From positions 193,656 to 257,655 of the forward strand of contig CAZAMC010000002.1 of assembly GCA_964486505.1 (NCBI GenBank): DNA of 64,000 bases, written 5' to 3'. Origin of the DNA: an uncultured Gammaproteobacteria bacterium. GTDB taxonomy: Bacteria; Patescibacteriota; Patescibacteriia; PEXW01. The notes under the pieces are model-generated. The model did no database searches and was not told where the DNA came from. It saw only the letters and a program-made list of their open reading frames with translations. A program made the position numbers and the translations under genes. Shown here piece after piece: positions 1 to 64,000 of the stretch (positions within the stretch are counted from its first letter, which is position 1; every line of letters begins with the position of its first letter).

Positions 1-657
1 GGTCCGGAGATCGGCGTCGCCTCCACGAAAGCGTACACGGGGCAGGGGATTCTGCTGAACCTCCTGGCGCTCTACCTGCGGCAGCTGCGAGGGATACCAC
101 GGGAGCCGTGGATGGAGCGGTACGTGCACGCGCTGCGTTCTATTCCTGACCTCATTGGCCAGATTCTCGTCGAGGAGTCTGCTCACGTGCAGCAGCTTGC
201 CGAGAAGTACGTCGGCAATCCGAACTTCTACTTCCTGGGACGCGGTGTCAATTTGGCAACTGCTCTTGAGGGAGCGCTGAAGCTCAAGGAAGTGTCGTAC
301 ATCCACGCCGAAGGCTACCCGTCCGGCGAGATGAAGCACGGCCCACTCGCGCTCATTGACCCGGGCTTTCCATCGGTGTTCATCGTGCCGCGGCAAGATG
401 ATTGCTACGACAAGATTGTCTCGAACATGATGGAGATTAAGGCTCGGGGTGGGCCGATCATCGCCGTGGCCACGCAGGGCGACACAGGCATTGCGGACAT
501 TGCCGATGACGTCATGTACGTTCCGGCCGTCCCGTACTACCTCACGCCGCTCCTGTCGATCATCCCGCTGCAGCTCTTCGCGTACCACGCGGCCGTGCTG
601 CGGGGGCAGGATCCTGACCAGCCGCGAAACTTGGCGAAAGCCGTGGTGGTTGAGTAG
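1..657 (+). CDS. glmS: glutamine--fructose-6-phosphate aminotransferase, C-terminal SIS domain (5' partial; gene starts upstream of window)
   Basis: Reading frame is open from base 1. SIS-domain motifs (GVASTKAYT, GYPSGEMKHGPLALID) and the characteristic family C-terminus (...LAKAVVVE, compare KSVTVE) are present. Confidence 0.85.
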   Translation, partial: GPEIGVASTKAYTGQGILLNLLALYLRQLRGIPREPWMERYVHALRSIPDLIGQILVEESAHVQQLAEKYVGNPNFYFLGRGVNLATALEGALKLKEVSYIHAEGYPSGEMKHGPLALIDPGFPSVFIVPRQDDCYDKIVSNMMEIKARGGPIIAVATQGDTGIADIADDVMYVPAVPYYLTPLLSIIPLQLFAYHAAVLRGQDPDQPRNLAKAVVVE

Positions 658-754
658 TCTGTTCTTTGGAAGCACCCTCTCTCTTCGGGAGGGTGTTTTT
701 TGACATATTTTTCTGCACTCGGTACTGTACAGGCGACAAGCGGACGGTCTCCCC

Positions 755-1879
755 ATGACCCCTTCCCGCTGGCTTTTTGTCACCACCCTCGCAACCGCTA
801 CCGGCATAAGCATTGCTGATACGCACGCCCCTCTTGGCGGCCAGCTTGGCTGCGCGATCTTGCTTGTCGCTGCTCTCGTCCGCTGGCGCGGGGGCGTTCG
901 CGCAGGGTTGTGGAGCCTGCTCGTCATCAGCGCCGGGGTGTACTACGCCAGTAGTGCTCTGCCGTGGTCGCCGCCTCAACCTGCGTGGCTGGTTCACAGT
1001 CGCTCAGCGTTCGTGCACGCGCTGACCCTGGCCATGCCCGAGCGCGAAGCGCACCTGGGTGCGGGTATGCTCTTGGGTGTCACCGATGGTATCGAAAAGT
1101 CCTTGCAAACCGCTTTTCGGACGGCGGGTGTCACGCACTTGCTCGCCGTTTCCGGTGCCAACCTCTCGCTCGTGCTCGCGGCATTCACCACTACGGGCGT
1201 GCTCGTGCGTTCGCGCCGGGGTGTGTTCGGTCTTACCATTGTCCTCGCGCCGACATTCGCCCTCTTCACAAATGCTGAACCCTCCATTCTTCGGGCGGCG
1301 GCCATGGCCATCCTGGGTACGGTGATGGTGGCGTGTGGTCGCCGCGCTGCGCCGGTTAATCTTCTGGCCGCTGCGAGTGTGGGCGTATTACTCCTTGACC
1401 CGACGCTGTTGTGGGGGAGTGTTGGATTTCAGTTATCTATCGCCGCGACGTTTGGGCTGGTTACGTTAAGCCAGCCCTTCACTACCCTCGCCGGCCGACT
1501 GCACCTGCCCGGCCGAACGCTCATTGCGCCCACGTTTGCGGCAACGGTAACCACGTTGCCCGTAATTCTCTTGGCCTTTGGGCGCGCGTCGCTGGTGAGC
1601 CCCCTCGCAAATCTCGCTATCGGCCCGCTCGTCCCCATCATCATGGTGCTCGTCGTGAGTATTGGTGTGGTCACGCTCGCTCTGCCGGTTCTTGGTACAA
1701 TCCTGGGTGTTGTGGGTTGGGCACTGCTCCGCTCGGTTCAATGGCTGGCAGTCACCGCCGCCCAGTTTCCCGCCGCAAGCGTGACCCTGGTCCCGCCTTT
1801 GGCCCTCGCACTTGCAGGTGTCGCAACGTTAGGAACACTTGTTCTCATCCGTCACTATGCCCCGAAGATCTTCGCGTAA
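755..1879 (+). CDS. ComEC/Rec2-family competence membrane domain protein
   Basis: Polytopic membrane ORF with the ComEC competence-domain motif (GVTHLLAVSGANLSLV). It is followed directly by an ORF encoding the ComEC-type MBL domain. Confidence 0.55.
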   Translation: MTPSRWLFVTTLATATGISIADTHAPLGGQLGCAILLVAALVRWRGGVRAGLWSLLVISAGVYYASSALPWSPPQPAWLVHSRSAFVHALTLAMPEREAHLGAGMLLGVTDGIEKSLQTAFRTAGVTHLLAVSGANLSLVLAAFTTTGVLVRSRRGVFGLTIVLAPTFALFTNAEPSILRAAAMAILGTVMVACGRRAAPVNLLAAASVGVLLLDPTLLWGSVGFQLSIAATFGLVTLSQPFTTLAGRLHLPGRTLIAPTFAATVTTLPVILLAFGRASLVSPLANLAIGPLVPIIMVLVVSIGVVTLALPVLGTILGVVGWALLRSVQWLAVTAAQFPAASVTLVPPLALALAGVATLGTLVLIRHYAPKIFA

Positions 1880-2720
1880 ATTCTTCATCATGAGTGCTGC
1901 GGCTTTGGTCTGCGTCCTCGCCGGCCTGGGCGGGTGGTGGTTGAATCAGTCACCCACGACGCTGCAGGTATGGTTTGCCGACGTCGGGCAAGGCGATGGC
2001 ATTATTCTCCGCACACCCAGCCAGCACATCATTGTTGTTGACGGTGGCCCGCAGGCCGACTTTGTACGGGAAGTAGATGATCACGTACCAGTGAGCGATC
2101 GGACAATTGACGTGGTTGTGGCGACGCATGCGGATGCCGACCACGTGGCGGGACTAACGAACCTCGTTGCGAGCGGCCGTGTGCGTACCGTGCTCATGAA
2201 TCGTGATGCCTCGGTGACCACCAAGACGTACAAGCGCTTGCTGGATGCCATAGCCGAACAGCACGTGACGGTCATTGAAGCTCGCGCCGGCCAGACCTGG
2301 GCGTTCGGCGAGGTGCAGGTTCAGGTGCTCTGGCCAACGGCGGAAGGTCTGGCCACCGGCAAGACGACGAACGAACGCTCGGTAGTACTCAAAGTAACGT
2401 ACGGCAACCAAGATGTGCTCCTCACTGGGGATGCGCCCGATTCGGTTGAGGCCCAACTCACCAGGCAGTGGGGGAGCGCACTGGATGTGGAAGTTCTCAA
2501 AGTTGGCCACCACGGCAGTAGCCATTCTTCAACAGCGGATTTTCTCCGAGTGGTGACGCCCGAGCTCGCGGTTATTTCTGCTGGAGCGAAGAATCGGTAT
2601 GGCCATCCTGGCGCGCGAGTGCTTGCCGACCTCGCGGCAGTCAACGCCACCGTCCTCCGAACCGATGAACGCGGTGACGTCCTAGTGGCCTGCACCGTGC
2701 ACGCCTGCACTGTGGAATAG
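1839..2720 (+). CDS. ComEC-associated MBL-fold metallo-hydrolase domain protein
   Basis: N-terminal TM helix, then VWFADVGQGDGIIL / HADADHVAG / KVGHHGS motifs typical of the ComEC C-terminal beta-lactamase-fold domain. It overlaps the upstream ORF by 41 nt in a different frame. Confidence 0.65.
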   Translation: MFSSVTMPRRSSRKFFIMSAAALVCVLAGLGGWWLNQSPTTLQVWFADVGQGDGIILRTPSQHIIVVDGGPQADFVREVDDHVPVSDRTIDVVVATHADADHVAGLTNLVASGRVRTVLMNRDASVTTKTYKRLLDAIAEQHVTVIEARAGQTWAFGEVQVQVLWPTAEGLATGKTTNERSVVLKVTYGNQDVLLTGDAPDSVEAQLTRQWGSALDVEVLKVGHHGSSHSSTADFLRVVTPELAVISAGAKNRYGHPGARVLADLAAVNATVLRTDERGDVLVACTVHACTVE

Positions 2721-2764
2721 AAAGAAGCTCCACGGGTTCGGTGGAGCTTCTTTAAAGTGCTGCG

Positions 2765-3682
2765 TTAGGCATTCGCCATCGCGCGGCCGGTAACGTCGAC
2801 CAGGTTCTGGACGACGCGGCCAAGGTTGCCGCTGTTCTCAGCCGCGATGCGCTGGTTGTCTAGCGTAATGAGCTCGAGAACCAGGGCGCGCACCTGATCA
2901 GGCGGGGGAACGATGTCCTGTTCCGCCTTGAGGATGAGGATGGCGCGCCTCGTGTACGCATCAGTGGCAATAACTGCCGCCTGCGCTTCGAGCAAGGCAT
3001 TCGCCTTTAGCTGGAGGTGCTTCTTCATCGCATCGTTGGGGTCAATGTCCCCCACGGTGATGCGAGTGACGTACAACCCCCAGAGCGCTGCTTGCTCTCG
3101 CGCCAGCTTGGTGAGCTGTTCTTGGAGCGTACTCCGGGACGCGGCGATTGCGTCGCGACTTGCGGGTGGCAAACCCAGGCCATCAATGCTCAGGCCCAGG
3201 AGCTCCTCGACGGAGTACGTGGGCACCAGCGTGCGCAAGCCGCTGCGAATGAGCGGCGGAATGCGGTTGATGACGTCCTGTTCGCGAACCTGCGAGTAGG
3301 CGAGGAGCAGGTGGCCCGATTGCCAGCCGAGGAAGCGCAGCCACGACCGTTTACCATCCGGATCCTTCCGGGCGATGGTGTAGTAGCCAACGACTCCCCG
3401 GACAACGACTTCCACCCCATTGGTGGTCATAATTGTCTCGCGGCGGAAAGCCGGCTCGAGCTGATCACTGAGGATGTAGAATTCTTCCTCACGAATGTCG
3501 TACTCTTCGTAGTCGAAGAGCCACTTCGGCCAGCGTGGCATCCAGACAAGACCTTCACACAGGCGAATTGGCAGACGTCTGCCGAAGATCTTCAGCAGCC
3601 ACTGTTTGCCCGCTGGGACGCTTCGTAAGCCCCAGGCAACGAGCAAGGCGATGAACGTAAGTAGAATGAGCAGGAAACCCAT
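2765..3682 (-). CDS. SPFH/band-7 (stomatin/HflKC-like) membrane protein
   Basis: N-terminal hydrophobic anchor followed by an SPFH-like core and a helical C-terminus. Confidence 0.6.
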   Translation of the reverse strand: MGFLLILLTFIALLVAWGLRSVPAGKQWLLKIFGRRLPIRLCEGLVWMPRWPKWLFDYEEYDIREEEFYILSDQLEPAFRRETIMTTNGVEVVVRGVVGYYTIARKDPDGKRSWLRFLGWQSGHLLLAYSQVREQDVINRIPPLIRSGLRTLVPTYSVEELLGLSIDGLGLPPASRDAIAASRSTLQEQLTKLAREQAALWGLYVTRITVGDIDPNDAMKKHLQLKANALLEAQAAVIATDAYTRRAILILKAEQDIVPPPDQVRALVLELITLDNQRIAAENSGNLGRVVQNLVDVTGRAMANA

Positions 3683-3792
3683 GACATTCCTCCTTGAATG
3701 TTGATTTCATTGGTAACGGCTGACCCTACCACCCCATGTATTTCGCGTCAAGGCAAGTGCGTGTCGACTGGCAAATCTTTTTGGTTAGGTCT

Positions 3793-3820
3793 TGACAAAA
3801 GCACCTTCCCGTGCTACCAT
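3793..3820 (+). promoter_or_regulatory. candidate sigma70-type promoter (TTGACA-16-TACCAT) upstream of the 3923..6866 gene cluster
   Basis: Near-consensus -35 hexamer and a plausible -10 about 100 nt upstream of the first ATG, which has an AAGGAG RBS. Confidence 0.3.
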
Positions 3821-3922
3821 GCGGCGTTATGGCCATGGGCTCCTCCTGTGGTTATGGCTCCACCCCCAAGGTGGATGATCGTTGACAACAACATAGTAGC
3901 TATAAACAGAAGGAGCCAAATA

Positions 3923-4882
3923 ATGGCACAGAGAAAAGACAACGAGCCAAAGCCGTCACGGTTTGGGCTCGGAAAGAAAGAGTGGCTGTTCATCGACGGA
4001 AGCCTCGCTGTACGCCTGTGGTTTTTTTCACCACGGGGGAACGGCGAAATTACCGGATCGGTCTACGGCCAAAACCTCCCGACGACTCAGTTGGCGACTG
4101 CTGGTCTCACCCTGGTGGAAGTTCTGAACATTGATCAGAGGCTTTCCCCACGACTCGAGGCCACGTGCACCACACCCACGGGTGACGTACTCACGCTCAG
4201 CCAGGACATCCCGGCCGAGCAACCCGCGAACTCCGAGCAGATTGAGGTGAAGTGGCGCGACTACCGGGACGGCGAAACGCTGTGCTTGGAAGTCGCCGCT
4301 CGCGTCCTCAGTATTGCTGGTCGGGTGCTCCCGCCCGTACCCGTTACGTTCACGTTGAACAATGAACTCCCCGATCCGGTACCAACGGATGCGAAGGGCA
4401 TTGCGCCGACGACGTTCCGGGCACTGGAGTACAATCGAACGTACACGCTGACGGTGGCAACCCCATCCAGCGGTACCCGTTCGGTACCCATAACTATTAA
4501 GCCGGCCCGCGCCGTTGCTTACGACATCCACGAATCCGTGGTGCCGGTAGCAGACGGCCAGCCGACGCACTTCACTCTCAAGATCACGGTGTGGGACGAC
4601 GTCAAAGTCGTGCCGCTCCGGGGCCTGAAGGTGAATGGGTATGCTTGTGGGGAGCCGCAGTCAGCCGAGACAAATGACCGTGGCATTGCGGAACTCACGT
4701 TCCCCATGGACACGCGCGGCAGCGAAACCCGCTACCGCATCCTGGTTGAAGATGGCAAAGAGAAGGAAAGCTTCTTCCGCCATCCGACACCCAATCAGCC
4801 AATTGCGACAGAGACGCAAGCGCCACGGACTTTCCGTGAAGCTTTCCGTTCTGCCCGCAACAAGCAAGTCGGGAAGGAGTAG
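3923..4882 (+). CDS. hypothetical protein with beta-sandwich (Ig/transthyretin-like) C-terminal domain
   Basis: AAGGAG lies 7 nt upstream of ATG 3923; the ORF-track start at 3698 runs through the promoter region. The C-terminal segment (LKVNGYACGEP...TNDRGIAELTFP) resembles carboxypeptidase-regulatory-like beta-sandwich domains. No obvious signal peptide. Confidence 0.5.
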   Translation: MAQRKDNEPKPSRFGLGKKEWLFIDGSLAVRLWFFSPRGNGEITGSVYGQNLPTTQLATAGLTLVEVLNIDQRLSPRLEATCTTPTGDVLTLSQDIPAEQPANSEQIEVKWRDYRDGETLCLEVAARVLSIAGRVLPPVPVTFTLNNELPDPVPTDAKGIAPTTFRALEYNRTYTLTVATPSSGTRSVPITIKPARAVAYDIHESVVPVADGQPTHFTLKITVWDDVKVVPLRGLKVNGYACGEPQSAETNDRGIAELTFPMDTRGSETRYRILVEDGKEKESFFRHPTPNQPIATETQAPRTFREAFRSARNKQVGKE

Positions 4883-4887
4883 AAATC

Positions 4888-5874
4888 ATGTTTTTCTGGA
4901 TTGATTTTTCTTCGTGGTGGATGTCGATTCTCAGCATTCTGGGAATTGGTATCCTCGCCTGTATCGCGTGGTTGGTCCTGTACATTGGGTACCGGCTTAT
5001 CACCGATAATTTCCGCCGCCCCCAGCGCCTGCGCATGGATCGGCCGAACGTAAATGCTCCGGACACAACCCGCATGGGTTTTCTCGGCCGGAGTACGGTT
5101 TTCCTGGGTAGTATGCTCGGGGGGATGTGGGGTTGGTGGCTGCAGTCGAACAACCGGCGCGCACGGGTAATCCTGCTCGTGTTGACGTTGGCGACAGTTG
5201 CCTTCATGTTCCTGTACCTTCCGTACGCGTACCACCACGCACAGCCCAATGGTTTGCGCGATGCGGTGTTCACCGAAACCTTCGGACAGAAGCCGCTCTC
5301 GCAGAAGTCCTTGTCACGCTCGGCGTACATTCCCAATCCGGACGAATTCTACGGTTACACTTCGGCAACAGCCGAGGGTGGAACGAAAGAAAAGACTGGA
5401 AATGGGGAGAAGCCGGCTAGTCCAGTAACCGCGAGTGATGCACAGTCGGGGAACATCTACTCTGGCTCCAGCATCCTCTGGTTATTCTTCTGGATGTTTG
5501 CATTCATGCCGTTTGCCTGGGCCTGCGCCATCCTGTATGCGGTTCTCTCACTCCGTGAGGAAACCTGGAACGTCGCTCGGGCAATGGTTATGAAACTGCG
5601 TGATTGGGTAAGCAATATGGGCGAGTCCGGCATTCGCGGAACGCGGAGCGTCGGCGGTGCGCAGGGAGGCCTTACCTTCAGTACGCCACTTGTTATGACG
5701 TCATCTGGCGCGGTCGCTGCCGAAGCTGACAAGCCGAAAGCAGAAGTGCCGTGGGCCAAGATCATGCAGTGGGTTAAGCGGAACAGCGGCGAGATTGTCG
5801 CCGGCCTGTTCGTTATTGATGAACTGTTAGAACTCGGCGCCGTGCGTAAAAAGCATCGGACGCCGAAAGACTGA
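4888..5874 (+). CDS. hypothetical polytopic membrane protein
   Basis: About four hydrophobic helices. Starts 6 nt after the upstream stop, consistent with co-transcription. Confidence 0.5.
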   Translation: MFFWIDFSSWWMSILSILGIGILACIAWLVLYIGYRLITDNFRRPQRLRMDRPNVNAPDTTRMGFLGRSTVFLGSMLGGMWGWWLQSNNRRARVILLVLTLATVAFMFLYLPYAYHHAQPNGLRDAVFTETFGQKPLSQKSLSRSAYIPNPDEFYGYTSATAEGGTKEKTGNGEKPASPVTASDAQSGNIYSGSSILWLFFWMFAFMPFAWACAILYAVLSLREETWNVARAMVMKLRDWVSNMGESGIRGTRSVGGAQGGLTFSTPLVMTSSGAVAAEADKPKAEVPWAKIMQWVKRNSGEIVAGLFVIDELLELGAVRKKHRTPKD

Positions 5875-5885
5875 AGGAGTGAGAA

Positions 5886-6866
5886 ATGTTGACATTGTGG
5901 AATATCATAAAGAAAATCCCGGGTACGGTAGCGATCGTCATCGCCACTATCCTGGGAGTCGTCATCCTCTCAATTATGTTTCCGGAGCGCAGTCAGCTCC
6001 TGGCGATGCTGGCCGTCGTAACGCTGGTACCGCTGGTTGCTTTCCGCATCCGGAAGGAAGCCGGTTTCATCGTCACCGCTCTGGTGGTGGTCGCGCTGGC
6101 TTTCTGGGGCCCCAGCATGGTTCGGGAATTCAACCGGGCCAGTAATCCGAATGGCACCTTTGCAAGCTTCTTCGCGAAAGCGAAGGAGCAAACGTTGGGG
6201 GCGATTGGCTTGTACAAGCCGGGCGCCATTGGTCAGGCTTCGCTGCTTTCAGGGGTTATGGCCTCTGACGCGAAGCTGAGCGCCAATATTGAGAAGCAAA
6301 TAATTCATACGGGGTCGACCATTGACGATACGCAGATGACCCTCAAGCATGAGCAGATCGACAGTATGTTCTCAGCGGCGGGCGCTATCAAGACCAATCA
6401 AGAGGTCTTCGGCAGAATCCTCGCGGCTGGCGGCATGAATGCGGTATTGATGAAGTCTTCCGCCGAACCGGACACAATCCAGGTCGACGTGAAGGATTCG
6501 TCGCCCAAATCGGTATCGATACCGAAGGGGCACGATGCAATGCTCACCGTGCGTTTTGCACGGTATAACTGCGGCGCTGGGTACTACGGCGCTTCGGGGT
6601 GCGGGGTAACACCGGTACTCTCGGAGAGCACATACCCGACCGCGTTCGTTGCGCCAAACTTGTCGGCTTGGGCCACGCTCTACCGCATTAACGGTGGCGA
6701 GTGGCACGTCCTGCAGGATGGCGTGAACACCTACATCAAAGGTAATCTCGAAAGCGACACGGAAGTGGAGTTCGTCGTCAACGACAGAACTACCACCTTC
6801 GACAACAACATCGGCGACTGCGTCATCGGGTACCAAAACATCCCGATGGGCTACGCATCGCTGTAG
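5886..6866 (+). CDS. hypothetical membrane-anchored protein with beta-rich extracytoplasmic domain
   Basis: Three N-terminal hydrophobic helices, then a soluble Cys/Gly/Tyr-containing domain. Tightly spaced with upstream genes. Confidence 0.5.
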   Translation: MLTLWNIIKKIPGTVAIVIATILGVVILSIMFPERSQLLAMLAVVTLVPLVAFRIRKEAGFIVTALVVVALAFWGPSMVREFNRASNPNGTFASFFAKAKEQTLGAIGLYKPGAIGQASLLSGVMASDAKLSANIEKQIIHTGSTIDDTQMTLKHEQIDSMFSAAGAIKTNQEVFGRILAAGGMNAVLMKSSAEPDTIQVDVKDSSPKSVSIPKGHDAMLTVRFARYNCGAGYYGASGCGVTPVLSESTYPTAFVAPNLSAWATLYRINGGEWHVLQDGVNTYIKGNLESDTEVEFVVNDRTTTFDNNIGDCVIGYQNIPMGYASL

Positions 6867-6982
6867 TACAACCTTGTTATTTCCGGGGCAGTCTCGAATG
6901 AGACTGCCCTTTCTTTTTTCTCAGAAATGTGCTAGAATACATTGGTAAACAAAACGTGCTCTCACCTTTACCATTTTTGCGT

Positions 6983-9340
6983 ATGCGCACTCGTACGCTG
7001 AACCTATCGTTTGCCACCGCCATTACTCTGGCGGCGTTTTTGTTTCTTCCGAACGTGTCGCATGCCGTGTATGGCAGCGTGAGCACCTTCTTGGGGAAAA
7101 TCTACGCGGGTGATAGTGGTACTCGCACCGAAGCGCTCCTGGATTTTCCCGAAGATGTAGAAGTGACCAGTGATGGAACGTTCTACATTGCCGACACCTA
7201 CAACAATGTGATTCGCAAAGTGTCGCCTGCCGGCACAGTCTCCACGTACGCTGGAACAGGTGAGTACGGGAATAAGGATGGCACCGCTACCACGGCAACT
7301 TTCGCCTTGCCGCGGGGCCTTGCATTTGATGGCAGCGGGAACTTATACGTTGCTGACTCGGCGAATAACCGAATTAGAAAAATTAGCCCAAGCGGTGCGG
7401 TGTCCACGTTGGTGCGCACCGGCCTCGCCAACCCCCAAGGCGTTGTCGTGAATGGTTCAACTCTCTACATTGCCGATACCGACGGCAATGCCATTCGGAA
7501 GGTTCCAACTGCGGGCGGCAAGCTGGTAACCGTCTCTACCCAAGTGAAGAAGCCGAAGAAGATTACGCTTACTGCGGCAGGGAACCTGTACGTCGCGGAT
7601 AGTGGCACCTACCGGGTGCTGGAGGTGAACGTCAATACGGGCGTGGCCTCTGTCATTGCCGGTTCGGGCTCGGCCGGTTACTGGGAGGGTGTGGGGAGTG
7701 AAGCGCTCTTCCGCAATGTGTACGGCGTTACACGGGATGGCGATACGCTGTACGTGTCGGATGGTGACGGGCTAACCGACTACGTGCGTGCTATCAACCT
7801 CGTTACCCACGAGACGCGACTGGTTGCCCAGGATTCTCGCATGCTCGAAGTGAACGTGCCGTGTGGCCTGCGCGTGTTCAATGGTCAGGTATACGTGGCG
7901 AATGCTGGAATCAGCACAATTCATCGGTTCAACCCGAGTAACGAACTGGATAAGGAGCAGTACATTGGCTCCACGCGGTTTGGGGACGTAAACGGCGTAG
8001 CGGCGAACGTCTTGCTCGGTCGGCCCTCGGCCATGGCGATAACCGCCGATGGCGCCACCATGTACACTATTGTGAATAACCACATCCGGCGTATTACGTT
8101 GGCCACGGGGGCAACGGAGACGATTATTGGTGACATCATTGATGGGTATGGTGAAGGTCCGGCCGACCAAGCATCACCGCGCGTGCGCTTCAGTTCGCCC
8201 GCGTCCCTGGTTTTGAGCCCCGATGGAACAGCGCTCTACGTGGCGGACCGGTGGAACAACCGCATTCGCAAAGTGGATCTTACGGTAACGCCGGTGGTCG
8301 CTTCGCTCATTTCAGGTTCGGGCATCACAAATGCAACCGGCGCCATGAACAACGGCTACCAGGAAGGGGCGCAGTGCGTCACCGAATCGTTGGCCCAGGC
8401 CGGGTGTGCGTACTTCCGGGGGCCGCAGGGGATTGCAGTTTCACCCGACGGCGCCACACTGTACGTGGCTGACTCAGGGAACAACCGCATCCGGAGCGTT
8501 CGCGTCAGTGATGGCGTTACCTCGCTTATCGCTGGCTCCTCCGCTGGCTTTGCCGACGGCACCGGGAGTGCAGCGAAGTTCCGAGCACCCTCTCGGCTCG
8601 CACTTTCGCTGGATGGCGCCACGTTGTACGTGGCTGACACGGGTAACCATCGCATTCGGGCAATCACCCTGGAAACGGGGAAGGTTGCAACCCTTGCGGG
8701 CAGCAAGCAAGGCCATGAAGAAGGCCAAGGCATTTTTGCGGCCTTGTCGCTCCCCGTGGGTCTGGCCATGGGGCCCGGCAATCAGCTGTACATTTCCAGT
8801 GTGGGTTCAAATCGGGTAACCGTGGTAAACACGAAGACGGGTTTGATGACGCTGGTATCGGGCTCGGCAGAGCGTGGGTACCGCAACGGCACGTGGTTGC
8901 AGGCCCGCTTCAATTCCTTGGCTAGCTTGGCGCTCACGCCCGATGGCACTGCGCTGTACGTGGCCGATAGTTGGAACGACATCATCCGGAAGGTGGACGT
9001 GGTGGGTGGGCCGAAGTTTAGCCAAGCCGCCCCTGTGTACAGCCGTTTCTTGGTGGCCAAGTTGAAGCAGGCCAAGACATCAACCCAGACAGCATACCTT
9101 GACATCTTCGGTAAAAATTTCCGCAATGGTGTGCAGGTACAAATTGGTTCGTACAAGCTCAAGACTTTCAAGAAGTCTGGGACCAACATCAACATGCTCA
9201 TCCCATGGGGGAAGATGAAGCCCGGTTACTACGACGTGAAGATTACGAACCGCGATACGCAGTTCACCATTAAGCGGGGGGCTTTTGCCATCACTGACAG
9301 TAAGGGGAATATTCCCAAGACGTACTACCGCATTCGATAA
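6983..9340 (+). CDS. secreted NHL-repeat protein with C-terminal Ig-like domain
   Basis: Signal peptide (MRTRTLNLSFATAITLAAFLFLPNVSHA). At least six NHL-type repeats (YVADSANNRIRKI, YIADTYNNVIRKV, YVADRWNNRIRKV, YVADSGNNRIRSV, YVADTGNHRIRAI, YVADSWNDIIRKV). ATG at 6983 is chosen over the upstream in-frame ORF start. Confidence 0.75.
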   Translation: MRTRTLNLSFATAITLAAFLFLPNVSHAVYGSVSTFLGKIYAGDSGTRTEALLDFPEDVEVTSDGTFYIADTYNNVIRKVSPAGTVSTYAGTGEYGNKDGTATTATFALPRGLAFDGSGNLYVADSANNRIRKISPSGAVSTLVRTGLANPQGVVVNGSTLYIADTDGNAIRKVPTAGGKLVTVSTQVKKPKKITLTAAGNLYVADSGTYRVLEVNVNTGVASVIAGSGSAGYWEGVGSEALFRNVYGVTRDGDTLYVSDGDGLTDYVRAINLVTHETRLVAQDSRMLEVNVPCGLRVFNGQVYVANAGISTIHRFNPSNELDKEQYIGSTRFGDVNGVAANVLLGRPSAMAITADGATMYTIVNNHIRRITLATGATETIIGDIIDGYGEGPADQASPRVRFSSPASLVLSPDGTALYVADRWNNRIRKVDLTVTPVVASLISGSGITNATGAMNNGYQEGAQCVTESLAQAGCAYFRGPQGIAVSPDGATLYVADSGNNRIRSVRVSDGVTSLIAGSSAGFADGTGSAAKFRAPSRLALSLDGATLYVADTGNHRIRAITLETGKVATLAGSKQGHEEGQGIFAALSLPVGLAMGPGNQLYISSVGSNRVTVVNTKTGLMTLVSGSAERGYRNGTWLQARFNSLASLALTPDGTALYVADSWNDIIRKVDVVGGPKFSQAAPVYSRFLVAKLKQAKTSTQTAYLDIFGKNFRNGVQVQIGSYKLKTFKKSGTNINMLIPWGKMKPGYYDVKITNRDTQFTIKRGAFAITDSKGNIPKTYYRIR

Positions 9341-9355
9341 CGATGCAACACAAAG

Positions 9356-9379
9356 GCCCCTCACTATAGAGGGGCTTTT
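9356..9379 (+). terminator. intrinsic terminator of the NHL-repeat gene
   Basis: GCCCCTC-ACTATA-GAGGGGC hairpin followed by TTTT, 16 nt after the stop. Confidence 0.55.
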
Positions 9380-9380
9380 G

Positions 9381-9401
9381 TGGCGGACCCGAAGGGAATC
9401 G
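9381..9401 (-). repeat. 21-nt direct copy of the 3' end of tRNA-Asp (with a degenerate T-arm remnant up to about 9450)
   Basis: tggcggacccgaagggaatcg at 9381-9401 is identical to 9491-9511. Adjacent sequence retains GGCCGATTCCCTTC in place of GGTTCGATTCCCTTC. Confidence 0.5.
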
Positions 9402-9490
9402 GCCTCCGGCCCGGCTTGCTCTCGATGGGTCGCAAGCTTCGATTCCCTTCAGACAAACGACCAGTCAGCACGGTGTGCTGCCTGTTCGTC

Positions 9491-9566
9491 TGGCGGACCC
9501 GAAGGGAATCGAACCCTCGGTCTCCTCCGTGACAGGGAGGCGTGTTAACCGCTACACTACGGGTCC
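9491..9566 (-). tRNA. tRNA-Asp (anticodon GTC), CCA encoded
   Basis: Cloverleaf on minus strand: GGACCCG/TA/GTGT-AGCGGTTA-ACAC/G/CCTCC-CTGTCAC-GGAGG/AGACC/GAGGG-TTCGATT-CCCTT/CGGGTCC/G/CCA. Confidence 0.85.
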
Positions 9567-9631
9567 AATACTAGCTGGCCGATTGTAACACGCGGTTCGC
9601 CGTCTGCCAATACCCACGGTATACTTCACCA

Positions 9632-9985
9632 ATGCAACATATCAAGAGCGCTCACGCTCCATGGACACGCAAGCCAGGCTATAGCAAGAAAGTTCTCGCG
9701 ACCCCAGAAACGCTCAAAAAGCCAGGCCTCCTCGTGCAGGAGTTGGAGATTGCCCCAGGGCAAGTAGCTGAAAGCCACTACCACAAGCAGCAAGTGGAGA
9801 TTTTCTACTTTCTCAATACCGTTGGGGAATTTTGGGTGAATGGTGAACGGGTTCCACTTGCAGCGGGGGATATTCTCATGGTTGAACCCCATGACAAACA
9901 CGAAGTTCGCAACACAAGCACCAAGCCGTTTCGGTACGTGGCATTCAAGTACAATTGGATTGAAGACGATTACTTTGAGGATTAG
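9632..9985 (+). CDS. cupin-domain protein
   Basis: 117 aa with cupin-2-like motif pattern (ESHYHKQQVEIFYFLNTVGEFWVNGE...AAGDILMVEPHDKHEVRN). Confidence 0.65.
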   Translation: MQHIKSAHAPWTRKPGYSKKVLATPETLKKPGLLVQELEIAPGQVAESHYHKQQVEIFYFLNTVGEFWVNGERVPLAAGDILMVEPHDKHEVRNTSTKPFRYVAFKYNWIEDDYFED

Positions 9986-11590
9986 CTATTCTGCCTGCAT
10001 GAGCCGGAAGTCGGGTGATGTGAGCAGCACGGTGCCAGGAATAGGCTCCATATCACGCTGCAGTTTTTCCAGCACCCACGACCCCGCAGTTATGGCCTCG
10101 GGCATTTTTTCCAGGCGAGTTTGCGCTTCGTTTCCCAGGTAGAACACCACTGTTGGTTCGTGATCGAGTAGGATGTTCTTGAGGTAGAGAACCTCGGGTT
10201 TTTCTCGCTGCAGCATTGCGCGCGCCTCAGGCAGGAGTGGCTCGCTGCGGTTTAGCCGAAGTTCTGCGCGTTGGCCGCCCACGGCCACCAGGCTGGCCCA
10301 GGCAACGAACGCAATGAGCCCGCCGCGCCAGACCCAGGGTCGCGTTCTTGCCCACCAGGCTACGCCCAGTACCAGTGCGAAGGCTAAGAGCGCCGTCCCG
10401 AACTTGCCGCCCGCAGTCCCCAGTCCGGCGGCGTAGTGCGCCGGATTGAGCCACCGCAATGCGCTGTCGTCAGGAATGACTGTGGGCAGGCGGCGGACAA
10501 AAACGAAGACTGCCCAGCCTAGTAGTAGCGTTGGCCAGAGCCGTGGTGCGCCGCGGAACATGCGCGGCAGCCAGAGCCCGATAATGAGTGCCACAATTGG
10601 GTACAGCGGCAAGAGGTACCAGTCGGTTTTACTTGCCGTAATCGACAGCGCGCCAGCCGTAATGAGAATGAAGAGCAAGAGTAAAGAGAGTACATCGTCG
10701 CGCTTCCGGATTGCCCGAACCGCCGCCCACCCCAGCGCGGGCAGGCCAAAGGCGAGAAGTGGGAATGCGCGCTTCCAGGCCACGCTCCAGTACCACCCTG
10801 GGCCGGCTTGGAAGCCGTAGAGGTTTTCCGTGGTGCGCGTGGCAATGTCTTCGCCAAAGTACTCGGCCACAAATGCCCCGCCGCGCAGGATGAGCTGGCT
10901 ACCGATCCACGGGAGAACGACCAGGGCGCCGAGACCCAGGGCTTGCCACCAGACGCGGGCCGGGTAAAACCGGAATCGGCGAGTGAGCGCGAGGTGGAGC
11001 AGAATGGTGATGCCTGCAAATCCCGCCGCCGTAAATTTCGTCAGGAAGGTTAAGCCCAATGCGACGGCGGTGAGTAAAAGCCAGCGGGGTTTCGCCCAGC
11101 TGCGCCAGTATGACCACAGCGCGAGCACCGTGAAGAACGTAAGTAGCCCATCAGTTTCACCCGTGCGGAAGGCGTGGTAGAAGAGGTACTTGCCACTCAG
11201 GAAGGCCAGCGGCGCTGCCCAGAGCGGCCAGGTTTTCTTCGTGGCTTGCCACGCCCACCAGCCCAAAAGCAGTGTTGTGCCCACGCCCGCCAGCGCAGAC
11301 CAGAAGCGAATAGTGAATTCCGACTCGCCGAAGAGCATAACCACCGGTGCACTCATCCAGAAGCGGAGTGGGGGTTTGCGGTAGTAGGGTTCGTTATTCC
11401 ACGTGAGTTCCAGCCAGTTACCGGATTTCACCATCTCGTGCGTCACCTGAGCATGGATTGCCTCGTCCCACTTTTCCAGCGGGTTGGCCCCCAGGCGACA
11501 GAAGAATACAACCCCGGCCAGGATGGTAATCGCGGTTAGGGAAATCCACGTTGAGCGGGGGAGTTGCATAGCAGCATTGTAGCATCGCAT
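9986..11590 (-). CDS. GT39-family (ArnT/PMT-like) polytopic glycosyltransferase
   Basis: Multi-TM protein with the N-terminal loop motif of dolichyl/undecaprenyl-phosphate sugar transferases (GANPLEKWDEAIHAQV...YYRKPPLRFW). An alternative ATG lies 21 nt in. Its stop abuts the cupin gene stop. Confidence 0.65.
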   Translation of the reverse strand: MRCYNAAMQLPRSTWISLTAITILAGVVFFCRLGANPLEKWDEAIHAQVTHEMVKSGNWLELTWNNEPYYRKPPLRFWMSAPVVMLFGESEFTIRFWSALAGVGTTLLLGWWAWQATKKTWPLWAAPLAFLSGKYLFYHAFRTGETDGLLTFFTVLALWSYWRSWAKPRWLLLTAVALGLTFLTKFTAAGFAGITILLHLALTRRFRFYPARVWWQALGLGALVVLPWIGSQLILRGGAFVAEYFGEDIATRTTENLYGFQAGPGWYWSVAWKRAFPLLAFGLPALGWAAVRAIRKRDDVLSLLLLFILITAGALSITASKTDWYLLPLYPIVALIIGLWLPRMFRGAPRLWPTLLLGWAVFVFVRRLPTVIPDDSALRWLNPAHYAAGLGTAGGKFGTALLAFALVLGVAWWARTRPWVWRGGLIAFVAWASLVAVGGQRAELRLNRSEPLLPEARAMLQREKPEVLYLKNILLDHEPTVVFYLGNEAQTRLEKMPEAITAGSWVLEKLQRDMEPIPGTVLLTSPDFRLMQAE

Positions 11591-11640
11591 AGAACAAAAA
11601 CACCCCGCTACACGGGGTGACGTGAGGAAACCGCTGACTC

Positions 11641-11982
11641 TTACTTCACCTGGTCAACAATCGCCTTGAACGCTTCGGGGTGGAATTCGGCGAGCAGGGC
11701 CAGAATTTTCCGGTCAACTTCTACCTTCTTCACCTTCAGGGCGTGCATGAAAGTGGAGTAGGTCATGCCGTTTAAGCGGGCGGCGGCATTGATTTTAATC
11801 TGCCACAAGCCGCGGGCGTCGCGTTTCTTCAAACGACGGTGGATGTAGGCGTAGCGGCCGGCTTTGCGGACGGCTACCTTCGCCAGCTTCACGCTCGACT
11901 TCCGCTTCCAACGAAAACCCTTCGCTCGGGAGAGCAGGCTCTTGCGGTGCTTAATGTGGCTGGTGCCGCGCTTTACTCGCAT
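11641..11982 (-). CDS. rplT: 50S ribosomal protein L20
   Basis: MRVKRGTSHIKHRK...AAARLNGMTYSTFMHALK is a canonical L20 sequence. Confidence 0.9.
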   Translation of the reverse strand: MRVKRGTSHIKHRKSLLSRAKGFRWKRKSSVKLAKVAVRKAGRYAYIHRRLKKRDARGLWQIKINAAARLNGMTYSTFMHALKVKKVEVDRKILALLAEFHPEAFKAIVDQVK

Positions 11983-11988
11983 AGGGGT

Positions 11989-12186
11989 TTAGGCGTGGGG
12001 GGTGAGCTCGCGGATGGCGCGGAGGTTCGTCTTGTGCGCAGCCTTATCCCGCCGTTTTCCACGGGTAATGTTGCCCGATTCACGGGCGTTAAAGTGATCC
12101 TGCCCAGCGGCGCGCCGGAGGATCTTGCCGTTGCCACTGCGCCGAAAGCGCTTGGCTGTCGCCTTGTGAGTCTTCAATTTCGGCAT
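11989..12186 (-). CDS. rpmI: 50S ribosomal protein L35
   Basis: MPKLKTHKATAKRFRRSGNGKILRR is a canonical L35 sequence. Confidence 0.9.
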   Translation of the reverse strand: MPKLKTHKATAKRFRRSGNGKILRRAAGQDHFNARESGNITRGKRRDKAAHKTNLRAIRELTPHA

Positions 12187-12219
12187 AGGTTTGGAATCTA
12201 CCTTTATTCTTGGCCTGCG

Positions 12220-12735
12220 TCAAGCCTTCTTCTTGCGGACCAGCATCGTTAGCCGGCCACCCAGAGCACTGGCCGGGGAATCCACGACCACATTTTCCCC
12301 CAGGCTGGTGACAAAATCCATCATAATTTTTCGGGCTAGGTCCATACGGGCACGTTCCCGGCCGCGGAGGATCATCTCCAGCTTCACCCGGTCGCCCTGT
12401 TCGAAGAACTTCATGGTTTGGTCCCGTCGCATGCCCAGGTCGTGGGCGCCGATTTTCAGGGATAAGCGAATACCTTTAATTTCCGAAACCTTCATCTTCG
12501 CCTTCTGTTTACGCTCCGCCTTCTCCTGCTGGTAGAGGTACGACCCCCAGTCAATGATCTTGCAGATGGGGGGCGTGGCCCGCGGGTTCACTTCTACGAG
12601 ATCGAGCTCTTGGTCTTTGGCTAGCTGAAGAGCCCGTTCGGTAGGCATTTGGCCCAGGAACTTGCCATCCGCATCAATGACCTGCACTTCCGGAAGTCGT
12701 ATCTGGAAGTTGATGCGGAAACGTTTGGTACTTAT
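12220..12735 (-). CDS. infC: translation initiation factor IF-3, predicted non-canonical AUA start
   Basis: IF-3 core (EVQVIDADGKFLGQMPTERALQLAKDQELDLVEV...). The in-frame upstream extension reads STKRFRINFQIRLPEVQVID, matching the conserved IF-3 N-terminus. It starts at ATA (12733-12735) five codons after an in-frame TAA, with no ATG/GTG available upstream of the ORF-track GTG. Confidence 0.75.
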   Translation of the reverse strand: MSTKRFRINFQIRLPEVQVIDADGKFLGQMPTERALQLAKDQELDLVEVNPRATPPICKIIDWGSYLYQQEKAERKQKAKMKVSEIKGIRLSLKIGAHDLGMRRDQTMKFFEQGDRVKLEMILRGRERARMDLARKIMMDFVTSLGENVVVDSPASALGGRLTMLVRKKKA

Positions 12736-12811
12736 ACGCGTGCGGGGTTAGGAAACGAGATGGGGGTAGTATAGCAGAATGTCTATGTTCCTGGACAAGC
12801 TCGGCGCACCC

Positions 12812-12837
12812 AAAAACCCGTCAGCGACGGGTTTTTG
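12812..12837. terminator. bidirectional intrinsic terminator (A5-CCCGTC-AGC-GACGGG-T5) between tmRNA 3' end and infC
   Basis: Perfect 6-bp GC-rich stem flanked by A-run and T-run. Confidence 0.55.
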
Positions 12838-12838
12838 G

Positions 12839-13241
12839 GTGGAGATGAGGGGTCTTGCACCCCTGTCTAGAATGCGGCAGGCCGGTGGTCTACAGGTGTA
12901 GGGCGTTCACGGGTGTTTCGATCTGGTCGCATGGAGCGCCCAAGCCCGACCAGGTCTAGTGGAAGTGAATTTCGGTTGCGCTGTTACCACCCCGACGCAG
13001 CCTACGCCTGGAATATAACACTCGCGATTCCCGCGCCAGGTCACGGGGCGAATGGGCTATCGGTTTTTAGGCGAGAGCCGGAGCAAAGCTGGGCATTGCG
13101 AACGCGTTAGCGAACGCAGTCTTCACTTTGCTGACAATGCTATTGGCAGTTGTCAATTTGTCCAGCAGTTTTACGCCGTGCTGAACGCGGGCGACCCGCA
13201 CACCAACCGTAATGCACTCTATCAACTTCTGGACATCCCCG
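12839..13241 (-). ncRNA. ssrA: tmRNA (SsrA), about 403 nt
   Basis: Directly downstream of smpB on the same strand. The 5' end GGGGATG pairs with the 3' CATCTCC including a G3:U70 wobble, the AlaRS identity element, followed by discriminator A and CC. A T-arm-like GGGG-TGCAAGA-CCCC precedes the acceptor. An internal tag reading frame ends ...GCT AAC GCG TTC GCA ATG CCC AGC TTT GCT CCG GCT CTC GCC TAA (ANAFAMPSFAPALA*) at 13068-13112. Confidence 0.7.
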
Positions 13242-13278
13242 CTGCGTTCTCCATGATTGGAGGCCCCAGCGTGGAGGT

Positions 13279-13731
13279 TCAGTTCTTCTGCCGCATCGCC
13301 CGGGCAACGTCACGGGCGACTTCTCTTTTCTTTATCGAGGCGCGCTTGTCGTGCGCTTTCTTCCCCCGGGCCAGGGCGACGCTCACTTTCACCAGCCCTC
13401 GCTTCGTGAAGAATTTTAGCGGGATGAGCGTGCAACCCGCACTGTGCATTTTGCCAATTAGGCCTGCAATCTCGCTACGCTTGAGCAGGAGTCGACGATC
13501 GCGTTCGGGATTGTACCCTGTCTGCACCGTGGCCGCGGGCTTGTAGGGGCCAATGAACGCGTGGACGAGCCACAGGCTACTGTCACGCAGGCTCACGTAC
13601 GCTCCCTGCAGGTTCACGCTCCCGCCCTTCACACTCTTCACTTCCGGTCCGCTGAGGGCAATACCCGCATCGTACGTTTCCAGAACGTCGTAGTTAAATG
13701 TCGCTTTTTTGTTGCGGGCGAGCTGGGGCAT
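13279..13731 (-). CDS. smpB: SsrA-binding protein SmpB
   Basis: KKATFNYDVLETYDAGIALSGPEVKSVK...LIPLKFFTKRGLVKVSVALARGKK is a canonical SmpB sequence. Confidence 0.9.
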   Translation of the reverse strand: MPQLARNKKATFNYDVLETYDAGIALSGPEVKSVKGGSVNLQGAYVSLRDSSLWLVHAFIGPYKPAATVQTGYNPERDRRLLLKRSEIAGLIGKMHSAGCTLIPLKFFTKRGLVKVSVALARGKKAHDKRASIKKREVARDVARAMRQKN

Positions 13732-13805
13732 ACGGGGAGTATAGAGAAGATAGCGGCCCGTGTCCTGGTGGGAGCACGGGCCGGATGTTTATTACAGTGC
13801 GGTAC

Positions 13806-14246
13806 TTAGGCAAGCACCGCAACGCGTTCGGGCAAGTATACGCCCACACTTTTTTCGTTGATGCTCACCACGACGGCGTCAAATTCCATGGGTACGTTCG
13901 CGAAACCGTACGCCATGCCGTACGTCGTGTACACGTGGGCCGCAACGTCGCTGAGTTTCTTCGCCCCATGGAGGTCGGCATGGCGCTGCCGGGCGATGAG
14001 GATGAGCTGCGCCGCAACCTTATCGGCATCGACCCAGTCGTGCAGCATGAGCTGGCTCCGCGGGCCCAGGTACATGGAGGCAACGCGTTTGAGGGCGCGC
14101 TTCGCCTGGTCGCTGCTAAGCTGACTGCCATCCTGGCGCATCCACTCGAGGTTGCTGACCTCGGGGAGGACGCAGGCGAGGTTCGCTTCAATGCGTTGTT
14201 TAATCACCGTAAGGTGTTCGCCGACTGTTCGAACAGGATTACTCAA
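13806..14246 (-). CDS. hypothetical protein
   Basis: 146-aa ORF with no motif I can assign. Divergent from argS. Confidence 0.35.
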   Translation of the reverse strand: MSNPVRTVGEHLTVIKQRIEANLACVLPEVSNLEWMRQDGSQLSSDQAKRALKRVASMYLGPRSQLMLHDWVDADKVAAQLILIARQRHADLHGAKKLSDVAAHVYTTYGMAYGFANVPMEFDAVVVSINEKSVGVYLPERVAVLA

Positions 14247-14362
14247 TGAGCAACTCCTTTAGTAAAAGGTTAGGACTCTTGGGGGTTAGTTTGATTACAG
14301 AAGGTAGCAGAATGCCATGTATTCGTCAATACCCAGTGGGCGTTGCGTGGTATACTCTGCGT

Positions 14363-15988
14363 ATGAATGTGCGTCGAGAACTGCAGGATGTAGTTGCCGC
14401 CACTACCGGAGATGTCCAGCCAAAAATCGAACGCACGCCGCGTCCGGAGTTTGGCGACTACGCCACCAACGTCGCCCTGAGTGTGGCGCAGCAATCGGGG
14501 GCAATGCCGCGCGATACCGCCCACGCCCTTGCTTTAAAAATTGCTGCGCAGAAGTCTCCAACCATCGCAAAGGTCGAAGTCGCCGGCCCGGGCTTCCTGA
14601 ACCTAACGCTCGCTGATACTTGGCTCGTCGCTCAGGCAAAGGCGGTTGCTAAGACTGTCGCGCCTTTGGCGAAGAGCGATGCCTATAAAGGCCAGCGCGC
14701 ACACCTAGAATTCATTTCCGCCAATCCTACGGGTCCACTCACGCTCGCAAACGCCCGCGGTGGTTTTCTCGGTGATGTGCTGGGGAATGTCTTGGAGCGG
14801 GTGGGGTACAAGGTATACCGGGAGTACTACGTCAATGACCGCGGCGTGCAGGTAAGTGTACTGGCCGAGTCTGTGCTGCGCCGGTATTTCCAGCAGCAGG
14901 GGATTACTATCGACTATCCCGCGACGTGCTACCAGGGCGTGTACGTGGATGAACTGGCCCGCAAACTCAAGTTGCCGAATTACAAGATGACAGACGTGGC
15001 GAAGCTCGGTGAGATTCGGGACAAGATTAAGGACAAGGTCGTGGCAACGATGCTGAAGGAAATTCAGCGCGTCGTTACCAAGGTGATGGGCATTGCTTTT
15101 GATAATTGGTTGTCAGAGAAAACTCTGGTTACGCCCGGCATTCTGGAAAAACTCCTCGCCGCTCTGCGCGAAAAAGGCTTAGTGTACGAGAAAGACGGCG
15201 CGACCTGGCTGGCAACAACGAAGTACGGTGATGATAAAGATCGCGTACTCACCAAAGCCGACGGTGAGATGACCTACTTCCTGCCCGATATCGTTAACCA
15301 CTGGTTGAAATTCACCAAGCACAAGGCCAATGTGGCCATTAACATCCTGGGCGCTGATCACCACGGGTACACTGGCCGCATGCACGCCGCGTTGATGGGT
15401 TTGGGCATTGAAGATTCTACCCATGTGTTCCGGCCCATCATTATCCAGTTCGTCCGACTGCTGCGCGATGGCCAGGAAGTGAAGATGTCGAAGCGCCGAG
15501 GCACGTACATTGAAGCTGAAGAGGTAGTGCAGGAAGTTGGCCTAGATGCGGCGCGGTTCTTCTTCCTCATGTACGACGTGAATACACACATGGACTTCAA
15601 CTTGGATCTGGCAAAAGAGCGGAGTGAGAAGAATCCGGTCTACTACGTGCAGTACGCGCATGCCCGCTTGTGCAGTATTCTGGCGAAGACGAAAGGCGCG
15701 CGTGTAGCAAAAGGAGATTCACCATTGCATCCGGTGAGTCGCAAGCTTATACTGGAGCTCCTCCGCTGGCCGGAAGTACTCGAAGACGTGAGCCGCGACT
15801 ACGGCTGCCAGCGCATCCCGCAGTACGCCCTCGATTTGGCTCGAACCTTCCACGATTTCTACACGCAGGTGCGCGTTATCGACAACGATACCGTGCAGCC
15901 ATTGCCACTCACGCTCGTCCACGCTACAAAGAATGTGCTGGCAGACGTTCTGGCAACACTGGGGATTACAGCGCCCGTAAAAATGTAA
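14363..15988 (+). CDS. argS: arginine--tRNA ligase
   Basis: Class I motifs (SANPTGPLTLANARGG; DHHGYTGRMHA; KMSKRRG) and C-terminal DALR-like region. ATG 14363 (MNVRRELQD...) is chosen; the ORF-track start at 14246 gives an unlikely N-terminal extension. Confidence 0.9.
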   Translation: MNVRRELQDVVAATTGDVQPKIERTPRPEFGDYATNVALSVAQQSGAMPRDTAHALALKIAAQKSPTIAKVEVAGPGFLNLTLADTWLVAQAKAVAKTVAPLAKSDAYKGQRAHLEFISANPTGPLTLANARGGFLGDVLGNVLERVGYKVYREYYVNDRGVQVSVLAESVLRRYFQQQGITIDYPATCYQGVYVDELARKLKLPNYKMTDVAKLGEIRDKIKDKVVATMLKEIQRVVTKVMGIAFDNWLSEKTLVTPGILEKLLAALREKGLVYEKDGATWLATTKYGDDKDRVLTKADGEMTYFLPDIVNHWLKFTKHKANVAINILGADHHGYTGRMHAALMGLGIEDSTHVFRPIIIQFVRLLRDGQEVKMSKRRGTYIEAEEVVQEVGLDAARFFFLMYDVNTHMDFNLDLAKERSEKNPVYYVQYAHARLCSILAKTKGARVAKGDSPLHPVSRKLILELLRWPEVLEDVSRDYGCQRIPQYALDLARTFHDFYTQVRVIDNDTVQPLPLTLVHATKNVLADVLATLGITAPVKM

Positions 15989-16011
15989 ATTTCGTCGCTC
16001 ACTCGCTTCTC

Positions 16012-17154
16012 ATGCGCATCGGCATTGACTGCAGAACAATCCTCAATCCCCAGTCGGGGGAGCGTGCGGGCGTGGGGCACTACGTTGACGGTCTGGTTAC
16101 CGCGCTCATCGACCACTATCCGGAAGATGAGTTTGTGTTGTATTTCGATTACCGGGCGCGCGACATCTCGGGATTTGCCCGCCCGAACGTGCGCGTAAAA
16201 CACTTTCCCTTCTCGCAGTACGGCAAGTACTTGTCATTCGGGTACTCGCACATGCTCATAACCGCGTACTTGCTGAAGGAAGGATTAGACGTGCTGCACG
16301 TCCCGGCCGGTTCCATTCCGTTCACGTACCCCAAGAAGGTGGTGTACACCGTGCACGACCTAGCGATTTTCAAGCACCCGGAGTGGTTCCCGTCTTCATT
16401 CATTTCGCGGAACGTCTTGGTACCGCAGACCATTCGGAAAGCCGATGCGATTGTTGCCGTGTCGTCCAGCACCGCCCGCGACCTGAAGCACCTTTTCAAC
16501 GTACCGCAGAAGAAAGTTTCTATCATCCACCACGGGTACGACGTGAAGAAAATTCCCCTCAAGCGTCGGGCGCAGGAAACCATTGAGAAGTTCAAACTCC
16601 CGAAACGCTTCTTGTTCTTCGTGGGCACCATTGAGCCGCGAAAGAATGTGGAGGTGCTCCTGCAGGCATTCATGCACTTGCGGGAGACGCAGCCAAATCT
16701 GGAAGACGTGGCGCTCGTCATCGCTGGCCAACTTGGGTACCACGGCGACAAGGTCATGCAGACTATTATGGCGCTCAAAGCCAAGCGCGCTATTCGGTAC
16801 TTGGGGTACGTGACTCACAACGAAAAGGTTGAGCTCATGCGGCATGCCAGCGCCTTCGTGTTCCCCAGTATGTACGAAGGGTTTGGCCTGCCCGTACTGG
16901 AGGCCATGGCCCTGGGTACGCCCGTGATAACCAGCAAGGTATCGTCCATGCCGGAAATTGCAGGCCGCGCAGCGCTCTTCGTGGACCCCTCCAGCCCTAA
17001 GGACATTGCTCGGGCCATGCGCGAGGTCCTTACCAAAGACGGCGTGGCAAAGCGTTTGCACGAACTCGGCCCCAAGCAAGCAGCGCAGTTCTCCTGGCAG
17101 CATTGTGCGGAGGAGACGATGGCGGTGTACCGGAGGGTTGCAGGCAAGAAGTAA
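16012..17154 (+). CDS. glycosyltransferase family 4 (GT-B, group 1)
   Basis: C-terminal EGFGLPVLEAMALGTPVITS motif of group-1 glycosyltransferases. The ATG at 16012 follows the argS stop; the long ORF-track start at 15670 overlaps argS. Confidence 0.7.
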   Translation: MRIGIDCRTILNPQSGERAGVGHYVDGLVTALIDHYPEDEFVLYFDYRARDISGFARPNVRVKHFPFSQYGKYLSFGYSHMLITAYLLKEGLDVLHVPAGSIPFTYPKKVVYTVHDLAIFKHPEWFPSSFISRNVLVPQTIRKADAIVAVSSSTARDLKHLFNVPQKKVSIIHHGYDVKKIPLKRRAQETIEKFKLPKRFLFFVGTIEPRKNVEVLLQAFMHLRETQPNLEDVALVIAGQLGYHGDKVMQTIMALKAKRAIRYLGYVTHNEKVELMRHASAFVFPSMYEGFGLPVLEAMALGTPVITSKVSSMPEIAGRAALFVDPSSPKDIARAMREVLTKDGVAKRLHELGPKQAAQFSWQHCAEETMAVYRRVAGKK

Positions 17155-17162
17155 AAAATAAA

Positions 17163-17188
17163 CATGCGCTCTCGTGCGAGAGCGCATG
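17163..17188. terminator. hairpin terminator between convergent GT4 and dcd-like genes
   Basis: 12-bp stem CATGCGCTCTCG/CGAGAGCGCATG with an A-run on the plus-strand 5' side, which is a T-run for the minus-strand gene. Confidence 0.5.
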
Positions 17189-17191
17189 TGC

Positions 17192-17935
17192 TTACTGTAC
17201 GTCCACTGGAATGTAGGGCGGCACTTCGAGGTACCGGTTGAAGAGGCCGATATCCCGATCGCGGAAGAGCTTGGGGATCATGTCGTCTGGTTTCCACGTG
17301 GCGATCATGTGCTCGACATCGTCGGTCGTCTGGTACTTCCCATCCTCTTGGGCGTAGGTTTGCCCTTCCAAAGGGTCGACTTGGTAGAAGATGAGTTGCG
17401 CCACGCGCATGCCCGCGGGGAGGACAACGGAAAGTTCCTTCATGTGGTTGGTCATTTCCATAGTCCACCGGTTGATGTAGCCCAGGTCACCCCAGCCGGC
17501 GCACTTACACACCGTAATGCCGATGCGACCCATGGAACTGCGCGCGCGCATTTCCGTGGACACGCAGTTGCGGCCGCCGATGAACTCCAGGGTGTGGGCG
17601 AGAATGGTTTCGCCCGGCCCAATGACAATGATTCGGTCATCCGGATGAATGTGTTCCAGCCGACCGTTATCCACCATCCAGTCGCCAGCCCGCACGGCAG
17701 TTTGGGGATCGCCCCAGTACTTCCGGACCGACGTTTCGCTGAACGGTTCCAGCAGGGCGCGGGTACCTTTGAACTCGCGTTCGCGGTAGAAGTGCGTACC
17801 AAGCCGGCAGTCGTAGGAGGTGGTATTCAGACTCCGGACTTCGAAGGGGTGAATGATGATGTTCCCTTCGGCCATGTGGCGCCGTACCTGGTCCCGCGTG
17901 AGGAGTGACCGCAGGGGAGCAGTTTTCTCTGACAT
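17192..17935 (-). CDS. dcd: dCTP deaminase/dUTPase-superfamily protein
   Basis: Motifs resembling dCTP deaminase (IIVIGPGETILAHTLEFIGG, CRLGTHFY). It is longer than typical Dcd, so the assignment is to the superfamily only. Confidence 0.55.
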   Translation of the reverse strand: MSEKTAPLRSLLTRDQVRRHMAEGNIIIHPFEVRSLNTTSYDCRLGTHFYREREFKGTRALLEPFSETSVRKYWGDPQTAVRAGDWMVDNGRLEHIHPDDRIIVIGPGETILAHTLEFIGGRNCVSTEMRARSSMGRIGITVCKCAGWGDLGYINRWTMEMTNHMKELSVVLPAGMRVAQLIFYQVDPLEGQTYAQEDGKYQTTDDVEHMIATWKPDDMIPKLFRDRDIGLFNRYLEVPPYIPVDVQ

Positions 17936-18064
17936 GGTATTCTCCTTTTATTCACGTGCAATTTTCTGTCGGCACCTTAGCGCGCGGTAGGCGTTTGGTC
18001 AATTGCATGTCTTGCCAGCGAACGTCATTTATCGTACACTCACCCCCGCACAGTCATCTTGTCT

Positions 18065-21000
18065 ATGGCGAAGAAACCGCACACTGCGAAGGACGCAACC
18101 GCACCATCGAGCGAACGTCCAGCGACGCCCTTCCCCGCCCTCGAGGAAGCGGTTTTGCAATTGTGGAAAGACGAGAAGGTTTTTCAGAAATCATTACAGC
18201 AGACGAAAGCCGGTACACCATTCGTATTTTTCGAAGGGCCGCCCACGGCGAACGGGAAACCAGGCATCCACCACGTTCTGGCGCGCGCGTACAAAGACGT
18301 CATCGTGCGGTACAAGACGATGCAAGGCTACTTCGTGGAGCGAAAAGCCGGCTGGGACACGCACGGTCTGCCGGTGGAGCTGCAAGTAGAAAAGGCCTTG
18401 AAGATATCGGGGAAGCAGCAAATAGAGAATCTTGTCCCTGGTGATGTGCAGGCGAGCATTGAGAAATTCAATGCCGCGTGCAAGAAGAGCGTCATGGAGT
18501 ACCGGAAAGATTGGGAGCACCTTACCAGCCGAATTGGTTTTTGGCTGGACCTCAAGCATCCGTACATTACCTACGATCCCGAATACATCGAGAGCGTGTG
18601 GTGGGTTTTCCAGCAGGTGTGGGAGAAAGGTTTGGTGTACAAGGGGCACAAGGTGGTGCCCCACTGCCCACGCTGCGAGACCGCCCTCTCCTCGCACGAG
18701 GTGGCCCAAGGCTACAAGAACGTTACGGATACGTCGGTGTACGTTAAGTTCAAGGTAACGCAGAGCACTGTGCCAACGTTGCAGAATCTCTTAAGCAAAG
18801 GTGAAGAGGTCTTCGTGCTCTCGTGGACGACCACGCCGTGGACATTGCCGGGTAACGTGGCCTTAGCTATTGGCAAAGACATGGCGTATCAATTGGTGAA
18901 GCATGACGGTGCGTACCTCATCCTGGCGAAAGAACGTATGGCGGTTCTGGGTGATGATGCAAAAGTTCTGGAAGATCTTACAGGTGAGCAGCTCATTGGC
19001 ACAGCCTACGAGCCGCTGTTCCCCGGCGCGGTGAAGAAGGGGAACTCTCCCACAGCCTGGACAGTCCTGCCTGCCGATTTCGTGACCACAACGGATGGTA
19101 CGGGGGTGGTGCACACGGCCGTGATGTACGGTGAAGATGACTACAAGCTTGGCGAAGAAGCAGGGTTGCCGAAAGTGCACACTGTGGATCCGACCGGGAA
19201 GTTTTTGCCAAGCGTCGCCAAGTGGGCGGGGAAGTTCGTGAAAGACCCGGGCGTGGAAACGGACATTATCACCGATCTCAAGGAACGGGGGTTGCTGCAC
19301 AAGGTGGAGCAGTTTGCGCACGATTACCCCTTCTGCTGGCGTTGCAGCACCCCTTTGCTCTACTACGCCAAAGATAGCTGGTTCATCCGGATGTCGGACG
19401 TGCGATCGAAGCTCATTGAGAACAACCGAACTATCAACTGGGTGCCCGCGTACCTAAAGGAAGGGCGTTTTGGGGAGTGGCTGAAAGACGTCAAAGATTG
19501 GGCCATCTCCCGGGAGCGCTACTGGGGCACGCCCTTGCCCATCTGGGAATGTGCGCAGTGCAAAGCGCAGAAGGTGGTGGGAAGTTTTGCAGATTTGCAG
19601 CTGCCAGAAAAGCAGGTAGACGTTCTCATGCTGCGTCATGGTTTCTCGAAAAAGAACAAACCCTCGATTATCCAGGGCAATGTTGAAGAGAGCCACCTGC
19701 ACGGCCTGACGCCCGAAGGAGCAGCGCAGGTGAAGAAGACTGCGCAGAAGCTAAAAGGGAAAATTGACGTTATTGTTGCCTCTGATTTTGAACGGACACG
19801 GGAGACCGCGCAGATCGTTAGTGACGTCACGGGTGCGCCAGTCACGTACGACCCAGACTTGCGAGAAATTCAAACGCCCGACTGGGAAGGACAGCTCGTG
19901 GTGGAGGTTCGTAAAAGCCTGCCCGATCCTTTACCCATGAGCCACCACCTTGGTGGGGGCGAGAACTACTATCAGGTTCGTGAGCGGATGCAGCGAGCTG
20001 TGCAACAGGCAATCCGCACGCACGCAGGAAAACGCGTGCTGATTGTCTCGCACGGTGACCCGCTGTGGATTTTGAAGTGGTCGTACTCGAACGTGCCGGA
20101 AAGCCAGTACCCCGAAACACCGTACCCGAAGAAGGGCGAGGCAGAGCATTTACGGGTGCCGTTGCAATTCGATCCGCACCGGCCGTTCATCGACGACGTC
20201 ACGTTGACGTGCGAGAAGTGTGACGGCACTATGCACCGCGTACCCGAGGTGCTGGATGTGTGGTTTGATTCTGGGGCCATGCCGTTTGCCCAGTGGCACT
20301 ACCCGTTTGCGGAGAAAGCCCGGGTAGACGAGGGTACGAATTTTCCGGCGGACTATATTTCCGAAGCAATCGATCAAACCCGCGGGTGGTTCTACACGCT
20401 CCTCGCCATCTCTACCTTGCTCGGCAAAGGGGCACCGTATAAGAACGTCATTTCCCTTGGCCACATCCTGGATGCCAAGGGCCAGAAGATGAGCAAGTCC
20501 AAGGGCAATGTGGTGGTGCCCGCTGACGTCATAAACCGCTACGGTGCCGATGCGCTGCGCCTGCACCTCTTCACCATGAGCCAGGCCGGCGACCCGAAGA
20601 ACTTCGACGTGCAGGGTGTGGACGACGTGGTGAAGAAGACGCTGCTCATTTACTGGAACATCGTAACGTTCTATCAAACCCACGCGGGCGAGCACGTGCA
20701 TGTTGTTCCAGAGAAACCTAGCCACATCATGGACCAGTGGATACTGGCCCGGTTGAGTCAGGTGACCGGTGTGGTAACGGCGAAACTGGATGGATACGAC
20801 CCGACTACGGCAGCGCGCACCTTGCAAGAATTCATCACCGATCTTTCTACCTGGTACGTCCGCCGGAGCCGAGACCGCATGCGGCACGGTAAGCACACCT
20901 CAACCGAAGCAGCCGCTGTGCTCCGGCACGTCATCCGCACCACGGCCGGGCTCCTGGCCCCATTTGCCCCATTCGTCAGCGAACACGTGCACCAGCAACT

Positions 21001-21589
21001 CCGGCACATCGATGAACCCGTGAGCATTCACCTCATGCCCTGGCCAACTGCCGTCGCTGCCGATACCGCGGTCCTGGACGATATGCAGCGGGTACGAGAT
21101 GCAGTAGAACTCGGCCATGCAATTCGGAAGGAACAGAATCTCAAAGTTCGCCAGCCGCTTGCGAGCGTATTCGTTAACCATGAGCTCCAGCCCGACCTCC
21201 AGCAGGTGCTGCGGGAAGAGCTGAACGTAGAGGCGTGCACTGTAGACAAAGCTATGCCCCCCGGGTGGGTAGGCAAGGCCAAAGGCGCGCTCATGGTGGC
21301 GCTCAATACCACCATTGATGAAGATCTTCGTCATAAAGGTTTGGTCCGGGAGCTGGCCCGTCACGTGAACGACTTGCGGAAGGCAGCGGGGCTCACGGTA
21401 AAAGACGTGGTCGACGTGGAATGGATGACCGACGACCCAACGTTGCAGCATGCGTTTACCGAGCACGCCGCTGAGTTGCGCGAATTCACGAAAGCCCGGA
21501 GCATAAAGGCCAGCAGCGTGCTGCAGGTGACCCACAAGAAGGAGCTCATCATCGGCGATGCTCGGGTAACCATTGGCATTACCGCATGA
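18065..21589 (+). CDS. ileS: isoleucine--tRNA ligase carrying an embedded histidine-phosphatase (SixA/PGAM-like) domain
   Basis: HIGH-region PPTANGKPGIHH, KMSKSKGN, the WAISRERYWGTPLP and DVWFDSG motifs, and a long C-terminal anticodon-binding region. About 160 aa between the CxxC...CxxC zinc knuckle halves read LRHGFS...HGLTPEGAAQ...ASDFERTRETAQ...VLIVSHGDPLWIL. Confidence 0.85.
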   Translation: MAKKPHTAKDATAPSSERPATPFPALEEAVLQLWKDEKVFQKSLQQTKAGTPFVFFEGPPTANGKPGIHHVLARAYKDVIVRYKTMQGYFVERKAGWDTHGLPVELQVEKALKISGKQQIENLVPGDVQASIEKFNAACKKSVMEYRKDWEHLTSRIGFWLDLKHPYITYDPEYIESVWWVFQQVWEKGLVYKGHKVVPHCPRCETALSSHEVAQGYKNVTDTSVYVKFKVTQSTVPTLQNLLSKGEEVFVLSWTTTPWTLPGNVALAIGKDMAYQLVKHDGAYLILAKERMAVLGDDAKVLEDLTGEQLIGTAYEPLFPGAVKKGNSPTAWTVLPADFVTTTDGTGVVHTAVMYGEDDYKLGEEAGLPKVHTVDPTGKFLPSVAKWAGKFVKDPGVETDIITDLKERGLLHKVEQFAHDYPFCWRCSTPLLYYAKDSWFIRMSDVRSKLIENNRTINWVPAYLKEGRFGEWLKDVKDWAISRERYWGTPLPIWECAQCKAQKVVGSFADLQLPEKQVDVLMLRHGFSKKNKPSIIQGNVEESHLHGLTPEGAAQVKKTAQKLKGKIDVIVASDFERTRETAQIVSDVTGAPVTYDPDLREIQTPDWEGQLVVEVRKSLPDPLPMSHHLGGGENYYQVRERMQRAVQQAIRTHAGKRVLIVSHGDPLWILKWSYSNVPESQYPETPYPKKGEAEHLRVPLQFDPHRPFIDDVTLTCEKCDGTMHRVPEVLDVWFDSGAMPFAQWHYPFAEKARVDEGTNFPADYISEAIDQTRGWFYTLLAISTLLGKGAPYKNVISLGHILDAKGQKMSKSKGNVVVPADVINRYGADALRLHLFTMSQAGDPKNFDVQGVDDVVKKTLLIYWNIVTFYQTHAGEHVHVVPEKPSHIMDQWILARLSQVTGVVTAKLDGYDPTTAARTLQEFITDLSTWYVRRSRDRMRHGKHTSTEAAAVLRHVIRTTAGLLAPFAPFVSEHVHQQLRHIDEPVSIHLMPWPTAVAADTAVLDDMQRVRDAVELGHAIRKEQNLKVRQPLASVFVNHELQPDLQQVLREELNVEACTVDKAMPPGWVGKAKGALMVALNTTIDEDLRHKGLVRELARHVNDLRKAAGLTVKDVVDVEWMTDDPTLQHAFTEHAAELREFTKARSIKASSVLQVTHKKELIIGDARVTIGITA

Positions 21590-22347
21590 GCCTACACGAC
21601 GTAACGGGCATCGTGCTGCGCCGGCGTGACGTGCGGGAAGACAGTCGACTCTATACCATCTTCACCCACGAGCGCGGGAAGCTGGAGGTTTTTGGTCGTG
21701 GCATCCGAAAAGGCCGGGCGAAATTGGGTGGGCACCTAGAACCGGGTGCCACGGTACGGGTAACGTTGGCCCGTGGAAAAACCGGCGAAACGATTACCGC
21801 CGTCGAACGCAGTCATTACCCCGCGGCCACCATGGCAAACTTGGGGCGCCTTGCCAGCCTGGGATTTTTTCTCAGTTTAGTGGATGCGGTAACAAAACCC
21901 GAGTCGGCTGATCCGGCGTTGGCTTCGTTTGCGCAGGAAGCTATTAGCACCTTGGAACATTTACCGGCTGATCCGGCTGAGCAATCTCGGTTTCGCATGT
22001 GGGTAGCCTGGCGCGTTTTGGATTGCAGCGGCCATAGTCCCGAGCTCACGCACTGTGTACACTGCCGAAAATCATTGGCCGACAACGTGCGCTACTCTGC
22101 CCAGCTCGGCGGCTGGCTGGATGCCTCCTGCTACACTGCCGACGCCAGCGCCCTCGTCGTTGGCCCGGCTGTCCGCGAGGTCGTGCGCCAGTTCGTGCGT
22201 GGTGCCTGGGAGGAGTTACCCGCTATTCCCCCCGAACGTCCAGTCGAAAAGGATGCGGCCGCTGTGACGCGCGCCGCCCTGGATCACGTTCTGGAGCGCC
22301 GCCTACCAGCCGAGCGCTTCGTGCAGTTCACGCGCAGTCTCAGTTGA
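21586..22347 (+). CDS. recO: DNA repair protein RecO
   Basis: N-terminal OB-fold region (GIVLRRRDVREDSRLYTIFT...GKLEVFGRG) and a CxxC zinc motif (CVHCRK). ATGA overlap with the ileS stop. Confidence 0.7.
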   Translation: MSLHDVTGIVLRRRDVREDSRLYTIFTHERGKLEVFGRGIRKGRAKLGGHLEPGATVRVTLARGKTGETITAVERSHYPAATMANLGRLASLGFFLSLVDAVTKPESADPALASFAQEAISTLEHLPADPAEQSRFRMWVAWRVLDCSGHSPELTHCVHCRKSLADNVRYSAQLGGWLDASCYTADASALVVGPAVREVVRQFVRGAWEELPAIPPERPVEKDAAAVTRAALDHVLERRLPAERFVQFTRSLS

Positions 22348-24434
22348 GCAATCGAGCGGCGCAGCGTATACTTGCTAGTACCATGCCGAAAGCAAAAGCC
22401 ACCGATAGCGAGGGGACCCGTCGGGTTCCCGTCCGACGCGTTCGTGGGAAAGAAGCCGAAGCCCTTCCCGAACCAGAACCCAACGAACCGGATACGAAGC
22501 CGGAAGCCGAAACCGTCGAGGTCGAGCCGGCGGGTGAGTCCTTACCGGTGCGTTCCCGGCGCGCAACGCAGAGCTTGCGGGATAACGTCCTCAGCGAAAT
22601 TTACCGCGAAGAAGGGGAGACCCCGACCGATACCGACGTGACACGTATCCAGCGGAAGCAAAAAAAATCCCGTAAACTCCTCATCAGCTTCATCGTGCTG
22701 GGAGTGCTAGCGGTCGCAGCGGCTGCCGGGTATTTCATTTTTAGCCGGCAGAGCCGCTTCAGCGAACAGGTGACACTCACGGCGTCAGCAGCGTCGGAAG
22801 TTGCATCTGGCGATGACCTCACCGTGAGCGTGCAGGTGAAGAACGAAGAAGGTATTGCTCTGCGGAATGCCGAGCTCACCTATACGGCGCCCGAGGGTTT
22901 TACGTTCCGGACGAGTACGCCCTCGCCCTCGAATGAGTTTAACAATGCGTGGGGCCTGGGGACGGTTCAGGAACACGGCGGTACGACGGTGAGCATTAGC
23001 GGGCGGCTGCTTGGTGAGCAGAGTCAGGAAAAAGTATTCTCGTTCATGCTCACGTACACGCCCGCGAATTTTAATACTGAGTTCCAAAAATCTGTGGAGG
23101 TGCGGGTGGTCATTAATAAGACCGTCTTGCACATAACGCCCGAAGTGCCTTTGCGCATTCCACCGAAGACCCCCACCGTCATTCCAGTAACTGTGGAGAA
23201 TACGGGGAGTGACAGTCTGGACGCGGTTCGACTGGTGGCCGAGTACCCTGAAGGATTCACCTATAGCAGCGCCGAGCCAAAAGCGTCGGAGAAAGATACG
23301 GTGTGGGACTTGGGTACGCTGAAGGCTGGGCAAAAAGTGACGGTAAAAATTACCGGCGCTCTCGACCAACCAGTTGGGTCGACACCCGAGTTTAAATTCC
23401 GTGCTGGACGGGTGGCTGCTGCTGGCTTCCAGGCGCAGACGGAAGTAAGTGGGATTGGCACGGTGGTGCAGTCTGGAATGGCCCTGAAGGTTGTGGTTAC
23501 CAATCCGGGCAGCGGCGCAGCCATTGGTTGGGGCGAAACGCTCAACTACGTCATTACCTACACCAACGAGAGTGACGCGGAAATGCGTGACGTCAGCATA
23601 ACGATGGAGTTTAGTCAGAAAAACGTTGAGAGCGTTGATGTGGACATTCTGGATTTGGACAACCGCTCAGACTTGAGCAAGGGCAAGCTGGCAGGGCGCA
23701 CCCTTACGTGGACGAAGAAGGAAGTACCGGCGCTCGCCGCTGTTGCTGGCGGAAAGTCGGGTGACCTTTTGCTCCGTATTCCGCTGCGGTCGGGCCCGAA
23801 CATTCGTTCACAAGCCGACCGGAACTTTGCCATTACGAGTGCGGCCCGGCTCACCGTGGGGAGTGTTGATGGCTTAGATCAGAAGAGCATTGAAACCCAA
23901 GCCACACCCGTAACCACGAAAGTGACATCCAAGCTGAATGTGGAACCCGAAGGGCGGTACTACAGCGACGAGCAAATTCCGGTTGGCACGGGCCCGCTCC
24001 CTCCGCAAGTCGGCCAGGCCACCACGTATGAGCTGGGCTGGGTGTTAGCGAATCCGACGAATGAGGTCACCCAAGTTGTTGTGAGTGCTACGCTGCCCGA
24101 TGGTGTAACGTGGGCTGGGAAGCAGTCGGTAACGGCTGGCCAAGCTGTGGCGTACGAGGCGACCACGCGGGAGGTGACCTGGCGTGTGAATCGCGTGCCG
24201 CCGGGTACGGGAACCCTGTTCGCGAGTCTAGAGGCGAAATTCGAGGTGAGCGTTACTCCTACCGCTACGGATCTGGGGAAGCTCCTCATTCTCCTCAACC
24301 AAACGGTGGTGACTGCCCGAGACGAGTTCACGACCCAAGACCTACGGGTGGAGAAGGCCATCATCACCAGTGACTTGCCAAACGACGTTGCCGCGCAGGG
24401 GAAAGGCTTAGTCGTCGCCGCGCCGGCGGTGTAG
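22344..24434 (+). CDS. membrane-anchored surface protein with DUF11-type (conserved repeat domain) repeats
   Basis: Charged disordered N-terminus, one TM helix (LLISFIVLGVLAVAAAAGYFIF), then repeated about 100-aa beta-rich modules (e.g. VENTGSDSLDAVRLVAEYPEGFTYSS...WDLGTLKAGQKVTVKITGAL). 4-nt overlap with recO. Confidence 0.5.
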   Translation: MSNRAAQRILASTMPKAKATDSEGTRRVPVRRVRGKEAEALPEPEPNEPDTKPEAETVEVEPAGESLPVRSRRATQSLRDNVLSEIYREEGETPTDTDVTRIQRKQKKSRKLLISFIVLGVLAVAAAAGYFIFSRQSRFSEQVTLTASAASEVASGDDLTVSVQVKNEEGIALRNAELTYTAPEGFTFRTSTPSPSNEFNNAWGLGTVQEHGGTTVSISGRLLGEQSQEKVFSFMLTYTPANFNTEFQKSVEVRVVINKTVLHITPEVPLRIPPKTPTVIPVTVENTGSDSLDAVRLVAEYPEGFTYSSAEPKASEKDTVWDLGTLKAGQKVTVKITGALDQPVGSTPEFKFRAGRVAAAGFQAQTEVSGIGTVVQSGMALKVVVTNPGSGAAIGWGETLNYVITYTNESDAEMRDVSITMEFSQKNVESVDVDILDLDNRSDLSKGKLAGRTLTWTKKEVPALAAVAGGKSGDLLLRIPLRSGPNIRSQADRNFAITSAARLTVGSVDGLDQKSIETQATPVTTKVTSKLNVEPEGRYYSDEQIPVGTGPLPPQVGQATTYELGWVLANPTNEVTQVVVSATLPDGVTWAGKQSVTAGQAVAYEATTREVTWRVNRVPPGTGTLFASLEAKFEVSVTPTATDLGKLLILLNQTVVTARDEFTTQDLRVEKAIITSDLPNDVAAQGKGLVVAAPAV

Positions 24435-24483
24435 CCGCAGCCCACATTTTCAGGGGGCTAGGTGGTATACTGAATACACCACT

Positions 24484-24873
24484 ATGGCCGACTCCCTCGC
24501 TCGCAATGCCACGCGTTTCGTCCTCCATGAATTCGTGGTGGACGTATTGCTTTTCCCGCTGTGGTGGTATGGGAAGGGGTTCATTCGGGTTGGCCGTTTC
24601 ACCCTCAGCCGGATAGCCGAGTTTGCCAACCGCAGTCGGTGGAGCCCTAAAGTGTGGTTCCAGAATTTGTTCGTGCCCATGTACGGCGACTACTCGCGTA
24701 GTGGCCGGGCGATTAGTTTCTTCATCCGTTTGTTCGTGGCTCTCGGTCTTACTGTGGCGCTGGTTATTGCCGTGGTCGCGTACCTCCTCTACTTCGTTGG
24801 GTATCTCGTGGCGCCTGTTGCGGTGGTGTACTTCTTCTTGCGTCAACTCGTCAGCCTACCCTGGCCGTCGTAA
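24484..24873 (+). CDS. hypothetical small membrane protein
   Basis: 129 aa, two hydrophobic helices. Extended -10 (TGGTATACT) about 20 nt upstream. Stop is 3 nt before the Clp ATPase start. Confidence 0.4.
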   Translation: MADSLARNATRFVLHEFVVDVLLFPLWWYGKGFIRVGRFTLSRIAEFANRSRWSPKVWFQNLFVPMYGDYSRSGRAISFFIRLFVALGLTVALVIAVVAYLLYFVGYLVAPVAVVYFFLRQLVSLPWPS

Positions 24874-24876
24874 CGC

Positions 24877-27609
24877 ATGGCAAAACTCCCGCCCAATCCT
24901 TCGATCATCCTCTCCTGCCCAACCTGTGTGGCCGGTGTGGCGGCGTGTCCTGGATGCAACGGCCGACGATCCGCGATGTGGCTCATGGGCCAGATTTTCG
25001 TGTGGGACCGGAAGATTGACCGTTGGCACATTGCCGAAGAACGTTTGCAGCGGGGGCTTCACCGCGCGTTTAATGCGTTGCTCATTATCTTTGGCCTCGT
25101 TGGCATCGGCCTTCTGGTGTGGCAGGTCATGGAGCGCAACGTCGCGTTTGAGTTCTCGAGCGTCCGAGACTTCCTGGGTACGCGGACCGGCTGGCACCTG
25201 GTTATCGCCCTCTCTTTGCTCGGTGACCTCATCGTTACCGCGCGCCTGGTGAAAGGCCGGCAAGAGCGCGTGCTTGTGGCGCACCGGGATAGCGAACTCC
25301 TCGCCGTGCCTGCGCCCACCCTGAGCTGGCCAGACCTGGTCCGGGAGCAGAACCGTTTCCAAGATGTGTCTGGGGCTTTCCTAGAGCCCGCGCACCGCGC
25401 CATTGAAGGCGCATGGTCGCTCGCGGAGCGCTTGCAACATCGCAGCGTTGAACCGCTCCACCTATTTGCCGCGCTGTTCGCCCTGCACGATACCCAGGTG
25501 GTTTTCGGTCGGCTGGGCATACAAAGCCAAGGCTTGAGCGAACGCGTAACGCGCGCGCTCTCCCGGCTCCCCCAAGCCAGTGCGCCGCCTACGGTCAGTG
25601 GCCCCTTTGTGGGTGCGCTCCTGCGTGCCTACCAGGAAGCAGTCTTTGCTTCCAAGCCCGTTGTGGATGTTCCTGAACTCATCGTGTCGGTCGGGCACGA
25701 CGCGCAGGTGAGCGAAATTCTGGCTGACCTCGCCATTGATGAGCAGAAGCTAAGAAACGTAGTGGCGTGGATTAGCATTACCCGCCGGCTCTCTCGGGGG
25801 TACCAGCGCTGGCGTCGGCAAGCGCGCTTCCGCGGCAAGGGCGGGATGAACCGAGCGTTCACGGCCATTGCTACGCCCATGTTGGACCAGTTTAGCCACG
25901 ACCTCACGCAGCTGGCGCGAAACGGATCGCTGGCGCACTGCATTGGTCGGGAGAAGGAATTTGAAGAAATCTTCCGTGTGTTCGAGGGCGGCCGGGCCAA
26001 CCCGCTACTCGTCGGCTTGCCGGGCGTGGGCAAGACTTCCATTATCGATGGTCTGGCGTACCGCATGGTGGCCGATGACGTGCCACTGGTCTTGCAAGAC
26101 AAGCGCTTGGTGAGTTTGTCCGTTGCGTCCATTGTTGGCACTGCGGGTCGGCAGGGTGAGCTGGAAGAACGCTTCAACATCATCCTTTCCGAAATTTCCC
26201 GGTCCGGGAATATCGTGCTGTACATCGACAATGTCCAGAATTTGTCTGGCCTCACTACCGAGGGCGGCAGCCGTTTGGACTTAGCTGAAATGCTGGCACA
26301 GGCGCTGGGCCACCAGGCTTTCCTGTGCATTGCCACCACGAATCCGCTCGACGAGCACCGTTACGTGGAGCGATCCAGCTTGCAGTCCGTTTTCCAGCGC
26401 GTACCGGTGAACGAAGTAGACACCAACGGGGGCATCCAAATTCTGGAAGGGAAAGCGGGAACAATTGAGTATAAGCAGTCGGTGCTATTCAGCTACGACG
26501 CCATAGAAAAGGCGGTCACGCTGTCGCAGCGCTACATCCACGATCGCTACTTGCCCGAGAAGGCCGTTAGCCTTGCCGAAGAAGCGGCGGTGTACGTGCA
26601 CAAGACGCGCGGGAAGGGGAGCGTGGTTACTGGCGAGGACGTAGCCGCAATTGTTGCCGAGCGAACGAGCATTCCCGTCACGCAGGTCACGCAAGCCGAA
26701 ACCGAAAAACTGCTCAAACTGGAAGACCGCATCCACGAACGGGTCATTGGTCAAGATGAAGCCGTGAAAGCCGTTTCGGCCGCCTTGCGCCGGGCCCGCG
26801 CTGAACTTCGGGACGCCCGGCGTCCGATTGCGAACTTCTTGTTTCTCGGGCCTACGGGTGTAGGGAAGACCGAACTTGCGAAAGCGGTGGCCGAGGTGTA
26901 CTTCGGCGATGAGAAGAACATGATTCGCCTCGACATGTCTGAGTACCAGGTGCAATCCAGCCTAGGCCGGCTCATTGGCACGCCCGATGGTGAGGGGGGC
27001 TACCTTACTGAGGCCATTCGGAAGAATCCATTTTCTTTGCTCCTGCTGGACGAATTAGAGAAAGCGCACCCTGACATTCTCAACGTATTCTTGCAGGTCA
27101 TGGATGATGGCCGGCTTACCGACAGCACGGGCCGCACCGTGGACTTCACCAACGTCATTCTCATTGCCACCTCGAATGCCGGCACGCCCATCATCCAGGC
27201 CGGCATGAACGCCGGCGAGAGCCTGGAGAGCATCAAGCAGCGCCTGGTGACGCAAGAGCTGGCCCAGCACTTCCGGCCAGAATTCCTCAACCGCTTCGAC
27301 GGCATCATTGTGTTTAAGCCCCTCGACTTCCCGCAGGTCATTGCCATTACTAAGCTCATGCTCGCGCAGCTGGGGGAGATCCTGAAAGGCAAAGGCGTGC
27401 AGCTGCGGGTGAGCGAAGCCGCCGTAATGGAGCTCGCGCAAGTTGGTTTTGACCCGCAGTTCGGCGCCCGACCGCTGCGCCGTGCGCTCCAAGAGCACGT
27501 GGACAACGCCTTGGCGAATGCACTGCTCACCGGCCAGCTGGCGCGGCGGGACGTAGCCGTGCTGGAACCCGGCGGAAAAGTTCGGGTAGAGAAGGCGAGC
27601 GAAGTGTAA
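24877..27609 (+). CDS. ClpA/ClpC-family double-ring AAA+ ATPase with N-terminal zinc-ribbon and transmembrane segment
   Basis: Two Walker A sites (GLPGVGKTSI; GPTGVGKTELAKAV), Clp_N-like repeats and a short inter-domain linker with no long ClpB-type M-domain. The N-terminus has CPTCVAGVAACPGCNGR followed by a hydrophobic helix (ALLIIFGLVGIGLLVW). Confidence 0.8.
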   Translation: MAKLPPNPSIILSCPTCVAGVAACPGCNGRRSAMWLMGQIFVWDRKIDRWHIAEERLQRGLHRAFNALLIIFGLVGIGLLVWQVMERNVAFEFSSVRDFLGTRTGWHLVIALSLLGDLIVTARLVKGRQERVLVAHRDSELLAVPAPTLSWPDLVREQNRFQDVSGAFLEPAHRAIEGAWSLAERLQHRSVEPLHLFAALFALHDTQVVFGRLGIQSQGLSERVTRALSRLPQASAPPTVSGPFVGALLRAYQEAVFASKPVVDVPELIVSVGHDAQVSEILADLAIDEQKLRNVVAWISITRRLSRGYQRWRRQARFRGKGGMNRAFTAIATPMLDQFSHDLTQLARNGSLAHCIGREKEFEEIFRVFEGGRANPLLVGLPGVGKTSIIDGLAYRMVADDVPLVLQDKRLVSLSVASIVGTAGRQGELEERFNIILSEISRSGNIVLYIDNVQNLSGLTTEGGSRLDLAEMLAQALGHQAFLCIATTNPLDEHRYVERSSLQSVFQRVPVNEVDTNGGIQILEGKAGTIEYKQSVLFSYDAIEKAVTLSQRYIHDRYLPEKAVSLAEEAAVYVHKTRGKGSVVTGEDVAAIVAERTSIPVTQVTQAETEKLLKLEDRIHERVIGQDEAVKAVSAALRRARAELRDARRPIANFLFLGPTGVGKTELAKAVAEVYFGDEKNMIRLDMSEYQVQSSLGRLIGTPDGEGGYLTEAIRKNPFSLLLLDELEKAHPDILNVFLQVMDDGRLTDSTGRTVDFTNVILIATSNAGTPIIQAGMNAGESLESIKQRLVTQELAQHFRPEFLNRFDGIIVFKPLDFPQVIAITKLMLAQLGEILKGKGVQLRVSEAAVMELAQVGFDPQFGARPLRRALQEHVDNALANALLTGQLARRDVAVLEPGGKVRVEKASEV

Positions 27610-27707
27610 GGCACGTTTTTTACGAAGCTGCTCCGCATTGACGAGCGGGGGTTTTTTGCGTAGGGTAGGCCCACGAAATGGTTCTTGAACAATGAAAGGA
27701 GCAGATT

Positions 27708-28904
27708 GTGCGAAGTACGCATTTTCTCGGTGACCGCACCGTTTGCACGGTCAGTTACCAGCAGCAACGGCTAGACGTTACGGTTCGGCCATTCTGTGGC
27801 ACGCGCGCGTACGTCATTGAAGAGTCAGCGGCTGAGCCGCAACTCGTTGGCCAGTGCACGATGCCCCGATGGCCCGCTCAGGTTGAATCGCGCGCCCGGG
27901 TTCACCACCAGCGCCTGTCGCTACGTGCCGATAACGTACTGTACCCGGTCTACGACGATGTCTACGGTCTGCATCGGACGCTGAGCCATGTGCTGGATCG
28001 GTATGAAATGAACGAGGTGCCCCGGTTGACGACGGCTCTGGAGTACTGCCAGATCCTGCATAGCGTGCTCCTCGGTTTGCGGAAAGACAACTTCCAAGAA
28101 CTCATCGGCCGCATCGAAGCCCTTGTGGATCAGGTGGTGCACGCTATTGGCCTGCAGGTGAAAAATGAGGAGAAGGACGAAGCACTAGAGCGGATCATCA
28201 TCACGCGGAAAGGCGTGGACTCGCTCAACCGCGTGAATAGCAGCGCTGCCTGCTTGCGCATGCTCACCGCGGTGGGCAACCTCATCCACCGTGAAGCGCA
28301 GGTGTCGGACATTAGCGAAGTGTACGCGGGTCGACGACAAGCGGTTCGGCTGGCCTTAGCCATGTTGGAAACGCAGGTGCTGATTGTGGAAGATTTCCTC
28401 ACCCAGATCCTGGCAAATTGGCAGATCGTGCGAGTGCGGCGCCGGGAACTCACCGCGGCGCAGCTGGATCAATTCGCCAAGACACTGAGCCTCATTTGGG
28501 TGAAGCCGTTCAGCGTCACGTTCCAGCACGTGGTGAGAGAGTTCACCACCGCCGCCCAGCACATTCGGGTTGGACGCTTGGACCAGGCTCAACCTTTGCT
28601 GGCCACCTCTGCTGCGAGCTTGCGACTCCGCAAACTCCGCGTGCAGCTGGAGGCTGTGCACTACCGCGTATCGAGCGCCACGTATGATCCGCACATGCGT
28701 AAGCGTGCAGATCAGATTGCGCAGGTTGCGCTTTCTGAATTGTCACCGCTCGTGCAAGAGTTGCAGGCAGTGAACACGCTGGGGATGGTTGACTTTTCCA
28801 GTGCGGTAACCCTGTCAACACTCGCAGACGTGCAGGCCGCTCTGGCTGAAGGGAACTGTGCGGTCGCGGCCGACAACTTCCGTTTAGCCCTCCGCGATCT
28901 CTAA
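27708..28904 (+). CDS. hypothetical alpha-helical protein (GTG start)
   Basis: AAAGGAGC lies 6 nt upstream of GTG 27708. 398 aa, Leu/Ala/Arg/Gln-rich, no recognisable motif. Immediately downstream of the Clp ATPase. Confidence 0.4.
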   Translation: MRSTHFLGDRTVCTVSYQQQRLDVTVRPFCGTRAYVIEESAAEPQLVGQCTMPRWPAQVESRARVHHQRLSLRADNVLYPVYDDVYGLHRTLSHVLDRYEMNEVPRLTTALEYCQILHSVLLGLRKDNFQELIGRIEALVDQVVHAIGLQVKNEEKDEALERIIITRKGVDSLNRVNSSAACLRMLTAVGNLIHREAQVSDISEVYAGRRQAVRLALAMLETQVLIVEDFLTQILANWQIVRVRRRELTAAQLDQFAKTLSLIWVKPFSVTFQHVVREFTTAAQHIRVGRLDQAQPLLATSAASLRLRKLRVQLEAVHYRVSSATYDPHMRKRADQIAQVALSELSPLVQELQAVNTLGMVDFSSAVTLSTLADVQAALAEGNCAVAADNFRLALRDL

Positions 28905-28914
28905 AAATCGGCGC

Positions 28915-28943
28915 TTGACAACCAGTTTGGAAGCCGGTAATCT
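28915..28943 (+). promoter_or_regulatory. candidate promoter TTGACA-17-TAATCT upstream of the tRNA pair
   Basis: Consensus -35 and a good -10 about 100 nt upstream of the first tRNA. Confidence 0.35.
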
Positions 28944-29047
28944 CGTCCCACGCCAGCGGAAGAAGAGAAATTTTTACCGAGTACGGTTTTTTTGAGGGAA
29001 ACAAATTCGGTGAAGAGCAGTATTGGAACCGCTGGCCCAAAAATACT

Positions 29048-29125
29048 GCGGCTGTAGCTCAGGGGTAGAGCCTGGGGGATTCTCCATAGCCCTCACTGTC
29101 GGTGGTTCAATTCCATCCAGCCGCA
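29048..29125 (+). tRNA. tRNA-like gene with atypical anticodon arm (identity uncertain; possibly pseudo-tRNA)
   Basis: Normal acceptor stem (GCGGCTG/CAGCCGC), D-arm (GCTC-AGGGGTA-GAGC) and T-arm (GGTGG-TTCAATT-CCATC) with discriminator A. The segment between them is 6 nt longer than canonical. The best fold is an 8-bp anticodon stem with one mismatch and loop TCTCCAT, read as UCC/Gly but with C33. Confidence 0.5.
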
Positions 29126-29135
29126 AAAAATACAC

Positions 29136-29209
29136 CGCAGGGTAGCTTAGAAGGTGCAAAGCGTTGGCTTCATACGCCAAAGACGCTGGTTCAAGTCCAG
29201 TCCCTGCAA
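29136..29209 (+). tRNA. initiator tRNA-fMet (anticodon CAT)
   Basis: C1:A72 mismatch at the top of the acceptor stem. Three consecutive G:C pairs at the bottom of the anticodon stem (TTGGC/GCCAA). Loop TTCATAC, T-loop GGTTCAAGTCC. CCA not encoded. Confidence 0.8.
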
Positions 29210-29217
29210 TTCTTTCT

Positions 29218-29252
29218 GCGGACGTCTTGTCACGAGACGTCCGCTTTTCTTG
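29218..29252 (+). terminator. intrinsic terminator after the tRNA pair
   Basis: GCGGACGTCT-TGTCAC-GAGACGTCCGC stem-loop followed by TTTTCTTG. Confidence 0.6.
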
Positions 29253-29287
29253 TCCAAAGACGCAAAAAACCGTACACTGCAAGCACT

Positions 29288-30628
29288 ATGCCGGTCACCA
29301 TGGACACCCTGGTTTCGTTCGCCAAGCGTCGCGGTTTCATTTTCCCCACCGCCGAAGTGTATGGCGGTTTGGGTGGCTTTTGGGACTTTGGTCCCTTGGG
29401 CGTGGAGCTCAAGAATAATATCAAACGGGAATGGTGGAAGCGCTTCGTGCAGCAGCGCAACGATGTGGTAGGCTTGGATTCGGCAATCGTTACCAATCCG
29501 AAAGTTTTTGAAAAGAGCGGCCACTTGGTAAATTTTCACGATGCACTCGTAGAGTGCAAGAAATGTCACCAGCGCTTTAAGGCGGATGATGTTGCCAAGG
29601 CGTGCTCCAATTGTGGAGGTACAGAGTTCACGAAACCAGCGAATTTCAATTTAATGTTCAAGACGTTCATCGGTTCTACCGAGGAGAGCGTCTCCACCGC
29701 GTACCTCCGCCCGGAAACGGCACAGGGGATTTTCGTGAACTTCCAGAATGTGCGGCAGAGCATGCGCCTGAAACTCCCTTTCGGCATTGGCCAGATTGGC
29801 AAAGCCTTCCGCAACGAGATTACCCCAGGCAACTTCATTTTTCGTTCCCGCGAATTTGAGCAAATGGAGCTGGAGTTTTTCTGCAAGCCAGGGGAGGATG
29901 ACACGTGGTTTGACTACTGGCGCCAAGAGAGCATGCAGTGGTTTCTAGATCTCGGCATGAAGAAGGCCAACATTCGCTTCACTGGCCAACCCAAGTCCGA
30001 ATTGGCGCACTACTCCAAGGCGACAACGGACATTGAGTACCACTTCCCATTTTCCGGCGGAGCCGGACCCCGCTCCGCGGGAGAGAAGGGCTGGGCTGAA
30101 CTCATGGGCGTGGCGAATCGGACAGACTTCGATTTGAAGGCGCACGGCCAGACCTTCCGGGATGAAGAAGCGAAAGGGGACATCACGCCCTTCTGCATTG
30201 AGCCATCCGCAGGTGTAGACCGCGCAGCACTGGCTTTCTTGATTGATGCCTACGAAGAAGTGGAAGGCGGCCGTACCACCACCACCGAAGCGAACAAGGA
30301 GAAAGAAGTTGTCTTACGGCTTAGCAAGCGGCTTGCACCGATTAAAGTTGCTATCCTGCCCCTCTCTAAGAAAGAGCCCTTGGCTACCAAAGCTAAGGAA
30401 GTTCAGGCTTTGTTGCAGAAGGACTTCGTCACCTGGTACGACGATACGCAGTCCATTGGCCGCCGCTACCGTCGGCAGGACGAAATTGGCACGCCCTACT
30501 GTGTGACTGTGGACTTCGAGACCGTCGAGAAAGACAACGCTGTCACCGTCCGCGACCGGGATACCATGGCGCAGGAGCGGATTGCAATCACTGAACTTCA
30601 CTCGTACATAACGAAGCAATTCTCTTAG
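29288..30628 (+). CDS. glyQS: glycine--tRNA ligase (alpha2 homodimeric type)
   Basis: VYGGLGGFWDFGPLG, class II motifs and a C-terminal anticodon-binding domain. ATG 29288 is used because the longer ORF-track start overlaps the tRNAs. Confidence 0.85.
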   Translation: MPVTMDTLVSFAKRRGFIFPTAEVYGGLGGFWDFGPLGVELKNNIKREWWKRFVQQRNDVVGLDSAIVTNPKVFEKSGHLVNFHDALVECKKCHQRFKADDVAKACSNCGGTEFTKPANFNLMFKTFIGSTEESVSTAYLRPETAQGIFVNFQNVRQSMRLKLPFGIGQIGKAFRNEITPGNFIFRSREFEQMELEFFCKPGEDDTWFDYWRQESMQWFLDLGMKKANIRFTGQPKSELAHYSKATTDIEYHFPFSGGAGPRSAGEKGWAELMGVANRTDFDLKAHGQTFRDEEAKGDITPFCIEPSAGVDRAALAFLIDAYEEVEGGRTTTTEANKEKEVVLRLSKRLAPIKVAILPLSKKEPLATKAKEVQALLQKDFVTWYDDTQSIGRRYRRQDEIGTPYCVTVDFETVEKDNAVTVRDRDTMAQERIAITELHSYITKQFS

Positions 30629-30725
30629 TGTCATTGTGAGAAGCGCAGCGACGAAGCAACCCCTCAGTTTCAGCGGGATTGCCACGCTCCCTCCGGTCGC
30701 TCGCAATGACGGCAGATAAAAACCT

Positions 30726-31652
30726 ATGACCAAGACCCTCCGCACCGGCATCCTCCTCGCCCTCGGCACAGCCGCCATCTCGGGTTTGTCGAACTTCGTG
30801 GCCAAGGTGAGTGTCACGGTGGTAAAGGACGCCACGCTCTTCACGTTCCTGAAGAACGCCATTGTCGGCGTGCTCGTTGTAGGCTTGGTGATGCTGTTCG
30901 TGCAGTGGAAAGAGTTGCGCGAGCTGAAGCGCGCAGACTGGCTCAAGCTTGCTGCCATTGCCGTCATTGGCGGGAGCGTGCCGTTCCTCCTCTTTTTCAA
31001 TGGTTTGCAGCAGACGACGGCCGTGCACGCTAATCTCATCCACAAGACTTTGTTCGTGTGGGTGGCGATTCTGGCGTGGGTGAGCCTAAAGGAAAAGGTT
31101 ACGCGCTGGCACGTAGCGGCGCTCGCCCTTCTCCTCACGGGCACGTTTGCCCTGGGCGGTTTGCAAGGTTTTCACTTGGGGGCGGGGGAGTGGATGGTGC
31201 TTGGCGCTACGTTGCTCTGGGCGGTGGAGAATGTTCTGGCAAAGAAAGCGCTTGCGCAGCTCTCAACCCTCACGGTTGTGGCAGCACGCATGTTCCTGGG
31301 TTCGCTCGTGCTTCTCGGCGTTGTTCTAGTGCAAGGGAAAATGAGCCTGGTGAGCACGCTCACCTTTGATCAGTGGGGCTGGGTGGTGTTACCGAGTTTG
31401 CTGCTGTTTGGCTACGTGCTCACCTGGTACAGCGCGCTCAAGCGCGCGCCCGCGACGTTGGTCGCAAGCCTCTTGGTTCCCTCCGTATTCATCACGGCTT
31501 TGCTCTCGGGCACGTTTCACAAAGGGCCAATTACGGGTCAGCAGTGGCTTTCGGGCGCCATCGTAACCCTGGGTGTAGCGCTTTTCATTTGGGCGTCTCG
31601 CCGTAGTGCTGCGCATGTCCACACTCCAAACCCCGAGCAGGATCCGGCCTGA
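30726..31652 (+). CDS. EamA/DMT-family transporter
   Basis: Ten-helix membrane protein with duplicated EamA-like halves. Confidence 0.65.
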   Translation: MTKTLRTGILLALGTAAISGLSNFVAKVSVTVVKDATLFTFLKNAIVGVLVVGLVMLFVQWKELRELKRADWLKLAAIAVIGGSVPFLLFFNGLQQTTAVHANLIHKTLFVWVAILAWVSLKEKVTRWHVAALALLLTGTFALGGLQGFHLGAGEWMVLGATLLWAVENVLAKKALAQLSTLTVVAARMFLGSLVLLGVVLVQGKMSLVSTLTFDQWGWVVLPSLLLFGYVLTWYSALKRAPATLVASLLVPSVFITALLSGTFHKGPITGQQWLSGAIVTLGVALFIWASRRSAAHVHTPNPEQDPA

Positions 31653-32379
31653 CGGCGTTCGCCGTGCAGCTCGGTACGGCTTCGGGCCGAACCGCTTGCA
31701 CCTGTGCGGACCGGATGCGAACCGCGAAGTGTACGCGTACCTGGAGGCCGGGGTTACCGACCCGGGCTTACAGTACCTGCTGAAAGGCTTCACCACGCTC
31801 TACCCGTACCTGGAAGAAATTGCTCGGTCTAATCACATAGCTGACCCGTTTGACGACCGCGTGGTGGAGGCGTACTGGGTGGGGAACGCGCTCCTCGAAA
31901 CCATCCCGCCTCAGGTGTACTACAAACACCTGCGGGATAACCTTGATTTGAAGCGGAAGTACGGGTTTAAGGAATTTGAAGAACTCGTCGCGAAACTCGG
32001 CAAGGGTGCGCGCATGCACCACAACGTGCACGTGCTGAACGCGTACAAGCGCACGGGCCACGACGCTAAGCTCCACACCTTAGAGAGCATGGATTCGTGC
32101 CGGGTGAGCTGGGGTGAGGTTGTTACCGTGGAGGGGCCTTCGGTAACGGTAAAGCGTCAGCCGCTGGTGCAACAGGACAGGAAGTTGCGCTTGGGTGATC
32201 CGGTCGAGCACAAACTGCGCCGACGCCTGGAAGAAGATGGTTCACTGGATGACCTGGCGCCCGGCGACGTGGTGACCATGCACTGGGGTGTGGTGTGTGA
32301 AGTCATCCCCAAACCCAGCGTCCGGCACCTGGCCCACTACACCAACCTCGCCATGCAGCTGAGTAACCAAACGCTCTAG
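31606..32379 (+). CDS. hypothetical protein (start uncertain; overlaps end of upstream gene)
   Basis: 257-aa soluble ORF with no motif assigned. Immediately upstream of the hydrogenase maturation protease candidate. Confidence 0.35.
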   Translation: MLRMSTLQTPSRIRPDGVRRAARYGFGPNRLHLCGPDANREVYAYLEAGVTDPGLQYLLKGFTTLYPYLEEIARSNHIADPFDDRVVEAYWVGNALLETIPPQVYYKHLRDNLDLKRKYGFKEFEELVAKLGKGARMHHNVHVLNAYKRTGHDAKLHTLESMDSCRVSWGEVVTVEGPSVTVKRQPLVQQDRKLRLGDPVEHKLRRRLEEDGSLDDLAPGDVVTMHWGVVCEVIPKPSVRHLAHYTNLAMQLSNQTL

Positions 32380-32381
32380 CT

Positions 32382-32762
32382 ATGGATATCTGGGTCTTTG
32401 GGAACCTTGATGTGCAGGAGGACAGTTTGCCGCTGCGCATCCTGCCTCAGCTGCAGCGCCAGCGACCGGACCTCACCTTCAAAACCCGTGACCCACTGGA
32501 GGAGTGGGACGAGGTGCCCGACCCGTTCATTATCGTGGATACCGTAAAGGGATTGCGCACGGTGGCGGTCTTCACAGACCTGAGTGCTTTCGCCGATGCG
32601 CCGCGCGTGACCATGCACGACCTCGACTTGCTCGCGCAGCTGCAGCTCTTGCAGAAGCTTGGCAAGCTCAAACGCCTCACTCTGGTTGGCGTGCCGCCGG
32701 AGCTTGGGCCAGACGAAGCGGTTACGCAGATCGCAGCTTCGCTCCCGCCAGTTTCAGCGTGA
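32382..32762 (+). CDS. putative [NiFe]-hydrogenase maturation endopeptidase (HycI/FrhD-like)
   Basis: N-terminal IWVFGNLDVQEDSLPLRI resembles the GxGNxxxxDDGxGxRV motif of hydrogenase maturation proteases. Convergent with the hydrogenase large subunit, whose C-terminus has a cleavable extension. Confidence 0.45.
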   Translation: MDIWVFGNLDVQEDSLPLRILPQLQRQRPDLTFKTRDPLEEWDEVPDPFIIVDTVKGLRTVAVFTDLSAFADAPRVTMHDLDLLAQLQLLQKLGKLKRLTLVGVPPELGPDEAVTQIAASLPPVSA

Positions 32763-34035
32763 GGAAGTGCGAAGCGCAGCTCATGCACGGGTCGTAGGCC
32801 CGGATGATTTTTTCTAGTTCGTGCTGGATTTGGTCAGCGGTTGGGTCCGCCGGCAAGAGGTCTTCCACCATGCGGGCCATGTCCTGCTCGATGTTAATTT
32901 GGTTCTGGCCGGTGGGCACGATGATGTCGCCAGTGATGATTTTGCCGTCCTGGCCAATGGTTACCTTGTGGTAGAGCGTGCCGCGGGGCGCCTCTACAAC
33001 GCCGACACCCGTCCCCGAGGGTCGCGCTGGGGGCACGAGCGGTTCTTTGGTGAACTTGGTATTCTGGAGCACCTCAATCGATTCATCCACGCAGTGCAGG
33101 ATTTCTATAGCCTGGGCCAGGTTGTTGTCGAATATGTTCGTGGAGGGGAAGCGTCCAAACACTTCGGGGATGCTCGCCTTGGTTTTGGCATTGAGGGTGT
33201 CTTTCGCCAGGTTCAAGCGGGCGAGCGCGCCCACCATGTAGGACCGGCCTTTGAATGAGTAGCCCGACGCTTGGGAGTAGGGGATGACGACGTGCTCCAG
33301 GTGGTCGCGGTAGTCGGACTCCGAAATGTAGTCACCATCGTCGCTCACAATGTGGCCGTCGAGGTAGCTGAAGGGGTTGGCCACCAGTGCCATGAAGTGG
33401 GTCTTGCGGTCAAAACGGAAATCGCATTTCGCAAACCGTTCAATAGTTCGTAGCACGGCTGGGCGAACGTGTTCTAGTTTGTGGATGAGTTCTTCCACCT
33501 GCGCCGGGGTGGGCACGTTGAGGAATCCACCGATCATGGGTGTGATGGCGTGCACGCTCCGGCCAGCAATGACAATGGAGAGGGCATTGCCTGCTGCCTT
33601 AATATCAAACGCATCGTGCAGGATTTGGTGCTGCTCGGGGTCATTCTCATCGAAGCTCAAGAAGTTGTCCTTGCCCCACATGTCCGGCAGAGCGAAGAGG
33701 TACAGGTGCAGGGCGTGGTCGCGGATGTTCAAGCCCGCCATGGTGAGCTTCTTCATCTGCATGCTCTGCGCTGTAGGCACAATACCTAAGGCATGTTCGC
33801 ATGCCTCGATGCTGCAAATCAGGTGTGCGTTAGAGCATGTACCACAAATGCGCGCGAGCAAAGCTGGCACCATCTTGTACGGCTTCCCGCGGATCGCCTG
33901 CGTGTAAAAGCGTTTCGATTCGGTTATGCCAAAGGTGCAGGACTGCACCTTGCCACCACGTACTTGCACGTCGAGCACGGCAGCGCCTTCAACCTTGGTG
34001 AGTTCTTTGGTGAGGGAGAGGTCGACGGTGTGCAT
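32722..34035 (-). CDS. [NiFe]-hydrogenase large subunit (group 3-like, 437 aa)
   Basis: N-terminal RICGTCSNAH and C-terminal DPCMSCASH nickel-binding motifs, followed by a 14-aa C-terminal extension. Confidence 0.8.
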   Translation of the reverse strand: MHTVDLSLTKELTKVEGAAVLDVQVRGGKVQSCTFGITESKRFYTQAIRGKPYKMVPALLARICGTCSNAHLICSIEACEHALGIVPTAQSMQMKKLTMAGLNIRDHALHLYLFALPDMWGKDNFLSFDENDPEQHQILHDAFDIKAAGNALSIVIAGRSVHAITPMIGGFLNVPTPAQVEELIHKLEHVRPAVLRTIERFAKCDFRFDRKTHFMALVANPFSYLDGHIVSDDGDYISESDYRDHLEHVVIPYSQASGYSFKGRSYMVGALARLNLAKDTLNAKTKASIPEVFGRFPSTNIFDNNLAQAIEILHCVDESIEVLQNTKFTKEPLVPPARPSGTGVGVVEAPRGTLYHKVTIGQDGKIITGDIIVPTGQNQINIEQDMARMVEDLLPADPTADQIQHELEKIIRAYDPCMSCASHFLTLKLAGAKLRSA

Positions 34036-34038
34036 AGG

Positions 34039-34545
34039 CTAGGTGACGATGCCAAACTTCTTGAGGGCGGTGTCGAGCAGGGCCAGGAACTTCTTTTCGT
34101 CCATTGGGCAGCCCGGCACTTGAGCATCGACCGTGACCACGTCCGCGAGCTTCTGGCCTTTGGGGAGGAAGTCGAACTTCTCGATGAGGGGCTGAATGGC
34201 CGCCTGTTGCTCGGGGGTAAAGGTGTTGCGCTGGGTAGAGGGCAGGCCTGTGCAGGCGCAGGCGCCAATGGCCACCAGCATGGTGGAGAGCTTGCGAATT
34301 TCTTTTACCTTTTCCACATGCCGAGGGGAGTTGAGTGCGCCCTCCACAAAGGCTACGTCCATCTGGTCTAGGACGTTGTTGGACTGCAGCACACGTGCAT
34401 GGCGGAAGTCGATGAGCTTCTTCCATTCCTGCCAGCGGTCATTCATGAGCTCGGTGAGAATGACGGTGCTGTCTTCGCAGCAGCTAAACGTAAACCACCC
34501 AACACGGAGCTTCTTCTGCGGGGTCGGCGCGGGGGTGTTTGGCAT
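34039..34545 (-). CDS. [NiFe]-hydrogenase small subunit (group 3-like)
   Basis: Proximal-cluster cysteine pattern (FSCCEDS ... AIGACACTG ... GCPMD), similar to NuoB-like small subunits. 3 nt upstream of the large-subunit gene. Confidence 0.7.
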   Translation of the reverse strand: MPNTPAPTPQKKLRVGWFTFSCCEDSTVILTELMNDRWQEWKKLIDFRHARVLQSNNVLDQMDVAFVEGALNSPRHVEKVKEIRKLSTMLVAIGACACTGLPSTQRNTFTPEQQAAIQPLIEKFDFLPKGQKLADVVTVDAQVPGCPMDEKKFLALLDTALKKFGIVT

Positions 34546-34608
34546 GTACGTAGTATAGCAGTCGGTGCCTGGAACAGAAAACCGGATTCACTCGAATCCG
34601 GTTGTCAT

Positions 34609-35061
34609 TCACCAATGTGCAACGATGTCCCATACGTGGTACGTACCTTTGCAGCCCGAACCCTCGGTGCGGAGGCGTAAATCAAGGCTGAAGCCGCGAG
34701 CCTGAAGCTGGTCGCGAAGCGCTGCAGCGTGTCCGCGCAGGCAGGTAAGCGGTAAGTGCTTGCGATTATCGATTGCCCGTTGAATCGCATCTCGATCATC
34801 TTCAAGCCAGTCGTACTCGGCGTCGTTGGGGAGCGCTAGCAAATCATCGCGGAACGTGTGGGAAACTGTCCACACAACCGCTTCACGACGACCCGCCTGG
34901 GCTGCTGCTTGGAGCTTACTATCAACCTGCGCCAGTTCTTCCTGGTCTCGCGCCTCTCGCTCCCGTAGCCAGGTTTCGCGTTTTTCTCTCTCCGCATCGT
35001 GATGCTGCTGGGTTTGCCTGCGCAAGTCGTCGGCGTTTGGGGTACCTGTGTTTTCAGTCAA
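34609..35061 (-). CDS. hypothetical protein
   Basis: 150-aa charged ORF upstream of, and on the same strand as, the hydrogenase genes. No motif assigned. Confidence 0.3.
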   Translation of the reverse strand: MTENTGTPNADDLRRQTQQHHDAEREKRETWLREREARDQEELAQVDSKLQAAAQAGRREAVVWTVSHTFRDDLLALPNDAEYDWLEDDRDAIQRAIDNRKHLPLTCLRGHAAALRDQLQARGFSLDLRLRTEGSGCKGTYHVWDIVAHW

Positions 35062-35149
35062 AACATCCTCCTTGTAAAGAACTTCAAAAAATTCTACTCC
35101 TGGTAATGTTGCATGTCAACGCCGTATGCGAGCATGGTACACTTTTGCT

Positions 35150-36010
35150 ATGCCCCTCATCGACACGCACTGCCACCTGAATTTCAACGCCTACAAAGAC
35201 GACCTCGACGCGGTCATCCAGCGTACCTTGGCGGCGGGGATGCGCGTCATTAACGTGGGCTCTCAGAATTCCACCAGCCAACGGGCCGTGGACCTGGCGC
35301 AAAAGTACCCGGGGCAACTGTTTGCCAGCGTTGCGCTTCACCCGTTGCACTTGCACGAAGTGTACGTGGATGAAGTGGAAATTCCGTTCAAGACGCGGGA
35401 AGAACAGTTTGACTACGCGTACTACGCGCGCCTCGCCCGGCAACCTGGAGTTGTAGCAATTGGCGAGTGTGGCCTCGATTACTTCCGGGTACCGGATGGC
35501 ATGGACGAGCGCGCCTTCAAACAGAAACAGAAAGATGTGTTCCTCCAACACATCCAGTTGGCGCAAGAAGTGAGCAAGCCGCTCATCCTGCATACGCGGG
35601 CAAGTAAGCGCCAGCCTCAAGGCGCGTACCTGGACTTACTCGAGGTCCTCACGCATGGGGGCTACACCCGCGGCGTCGTGCATTGCTATACAGGCGACCT
35701 CGACACGGCCCGCAAATTTCTGGACGCCGGTTTTCTACTGTCCTTCACCGGCATCATCACTTTCCCGAATGCGCAGGAGCTCCTCTCGGTGGTGAAGTAC
35801 GCGCCGCTGGACAGGATTATGGTAGAAACTGACGCCCCGTACTTGGCGCCGCAGCAGTACCGGGGAAAGCGCAACGAGCCGCTGTACGTGCGGCACGTAG
35901 CCGAGAAGATTGCCGAGGTGAAGGGCATCAGCTACGACAGCGTCGAGGAGCAGACCACGGCGAATGCGGAACAATTTTTCGGGATAGCAAAAGAAAGCCG
36001 CACTCGGTAA
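35150..36010 (+). CDS. tatD: TatD-family metal-dependent hydrolase
   Basis: MPLIDTHCHLNF..., internal ...GECGLDY..., C-terminal ...VETDAPYL motifs. An alternative ATG lies at 35126. Confidence 0.8.
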   Translation: MPLIDTHCHLNFNAYKDDLDAVIQRTLAAGMRVINVGSQNSTSQRAVDLAQKYPGQLFASVALHPLHLHEVYVDEVEIPFKTREEQFDYAYYARLARQPGVVAIGECGLDYFRVPDGMDERAFKQKQKDVFLQHIQLAQEVSKPLILHTRASKRQPQGAYLDLLEVLTHGGYTRGVVHCYTGDLDTARKFLDAGFLLSFTGIITFPNAQELLSVVKYAPLDRIMVETDAPYLAPQQYRGKRNEPLYVRHVAEKIAEVKGISYDSVEEQTTANAEQFFGIAKESRTR

Positions 36011-36379
36011 GGAGTGCGGCGTGGTGTTCGCGTGTACCACCTAGCGGTGGTGGAGGCCGCCAATCGGGCCGTGATTTCTGCGGACCCTCTTGTAGGTCCG
36101 ATCGGCGTAACCGCGGCTGCTGTTCCCGGTACCGTCTTGGTCCGGTATGGTCTGGAATTTGATAGGTCGCCCCTGCTTATCCCTAGCCGGCTGGCTGCTG
36201 GGGATGGGTAGGGGGTTGTGAGGATCAAATCCGGAACCACTCATAAACGAACTCCGTTTCTGGCGCCCATCATGGACGCGGTTTGAAGGTGAGGTTTATC
36301 TTAAGGTTCAACGGTATCGCAAAAGCCGAAAAAGTCAACCCCGCTTTCCCCGGGGGTGGGGGTAAGGTAGAATGGCAGT

Positions 36380-37444
36380 ATGGAAATTATCGCTATTGTT
36401 CTCACGGTCCTCGTCCTCGTTGGCATTGGCTTGCTGTATGCCCGCCTAGCGAAGGCCGGCCCTGGCGGCGCAGACCCGCAGACGCACGAGAAGCTCATCC
36501 GCATGGAGGAACGCCTGCAGCAGCTCAATGAGAAGAGCACCGAGCAGACGCGTGTACTGGATGCAAAGCTCGGTGAGTCCACCAAAGCTCTCCAGCAGCA
36601 GTTCGGCCAGTCAACGAAGATTGTGCAGGACGTTACGGAGAAGCTTACCAAGCTGGATGAGACGAACCGGCAAGTGCTCAATTTCAGTGATCAACTCCGC
36701 AACCTGCAAGATATCCTGCAGAACCCCAAGCAGCGGGGGATTTTGGGGGAGTACTTCCTCGATAGCCTGCTTAAGAATGTGCTGCCGCCGGGTAGCTACC
36801 ACATGCAGTACAAGTTCAAGGATGGGGAGATTGTGGATGCCGTGGTGAAGATCAAAGACCGGCTGGTGCCCATAGACTCCAAGTTCAGCCTGGAGAACTA
36901 CAACCGCATGGCCGCCACGCACGTGGAGAGCGAGAAGAAAATTTTGGAGAAAGCGTTCGTGAATGACCTCAAGGTCCGCATTCAAGAGACGGCCAAGTAC
37001 ATTCGGCCGAGTGAGAACACCATGGACTTCGCGTTCATGTTCATTCCGTCCGAAGCAATCTACTACGACCTGCTCGTGAACAAAGTTGGCGCCGTGACGG
37101 AGGAAACCGAAAACCTCATCCAGCGCGCGGCGAACAAGTACCACGTCATTATCGTCTCACCCACATCTTTCCTGGCGTACCTGCAGACAGTCCTGGAAGG
37201 TTTGCGGGCCATGCAAATTGAAGAGTCGGCCAAAGAAATCCGCAAGAACGTGGAGCAACTCGGCAAACATATCTCAAGCTACGACGTGTACTTGCAGAAA
37301 CTGGGGAACCACCTGGGCACCACGGTGAACACCTACAACGCCGCGTACAAGGAATTCAAGAAAGTTGATAAAGACGTGCTAAAGATTGCCAACGTTGGCG
37401 GCAGCGTTGAAGCAATTGAGTTAGAGAAACCGAAAGGGGAGTAA
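36380..37444 (+). CDS. rmuC: DNA recombination protein RmuC
   Basis: N-terminal TM helix, coiled-coil, and the RmuC core (GILGEYFLDSLLKNVLPPGSYHMQYKF...VPIDSKFSLENY). Confidence 0.75.
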   Translation: MEIIAIVLTVLVLVGIGLLYARLAKAGPGGADPQTHEKLIRMEERLQQLNEKSTEQTRVLDAKLGESTKALQQQFGQSTKIVQDVTEKLTKLDETNRQVLNFSDQLRNLQDILQNPKQRGILGEYFLDSLLKNVLPPGSYHMQYKFKDGEIVDAVVKIKDRLVPIDSKFSLENYNRMAATHVESEKKILEKAFVNDLKVRIQETAKYIRPSENTMDFAFMFIPSEAIYYDLLVNKVGAVTEETENLIQRAANKYHVIIVSPTSFLAYLQTVLEGLRAMQIEESAKEIRKNVEQLGKHISSYDVYLQKLGNHLGTTVNTYNAAYKEFKKVDKDVLKIANVGGSVEAIELEKPKGE

Positions 37445-37446
37445 GT

Positions 37447-38076
37447 ATGGATGCACCAACGCAAGTCCCGCCCCAACCTTTGGGGTTTCCGCCGAAGCAG
37501 CATTGGCAGCGGGTAACGATTATTGTTGTAACCATCCTGCTGAGCGTTGCCTACATTGTTACCAGTGATGCCTCGACGCGGCTGGTGGACCAATCCTGCG
37601 TACGAGCATCAGACTGCCCAGGTGAGCAACTCTGTAAAGTGCATCCCGAAGATGTGGAAGCCCTGCCCACGGAGCCCGCGGGTCACATTGTTATCCCGAC
37701 GCTCGTCCTTCGGGAGGGCGCGCGGGGCTTCTGTACTCCGAATAGCGGGATTGCACTGTACATCGGCGCGTCGGGGAGTGGGAGCGCGCAGTACACGGCC
37801 GATGGGCGCGTCATCGTTGAGTCGCTCGCGGTTGATAACTTTCAAGCGGGCTCTCCACAGAAGGTCATGTTCCATTTCGCGCTCTTCGTGAGCGTGTGTG
37901 TACTTTTCCTCATCGCGCTGGTTAAAACCATAATTGCTTTGGTGCGGTTTACCCGAGCGGCCAAAAAATCTGAAGCTCCACTAAGCCTGGATCGAAAAGT
38001 CTATCGGTCTGCTGCGGTGCGGACGGGCCTGTACGCAGTGGGGGTTGCGCTCGTCATCTTGCTTGGGATTTTGTAA
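37447..38076 (+). CDS. hypothetical membrane/secreted protein
   Basis: N-terminal and C-terminal hydrophobic helices around a Cys-containing domain. 2 nt after rmuC. Confidence 0.4.
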   Translation: MDAPTQVPPQPLGFPPKQHWQRVTIIVVTILLSVAYIVTSDASTRLVDQSCVRASDCPGEQLCKVHPEDVEALPTEPAGHIVIPTLVLREGARGFCTPNSGIALYIGASGSGSAQYTADGRVIVESLAVDNFQAGSPQKVMFHFALFVSVCVLFLIALVKTIIALVRFTRAAKKSEAPLSLDRKVYRSAAVRTGLYAVGVALVILLGIL

Positions 38077-38091
38077 GCGCGGACGCAAGTA

Positions 38092-38121
38092 CTTGTCAAA
38101 AGTGTTTTTTTGTGTTACAAT
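38092..38121 (+). promoter_or_regulatory. candidate promoter TTGTCA-18-TACAAT
   Basis: Good -35/-10 20 nt upstream of ATG 38141. Confidence 0.4.
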
Positions 38122-38140
38122 ACAGTTAGTAAAAATAAAC

Positions 38141-40012
38141 ATGCACAAATTCCTCAAGAAGAAATTGTCCTGGTACCGCCAGTGGCATGAGACCTGGATC
38201 CACGGCCCATCGCACTGGGTGGTTTTTGCATGCGCCGTGGCCACCGCATCAGCACTCATCACGTACGTGGCACAAACCGACGGGGCGCCCGCACTCGTGC
38301 CTTTGGCGCAGGCGCAGGTCGCGGGTACGACCTACTACGTGGACGGCGAAAATGGGAATGACGCGAACAACGGCTTGTCGCAGCCAGCGGCGTGGAAGAC
38401 CCTGGCCAAGGCCAGCACGGTCTACCAGGGCGGCGACACCCTGAATATTCACCCCGGGGAGTACCGAGAAGTGTTGACGATCAAGAACGGTCCCAGTGCA
38501 GCACGGCCCACGGTAATCAACGGCGTCGGCAGCCGAGAGCAGGTGAAAATTCTCGGCAGCGAGCCCGTCACCGGCTGGTCGCAGTACAATGCCAATGTCT
38601 GGGTGGCAGATTTTTCATCCACGGTGACCCGGTGCGAGCGGATGGACGGCACGAGTGTCTACAACAAACCCAACGTGACCCCCGACTGCTGGTCTGACCG
38701 GAGCGACTGGTTTACCCGGGCGAGCTATGCCAATGGTAGTTTTTCGAGTGTGAGGGAAAATCCCGCTTCGGTTAACGCGCCCGGCGAGTACTACTACGAT
38801 AGTGTCGCCCGAAAAATTTACCTCTGGCCTTTCGGAAGTGATAACCCGAACGCACACACGATCGAGTGCTCCGCCCGCCGACCGCTGAGCCTGTACCCGA
38901 TGAATTTTACCCTGCAGAACGTGACCATCATGCACAGCTCGCTGAATCCGCTGTCGCTGGGTGACGGCAATGCCAGCATTCGCAATAATGATTTTGGGTA
39001 CAATTCCGGTGAAGGCTCCTGCTCAGAGAATCCCGCCTCGATTTTTTCCGGCCGCCAAAATTTCTTAAAACCCGGAATCAGCATCGTCGGCAACAAAATT
39101 CATGATCAAGGCAGTGACAAAGGTCCGAGTTTGATTACGCATGGCGGCCACCGGGGGTCGGGCATCGTGCTGTACAGCGTTCGCGACACCCTCATCGAGG
39201 GCAACGAATTCTACAATCATGAAATCGGCGTCTTCATTAAAGCGGGGAATACCGAGCCGAACTACACCAACGTCACCATCCGCGACAATATCGTGCACGA
39301 TGTCCAGAATGGGATTGGGTTTGGCTTGCAGACGTACGCTAGCTCCACCGCCTACGCCGGCATTATTGAGGGGAATCTGGTGTACGACATGCACTATTCC
39401 AGTGCCCTTAACTTGGACTACTTTGCCATTTGGACAGCTCGGGCTAATGGGACCGTCCGCGTCCGTCACAACACGGTCTACAATACCGCCGGCGTGTACA
39501 TTGCTAAGGATGAGCCAGCCACGGATGCGAATGAAGTGCGCGGCAACATCATCGCCCAATCAATGCCGTACCAGGATGGCGCGGCGCACCTCCGCATGGA
39601 GAACAACTCGGCTGCGAACACCCTTTCCGACTACAACCTCTTCCACGACTCCCGGCAGTACTTTGGCGAGACGGACACAACGGGTCGGTGGGTGGCGCCG
39701 TCGCCCTCGTTCTACAACACCTTTGCCAGCTGGAAGTCGGGAACCGGCAAGGACCAGCACAGCATTGAAGCGAACCCGCTCTTCGTTTCGGCTGCGGCCC
39801 GTGATTTTCGCCTGCAAGCGGGCAGCCCGGCTATTGACGCGGGGGCGTTCATTGCGGGGTACCACTGTGCGCAGTCAGATGACGTGGACTCGAATCAATC
39901 CAACTGCCGGCACTGGCGCGGCGCCGCACCGGACTTGGGCGCCCTGGAGTACGGAGTAGTGAGTAGCGATACTACTGCGCCAGCCCGTGTCATAAACCTG
40001 TATGCACAGTAA
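38141..40012 (+). CDS. surface-anchored right-handed parallel beta-helix (pectate-lyase-fold) protein
   Basis: Beta-helix repeat signatures throughout (e.g. ...TIRDNIVHDVQNGIGFG...EGNLVYDMHYS). The N-terminal module KKKLSWYRQWHETWIHGPSHWVVFACAVA precedes a hydrophobic helix. Ends ...INLYAQ*. Confidence 0.6.
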   Translation: MHKFLKKKLSWYRQWHETWIHGPSHWVVFACAVATASALITYVAQTDGAPALVPLAQAQVAGTTYYVDGENGNDANNGLSQPAAWKTLAKASTVYQGGDTLNIHPGEYREVLTIKNGPSAARPTVINGVGSREQVKILGSEPVTGWSQYNANVWVADFSSTVTRCERMDGTSVYNKPNVTPDCWSDRSDWFTRASYANGSFSSVRENPASVNAPGEYYYDSVARKIYLWPFGSDNPNAHTIECSARRPLSLYPMNFTLQNVTIMHSSLNPLSLGDGNASIRNNDFGYNSGEGSCSENPASIFSGRQNFLKPGISIVGNKIHDQGSDKGPSLITHGGHRGSGIVLYSVRDTLIEGNEFYNHEIGVFIKAGNTEPNYTNVTIRDNIVHDVQNGIGFGLQTYASSTAYAGIIEGNLVYDMHYSSALNLDYFAIWTARANGTVRVRHNTVYNTAGVYIAKDEPATDANEVRGNIIAQSMPYQDGAAHLRMENNSAANTLSDYNLFHDSRQYFGETDTTGRWVAPSPSFYNTFASWKSGTGKDQHSIEANPLFVSAAARDFRLQAGSPAIDAGAFIAGYHCAQSDDVDSNQSNCRHWRGAAPDLGALEYGVVSSDTTAPARVINLYAQ

Positions 40013-41480
40013 AACACTGCTCAGTAATTTTCGATGGTACCACCAGTGGCATGAGACCTGGATCCACGGCCCATCGCACTGGGTGGTTTTTGCATCGGCA
40101 GTCGCCGTCATTTCGGCGGTGTTCATGTACGTGGTGCAGAGCGGATCGGGGGGCGGGATTGTGGAGCCGGCGAGCGCGCAATTCACCATAGCCGCTGCAA
40201 CGAACATCGCCACCTGCCGGGACAACGGTTGCACGCTCACCATCCCGCGGCAGAAAGTGTTCATGTCCCTCACCGATCCGAACACGGTGTGGGTGATGTT
40301 CGAGAAGAGTTCGGGTAATTTCATGAAAACCACAGACGGGGGCGCAACCTGGAGTACGCCTATTACTATTCGGAGCTGGATCGACTACCACGCGTCGCTC
40401 TCCGGCGACAGCACCGGGAACATCTATGTCACTGATCCCGGATCGGGAAACGTGTACTTCCGGAAGGTGCGCACACCGGCGGTGGCAGCGGGAGACATGA
40501 ACTCCGCGCTCACCCTTTCGTCTGCCTATACCCCGGCGGGCGTCGCGACACGATCCAATGTCCTCGCGCAGGATGCAAACAACATCTGGGTATTCTACCG
40601 AACGAGCATTAATGCTACGGGCAATGTGCGGTACTTCCATTCCACAGATGGTGGCGCCACGTTTCCAAACGAAGGGTGGGTAACGAACGCCGGTACCGAT
40701 AACGTCCGCATTGGGTCATTGCTCATCAACGGCCAGCCCGCCGTGTTCATTTGGTACAGTGACGACTCTTCGAACGTCGGGTGGGGGTACAAGTACTTCA
40801 TTTGGGATGGCTCGCAGTTTGTAGCGAATGCCGACTCTTCCATTGTTTGGGGCTCGAAAATTTACCGTCGGGAGTACGCAATGAGTTTTGTGAACAATGA
40901 ATTGCACGTCGTGTACCCAGACAACAACAAGCACCTCATTCATTCGTGGAAGGAGTACAACAACGGCACTGGCAGTTGGTCGCAATCCAATCTCGAAACC
41001 CTCGCCGTTGAGCCACGTGATTGGCACCCTTCGTTGACCCGCCATGGGAATGACCTCTACCTGTTCTACATTAAGCAGGAGTCTTCTACGGCCGGGAATA
41101 ACAACGTGTACTACCGGAAGTGGGACACCACGGCGCACACCTGGACGTCTGCAATACCCGTTACTACGAACGGCGTTGATAACCGCTTCCCCAGTGGGCC
41201 GGCGGTAGCAAACCCAACCGCAGACTACATACCGATCATATGGTCTGCGCCGACAGCGCAGGTTATGTACGAGAAAATCGCTACCACACCCGCCCCCGCG
41301 TGCACCGAATCCTGGTCGTGCACAGGGTGGTCTGCCTGCAGTGCAGGGGGCTCGCAGACGCGAACGTGCACGGACACCAACGCCTGCGGCACGACGACAA
41401 ACAAACCAGCGGAGAGCCAAGCCTGCACGCCCGCAGATAGCCTTGCGCCCGACCCCATTAGCGACTTGTATGCGCAGTAG
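40002..41480 (+). CDS. surface-anchored BNR/sialidase-like repeat protein
   Basis: BNR motifs (TTDGGATWS, STDGGATFP). Same N-terminal module (WYHQWHETWIHGPSHWVVFASAVA). Cys-rich C-terminal region ending ...SDLYAQ*. Start overlaps the upstream stop. Confidence 0.6.
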   Translation: MHSKTLLSNFRWYHQWHETWIHGPSHWVVFASAVAVISAVFMYVVQSGSGGGIVEPASAQFTIAAATNIATCRDNGCTLTIPRQKVFMSLTDPNTVWVMFEKSSGNFMKTTDGGATWSTPITIRSWIDYHASLSGDSTGNIYVTDPGSGNVYFRKVRTPAVAAGDMNSALTLSSAYTPAGVATRSNVLAQDANNIWVFYRTSINATGNVRYFHSTDGGATFPNEGWVTNAGTDNVRIGSLLINGQPAVFIWYSDDSSNVGWGYKYFIWDGSQFVANADSSIVWGSKIYRREYAMSFVNNELHVVYPDNNKHLIHSWKEYNNGTGSWSQSNLETLAVEPRDWHPSLTRHGNDLYLFYIKQESSTAGNNNVYYRKWDTTAHTWTSAIPVTTNGVDNRFPSGPAVANPTADYIPIIWSAPTAQVMYEKIATTPAPACTESWSCTGWSACSAGGSQTRTCTDTNACGTTTNKPAESQACTPADSLAPDPISDLYAQ

Positions 41481-43128
41481 AGGACATTTCCACCAGTACC
41501 TCCTTACCGCCGTAACGGTGTGTGCCGTTGCCGGGCTAACGTTGGCTTTGCAATCGCAGGCTGCGACGACCCTCAGTGCATGCGGAACGCTAAGCCAAGC
41601 GAATGAGACGTACATTCTTGCCCAGGATGTAACCGCATCGGGAACGTGTTTCACGGTGACCGCGGGGAACGTCACCCTCGATCTCAACGGTCACACTATC
41701 ACCTACGGTACGGGTGGGGCGGCGCAAGTGTACGGGGTACAGATTGGTTCCAGCAACGATAATCTTCGCGTGACAAATGGTGCCATCCGGCAGTCGCCGA
41801 GCGCTGGGTCATTCTCCCACGCAATTTACGCAAGCTCAGGTTCGAATGATCGGTTCGACCACCTGACGCTGGAAGTGTACACCGACTCCAGCGCCGCGAT
41901 TGTAACGTGGTGGGGCCTTGGCCACCAGATTGATTACAATAGTATTACAAGCCACGTGCAAACCATTCAAAACCGCCACCAGAATCAGGGGTATAGCATT
42001 CAACTGTGGAATGGCGGGTCGTTTGACGTGCACCACAATACGCTCGTGGGTGGTCCGCAAGGTGGCATCTACTACTACCACAGCGACAACACCCGCGTGT
42101 ACAGCAATGACATTCGGCATGGCGGCCAAAGCATAGGGTATAGTAACAACTTCTGCATTGGTGCCTCGGGCGCGAATTCGGAAGTGTACGACAACACCTG
42201 CCACCCGGTGCAGGGCAGAGGTATCCATCTCTCGGGGAACAATTCCACAGTGCGGAACAATACCTTTGACGTTATTGAATTGGCGAATAACGCCGAGTAC
42301 GGTGGTTGTCAGATTGGCGGGACGTACGGTATTCAAATTGAAAATCCGGCAACCAACCTGCAAGTGTTGAACAACACCGTTATTGCCCGAGCCGACGCGT
42401 GCGCCGCGCAAGCATTCCGTGCCTCGGGTTTGGGGGCGGGGAACAACTGTCGGGTGTCTGGGAATACGTTTACGGCTGTGCGGCAAGGTGCCGGGACGGG
42501 CGTTGCGAACAGCGTGTCGGTCGATAGCATTGCTGCAGGACTCACAATCGAGAGTAACACGCTCACCGCAGACTCAGCAGTGTTTCACGTTGACTGGGAT
42601 GGCGCTACCGGCGTGCGCCTGCAAGGGAATACGATGGTGAAGGGGAATAACCCCTCGGCGACCTACGCGTTGGTGAACTTTGGCAACGGTGGTGCGTACC
42701 CTTCGCTTGGCCATATCCTGCAGGACTCGACGTACGGCAACGGTGCCGACGACGCGAGTTACCGCGTGCGCGCCGCAGCATTCGAGTACTTCGTGCAGTG
42801 GACGTTGAACGTCACTGCAACAGACGGACACGGAACGACCCTACGCGATGCAACGGTAACGATTACCGATAGCACCGGGGTAACCGTGTATACCGGATCC
42901 ACAAGCGCAGCGGGCACGGCCGCGGCAGTACTCCGGGAGTACCGACGCTACAACCAGAGCGGCGTTAATTACGTCCAGTCGTACAACCCCTACACGGTGA
43001 CCGTGTCGAAGGGCGGGTATGGTTCCTCAGTCTCCACCGTAACCGTCGACAAGGTAGCCAACCTGACCGCGCAGCTTACCGGTGACGCAACCCCGCCGGC
43101 AGCCGTAACTGACCTCCACGTCCAGTAG
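41470..43128 (+). CDS. secreted parallel beta-helix protein
   Basis: Classical signal-peptide-like N-terminus (MRSRGHFHQYLLTAVTVCAVAGLTLALQSQA) and beta-helix repeat signatures (NGHTITYGTGGAAQVYGVQIG...). Ends ...TDLHVQ*. ATG 41470 overlaps the upstream stop in the same geometry as the previous junction. Confidence 0.55.
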   Translation: MRSRGHFHQYLLTAVTVCAVAGLTLALQSQAATTLSACGTLSQANETYILAQDVTASGTCFTVTAGNVTLDLNGHTITYGTGGAAQVYGVQIGSSNDNLRVTNGAIRQSPSAGSFSHAIYASSGSNDRFDHLTLEVYTDSSAAIVTWWGLGHQIDYNSITSHVQTIQNRHQNQGYSIQLWNGGSFDVHHNTLVGGPQGGIYYYHSDNTRVYSNDIRHGGQSIGYSNNFCIGASGANSEVYDNTCHPVQGRGIHLSGNNSTVRNNTFDVIELANNAEYGGCQIGGTYGIQIENPATNLQVLNNTVIARADACAAQAFRASGLGAGNNCRVSGNTFTAVRQGAGTGVANSVSVDSIAAGLTIESNTLTADSAVFHVDWDGATGVRLQGNTMVKGNNPSATYALVNFGNGGAYPSLGHILQDSTYGNGADDASYRVRAAAFEYFVQWTLNVTATDGHGTTLRDATVTITDSTGVTVYTGSTSAAGTAAAVLREYRRYNQSGVNYVQSYNPYTVTVSKGGYGSSVSTVTVDKVANLTAQLTGDATPPAAVTDLHVQ

Positions 43129-43160
43129 AAAAACCATTGGGCCCGGTGTACACTGGATGC

Positions 43161-43973
43161 ATGCTCAGCGTCCAGCATCTTCGTAAAGTTTTCGGGTCCG
43201 TCACGGCGGTTGACGACGTGTCGTTTGATGCGCATGGCGGGGAGATTTTTGGTTTGCTGGGCCCCAACGGCGCGGGCAAGACCACAACTATCAGGGTGAT
43301 TGCCACCATTTTAGGACCAACCTCCGGAACCGCAACTATCTTGGGTCATGATATTGTTCGTGACGCCGAAGCCGTTCGGCGCAACATTGGCGTTCTAACT
43401 GCCGAGATTGGCTTGTACGACCGGTTCACTGCCCGCGAGAACATGCGGTACTTTGGCCACCTCTACGGTTTAGGCGGTCCATCGCTAGAAAAGCGCATTG
43501 AGGAGCTAATCCAAGCCCTGGACATGAAACGTTTCGCTGATCGTCGGGCCGGTACGTTTTCCACGGGCATGAAGCAGAAAGTGGCCATTGCCCGATCAAT
43601 CATCCATGATCCACCCGTAGTCATTTTTGACGAGCCAACTGCCGGGCTGGATGTCTTGGCGAGCCAGACCGTGATTGCGTACATGCAGGATGCGAAGGCG
43701 AAAGGCAAGCTGGTTGTTCTCTCTACCCACGACATGGCCCACGCCCAAGCACTCTGCGACCGGGTGGCGATTATTCACCGCAGCAAGCTCCTCACGTTGG
43801 ATACCACCGCGAATCTCCTCCAGAAAACTCACTCCAATTCACTCGAGCACGCGTTCCTCAATATCGTTGGGACGGGTGCGGCTCAGCAAACCGAGCGCGA
43901 ACGCGAAGAACAGCACTTAGCGAACGTGGAGAAGAGCAAGCGCCGCCGCTTGGGTTTCCGCTTCCGGTTATGA
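43161..43973 (+). CDS. ABC transporter ATP-binding protein
   Basis: Walker A (GPNGAGKTTT), signature (FSTGMKQKVAIA), Walker B (VVIFDEPTAGLD) and H-loop. Confidence 0.8.
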   Translation: MLSVQHLRKVFGSVTAVDDVSFDAHGGEIFGLLGPNGAGKTTTIRVIATILGPTSGTATILGHDIVRDAEAVRRNIGVLTAEIGLYDRFTARENMRYFGHLYGLGGPSLEKRIEELIQALDMKRFADRRAGTFSTGMKQKVAIARSIIHDPPVVIFDEPTAGLDVLASQTVIAYMQDAKAKGKLVVLSTHDMAHAQALCDRVAIIHRSKLLTLDTTANLLQKTHSNSLEHAFLNIVGTGAAQQTEREREEQHLANVEKSKRRRLGFRFRL

Positions 43974-45154
43974 GCACTATCTACACCGTCTTCAAGAAGG
44001 AAATCATCGATAGTATCCGTGATAAGCGGACGCTGTGGACAGCCGTACTCATGCCCATCTTCCTCATGCCGGCAATTCTGGTGGGCAGCATGAAGTTCCA
44101 AGAGTACCAGGTAAAAAAGACGGAGGCGAAGCCGGCCCTGGTGGCTGTACTGCCCGCCGATGCGGCCCCATCCTTGGTCGACTTCCTTAATAGCCAGCCA
44201 AAGTTTGAGGTGAAAGCAGTGGCCAATGTGGCGGCGAGCATTGATGACGGGACAATCAACATCGCCCTGGAAGTGCCAAAGAATTTCGAGGCCCAGTTAC
44301 AGGCGGGCCAGCCCGTGAAGGTAACGGTCCAGCAGAAGAGCTCGAATATCGATTCTTCGACCGCGCTGAGTAAGGTGCAGGCGGCACTCGGGCTTTTCAA
44401 CCAGCAGCGCGCAGCCGTTATCCTTCAGCAGCAAGGGATTGACCCCCAAAGTCTTGCCGCCATCGTGCCGACGCTGGTAGATATCGCTACCCCGGAAGAG
44501 CGCGGCGGTTTTATTGCGGGTTTACTCCTGCCGATGTTCATCGTGCTCTTCGCTATTGTGGGCGGCATGTACATTGCTATCGACGTTTCGGCCGGAGAGA
44601 AAGAGCGCAAGACTTTGGAGGCACTAGTGCTTGCTCCGGTTTCTCGGCTCAAACTCGTGATGGGCAAGTACTTTGCGGTTGCTGCTACTGCCAGTGCGTC
44701 TATCATCCTGTCACTCACGTCACTTACCGTGGCTTTCCAAATGTTCCCGCCCAGCTTTGGCACCGAAGCGGTAACCATTAACCTCACCCCACCGACGCTC
44801 GCCATCATGCTCGTCATCGGCGTCATTCTCTCGGTGATGTTCGCGGGGCTCCTGCTCTCGGTGGCAATTTTCGCCAAGAGCTACAAGGAGGCGGTGAACT
44901 ACATTAGCCCGTTCTACCTTCTTGCCATTTTGCCGGTGGCAATCTTCGCGCAAATTCCAGGGCTCAAACCCACTCTGGTGATGTTTCTGATTCCCGGAGT
45001 GAATGCCACCTTCGTTATGAAGGACGCGCTCGTGGGAACCTATGACCTGATGAAAATTTTTGTCACCCTGGGTTCACTGCTCGTGTACGCCACCATTGCC
45101 ATCCTGGCGGCGGGGAAGATTTTCTCCAAGGAGAGCATTCTGTTCCGGGATTAG
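43970..45154 (+). CDS. ABC-2 family permease
   Basis: N-terminal TM helix, large extracytoplasmic loop, then five C-terminal helices. ATGA overlap with the ATPase gene. Confidence 0.65.
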   Translation: MSTIYTVFKKEIIDSIRDKRTLWTAVLMPIFLMPAILVGSMKFQEYQVKKTEAKPALVAVLPADAAPSLVDFLNSQPKFEVKAVANVAASIDDGTINIALEVPKNFEAQLQAGQPVKVTVQQKSSNIDSSTALSKVQAALGLFNQQRAAVILQQQGIDPQSLAAIVPTLVDIATPEERGGFIAGLLLPMFIVLFAIVGGMYIAIDVSAGEKERKTLEALVLAPVSRLKLVMGKYFAVAATASASIILSLTSLTVAFQMFPPSFGTEAVTINLTPPTLAIMLVIGVILSVMFAGLLLSVAIFAKSYKEAVNYISPFYLLAILPVAIFAQIPGLKPTLVMFLIPGVNATFVMKDALVGTYDLMKIFVTLGSLLVYATIAILAAGKIFSKESILFRD

Positions 45155-45190
45155 CAAAAGCCCTCCGCAGGTGGGAGGGCGTATGAAGGT

Positions 45191-45904
45191 TCAAGGGTGA
45201 AGCTCAGGAGCAATCCGGAGCAGGTTTTCGACATGGACCTTGAGGAAGTCCAGGGCACTGGTGTAGAAGCGGATCCGGTGACGATTGACGATGGACGTGC
45301 CGGCGATGTTCGCCAGAAAGCGCGGGTGGCCTTGGCGCATCTGGGCTTCCAAGCCAATTGTTGCAGCGTACAGGGCCAGTAGGAAAGCTCGGTCGTGGTT
45401 CGGCGTTTCGGCCGCCCCGAGGATTTCACCGCACCGGCCTATGGTAAGGGTGAGGATGCGGCGCGGATTCGCCAGATCAGTGTCTGAGCTCTGGTACAGC
45501 CGATCCTCAAAAGTATGCTGGACCAGGGTTCGGTGGCGCCAGGTATGCGCGCGATCAAGCGTGTACTTCATCGGTACTTCGATGCGCAGGGGGTTGTCCG
45601 GGGCAAAGGGGACGGTTTCCAAGGTGAGCCCGGGGAAGTGAGTTTCCGGCTGGACGAAGCCCACGTGCCGGGTGAGCTCCGGCATAGTGGCAACACCCGA
45701 CCGCTTGGCCGCCTGGAGACGCTCCCGGTACTTCTGGCGCACGTCCCGGGGGCCATCGTCGCTGGGGGCAGTGTGCCCCATGAGCGCGCGGATGACCTGG
45801 AGGTGGGTGGGGGTGAGGTCACTAATGCCTAGCTGGGCGCCCTGCTGGGCAATGGTAATGAACGCTTCCATGCTCTCTCCGTAGGGTTTGGTGTGTATTC
45901 TCAA
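45191..45904 (-). CDS. hypothetical protein
   Basis: 237-aa soluble ORF with no motif assigned. Confidence 0.35.
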   Translation of the reverse strand: MRIHTKPYGESMEAFITIAQQGAQLGISDLTPTHLQVIRALMGHTAPSDDGPRDVRQKYRERLQAAKRSGVATMPELTRHVGFVQPETHFPGLTLETVPFAPDNPLRIEVPMKYTLDRAHTWRHRTLVQHTFEDRLYQSSDTDLANPRRILTLTIGRCGEILGAAETPNHDRAFLLALYAATIGLEAQMRQGHPRFLANIAGTSIVNRHRIRFYTSALDFLKVHVENLLRIAPELHP

Positions 45905-46020
45905 GCTTCGTAGCGTACGTCTAGGCTACCCCAAAGTCAACGGGGGTTGACAATGCCGTGCTTTTGCGTATGCTAGTACACTCAAACAGCAAAATAGACC
46001 GTTGAATTGAAAGGATACAC

Positions 46021-47160
46021 ATGGACGATGCAACACGCACTGGTCGTAATCTTGATCTTCCGCGGGTAGTTTCTTACACTGCAGAAGAAGCTCTGACTAA
46101 TGGATCTATGCCAAACGGTAACCTCATTCAGTTTCTTCTCGATCGGAACTCTCAGCAGAGTGCCGAGTTCTGCAGCCCAGACAACACGCTCTGGCGCCAC
46201 CAGTACCGGGAGCGACACCCTACGGAAATCGCCGCCCTCAAGTGCATGGATGGCCGGCTCAACCTTTCGGTTATCACCAAGACGCCGCCGGGCATTATTC
46301 AGCCGTACCGCAATATTGGGGGAATGTTCGACTTCGGCTGGCCGTACTTCGGTGAGCTGATCAACGACTGGGTAGACTACGCCGTGAGTCAGGGCCGGGA
46401 TTGCCTGTTGCTCATCACCGATCACTTTTCGAAAGGTGATAAGCACCGAGGCTGTCGGGGGTTCCGCTACGACGATAGTGCTTCGCGCGAGCATACGCTC
46501 AAGCTCAAGCGAGAGGCCGAGCGCATTTACGGCGCTCGTCACGTGGTGGTGTACCCCGTGCAGGTCACGATTGAAACCGATGAGGATGCGTTAATCATCC
46601 GTAATGGTGATGACGAACTCAACCTCGCCGTGAGTAGCAAGCTCACAACCGATGATCTGCGGCAGAAGATCCGTGAACTTTTCCCGGACATGAAGCCCGA
46701 GATGGTCGAGGATTTCCTGCCGTTACTCGAGGGGAATATTCGCCATATTCAGGAGGTGCGTGCCATGAACCGGCCACTCGTTGATACGGAGCACCGCGAA
46801 CGCATTCTGGTGATTGGTCGGGGTGTAGACTGGCTGCACATTCCGAATGTTGCACTCATCATTGGTCCGTACAGCTTTAACCTCGGTGGGCCAATTGCCA
46901 CGGCGGGGAAGATTCTGCTCGACAACCTGGAGAGCGGCAGGATACCCAAAGATGGCGGGGTGCTCATCATGGCTTCGGCGGCGTGTCGGAACATGAACGG
47001 ACACCATCGAGCGCAGGCGGAGCGCAAGGCGCAGTCCATGCTGGATTTTTCCTTGCAGACCATCGCCGCGGACGTTCCGCAACTTACGCCGCATATCCAG
47101 CACATCGCTGGGATTACCGACCTCAACACCCGTCGGTTCATCCCCATCGAACTCACGTAG
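46021..47160 (+). CDS. hypothetical protein (Cys/His motifs CMDGR ... HRGCRG)
   Basis: 379-aa soluble ORF. Motifs faintly reminiscent of beta-class carbonic anhydrase metal ligands but with atypical spacing. Confidence 0.4.
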   Translation: MDDATRTGRNLDLPRVVSYTAEEALTNGSMPNGNLIQFLLDRNSQQSAEFCSPDNTLWRHQYRERHPTEIAALKCMDGRLNLSVITKTPPGIIQPYRNIGGMFDFGWPYFGELINDWVDYAVSQGRDCLLLITDHFSKGDKHRGCRGFRYDDSASREHTLKLKREAERIYGARHVVVYPVQVTIETDEDALIIRNGDDELNLAVSSKLTTDDLRQKIRELFPDMKPEMVEDFLPLLEGNIRHIQEVRAMNRPLVDTEHRERILVIGRGVDWLHIPNVALIIGPYSFNLGGPIATAGKILLDNLESGRIPKDGGVLIMASAACRNMNGHHRAQAERKAQSMLDFSLQTIAADVPQLTPHIQHIAGITDLNTRRFIPIELT

Positions 47161-47168
47161 CACTTTCC

Positions 47169-47198
47169 GCACCCGATTATCCAGTCGGGTGCGTTTTT
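47169..47198 (+). terminator. intrinsic terminator
   Basis: GCACCCGA-TTATCCAG-TCGGGTGC followed by GTTTTT, 9 nt after the stop. Confidence 0.5.
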
Positions 47199-47567
47199 CC
47201 ACACCGGAAGTTTTTGGGTTCACCGGCTGATTCGAAAAAAGTGTGGATAACGTAGGGGAATGGCCCTGGACGATTGTGGTGGAGCTTGTGACTACCGGGC
47301 AAGGGAGTACAATAGAAGCATGGAATCCCAGTTTACTCCCTGCCGACGCAATCCCAACGACTGAATCACTATCCCGCTGTGCCCCAGCGGGATTTTTACA
47401 AAGCTCACGAACAATCAGCTCAACCCTATAGGTAAAAAAGGAGGTTTGCCTTCACGCACGAACACTCACCATACAAGTCCGTCGTTGTCGAAGAAGATGG
47501 GAATGAGGTCATTATCAACGGTATTCGTTGCCGAAAGTTGCGACACCCGACGAAGAGTCGGCTCTAC

Positions 47568-47939
47568 ATGGTCAACGGCATACCGTTTGAGACGTACGAG
47601 GAACAGGTTATTGCCGAACTCCTCGTTGCCATGAAGGTGCCATTCTACCATCACCTGGAGATTTCTTTTTCGGATAAGCCGAACTCCAGCCAGAGTGTAC
47701 TCTGGTGTCCCGACTTCATTTTTAAGCAACCGTTTCGCTGGGTCGGCGATACGTGCAATGGCTCGGTCATCATTGGCATTGAAGCCAAGCGTCGTCACAT
47801 CAAAGGGAAACCTTTGCAGAAATCAAGAGCGTTGTGCACTTTCTACGGGATCCCCATCTTGCTCATGAATGGGGACCACCTGGCGGAATACCAGGAGGCT
47901 GGACGACTGCCGCTGAAACCACTCACTCGCGCCGCGTAA
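47568..47939 (+). CDS. small PD-(D/E)xK-like putative endonuclease-fold protein (DUF559/Vsr-like)
   Basis: CPDFIF ... VIIGIEAKRRH spacing fits the PD-(D/E)xK motif. An alternative TTG start lies at 47538. Confidence 0.3.
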   Translation: MVNGIPFETYEEQVIAELLVAMKVPFYHHLEISFSDKPNSSQSVLWCPDFIFKQPFRWVGDTCNGSVIIGIEAKRRHIKGKPLQKSRALCTFYGIPILLMNGDHLAEYQEAGRLPLKPLTRAA

Positions 47940-47947
47940 TTCTTCGA

Positions 47948-47975
47948 GCCCGCCGCACACCACCGGCGGGCTTTT
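47948..47975 (+). terminator. intrinsic terminator
   Basis: GCCCGCCG-CACACCAC-CGGCGGGC followed by TTTTCTTG. Confidence 0.5.
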
Positions 47976-48271
47976 CTTGCTGCACCGGTGCTGGCACTTC
48001 CGGCGACCCATATTCTTGACGCCGAACGTACACCGTAGTACGCTTGTTTGTAATTGGAATTTATGAACTACCAACTCCACAACTGGCACCAGCAAAAAAC
48101 CGCTTCCATTGCGGTGGACTTTGGCATGCCGCGTTACGATGCGGTCGCGAAGGCTTTGCCTGTGCCTAGTTGGGATGAGGTGATGTAAAGGTCCAACCTT
48201 TCAATCAATCAGCATCTCGGCTAGCCAGAGGCCGAGATTTTTTGGATTGATCATTGAAAGGAGAATAGAAT

Positions 48272-49450
48272 ATGGAACAGAAATTCATAGCGCGGAACCT
48301 GCGGTTGTACGCGTGGTTCCAGCTGCTGCGTGAACCGTTGTTCTGGGGGCCGGTGCTCATCACCTACATCCAGCAGGTGGGGCGCATGAGCTTGTCGCAG
48401 ATCTACGTGATGGAGTCTCTGGTAGTCATCGCCGTCATGCTGCTGCAGATTCCGGGGGGCGCCATCGCTGACCGCCTGGGCCGCAAACGGACGCTGCTCA
48501 TCGGGACCAGCATTTTGGTGCTGGATAGTGTCCTCTTCGGGATGGGGGATGGCCCGGTCTGGATGTGGGCCGCGAACCTGGCGTGGGCGCTAGGCTACTC
48601 CCTTGTGTCCGGTGCTGATACAGCCTTGCTCTACGATACGCTGGTGGTCGCGGGCCGAACGGCTGACTTCAAACGCATCGAAGGCCGAACCATTGCATAT
48701 CGGCTGGTGCTCATGGCCCTCACCTCGTTGAGCGTCGGCTACGTAGCGAACGTCAACCTGCGCTTGCCCGTGCTGCTCGGGATCCCCAGCATGTTGGCGG
48801 TGGTGGGCATTGTGGCTGGAATGGCAGAGCCGCCGCGCACGAAGTCCACGGTGAAGCACTGGGAACTCATGAAACTCTCCGTGCTGTTCGTTGCCAACAA
48901 CCGGAAGGTGAAGTGGATCATTGCCTACGGGGTGCTCCTCACCGTGGTGGGCAAGGTGTGGTTTTTCACCTACAACCCGTACTTCGAGCTGGTGGACTTA
49001 CCGCTCGCGCTGTACGGCTGGGTGTTCTTCGGGCTCAATCTCGTAGCCGCGGTTTTCAGCGGCGGTGCGGCGTGGCTGGCAAAGCGTGTGTCGGCGCGCG
49101 CGAGTATTGTGGGCATGGTGGCAATCACGGGCGTGCCGATTCTGGCCATGGCGGCAATTGTTGCACCGCCTATGGTTGTGCTCGTGCTGTTGCAGAACGT
49201 CGTGCGCGGTTACTTGAAACCGTTCATGGGCCAGTTCTTGCACGACCACCTTGCCTCGGAGAGCCGGGCCACCGTGGCGTCGGTGCAGTCGGCAGCGGAA
49301 GGTTTTGGGCAGGTGGTGTTCCTGGGGATTTTCGGCCTCGTCCTTCAGGTTGCCAGTTTGCCCCTGAGCTTGCTGCTGCTGGGCGTGGCGACGTTGCTCA
49401 TCGGTGGGTACTTGCTCGTGCAGTACCGAACACTGTTTGCGCCGGTGTAA
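48272..49450 (+). CDS. MFS transporter
   Basis: 12-helix topology with the MFS loop motif (GAIADRLGRKRTLLIG). Confidence 0.7.
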   Translation: MEQKFIARNLRLYAWFQLLREPLFWGPVLITYIQQVGRMSLSQIYVMESLVVIAVMLLQIPGGAIADRLGRKRTLLIGTSILVLDSVLFGMGDGPVWMWAANLAWALGYSLVSGADTALLYDTLVVAGRTADFKRIEGRTIAYRLVLMALTSLSVGYVANVNLRLPVLLGIPSMLAVVGIVAGMAEPPRTKSTVKHWELMKLSVLFVANNRKVKWIIAYGVLLTVVGKVWFFTYNPYFELVDLPLALYGWVFFGLNLVAAVFSGGAAWLAKRVSARASIVGMVAITGVPILAMAAIVAPPMVVLVLLQNVVRGYLKPFMGQFLHDHLASESRATVASVQSAAEGFGQVVFLGIFGLVLQVASLPLSLLLLGVATLLIGGYLLVQYRTLFAPV

Positions 49451-49458
49451 CGCCTGCA

Positions 49459-49485
49459 CCAGGGCTGCCCATGTGGCAGCCCTGG
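49459..49485 (+). terminator. intrinsic terminator
   Basis: CCAGGGCTGCC-CATGT-GGCAGCCCTGG hairpin directly after the MFS stop. Confidence 0.5.
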
Positions 49486-49560
49486 TTGCTTGACCCCCGC
49501 ATAGCCCCTTGCTAGAGTGCGCGGAAACCCACATTCCCTGAAACCGTACAAGGAGGTTAC

Positions 49561-50241
49561 ATGCAAGTACGGAAACTGTTCATTTTCATTGGAGTGTTCC
49601 TGGTTGCGCTCGGCAGTTTTGCCGGAGACGCCTTTGGCCAGCGGAATACTGGCCGCCCGGACACCGGACCTTTTGAGTTCATGCTCGGGTGGCAGCGGGC
49701 GGGTGACATAACCCTGGCCCCGCCCTTGCAGCAACCCATGGTGGTGGAGCGGGCCGGAAGCTTCGTTGGCAGCTTTGGCTACCGGCCGCAGGAGTACGTC
49801 ACGTTCTCCCTGGGCTTGGTGAATAGCCCCAACGCGGCGAGCTCGCTTACTGTTGATCGGCCGCGTATGACGGCGGATGAGAATACTTTTTTCATCGGCG
49901 GTTCGCTCGCCACGGGCTTTATGCAGCCACAGCCGAAGAGCCGGCTCTCCATGCGCTTTCGAGGCGGCGGGACGTTTGGCCTGACCTCCAGCGACCTGCA
50001 GCTACAGGCCGTGAGCACTGTTGGCCTGGTGAGCGAGAAGCACTACGCGAGCACCAAAGAACATACGTTGTTCATGGCGCTCGACGCTGGGTTCCGCGAC
50101 CTCTTCGGCCGCGCCACGGGCGTGTTCTTCCTCTCACTCCAGTACAGCCGGCGCTTCGTGAATTTCGATGGCTTGCCCTTGGGCACCGATGCCCAGGTGA
50201 GCCACGACACCTTCCGCATTGGCATTGGCCTGGCACCCTAA
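49561..50241 (+). CDS. secreted hypothetical protein
   Basis: Signal peptide (MQVRKLFIFIGVFLVALGSFAGDAFG). Strong CAAGGAGG RBS and a TTGACC-17-TAGAGT promoter upstream. Alternating-polarity beta-rich sequence. Confidence 0.45.
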   Translation: MQVRKLFIFIGVFLVALGSFAGDAFGQRNTGRPDTGPFEFMLGWQRAGDITLAPPLQQPMVVERAGSFVGSFGYRPQEYVTFSLGLVNSPNAASSLTVDRPRMTADENTFFIGGSLATGFMQPQPKSRLSMRFRGGGTFGLTSSDLQLQAVSTVGLVSEKHYASTKEHTLFMALDAGFRDLFGRATGVFFLSLQYSRRFVNFDGLPLGTDAQVSHDTFRIGIGLAP

Positions 50242-50258
50242 GCTTCTGCACCTTGCAG

Positions 50259-50287
50259 CCCCAGTCTTTTTCAAGACTGGGGTTTTG
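50259..50287 (+). terminator. intrinsic terminator, copy 1 of an identical pair
   Basis: CCCCAGTCTT-TTTC-AAGACTGGGG followed by TTTTG. Confidence 0.55.
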
Positions 50288-50412
50288 CTTTGGGCCTTGA
50301 CATATTTCATGACGCGTGCTAACTTACCCGGTCACCTGAACAATACACAAGTGTGCTCAGACTGCCATGAAGGCAGTAGCACGCGCGTTGAACCTTGAGA
50401 AGGAGTGGAATC

Positions 50413-50706
50413 ATGAGTAACAGTGACTACGCCATCAACCATTGCGGGATCACCGCCCAGATTCAGGACGCCATGAGCACCGACGATTTCCAGGAGAAAG
50501 TCATGGAGCGCGTCGGCGAGAAGCTCACGACTCTGCAGGACGGCCAGGAGATGCCGGTCAGTGAGTATCCCGCTGTGGAGCTGGTGGCCAACGTCATCGC
50601 CAGCAAGGTCGCCGAGAGCGGCGCCCGCCAGGTCACTGCCGACCTGGGCCTCGATCTGGATCGCATGATCCGGCTTGCCGGCTCGGAGCACATCTCCGGG
50701 TGCTAG
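50413..50706 (+). CDS. hypothetical small protein
   Basis: AAGGAG lies 7 nt upstream of ATG 50413. 97 aa, acidic. Confidence 0.35.
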   Translation: MSNSDYAINHCGITAQIQDAMSTDDFQEKVMERVGEKLTTLQDGQEMPVSEYPAVELVANVIASKVAESGARQVTADLGLDLDRMIRLAGSEHISGC

Positions 50707-50776
50707 GCGGCTAACCCATGAACTCCGGGCGGCACGGTACCTCTACCGGCCGCCCAAAATTTTTTCTGGAGGCAAC

Positions 50777-51430
50777 ATGTTCTTCGAAAATCGAGCTCAT
50801 GCGGGGCAGCGCCTCGTGGATGTGCTGCGCGAGCAGAAACGTGATCTTCACGGCTACAGCGTGCTCGGCATTGCTCGCGGGGGTGTGACGGTTGGAGCGG
50901 AAATCGCTTCGGCCTTCGGCCTGCCGCTCCGCGCGTTCTGTGTGGACGACTTCACCGTGCCGGAAGGCCGCCTCCTCGTTACCTCGGTAGGGAGCGGGGC
51001 ACTCATCAGCTTTGATGGTGAGAAGAAGGAGTTCGTCACGCAGTTTGCTTCGGATGTCCGGCACCTTCCGGTTGCCGATGCCGACGTGCACCTCACTGCC
51101 GTCCTGCAGCGCACCGCGATGTTCAACAGCGGCCGACCGCTGCTCACCACGGACCGCATTCTCCTCTGTGACGACGGACTCGTCAGTGGGGAAACCGCGT
51201 TCCTCGGTGCACAAGCGCTGAAGGCCAATGGCGTGCGGAGCATTCTCCTGGCCATCCCCGTGGTGCCCAAGTGGTTCCCGGACGAGCCCAAAGACTTCGA
51301 GTTCGTCACCTGGCGGGTTACGACCATGAAGAAGCCCACGAGCGGCATCTTCTACTACTCGTTCCCCGACGTGCCGGATGCCGATGTCATATCAGCAGTT
51401 CATTCGTGTGCAGGCGTGCTTACTTTGTAA
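50777..51430 (+). CDS. phosphoribosyltransferase-domain protein
   Basis: PRPP-binding-type motif ILLCDDGLVSGET. ATG 50777 preceded by GGAGG. Confidence 0.55.
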   Translation: MFFENRAHAGQRLVDVLREQKRDLHGYSVLGIARGGVTVGAEIASAFGLPLRAFCVDDFTVPEGRLLVTSVGSGALISFDGEKKEFVTQFASDVRHLPVADADVHLTAVLQRTAMFNSGRPLLTTDRILLCDDGLVSGETAFLGAQALKANGVRSILLAIPVVPKWFPDEPKDFEFVTWRVTTMKKPTSGIFYYSFPDVPDADVISAVHSCAGVLTL

Positions 51431-51506
51431 GCGCGCCTGTTTTTATGTCCTTGACGAGCATGTAGGGACGAGTAAGCTGTAGCCAAAATCAACATGGAGG
51501 TTTGCA

Positions 51507-51743
51507 ATGCAATTTACTGCCCACTGGCGAGAGAAAGTCTTTGATACGTTCGGAGATTTCGAGTGCATCAACCCGCAGGAACCCTTGACGCTCGAAGCCG
51601 ATACGCTGGAAGCCGCGAAAGTCGAAGCGGTCTCTCGTACTCAAGCAATGGTGAATGAAAAACGGAACGGGGTGACCAACGGCTACTTCATCCCGCACGT
51701 GCAGTTCCTTCGCGATGCGCAAGGCGTGGACCACGCCTGCTAG
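51507..51743 (+). CDS. hypothetical small protein
   Basis: 78 aa. GGAGG lies 7 nt upstream. Followed by a hairpin CCCCAGC-TCCTGTG-GCTGGGG-TTT. Confidence 0.3.
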   Translation: MQFTAHWREKVFDTFGDFECINPQEPLTLEADTLEAAKVEAVSRTQAMVNEKRNGVTNGYFIPHVQFLRDAQGVDHAC

Positions 51744-51844
51744 CTATGAACCCCAGCTCCTGTGGCTGGGGTTTCTCCTTGACGGTGGCAGAAAGCGAGA
51801 GTAGGGTACGAGGAAATCGCTCACGCAAACCAACAGGAGGCGCA

Positions 51845-52069
51845 ATGTTCCATCGGTGGTTCCTGACACTCGTCATTGCTGTGCTGGTGCTCATTCCAAC
51901 CTGGATCTTCCTGCTCGCTAAGTCCTTACTGAATCCGGAAGGATTTTGGCAGACCTTGGTCACGTACGGGTTGGGCTTCTATTTCCTGGCCGGCATCCAG
52001 TTCATTATGCTCGTTGTCGGTTTCTTCCTCATTGGCATGGTGTGGGCATCTACCCCGCAACGGCGATGA
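51845..52069 (+). CDS. hypothetical small membrane protein
   Basis: AGGAGG RBS. 74 aa with two hydrophobic helices. Confidence 0.3.
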   Translation: MFHRWFLTLVIAVLVLIPTWIFLLAKSLLNPEGFWQTLVTYGLGFYFLAGIQFIMLVVGFFLIGMVWASTPQRR

Positions 52070-52077
52070 GCACTATG

Positions 52078-52104
52078 CCCCAGTCTTTTTCAAGACTGGG
52101 GTTT
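52078..52104 (+). terminator. intrinsic terminator, copy 2 (identical to 50259..50287)
   Basis: Same 24-nt hairpin with identical flanks (GCCCCAGTCTTTTTCAAGACTGGGGTTT). Confidence 0.55.
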
Positions 52105-52172
52105 GACTATGCGCAAAAATTCCAGTACACTGCCCTGCGACGATTGGCAAACGTCCTCTTCGGAAGGGGAGT

Positions 52173-53984
52173 TTGCGCCATTTGCTTTCTCTTATGTCTC
52201 AACACACCGCTACTACACTCCGCATTTACTGGCAGCACGTCAAACGGTACCCCTGGGCAACCGGCACAGCGCTGGCCGCAATGATCCTGGCTTCCATTTC
52301 GGGCGTCGTGCAGCCGCTGTTTTTCAAGAAGTTTTTTGACACGCTCTCACAAGCGGGTGTAGACCGGGCCAGCACCGCCCAGGACTTGCTGCGGACCCTG
52401 CTCTTCATTGGCGCGTTGGAATTCTTTGGGTGGGCCATGTACCGCGTATCAACCTTTACCTCTATCCACGTTCAGGGGAAGGTCATGTATGACCTCAGTA
52501 CGATGTGCTTTGCCAAGCTGCACCGGCACGCCGTGAGTTTCTTCGCCAATAATTTTGTGGGTTCGCTGGTGAAGAAGGTTAAGTGGTTCTCCCGCGCCTT
52601 CGAGAAAGTCTCGGACGATATTTTCTGGCGCATCATTCCCATGATCGTGAGTTTGGTAGCAATCTGCGGCGTGCTGTTCCAGCGTAACGCCACGCTGGGC
52701 TTGGTCATTTTTGGCTGGCTCGTGCTATTCCTGAGTGCCCAGGCCTTCTTCATCCGCTACAAGTTGAAGTACGACTTGGCGCGCTCGGCCGCCGAAACCA
52801 AGTCCACGGCCGTACTCGCCGACACCATTACGAACTACAGCACCATAACGTTGTTCGGCGGCTTCCTGCGGGAAGTGCAGCGCTTCGGCCGGGCCATGGG
52901 TGAACAACGCCGGCTGTTCATGAAGAGTTGGAACATCAGTGGCATCTTCGACGCCATCCAGGGTTTCCTCATGGTGTCGTTAGAAATCGGGGGGTTTGTG
53001 CTGGTCATTCACTTGTGGAAGCAGGGAGTGCTCACGCTCGGCGACTTCGTGCTTTTCCAGTCCTACGTGCTGGTGCTCTTCAACCGCTTGTGGGACTTCG
53101 GCCGGGTGGCACGGGATGTGTATGAGAGCTTAGCGGACGCGGACGAGATGACCGTCATTTTGCAAACGCCCTTGGAAGTTACTGATGCGCGCAATGCCCA
53201 GCCGCTGGTTGTGCGCAAAGGCATGGTGCACTTCGACAAAGTAGATTTCAACTACCAGCAGACGCGGCGCGTGCTGCACCGCTTTAGCCTGGACATTGCC
53301 CCGCGGGAGCACGTGGCGCTCGTGGGCCCTTCGGGAGCGGGCAAATCGACAGTGGTGAAAGTGTTGCTGCGCTTGCACGACCTCTCGGGTGGCCATATTA
53401 AAATAGACGGGCAGGATATTTCCCGCGTCACGCAGGAGAGTGTACGCATGCACATTAGCGTGGTGCCGCAGGATACAGTGCTTTTCCACCGCACGCTTAT
53501 GGAGAACATTCGCTACGGCAAACCGGACGCCACCGATGATGAGGTCATCGAGGCGGCGAAGGCCGCCCACTGCCACGAGTTCATCCAGACGTTTACCGAC
53601 AAGTACGGCACGTACGTCGGGGAGCGCGGGGTGAAGCTCTCGGGTGGGGAGCGCCAGCGCGTGGCCATTGCCCGCGCCATGCTGGCGAATGCGCCCATCC
53701 TCATCCTGGATGAAGCAACGTCCAGCTTGGACTCGGAATCCGAGCAGCTGGTGCAAGCTGCCTTAGCCAAGCTCATGGCGGGTAAGACCGTTTTGGCCAT
53801 TGCGCACCGGCTCTCCACTATCCGCGCCATGGACCGCATTGTGGTCATGGATGCGGGACGCATCATCGAGCAGGGGACGCACGATGAGCTCCTCAAAAAT
53901 CCTGCCAATACGTACAGCAAGCTCTGGAACCTGCAAGTGGCCGGTACCGGGGTGCTGCCAAAGGTAGAAGTTGAAGAGGAATAA
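52173..53984 (+). CDS. ABC exporter, fused TMD-NBD half transporter (MsbA/LmrA-like)
   Basis: Six N-terminal TM helices. C-terminal NBD with Walker A (GPSGAGKST), signature (LSGGERQRVAIARA) and Walker B (ILILDEATSSLD). Confidence 0.8.
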   Translation: MRHLLSLMSQHTATTLRIYWQHVKRYPWATGTALAAMILASISGVVQPLFFKKFFDTLSQAGVDRASTAQDLLRTLLFIGALEFFGWAMYRVSTFTSIHVQGKVMYDLSTMCFAKLHRHAVSFFANNFVGSLVKKVKWFSRAFEKVSDDIFWRIIPMIVSLVAICGVLFQRNATLGLVIFGWLVLFLSAQAFFIRYKLKYDLARSAAETKSTAVLADTITNYSTITLFGGFLREVQRFGRAMGEQRRLFMKSWNISGIFDAIQGFLMVSLEIGGFVLVIHLWKQGVLTLGDFVLFQSYVLVLFNRLWDFGRVARDVYESLADADEMTVILQTPLEVTDARNAQPLVVRKGMVHFDKVDFNYQQTRRVLHRFSLDIAPREHVALVGPSGAGKSTVVKVLLRLHDLSGGHIKIDGQDISRVTQESVRMHISVVPQDTVLFHRTLMENIRYGKPDATDDEVIEAAKAAHCHEFIQTFTDKYGTYVGERGVKLSGGERQRVAIARAMLANAPILILDEATSSLDSESEQLVQAALAKLMAGKTVLAIAHRLSTIRAMDRIVVMDAGRIIEQGTHDELLKNPANTYSKLWNLQVAGTGVLPKVEVEEE

Positions 53985-54029
53985 CCCTCATTCGCACATG
54001 CGGCCCCAGCAGAAACTCGCTGGGGTTGT

Positions 54030-54686
54030 TTGTTTCGCATGAACTCCTATACTACTGGCGTCGTTTTAACAGACTACCTCATGCCTACCTACGATTTTAA
54101 AAAAATACTCAAGCCCTACCTGCAGGCCAAAGTTGGGAAGCCGGAAATTGTGAACATCCCCGCGTTCAAGTTCCTCATCGTCACCGGTACGGGTGACCCA
54201 AGCAAGCCCGGGTTCCAGCAAGCCTGCGGCGCGCTCTACAGCACCCACTACACCGTTAAATTTACACTGAAGAAAAAGCAGGTGGGCCCCGACTACACCC
54301 TGGCGCCCATGGACGGCTTGTGGTGGATGCCGGGCGGGAAGTGGGACAATACGGCGCGGGACAAGTGGCAGTACCAGGTGATGATCATGCAACCCCCGCA
54401 CATCACCGCGGCCATGGTTGCAGACGCCATCAAAACCCTTAAGGCCAAGAAGCCGAACCCCTACCTCTCCAAGGTAAAGCTCGTCACGTTCAAAGAGGGG
54501 AAAGCCGCACAAATCCTGCACGTTGGGCCATATTCCACCGAAGCGAAGTCGCTGGCAATCATGGATGCATTTGTAAAGCAGAGTGGGCTGAAGTACCGCG
54601 GTAAGCACCACGAGATCTACTTCGGCGACCCCCGGAAGACGGCGCCGAGTAAGTTGAAAACAATACTCCGACACCCTGTGAAGTAA
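54030..54686 (+). CDS. GyrI-like small-molecule-binding domain protein
   Basis: Pattern typical of GyrI/effector-binding domains (IPAFKFLIVTGTGD..., ...KLVTFKEGKAAQILHVGPY). Start may be an internal ATG. Confidence 0.5.
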   Translation: MFRMNSYTTGVVLTDYLMPTYDFKKILKPYLQAKVGKPEIVNIPAFKFLIVTGTGDPSKPGFQQACGALYSTHYTVKFTLKKKQVGPDYTLAPMDGLWWMPGGKWDNTARDKWQYQVMIMQPPHITAAMVADAIKTLKAKKPNPYLSKVKLVTFKEGKAAQILHVGPYSTEAKSLAIMDAFVKQSGLKYRGKHHEIYFGDPRKTAPSKLKTILRHPVK

Positions 54687-54691
54687 TTTTT

Positions 54692-55156
54692 ATGACCCAC
54701 CTCATCCTCTTCGATTCGCAGTTTGGCAACACGCAGAAGATTGCCGAAGCCATTGGGAAAGGTATCGCTGGTGACGTACAGGTTCGACCGGTGAAAGATA
54801 CCGGCAATATTGCCTGGAGTGAGCTCAAGTTGTTGGTCGTCGGCTCGCCTACACAAGGCGGCAGGGCCACGCCTATGCTCCAAAAGGTTTTCGATACAAT
54901 TCCAGCGCATGGTCTGCAGGGTGTCCGTGTTGCAGCTTTCGACACCCGCTTTGCCATCGAGAAGCAGAACTTCGCGCTCAAGCTGCTCATGAAGACCATT
55001 GCCTACGCCGCTGAGAAAATTGCCAAGACGCTGGAAGGGAAAGGTGGGACCCTCGTTACCAAGCCCGAAGCGTTCATTGTCACAAGCAAAGAAGGCCCGC
55101 TCGCAGCCGGGGAGTTGGAACGCGCCGAACAATGGGGGAAGCATCTCGTTCAGTAA
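54692..55156 (+). CDS. flavodoxin-like protein
   Basis: LILFDSQFGNTQKIAEAI N-terminal FMN-binding-type motif. Confidence 0.55.
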   Translation: MTHLILFDSQFGNTQKIAEAIGKGIAGDVQVRPVKDTGNIAWSELKLLVVGSPTQGGRATPMLQKVFDTIPAHGLQGVRVAAFDTRFAIEKQNFALKLLMKTIAYAAEKIAKTLEGKGGTLVTKPEAFIVTSKEGPLAAGELERAEQWGKHLVQ

Positions 55157-55165
55157 TATATCGCT

Positions 55166-55675
55166 ATGGAAAAAGAAATTGAGAAGGAAATTGAAAAAGC
55201 TATAGAGGGCCAGGTTGAGAAGAAGGTAGAGGAGAAAGTGAAGAAAGCGTTCAAGCCCAAAGGTCCGGCCGCTCGGCGCGTTGGGTACGTGTTCAGCATC
55301 GCCTTCAATATTCTATTCCTGTGGATTGCAAACAACCTGCTCAACTGGCAGGTACAGTGGGTCACGCGAGAGTGGGATCAGGTGCTCACCTGGGTCAATA
55401 TTTCCGCGGCGCTCAACATTGTGGTGTACGCGGGTTTCCTGTGCTACGACAAGCGGACCTTCTACTACGTGGCACGCATCCCGCTGGACGTCATTGCGAT
55501 CATCGTCTCCATCCAGATGTACCGCGTGTTCCCGTTCGCTTTCGAGCATCTGTGGGGCTGGAGTTGGCTCAATGCGGTCATGCCGTGGCTTATCCTGCTG
55601 GGCATTGCTGGTATTGCTGTAGCCTTCAGCATTCGGACGGCGAAGTTTTGCAAAGGGAAAAATATTTACGATTAA
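55166..55675 (+). CDS. hypothetical membrane protein with EKEIEK-repeat N-terminus
   Basis: Charged repetitive N-terminus (MEKEIEKEIEKAIEGQVEKKVEEKVKK) followed by four hydrophobic helices. Confidence 0.4.
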   Translation: MEKEIEKEIEKAIEGQVEKKVEEKVKKAFKPKGPAARRVGYVFSIAFNILFLWIANNLLNWQVQWVTREWDQVLTWVNISAALNIVVYAGFLCYDKRTFYYVARIPLDVIAIIVSIQMYRVFPFAFEHLWGWSWLNAVMPWLILLGIAGIAVAFSIRTAKFCKGKNIYD

Positions 55676-55686
55676 CCGACACGCCT

Positions 55687-56169
55687 ATGAGCACTTACGA
55701 CCCGAAAGTAGATTGCTGCCAGGAATTTGATCCGGCGCCTTGGCAGGATAAGGAAATTACCTGGAACCGCAAACTCTTCGTCAAAGACCACGTGGTAAAT
55801 TTCTTGCACATTCCGCTAAACTTCGGGAAGGTCGTTACCCGCAACATGGCGCTCATTGGTAAGGCAGGGGCACGCTCGCCGTACCAGCTCATGCTCACCG
55901 ATGAGAAATCCTTGTGGAGCTCAGACATCTACATCGACGTGGCCAAAGACGTGCCGGGCGTAACCATGGCGACGCTCACGGGCACCTTCCTGACCAAGGT
56001 GTTCGAAGGCCCGTACAAGAACATGGGCCTCTGGGCAAAGGAAATGCTGGCGTACGTGAAAGCAAAGGGTAGAGAGCAGAAGAAGCTGTACTTCTCCTAC
56101 ACCACCTGCCCCAAGTGTGCTACAAAGTACGGGAAGAACTACGTTGTCCTCATCTCGCAAATTGCATAA
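55687..56169 (+). CDS. hypothetical protein
   Basis: ATG 55687 follows the upstream stop. The ORF-track start at 55321 overlaps the previous gene in another frame. Confidence 0.35.
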   Translation: MSTYDPKVDCCQEFDPAPWQDKEITWNRKLFVKDHVVNFLHIPLNFGKVVTRNMALIGKAGARSPYQLMLTDEKSLWSSDIYIDVAKDVPGVTMATLTGTFLTKVFEGPYKNMGLWAKEMLAYVKAKGREQKKLYFSYTTCPKCATKYGKNYVVLISQIA

Positions 56170-56173
56170 CTCT

Positions 56174-56359
56174 ATGTTTGATCTCCACATTAGCAAGCGC
56201 ACCAGTGAGGCTTTCTACGGTCTGGGTTTCGTCGGGGCGCTCATCTACTTCATCTCAACAGCCACCGGGTTCTGGGACGGCGTTCTCGGCGTGCTCCAGG
56301 CAATTGTTTGGCCCGTGTTCTTTGTCTACGAAGCACTGCAATTCTTCTACACTCGTTAA
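56174..56359 (+). CDS. hypothetical small membrane protein
   Basis: 61 aa with one hydrophobic helix. Starts 5 nt after the upstream stop. Confidence 0.3.
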   Translation: MFDLHISKRTSEAFYGLGFVGALIYFISTATGFWDGVLGVLQAIVWPVFFVYEALQFFYTR

Positions 56360-56376
56360 GCTAACGTACGCGCTTT

Positions 56377-56985
56377 ATGGCAAAAGTTGAGATCGGCAAA
56401 GCCTTCCGCTACGGCTGGGAAACCCTCCAGAAAGATTTCTGGTACTTCGTCGGCATATCGGTGCTCTACGCGGTGATCACCAGCTTGCCCAGTGGCAAGG
56501 ATGGCAATGGCGGCTGGGGCGCACTGGGTATTTTCATTAGCGCCTGGCTTACCGGCGGCTTGTACCGCTTGCTGCTGGACTACAAAGCCGGCAAGAAGCA
56601 GGAGTTCACGATGCTCTTCACCCAGTTCAAGCAGTTCTGGCGCATCCTGCTGGGCGAATTGCTGGTCTTGCTCATCATCATTGGCGGGCTCATCCTGCTC
56701 ATTGTGCCGGGCTTCATCTGGGCCATTAAGTACCAGTTCACCATCCTGCTCATTGTGGACAAGGACATGGAAATTATGGATGCCTTGCGGGCGAGCGGGA
56801 AGATGACCGAGGGCATGAAGGGCAGACTCTTCGTTTTCGGTCTGGCCGCCTTGGGGGTCATTCTCCTGGGTGCCATCTGCTTGGGCGTGGGTGTGTTCGT
56901 GGCCATCCCGGTGGTGTGGTTAGCGTACGTGCACCTCTACCGCAGTTTGTGCGTTCCAACTGCAGCTGCTTCGGCAAAGAAATAG
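56377..56985 (+). CDS. hypothetical polytopic membrane protein
   Basis: About four helices. No motif assigned. Confidence 0.4.
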   Translation: MAKVEIGKAFRYGWETLQKDFWYFVGISVLYAVITSLPSGKDGNGGWGALGIFISAWLTGGLYRLLLDYKAGKKQEFTMLFTQFKQFWRILLGELLVLLIIIGGLILLIVPGFIWAIKYQFTILLIVDKDMEIMDALRASGKMTEGMKGRLFVFGLAALGVILLGAICLGVGVFVAIPVVWLAYVHLYRSLCVPTAAASAKK

Positions 56986-57088
56986 TCATCCCGCTTTTCG
57001 CAATAACCCGCCAGCAAGCGGGTTTTTGTATTTTCCCTCAAGCGCTGCCCCCAAGTGTTGTGCTTTTTTGCAGATGCCGTAGCATTAC

Positions 57089-57523
57089 GTGCATAAAAAG
57101 AAAACTCGTTGCTTGAAACTTTACGTGAAGGAAGGAGGCACCGCCTTGAAAGTGCTTGGCAAACACCTCTTGGCCGAGCTCACTGGCTGCAATGTGGCCG
57201 TGCTGGATGACCAGGAGAAACTCGAGAGTATCTTCAAAACCGCTGCCGAGAAAGCGGGTGCGACCGTGGTGAACGCCACGGCCCACCGCTACTCCCCGCA
57301 TGGCGTGTCGGTGGTGGTGGTTATCTCCGAGTCGCATGTGTCTGTCCACACCTGGCCGGAGTACGGCTTTGCGTCGGTAGATATCTACACCTGCGGCGAG
57401 AAAGTTGATCCCCACCAGGGGCTGGACTACATCGTGCAGGAGCTCGGCGCCAGCGGCGTACATGTGCAGGAGATTGCGCGGGGCATTCCTTCTTCCACCG
57501 AGGAGAAGCTTGCTCACAAGTAG
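57089..57523 (+). CDS. speH: S-adenosylmethionine decarboxylase proenzyme (small bacterial/archaeal type)
   Basis: LGKHLLAEL N-terminus and the self-processing ESHVSVHTWPE motif, in which the serine becomes the pyruvoyl group. Confidence 0.7.
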   Translation: MHKKKTRCLKLYVKEGGTALKVLGKHLLAELTGCNVAVLDDQEKLESIFKTAAEKAGATVVNATAHRYSPHGVSVVVVISESHVSVHTWPEYGFASVDIYTCGEKVDPHQGLDYIVQELGASGVHVQEIARGIPSSTEEKLAHK

Positions 57524-57543
57524 CTGGTGGTTCATTCGTAAAA

Positions 57544-57578
57544 GGCTTGGACGAATTCGTTCAAGCCTTTTACTTTTT
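57544..57578 (+). terminator. intrinsic terminator after speH
   Basis: Long imperfect palindrome GGCTTGGACGAATTCGTTCAAGCC followed by TTTTACTTTTT. Confidence 0.5.
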
Positions 57579-57660
57579 CCAACCCCGCCCCTCTGTTTAC
57601 CCATTTTTTCCCGAGCGATATACTAGTACGTATTCTAGTTAGTTCAATAATACCAAGTGT

Positions 57661-58149
57661 ATGCGCAACATCTTCCAGCAGCAGAATGGCATGAACATTA
57701 TTGGTCAAGGTGGCAAGATCATCTTGTTCATGCTGCCGTCTCTAATTGCGGCAATCTGGGTGGCCAGTCAGGGCTACGCGTTCGCCAACTTCCCAGAGAG
57801 CGTCAGTTTCCTGAAGTACGTCGGGTTCGTTGTACTGGCAGTTGGGGTACTCTTCTGGGGCACGGCAATCATCCAGCTCCTCACGGGTTTTCCCAAAGGT
57901 AAGCTCATTACCACTGGCGCCTACGGCATCGCGCGCAATCCCATCTACTCCAGCGCTACGTTTTTCATCTTGCCGGGCATTGCCCTGGCAACGCTCGCGT
58001 GGGTCTACCTGGTATCATCGGTGTGCCTGTACGTGGGGGTGCGGCTGTTCATTGGCAAGGAGGAACGGCAGCTTACCGAAGTGTTCGGTCAAGCGTACCA
58101 GGACTACCTCACCAAAGTAGATAGGCTCATCCCATTCAAGCGACCGTAA
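57661..58149 (+). CDS. ICMT/PEMT-family membrane methyltransferase
   Basis: C-terminal TTGAYGIARNPIYSS...EERQLTEVFGQAYQDY motif of the isoprenylcysteine carboxyl methyltransferase family. Confidence 0.6.
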   Translation: MRNIFQQQNGMNIIGQGGKIILFMLPSLIAAIWVASQGYAFANFPESVSFLKYVGFVVLAVGVLFWGTAIIQLLTGFPKGKLITTGAYGIARNPIYSSATFFILPGIALATLAWVYLVSSVCLYVGVRLFIGKEERQLTEVFGQAYQDYLTKVDRLIPFKRP

Positions 58150-58240
58150 CGCTTTTCTTTTCCCCCAACCCCGCCTTCCGCGTCAGTAGGGGACACAAAA
58201 AATAATGACCCGACTCACATGAGTCGGGTCACATGTACAT

Positions 58241-58468
58241 TTACGTAGTCGCATTGCCCTTCTTCGTGCACACGACGCTAACCTTCAGTTCCCAACGTGC
58301 ACCGCAGCGAGAACAAGAAAAGGTCGTTTTGCCATCGCCGAATACGACTGGCTTGCCACAGTGGCAAGCCCCGGAGGGGATAGGCGTGAAGAGGTGGCCT
58401 ATTTCAAGAATTAACCTCTCGCCATACGTTTGAACCACTTTTCTTAAGGAGTCAGTTTTGCTTGCCAT
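58241..58468 (-). CDS. small zinc-ribbon protein (CxC...CxxC)
   Basis: 75-aa minus-strand ORF with CHCGKPVVFGDGKTTFSCSRCG. It is followed on its own strand by an 11-bp hairpin (58206..58231) and a T-run. Confidence 0.3.
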   Translation of the reverse strand: MASKTDSLRKVVQTYGERLILEIGHLFTPIPSGACHCGKPVVFGDGKTTFSCSRCGARWELKVSVVCTKKGNATT

Positions 58469-58721
58469 TTAAGTCTCTCTTAGTGACGTGTTTTGATTTA
58501 GTGGTCTACTTTATTTGGGGACGTTGCTTTTGTCAATGCGGGGTAGAGGGGTGGGGGAATGACCGCTGCTGCGGTTGAACGCCTATCCCAGTTCTTGACG
58601 CTGCGTAAGCGAATTGGTAGAGTTTCGTACTTATGCTTTCTATACCACAGGGGCGTAAGATGGCTGCGTTGCGGCCATGAACATTGACAATTCAACACTG
58701 TAGATACAGACGGAGGTATTT

Positions 58722-59462
58722 GTGAAAGTTGCAGTCATTAGCGATATCCACGGGAACCTCACAGCGTTGCAAGCCGTGCTGAACGATCAGCGCGTTCTTG
58801 GCGTTGATGAGGTGTACTGCTTAGGCGATATCGTTGGCTACGGACCGCGCCCACGAGAGTGCCTCGGGATAGTCCAGGCATGTGCGAAAGGTATTGTTCG
58901 CGGCAACCATGAAGAAGCCACAGCTGACATTGAAACGTGGCAATCGGAGTTGAATGACTACGCTGTTGCTGGCATTCGCTACTCCGCGCAGCAATTGCGT
59001 CCGCAAGATTCTGTGTACGTGAAAGCATTACCGGAGACGCTGGTTCTCCCGGCGCTGGGCATCGCCTGCGCGCACGGGGCGTTCGTGCCGCCGTACCTAT
59101 GGCGGTACACGGAAACCGAAGAAGATGTGAAGGCGCAGTTTGCCCATCTCCCAGCACGCATCGGGTGCATCGGGCACACGCACATTCCATTCGTCTTCGG
59201 GAGCACAGCCGGTTTGTTCGAGACATTGCCAGACGCGCTACCGCTCGGAGAAGGCCAGCAGTTCCTCATTAACGTTGGGAGCGTTGGCCAACCGCGTGAT
59301 GGCGACTGCCGTGCGAGCTACGGCGTTTTCACCTTCAGCGATGGGAATGCGCCGACGTTCGATTTACGGCGGGTGTTCTACGACATCGCGCAGGTAGCAG
59401 CCGATATTCGGCAAGCCGGATTACCAACATTCCTTGCAGAACGATTGTTCCAAGGGCAGTGA
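58722..59462 (+). CDS. metallophosphoesterase (calcineurin-like)
   Basis: VISDIHGN, GDIVGYG, GNHE, GHTH motifs. GTG start with a GGAGG RBS. Confidence 0.7.
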   Translation: MKVAVISDIHGNLTALQAVLNDQRVLGVDEVYCLGDIVGYGPRPRECLGIVQACAKGIVRGNHEEATADIETWQSELNDYAVAGIRYSAQQLRPQDSVYVKALPETLVLPALGIACAHGAFVPPYLWRYTETEEDVKAQFAHLPARIGCIGHTHIPFVFGSTAGLFETLPDALPLGEGQQFLINVGSVGQPRDGDCRASYGVFTFSDGNAPTFDLRRVFYDIAQVAADIRQAGLPTFLAERLFQGQ

Positions 59463-59471
59463 GGAGTACAC

Positions 59472-60260
59472 ATGCGTATTGGAAATTACGAAATACTCAA
59501 GCAGATTGGCGAGGGTGGCTTTGCGCGAACGTACGTAGCGCGCCACGTCGTCCTCGGCGAGCTTGCGTGTCTGAAGCAGAACCTCGATATTAGTCGGGAA
59601 GACGAGGCGTTGCTGCTCAAAGAGGCAAAGCTCCTCTGGCACATCCACCACTACTCCCTCCCCACGCTTCGGGATTTCCTGAAGTGCAAGGACGGGAGCT
59701 ACGTGCTGGTCATGACCTTCATCGAGGGGAAAGACTTGTTCAAGGTAGTAGCGGAAGACTTCCCGCGTGGTTTGGATCCCGAGCACGTGTGCTGGATCAT
59801 GCAGCGTTTGCTGAACGCCCTGCACTACCTGCACTTCCACGGCGTCATCCACGGCGACGTGAAGCCGCAGAACATTATGATTCGGCCCGACGAGCACAAC
59901 GCTGTGCTCGTGGACTACGGTTTGGCCACGCTCAAGCCCAAACACCGGACGCACACCGAAGGGTATACCCCGGCGTTCGCTGCGCCCGAGCAGCTGGAGG
60001 GCCAGCCGCCGATTCCCGAGACGGACTTGTACTGCCTGGGGGAATCCATGATCTACGCGCTCGGCGGGAATCCCGCAGCAGTGACGTACCCTAAGCACGT
60101 TCCACGGCAACTCCAGACCTTCATCAACCGATTGGTTGTCCGCGATCCGCTAAAACGGCCGCGGAGTGCGGAGGCACTCGTCATGCAGCTCTCCGACTTG
60201 CGGCAAGAGATTTTCGGCCGCCGGCGGAGTGAGAAGACACTTGAACTTGCAATGAAGTAA
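59472..60260 (+). CDS. Hanks-type Ser/Thr protein kinase
   Basis: Gly-rich loop IGEGGFARTY, the catalytic loop HGDVKPQNIM, DYGLA and APE motifs. Confidence 0.75.
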   Translation: MRIGNYEILKQIGEGGFARTYVARHVVLGELACLKQNLDISREDEALLLKEAKLLWHIHHYSLPTLRDFLKCKDGSYVLVMTFIEGKDLFKVVAEDFPRGLDPEHVCWIMQRLLNALHYLHFHGVIHGDVKPQNIMIRPDEHNAVLVDYGLATLKPKHRTHTEGYTPAFAAPEQLEGQPPIPETDLYCLGESMIYALGGNPAAVTYPKHVPRQLQTFINRLVVRDPLKRPRSAEALVMQLSDLRQEIFGRRRSEKTLELAMK

Positions 60261-60293
60261 ACACCCACACCACAAGTATAGGAGGTAAGTACT

Positions 60294-61277
60294 ATGTATG
60301 GTTGGTCATCTGACGATGGCCGTGCCTCAACTGGCATGGACAGCGACCGTGGCTACGATTACGGCTCTGCTCGTAAAGCGTACGCAGACGACGCTGCAAG
60401 CCCATCCGCTCGGCGCTCTGCTTCGGCTCGCGCCAAGTCGTACAAATCGCGCATCGGCCGTACCGAAGCGCCGGTCGGCAAGGATATTCAGACGGACAGC
60501 ACTCACCCTATCGTGGTGTGCACAGACGTCACCGGCTCGATGCGGGAAACCCCGGGCATCATGTTCGAGAAGCTCCCGCTCCTCGGCAAGGAAGTGGAAC
60601 GCTACGCGCCGGCGTACGCCACGAGCTTCGTCGCGTTCGGCGACGTCGACGACAGCTACCCGCTCCAAGTGCGTGACTTCGCCTCTGGCGAAGCGCTGGA
60701 CGAGCACATCGCCGCGCTTTACCCCGAAGGTCAGGGTGGCGACGATCCCGAAGACCCCGAGCTGGTAGCCTACTACCTGCTCAACCACTGCAAGATGCCG
60801 AACGCAGTGAAGCCGGTCTGCTTCTTCATCACGGACGCCACTTGCCACAGGCAGGTGCAGCCGGAAGACGTGAAGAATTTCACGGGCGATACGGTGCAAT
60901 CCGCGCTCGATTCGGCCTCGCTCTTCAAGCAGCTGGCGAAGAAGTTCTCGGTGTACGTCATTCTCCGGAACTACTCGCCCGGCAGCTCCACGGTAGAATT
61001 CTGGAGCGACATGGTTGGCGCGCAGCGCGTGAAGCCCCTCGAAGAACCGCGCGACATCGTCGAGTTGCTCATCGGCCTCTACGCCGCGGAGCTGGGCGAG
61101 CTGAAGGACTTCGAACTTCGCTCGTCACGACGTCACAGCGACAAGCCGGACCGGGTGAGTCGCGTCATCAAGTCTGTCCATTCCGGTGGCCTCGCCACGG
61201 GTGCATCCGGCAGCAAAGCGAAGCCCGCCGGAACCAAGCGGAGCACTTCGATTCGCAGTAAGAAGCTCACCGACTGA
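60294..61277 (+). CDS. vWA-domain protein
   Basis: MIDAS-like IVVCTDVTGSM after a disordered basic N-terminus. Basic C-terminal tail. Confidence 0.55.
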   Translation: MYGWSSDDGRASTGMDSDRGYDYGSARKAYADDAASPSARRSASARAKSYKSRIGRTEAPVGKDIQTDSTHPIVVCTDVTGSMRETPGIMFEKLPLLGKEVERYAPAYATSFVAFGDVDDSYPLQVRDFASGEALDEHIAALYPEGQGGDDPEDPELVAYYLLNHCKMPNAVKPVCFFITDATCHRQVQPEDVKNFTGDTVQSALDSASLFKQLAKKFSVYVILRNYSPGSSTVEFWSDMVGAQRVKPLEEPRDIVELLIGLYAAELGELKDFELRSSRRHSDKPDRVSRVIKSVHSGGLATGASGSKAKPAGTKRSTSIRSKKLTD

Positions 61278-61291
61278 GCGAAGGAGCAGCA

Positions 61292-62308
61292 ATGAAAGTC
61301 ATAACCACGATTCCGCCCTACGCGCCGTTCCTACCGGCAATCGCGAAGGTGCCCATCGTGTCTGGGTTCCGCCTGAACACGGTGATGCCCGTGAGCGGTT
61401 CGCTCAGCGATATGCTCAAACGGTTGAAGAGCATCGTCGGCCGGAAGCAGCTCTGGATAGACCTGAAGTGTCGCCAGATCCGCATTAGCCGCGGTGACTA
61501 CTTCAAGGCGCCCACTGAGCCGCGCACCTACACCATCGGCGGGACGACCTACGTCCTCGACCCCTCGCAACCGCGGGCCTTTGGCCACATTGTGAGCCCG
61601 CCGTGGGCGACCATCAAGATTGATCGGAAGATCAAGCTCGATGTGTCTCGTGGGCCAGTGAAGTGCTGGTTCCAGGATGGCAAGGAGTCTGCCAGCATCG
61701 TGGAGGTCATCAACGGTGATGAGCTCATCATGCTGGATGGCCCGCAGCGTATTGTCGGTGGTGGTGAGTCTATCAACATCACCGATCCCAGCTTGGAGGT
61801 AGAAGGGTACCTAACCGACCTGGACGTGCAGTACGTCGAGGCCGCGAGAGCGCTCGGCATCCACACCTACATGCTGTCCTACGTCGAGCAGGATAGTGAC
61901 ATCACCGACCTGCTCGCGCTGGATCCCGACGCGCACATCCTGGCGAAGATCGAGTCGCGGAAGGGCTTGCAGTGGGTGCAGGATTCGTACTCGAAGCACA
62001 AGTCTGCCAAGGTGCGGCTCATGGCTGCCCGCGGCGACTTGTTCGTTGAGGTGGGTCGTCCAGACCGTATCCTCAACCCGCTGAAGGATGTGGTGGCCGC
62101 CGATGCAGGTGCTGTGCTCGCGTCGAGGATTTTCAACTCCCTCGTCAGCAGCCCGCACCCGTCGTGTGCAGACGTTACGGACATCGCCTGCATGCTGGAG
62201 ATGGGGTACCGCCACTTCATGATCGGCGACGACATTTGCTTCCACGAGGAGTCTCTGCTGCTTGCCCTGGACATCCTCCAGGCAATTGACCGGGACTACC
62301 GACGGTAG
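61292..62308 (+). CDS. pyruvate-kinase-like/HpcH-type TIM-barrel protein
   Basis: ILAKIESRKGL ... LMAARGDLFVEVG resembles the PK/HpcH (PEP/pyruvate-binding) barrel motifs KIEN...G and MVARGDLG. No PK C-terminal domain. Confidence 0.4.
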   Translation: MKVITTIPPYAPFLPAIAKVPIVSGFRLNTVMPVSGSLSDMLKRLKSIVGRKQLWIDLKCRQIRISRGDYFKAPTEPRTYTIGGTTYVLDPSQPRAFGHIVSPPWATIKIDRKIKLDVSRGPVKCWFQDGKESASIVEVINGDELIMLDGPQRIVGGGESINITDPSLEVEGYLTDLDVQYVEAARALGIHTYMLSYVEQDSDITDLLALDPDAHILAKIESRKGLQWVQDSYSKHKSAKVRLMAARGDLFVEVGRPDRILNPLKDVVAADAGAVLASRIFNSLVSSPHPSCADVTDIACMLEMGYRHFMIGDDICFHEESLLLALDILQAIDRDYRR

Positions 62309-62333
62309 CACACGTTCGCATGCACTTTTTTAA

Positions 62334-62361
62334 GGCGACTCTCAACAGAGAGTCGCCTTTT
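62334..62361 (+). terminator. intrinsic terminator
   Basis: GGCGACTCTC-AACA-GAGAGTCGCC followed by TTTTCTTTT. Confidence 0.6.
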
Positions 62362-62520
62362 CTTTTCCCCCAATCCCAACCCCGCCCCCGGGGGCTTGCC
62401 TCGACTCGCCGAGGGCGTCCCGAGGCGAGGCGGGCAGAGGGGTGGAGCAGAATACATTAGACCTTTCTTTACAATCCCTCGGAAGAGTGGGATGTTTGGG
62501 TTAGCCTAATCAGTAGTCCT

Positions 62521-63733
62521 TATGTTACAAGACAATATATACGGTCGGTGCGCTCGTACTGTGAACGCAAATGGCCAGAACATCTATGTTGATCTGGACT
62601 TATTTTTTGTCCGTCTTTTACTTTTTGAAAAGTACACACTTGAATCTTTAAGACTAAAAGAACTTCCATTTTTGGCCAGTACCATTTCGATTGATGGCCT
62701 CTTGGAGCTTCTAGAATCTGGTTCATTAAAATTTCACTGGGAACCAATAAGTGTCGCCGATATTGCCCAGTTGAAGTCCGCAAATAGAATAGCTATCCAT
62801 GACGGACTACCAAGTTATACTTATTCTATTAGTGCGGTAGAACTAGTTGACTTAGAGCACGCTGTAGATAAGTGTCTGAAAGTATTAAAGACAATTCCAA
62901 ACATTACTCACCGGCAATTAAAACGTCTAAAACGAGCAGTAAGTAATAACATTGTTTACCACCGTCCTGATGCGATGAAAGGCATACTTGAATCTTTTTG
63001 GGTAGACTTAAAAAATGAAGACTTCGTAAAATCATCTATAATAAATGAGGCTGGAAAAGCACAACCGTCGGACAATTTTTTTATTAATATTGAAAAGGTA
63101 AATAACAATGACATCATTGTTAGGACAAATATTTGCTCATGGCTGGGGATCGACATCAATGCAGGGTTTAAAGTTGTCCAAAGCGCGATACTGCGAATCG
63201 GTGGGTTGAATGAGCGTCTTTCACAAATGAAAGATTTTGATTCAGTTATTGGATTTCATTCAGAAAAAGACTTTGAATTATACGATCGTAAATTTCATCC
63301 AATAAGTCGAGAGATTTCAGAACAAAAAGCAGTTAAAGAACTTGGGAGGTTGATAAATTTGAAAGAATTGCCCGACGTTAATAGTTTATTTCAAAGAGGG
63401 TCATTAGATATAAAAAAATTACTAAAAGTAAGAGAAAGCCATGAATGTCGTGATTTCCGGCGATGGCTTTGGGCACAGGCAAATTTATCCGATGAAGAAA
63501 TTTTAGAACGATTTTCAGGTATAAAGGGAAAACTAGGTAATAAACTTACATCCCTTCCTAGCAGGGTCATCCGCTTCGTTGTCGGTGGTGCAGTAGGTAT
63601 GTTTGGTTTAGCTCCCGGTGCAGCAGTAACAGCTGTAGATCAGTTTGTTCTAGATCAGGTTTTTAAAAAGGATGGCGTACGTGCCTTTGTTGATAACCTT
63701 TATCCTTCATTATGGAGGACTGATGGAAGTTAA
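62521..63733 (+). CDS. hypothetical protein encoded in AT-rich island
   Basis: 403-aa ORF in sequence far more AT-rich than the rest of the window. No motif assigned. Confidence 0.5.
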
Positions 63734-63740
63734 GTGTTTA

Positions 63741-63768
63741 TTGACAAAAAAGTATAAAATGCTAGCAT
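63741..63768 (+). promoter_or_regulatory. candidate promoter TTGACA-16-TAGCAT
   Basis: Consensus -35 with a plausible -10 placing the transcription start near 63775. Confidence 0.3.
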
Positions 63769-63774
63769 AAAAAT

Positions 63775-63861
63775 GTGTCTGTGAGGGACATCCCGTAACC
63801 GGCTAAGATATCCTACGCTGGAAAAGCAGACACAGAAAAAAGCCCCTAACCGGGCTTTTTT
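63775..63861 (+). ncRNA. candidate small RNA (about 87 nt) with own promoter and intrinsic terminator
   Basis: An 8-bp closing helix (UGUGUCUG...CAGACACA) encloses about 45 nt with an internal GGGA-CA-UCCC hairpin. It is followed by an AGCCC-CUAACC-GGGCU-U6 terminator. No ORF of meaningful length. Confidence 0.25.
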
Positions 63862-64000
63862 GCGTACTTTTTCTTTTGTTCAGCGCTGCGTCTTTCTCTA
63901 ATGCTATAGAAATGCGGCGAGCTTAAGGGAAATTGACGAATTATAACAATGATATGTCTTTTCATGCCATCGACAATGCCGTGTAATTCAGTGAAAGTAA

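Follow-up and report, generated by a model that had tools for sequence, protein, structure and literature searches.

The window, that is, the whole stretch of 64,000 nt analysed here, ends in an AT-rich islet that contains two convergent genes, encoding a 403-aa protein on the plus strand and a 140-aa protein on the minus strand, with one intrinsic terminator in common. The features at this end of the window are listed below; all positions are those of the window.

62332 to 62359, plus strand: intrinsic terminator of the upstream host gene, a 12-bp stem followed by a T-run.
62387 to 62450, unstranded: GC-rich spacer on the host side of the left junction, whose fold is no better than that of shuffled sequences.
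62455 to 64000, unstranded: the AT-rich islet as far as it lies in the window, with 38% GC; it continues for about 350 bp beyond the window and measures about 1.9 kb in total.
62522 to 63733, plus strand: gene of the 403-aa protein, an ORF encoding a full-length member of a large uncharacterised family of single architecture.
63572 to 63640, plus strand: glycine-zipper segment (codons 351-373 of the 403-aa gene), delimited by column statistics over 60 family members.
63741 to 63768, plus strand: sigma-70-type promoter-like site, TTGACA-16-TAGCAT, with a TG extension and 10/12 matches.
63774 to 63835, plus strand: 62-nt structured element, a three-way junction with a 9-bp closing helix and two small hairpins.
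63836 to 63861, unstranded: terminator-like hairpin between an A-run and a T-run (dG -12.5, z -3.2).
63846 to 64000, minus strand: 3' third of the 140-aa ORF, seen both as a gene call and as an ORF (in full, window-equivalent 63846-64268, or 1952-2374 on the overlapping contig L002 described below).

The composition of the window changes sharply at its end, as the original prediction had stated. GC content in 1-kb bins is 0.52-0.63 over positions 1-62,000, then falls to 0.49 in 62,001-63,000 and to 0.38 in 63,001-64,000, and the composition profile places the switch point at about 62,455 at a resolution of 100 nt. The islet thus has a GC content of 0.38 against about 0.57 in the host. The 403-aa gene has a GC3 of 0.29, compared with a range of 0.48-0.82 in the window's 61 further ORFs that do not overlap. 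Composition and codon usage of the islet both deviate from those of the host, which is one of the marks by which genomic islands are recognised. The horizontal acquisition proposed for this segment is well supported by its foreign composition, and as an acquired islet the segment is ordinary.

The last clearly host-type feature before the islet is the terminator at 62332-62359, which follows a PK-barrel-like gene (61292-62308) and is among the strongest structures of the window (z about -7 to -10). The spacer at 62387-62450, described earlier as a GC-rich palindromic stretch, is indeed GC-rich, but the palindrome is not significant: the fold of 62380-62455 has a z-score of -1.2, and 26 of 200 shuffles are equally good. 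A second copy of the spacer was looked for within the window and was not found. The right end of the islet is located on two Logan contigs from different runs, L001 and L002, which both carry the 403-aa protein and match the window base for base over 2.1 and 2.6 kb. The two contigs reproduce both islet junctions, and three assemblies, the window included, agree across both. The element had been taken to be truncated by the window end, which is right, with only about 350 bp missing. L002 extends 656 bp past the window end, and on it the AT-rich DNA ends at roughly window-equivalent 64,354, where a gene of 62-66% GC begins. The first 61 residues of this gene correspond to the N-terminus of a UvrD/REP helicase (Pfam E 2.7e-21), identifying the right flank as a UvrD/PcrA-type helicase gene. 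With its AT-rich DNA stopping so soon after the window end, the islet has a length of no more than about 1.9 kb. It lies in the intergenic space between the PK-barrel-like gene and the helicase gene. Its borders have no direct, inverted or terminal repeats, and neither an integrase nor a transposase is found within it, its only two ORFs being without an assigned family. The nearest tRNA is 33 kb from the islet, and the tmRNA is 49 kb away.

In agreement with the first reading of the sequence, the 403-aa protein is not recognisable by family: it has no match in Pfam, PADLOC, PHROG or NCBIfam, and a search of PADLOC-DB v2 returned nothing at E<=0.1. A word-index protein search yielded only four distant relatives. 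An exhaustive profile search at E<=1e-3 yielded at least 1,466 family representatives (clusters at 50% identity), of which 530 reach E<=1e-30. With few exceptions the representatives are 390-430 aa long and are matched end to end. Since nearly all relatives found by the profile are of similar length and align over their entire extent, the 403-aa protein belongs to a large unnamed family of single architecture, and judged by sequence comparison it is not an orphan. The members are labelled "hypothetical protein" in their source records; 60 of them searched against Pfam gave nothing meaningful, and the family profile has no match among PDB sequences. Domain fusions were considered for the longer members and rejected, as their N- and C-terminal extensions look like miscalled starts or frameshifts. 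A genome scan found no relatives in GTDB genomes. Likewise, tblastn with two members found none in PLSDB plasmids and INPHARED phages, and peptide patterns found none in IMG/VR, both searches having limited sensitivity.

An AlphaFold (AF2) model of the protein, built from a 60-sequence alignment, is confident (pLDDT 88.7, pTM 0.86). Foldseek returned no fold match for it, the best E-values being 0.79 in PDB and 0.2 in BFVD. The window copy retains all nearly invariant residues of the family, namely D24, S42, E47, P97, M236, G244, R276, R304, E308, F312 and W315, together with D373, F375, G385, F389, Y394 and P395 in the C-terminal part. Since every one of these residues is retained, the window copy is probably functional. 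His, Cys and Lys are never invariant in the family, and the alignment therefore suggests no classical nuclease or metal site.

Towards its C-terminus the protein contains a glycine-zipper segment. Over 60 family members, the conserved residues are G357, G359, G362, G366 and G370, with Gly in 55-85% of the members at those columns, and the 21 residues from 352 to 372 are uncharged, bounded by R351 and D373. Among these glycines, G362, G366 and G370 form a GxxxGxxxG motif in an uncharged helical stretch. As a transmembrane candidate the segment is only borderline in hydrophobicity: its maximum Kyte-Doolittle score over 19 residues has a median of 1.6 in the 60 members. AlphaFold models the zipper as a helical hairpin with helices 345-360 and 366-380 at lower confidence (pLDDT 66-75), packed as part of the protein. 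The predicted layout would thus consist of a soluble alpha/beta-plus-helical body, followed by a glycine-zipper hydrophobic hairpin and a conserved 30-residue tail.

A soluble domain with a C-terminal zipper hairpin is the typical layout of effectors that are kept inactive until triggered. The 403-aa protein shares with 2TM/PycTM-type, SLATT-type and glycine-zipper toxins the uncharged Gly-x3-Gly-x3-Gly helical hairpin at the C-terminus after a larger soluble domain. It differs from them in having no sequence or HMM similarity to any, in its borderline hydrophobicity and in the conserved 30-residue tail after the zipper; in addition, the islet has no cyclase or other signal-generating partner. 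By analogy, the body would sense or bind a trigger, and the triggered body would control membrane insertion or oligomerisation of the C-terminal zipper, so that the protein may act on the membrane. The result would be a single-protein effector of the stress or abortive-infection type. This proposal of a gated membrane hairpin is based on the conserved motif, the accessory behaviour of the family and a few defence-island neighbourhoods. A literature search on glycine zippers in anti-phage systems found nothing relevant.

The accessory behaviour is seen in nine distinct genomic contexts of family members that we compared. The members are stand-alone, and the neighbours differ in each of the nine. 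The GC content of the family gene is never above that of its flanks, and in seven of the nine it falls short of a flank by 5 points or more. Gene and flank have, for example, 0.29 and 0.44 in a Sulfuricurvum MAG, 0.29 and 0.51 or 0.28 and 0.42 in two further contexts, and 0.65 and 0.70 in a genome of 70% GC. Clear defence genes lie within about 4 kb in three of the nine contexts, a sample too small for a defence score. In the first (L013), the order is phage-type integrase, family member, Pycsar, type I restriction-modification and OLD-like ATPase; the Pycsar system comprises PycC (E 6e-72) with PycTM, and the family member is located directly between it and the integrase. The second (L004) has, at about 3 kb from the family member, a methyltransferase together with a type II restriction enzyme (E 6e-76); the third (L024) has a GajA/OLD-like ATPase at about 2 kb. 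One further context (L014) has a weak defence match near the family member; recognised defence genes nearby were found in none of the remaining contexts, these and L014 making up six of the nine.

The islet therefore resembles genomic islets and defence-island cargo in several respects: GC and GC3 fall sharply, the islet occupies a gap between two host genes, its cargo plays no part in housekeeping, the relatives are dispersed over unrelated genomes, and three relative loci are beside or near Pycsar, restriction-modification or OLD-type genes. It is unlike them in that the locus has no integrase, tRNA target, direct repeats or transposase, and holds just two genes, neither of them in PADLOC. 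Of the defence or addiction cargo originally predicted, the defence part is plausible only, on the strength of the accessory behaviour and the three contexts and with PADLOC blank. A mobile or defence reading also has against it that the searches of PLSDB, INPHARED and IMG/VR, limited in sensitivity, found no family member, and that six of the nine contexts are free of recognised defence genes. The addiction part is not supported by a toxin-antitoxin arrangement: there are no RNA repeats and no small hydrophobic toxin ORF.

Taken together, our preferred reading is that of an acquired islet of about 1.9 kb with two convergent genes, whose main cargo would be a stand-alone accessory protein with a zipper-hairpin effector mechanism; we put its probability at roughly one in two. 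A defence or abortive-infection role of the 403-aa family is plausible, and the family is a candidate new single-gene conflict system of moderate interest. Its signature of single genes, usually AT-shifted and sometimes beside Pycsar, restriction-modification or OLD genes, is typical of cargo under conflict-driven turnover. A far-reaching version, to which we give a rather low probability, would make the family a widespread and hitherto unrecognised single-gene anti-phage or abortive-infection system with a fold absent from PDB and BFVD, which kills or arrests the cell via the zipper and is accompanied here by its own modulating RNA of about 90 nt. In any case, the islet points to a sizeable family (at least 1,466 clusters in very different genomes) that has no name, Pfam model or structural relative. 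Should the family act in defence or as a membrane effector, it would contribute both a new fold and a new single-gene system; otherwise, it would remain well defined and suitable for family curation.

The region between the two genes harbors the structured element. The promoter-like site at 63741-63768 begins 8 nt past the stop codon of the 403-aa gene; the TTGACA-16-TAGCAT promoter of the original prediction is thus present as a motif, TG-extended, and it is the sole site in the islet with at least 10/12 matches. From the end of its -10 hexamer it is 5 nt to the closing helix of the 62-nt element, and this helix ends exactly at the start of the terminator. The element folds with a dG of -22.4 kcal/mol and a z-score of -3.24 on the plus strand, where none of 200 shuffles is as good, and of -2.46 on the minus strand; together with the terminator the z-score is -5.0. 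Because 2.3% of all 62-nt windows in the 64 kb reach z < -3.2 (25 shuffles per window), the 62-nt structure alone is unremarkable. The intrinsic terminator expected after the structure is present as the hairpin with a T-run at 63836-63861, which is common to both convergent genes and has the stop codon of the 140-aa gene inside it. What had been described as a transcript of about 87 nt closed by an 8-bp helix survives as a structure, in the form of the 62-nt junction with its 9-bp helix, but not as an established sRNA gene. A second promoter-like site, proposed around TTGACG at 63933-63938, is not supported: the hexamer has no -10 hexamer at a distance of 16-18 nt, the scan did not call a site there, and the hexamer lies within the minus-strand 140-aa ORF.

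The unit of promoter, junction and terminator would most likely be a short transcript or a 3'-end structure that was carried in with the donor DNA. With a chance slightly short of even, the element is mere 3'-end architecture of the convergent genes. On the plus strand it would provide a stabilising set of 3'-UTR hairpins for the 403-aa mRNA, the promoter match being fortuitous in AT-rich DNA; for the 140-aa gene it would provide back-up termination, in the form of a second minus-strand stem with AUUUUUAU after it. The estimate applies to both parts jointly. The location of the element, wholly between the two convergent stop codons, agrees with this, as do its ordinary structure score and the U-rich run that follows the closing helix on the minus strand. 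Moreover, about 0.77 promoter-like sites with at least 10/12 matches are expected per shuffled islet. However, only 0.05 such sites with a TG extension are expected per islet, which makes a TG-extended promoter in exact register improbable, and the minus strand folds more weakly and with less definition.

The register of the motifs speaks for the other reading, in which the element would be an independent sRNA gene of about 90 nt, running from the TTGACA-16-TAGCAT promoter to the shared terminator and acting as regulator or antitoxin for an islet protein. The -10 hexamer, the closing helix and the terminator are in close register, and the chance of a site with at least 10/12 matches just upstream of the structure is about 0.002. 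In addition, of the two strands the plus strand has the better fold, and the z-score improves to -5.0 once the terminator is included. This reading is nevertheless unlikely. The z-score of the 62-nt element is reached by 2.3% of windows of its length, convergent genes need a terminator anyway, the RNA is without an Rfam family, and its homologues are absent from JGI metagenomes (exact 32-mer search), from IMG/VR (21-mer search) and, by blastn and nhmmer, from all fetched loci, those of the other family members included. Complementarity is not significant either: RNA-mRNA duplexes with the 5' regions or the bodies of both neighbouring mRNAs are not better than those of shuffled sequences. Tandem repeats of the type III antitoxin kind were not found in the islet.

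The Rfam search gave no match at gathering thresholds and nothing at E<=1 on L002. The best sub-threshold alignment is to Atu_C8 (RF02502), with 19.7 bits against a gathering score of 50 (E 0.85). The two have in common a stem-loop with an intrinsic terminator after it, but the match is carried by the terminator, and the candidate RNA is not a member of that family. A likeness to the fluoride riboswitch, noticed by eye, was rejected, as Rfam gives no crcB match even at E<=10.

Known toxin-antitoxin arrangements do not fit the islet well. A ToxIN-like type III system would have tandem RNA repeats ahead of an endoribonuclease toxin gene; such repeats are missing here, and the RNA is located downstream of the protein gene. 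Type I loci with a convergent sRNA and mRNA are exemplified by txpA/RatA and bsrG/SR4 of Bacillus subtilis. The islet shares with these a short, structured RNA unit that has a promoter of its own, converges on a protein gene and overlaps its 3' end. It differs in that only the shared terminator, about 20 nt, overlaps, with no extended complementarity and no significant duplex, and in that the facing ORF encodes a basic, non-hydrophobic protein of 140 aa, not a small membrane peptide. Features of a generic sRNA gene, namely promoter, stable structure and intrinsic terminator, are found at the motif level only. Conservation or covariation is not seen, as no homologue was found, and the identity of all three assemblies leaves no covariation signal to assess. 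The sRNA gene is therefore an unconserved candidate, read from sequence features, which may be expressed from the promoter-like site; a link between the RNA unit and the 403-aa protein is not demonstrated. The RNA will be of importance only if its expression is demonstrated.

The 140-aa protein, which is basic and non-hydrophobic, is an orphan, its sole match in a word-index search of 5.8 billion proteins being itself. It has no match in Pfam, PHROG, NCBIfam or PDB sequences, none in PADLOC at E<=10, and none by tblastn in phages and plasmids. Since 140 open codons in DNA of 38% GC are improbable by chance by our own estimate, the ORF is probably a real gene. Its adjacency to the 403-aa gene raises the alternative that both form a two-component module, such as a toxin paired with its immunity protein or regulator, in which the 140-aa protein would be the partner. 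The two genes share composition and terminator and were evidently acquired together. We consider such a module very unlikely: homologues of the 140-aa protein are absent everywhere, including beside the other family members in the fetched loci, the 403-aa family is elsewhere stand-alone with varying neighbours, and a convergent orientation is atypical of co-regulated pairs.

It is highly improbable that the AT-rich segment is an assembly chimera or simply low-GC core DNA native to the organism. In favour of this one may cite that the borders carry no mobility gene or repeat and that no empty site was recovered. Against it, all 61 other ORFs have GC3 values far from the 0.29 seen here, no housekeeping family is matched by either islet protein, nine other genomes with relatives of the upstream cassette have neither gene, and the three assemblies show the same bases throughout both junctions. 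In those nine genomes the UvrD neighbour is absent too, so that their sites are not comparable with the islet site.

A huge-phage origin of the whole window was also considered, as the upstream cassette occurs in oddly binned MAGs, and was rejected; the cassette was not found in IMG/VR, and genes of cellular type are present. Aminoacyl-tRNA synthetases (ArgRS, IleRS and one of class II), a ClpB-like ATPase, three tRNAs, a tmRNA and large surface proteins of the NHL, DUF11 and beta-helix types are all encoded in the window, which is therefore part of a cellular chromosome, not of a phage. The nearest syntenic relatives of the cassette are found in Patescibacteria (CPR) MAGs, which is a hint at the phylum, and the host is probably a Patescibacteria-like organism. 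The cassette itself consists of the four genes upstream of the islet, encoding a metallophosphoesterase, a Ser/Thr kinase, a vWA-like protein and the PK-barrel-like protein.

Genes for relatives of the 403-aa protein of the AT-rich islet never exceed their flanks in GC content across nine distinct contexts (loci L003-L025), and the deficit reaches up to 22 points. At most places of occurrence, the family appears foreign to the genome that carries it. One member, P0160, resides in locus L013 within the following region:

L013 6916-17224: compact defence island, on a contig of 70% GC

The gene order opens with a phage integrase and P0160, continues with Pycsar (cyclase plus PycTM) and a type I restriction-modification system, and closes with an OLD/AAA_15-TOPRIM protein. 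Within the islet itself, no Shine-Dalgarno-like motif was found in the stretch upstream of either the 403-aa ORF (stretch at window 62500-62521) or the convergent 140-aa ORF (stretch at 2375-2400 of L002, a Logan contig spanning the islet and both its junctions), in contrast to the AAGGAG-type motifs present at many host genes. This absence is a further, weak sign of foreign origin.

The host genes directly upstream of the islet form a cassette:

58722-62308: four genes, encoding a metallophosphoesterase, a Ser/Thr kinase, a vWA-like protein and a PK-barrel-like protein

Its synteny is kept in nine MAG contigs at 42-69% identity, the bins of which belong to Saccharibacteria and other CPR groups, Methanosarcinales, Woesearchaeota and Thermoanaerobaculia. 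This taxonomic spread suggests cross-domain transfer or else mis-binning. The kinase is matched by the PADLOC mad6 and PD-T4-6 kinase models, and the vWA-like protein carries a DVTGSM motif.

Several further features were identified in the window:

57529-57590 (+) and 9325-9386 (+): strongest local RNA structures of the window (z about -10, 62-nt scan)
18059-21589: IleRS-like ORF, 1176 aa
12837-13240 (-): tmRNA (Rfam, 81 bits)
29047-29126 (+): tRNA-Gly(UCC), 80 nt, anticodon at position 37

The two RNA structures are probably intergenic intrinsic terminators. The class I synthetase region of the IleRS-like ORF is interrupted by a His_Phos_1 histidine-phosphatase domain (residues 523-688, E 1.9e-34), an unusual insertion. 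The tmRNA was not called by ARAGORN, unlike by Rfam. The tRNA-Gly(UCC) call exceeds the standard tRNA-Gly length and adjoins a tRNA-Met, and a crudely called ORF starting at 29102 overlaps both tRNA genes.
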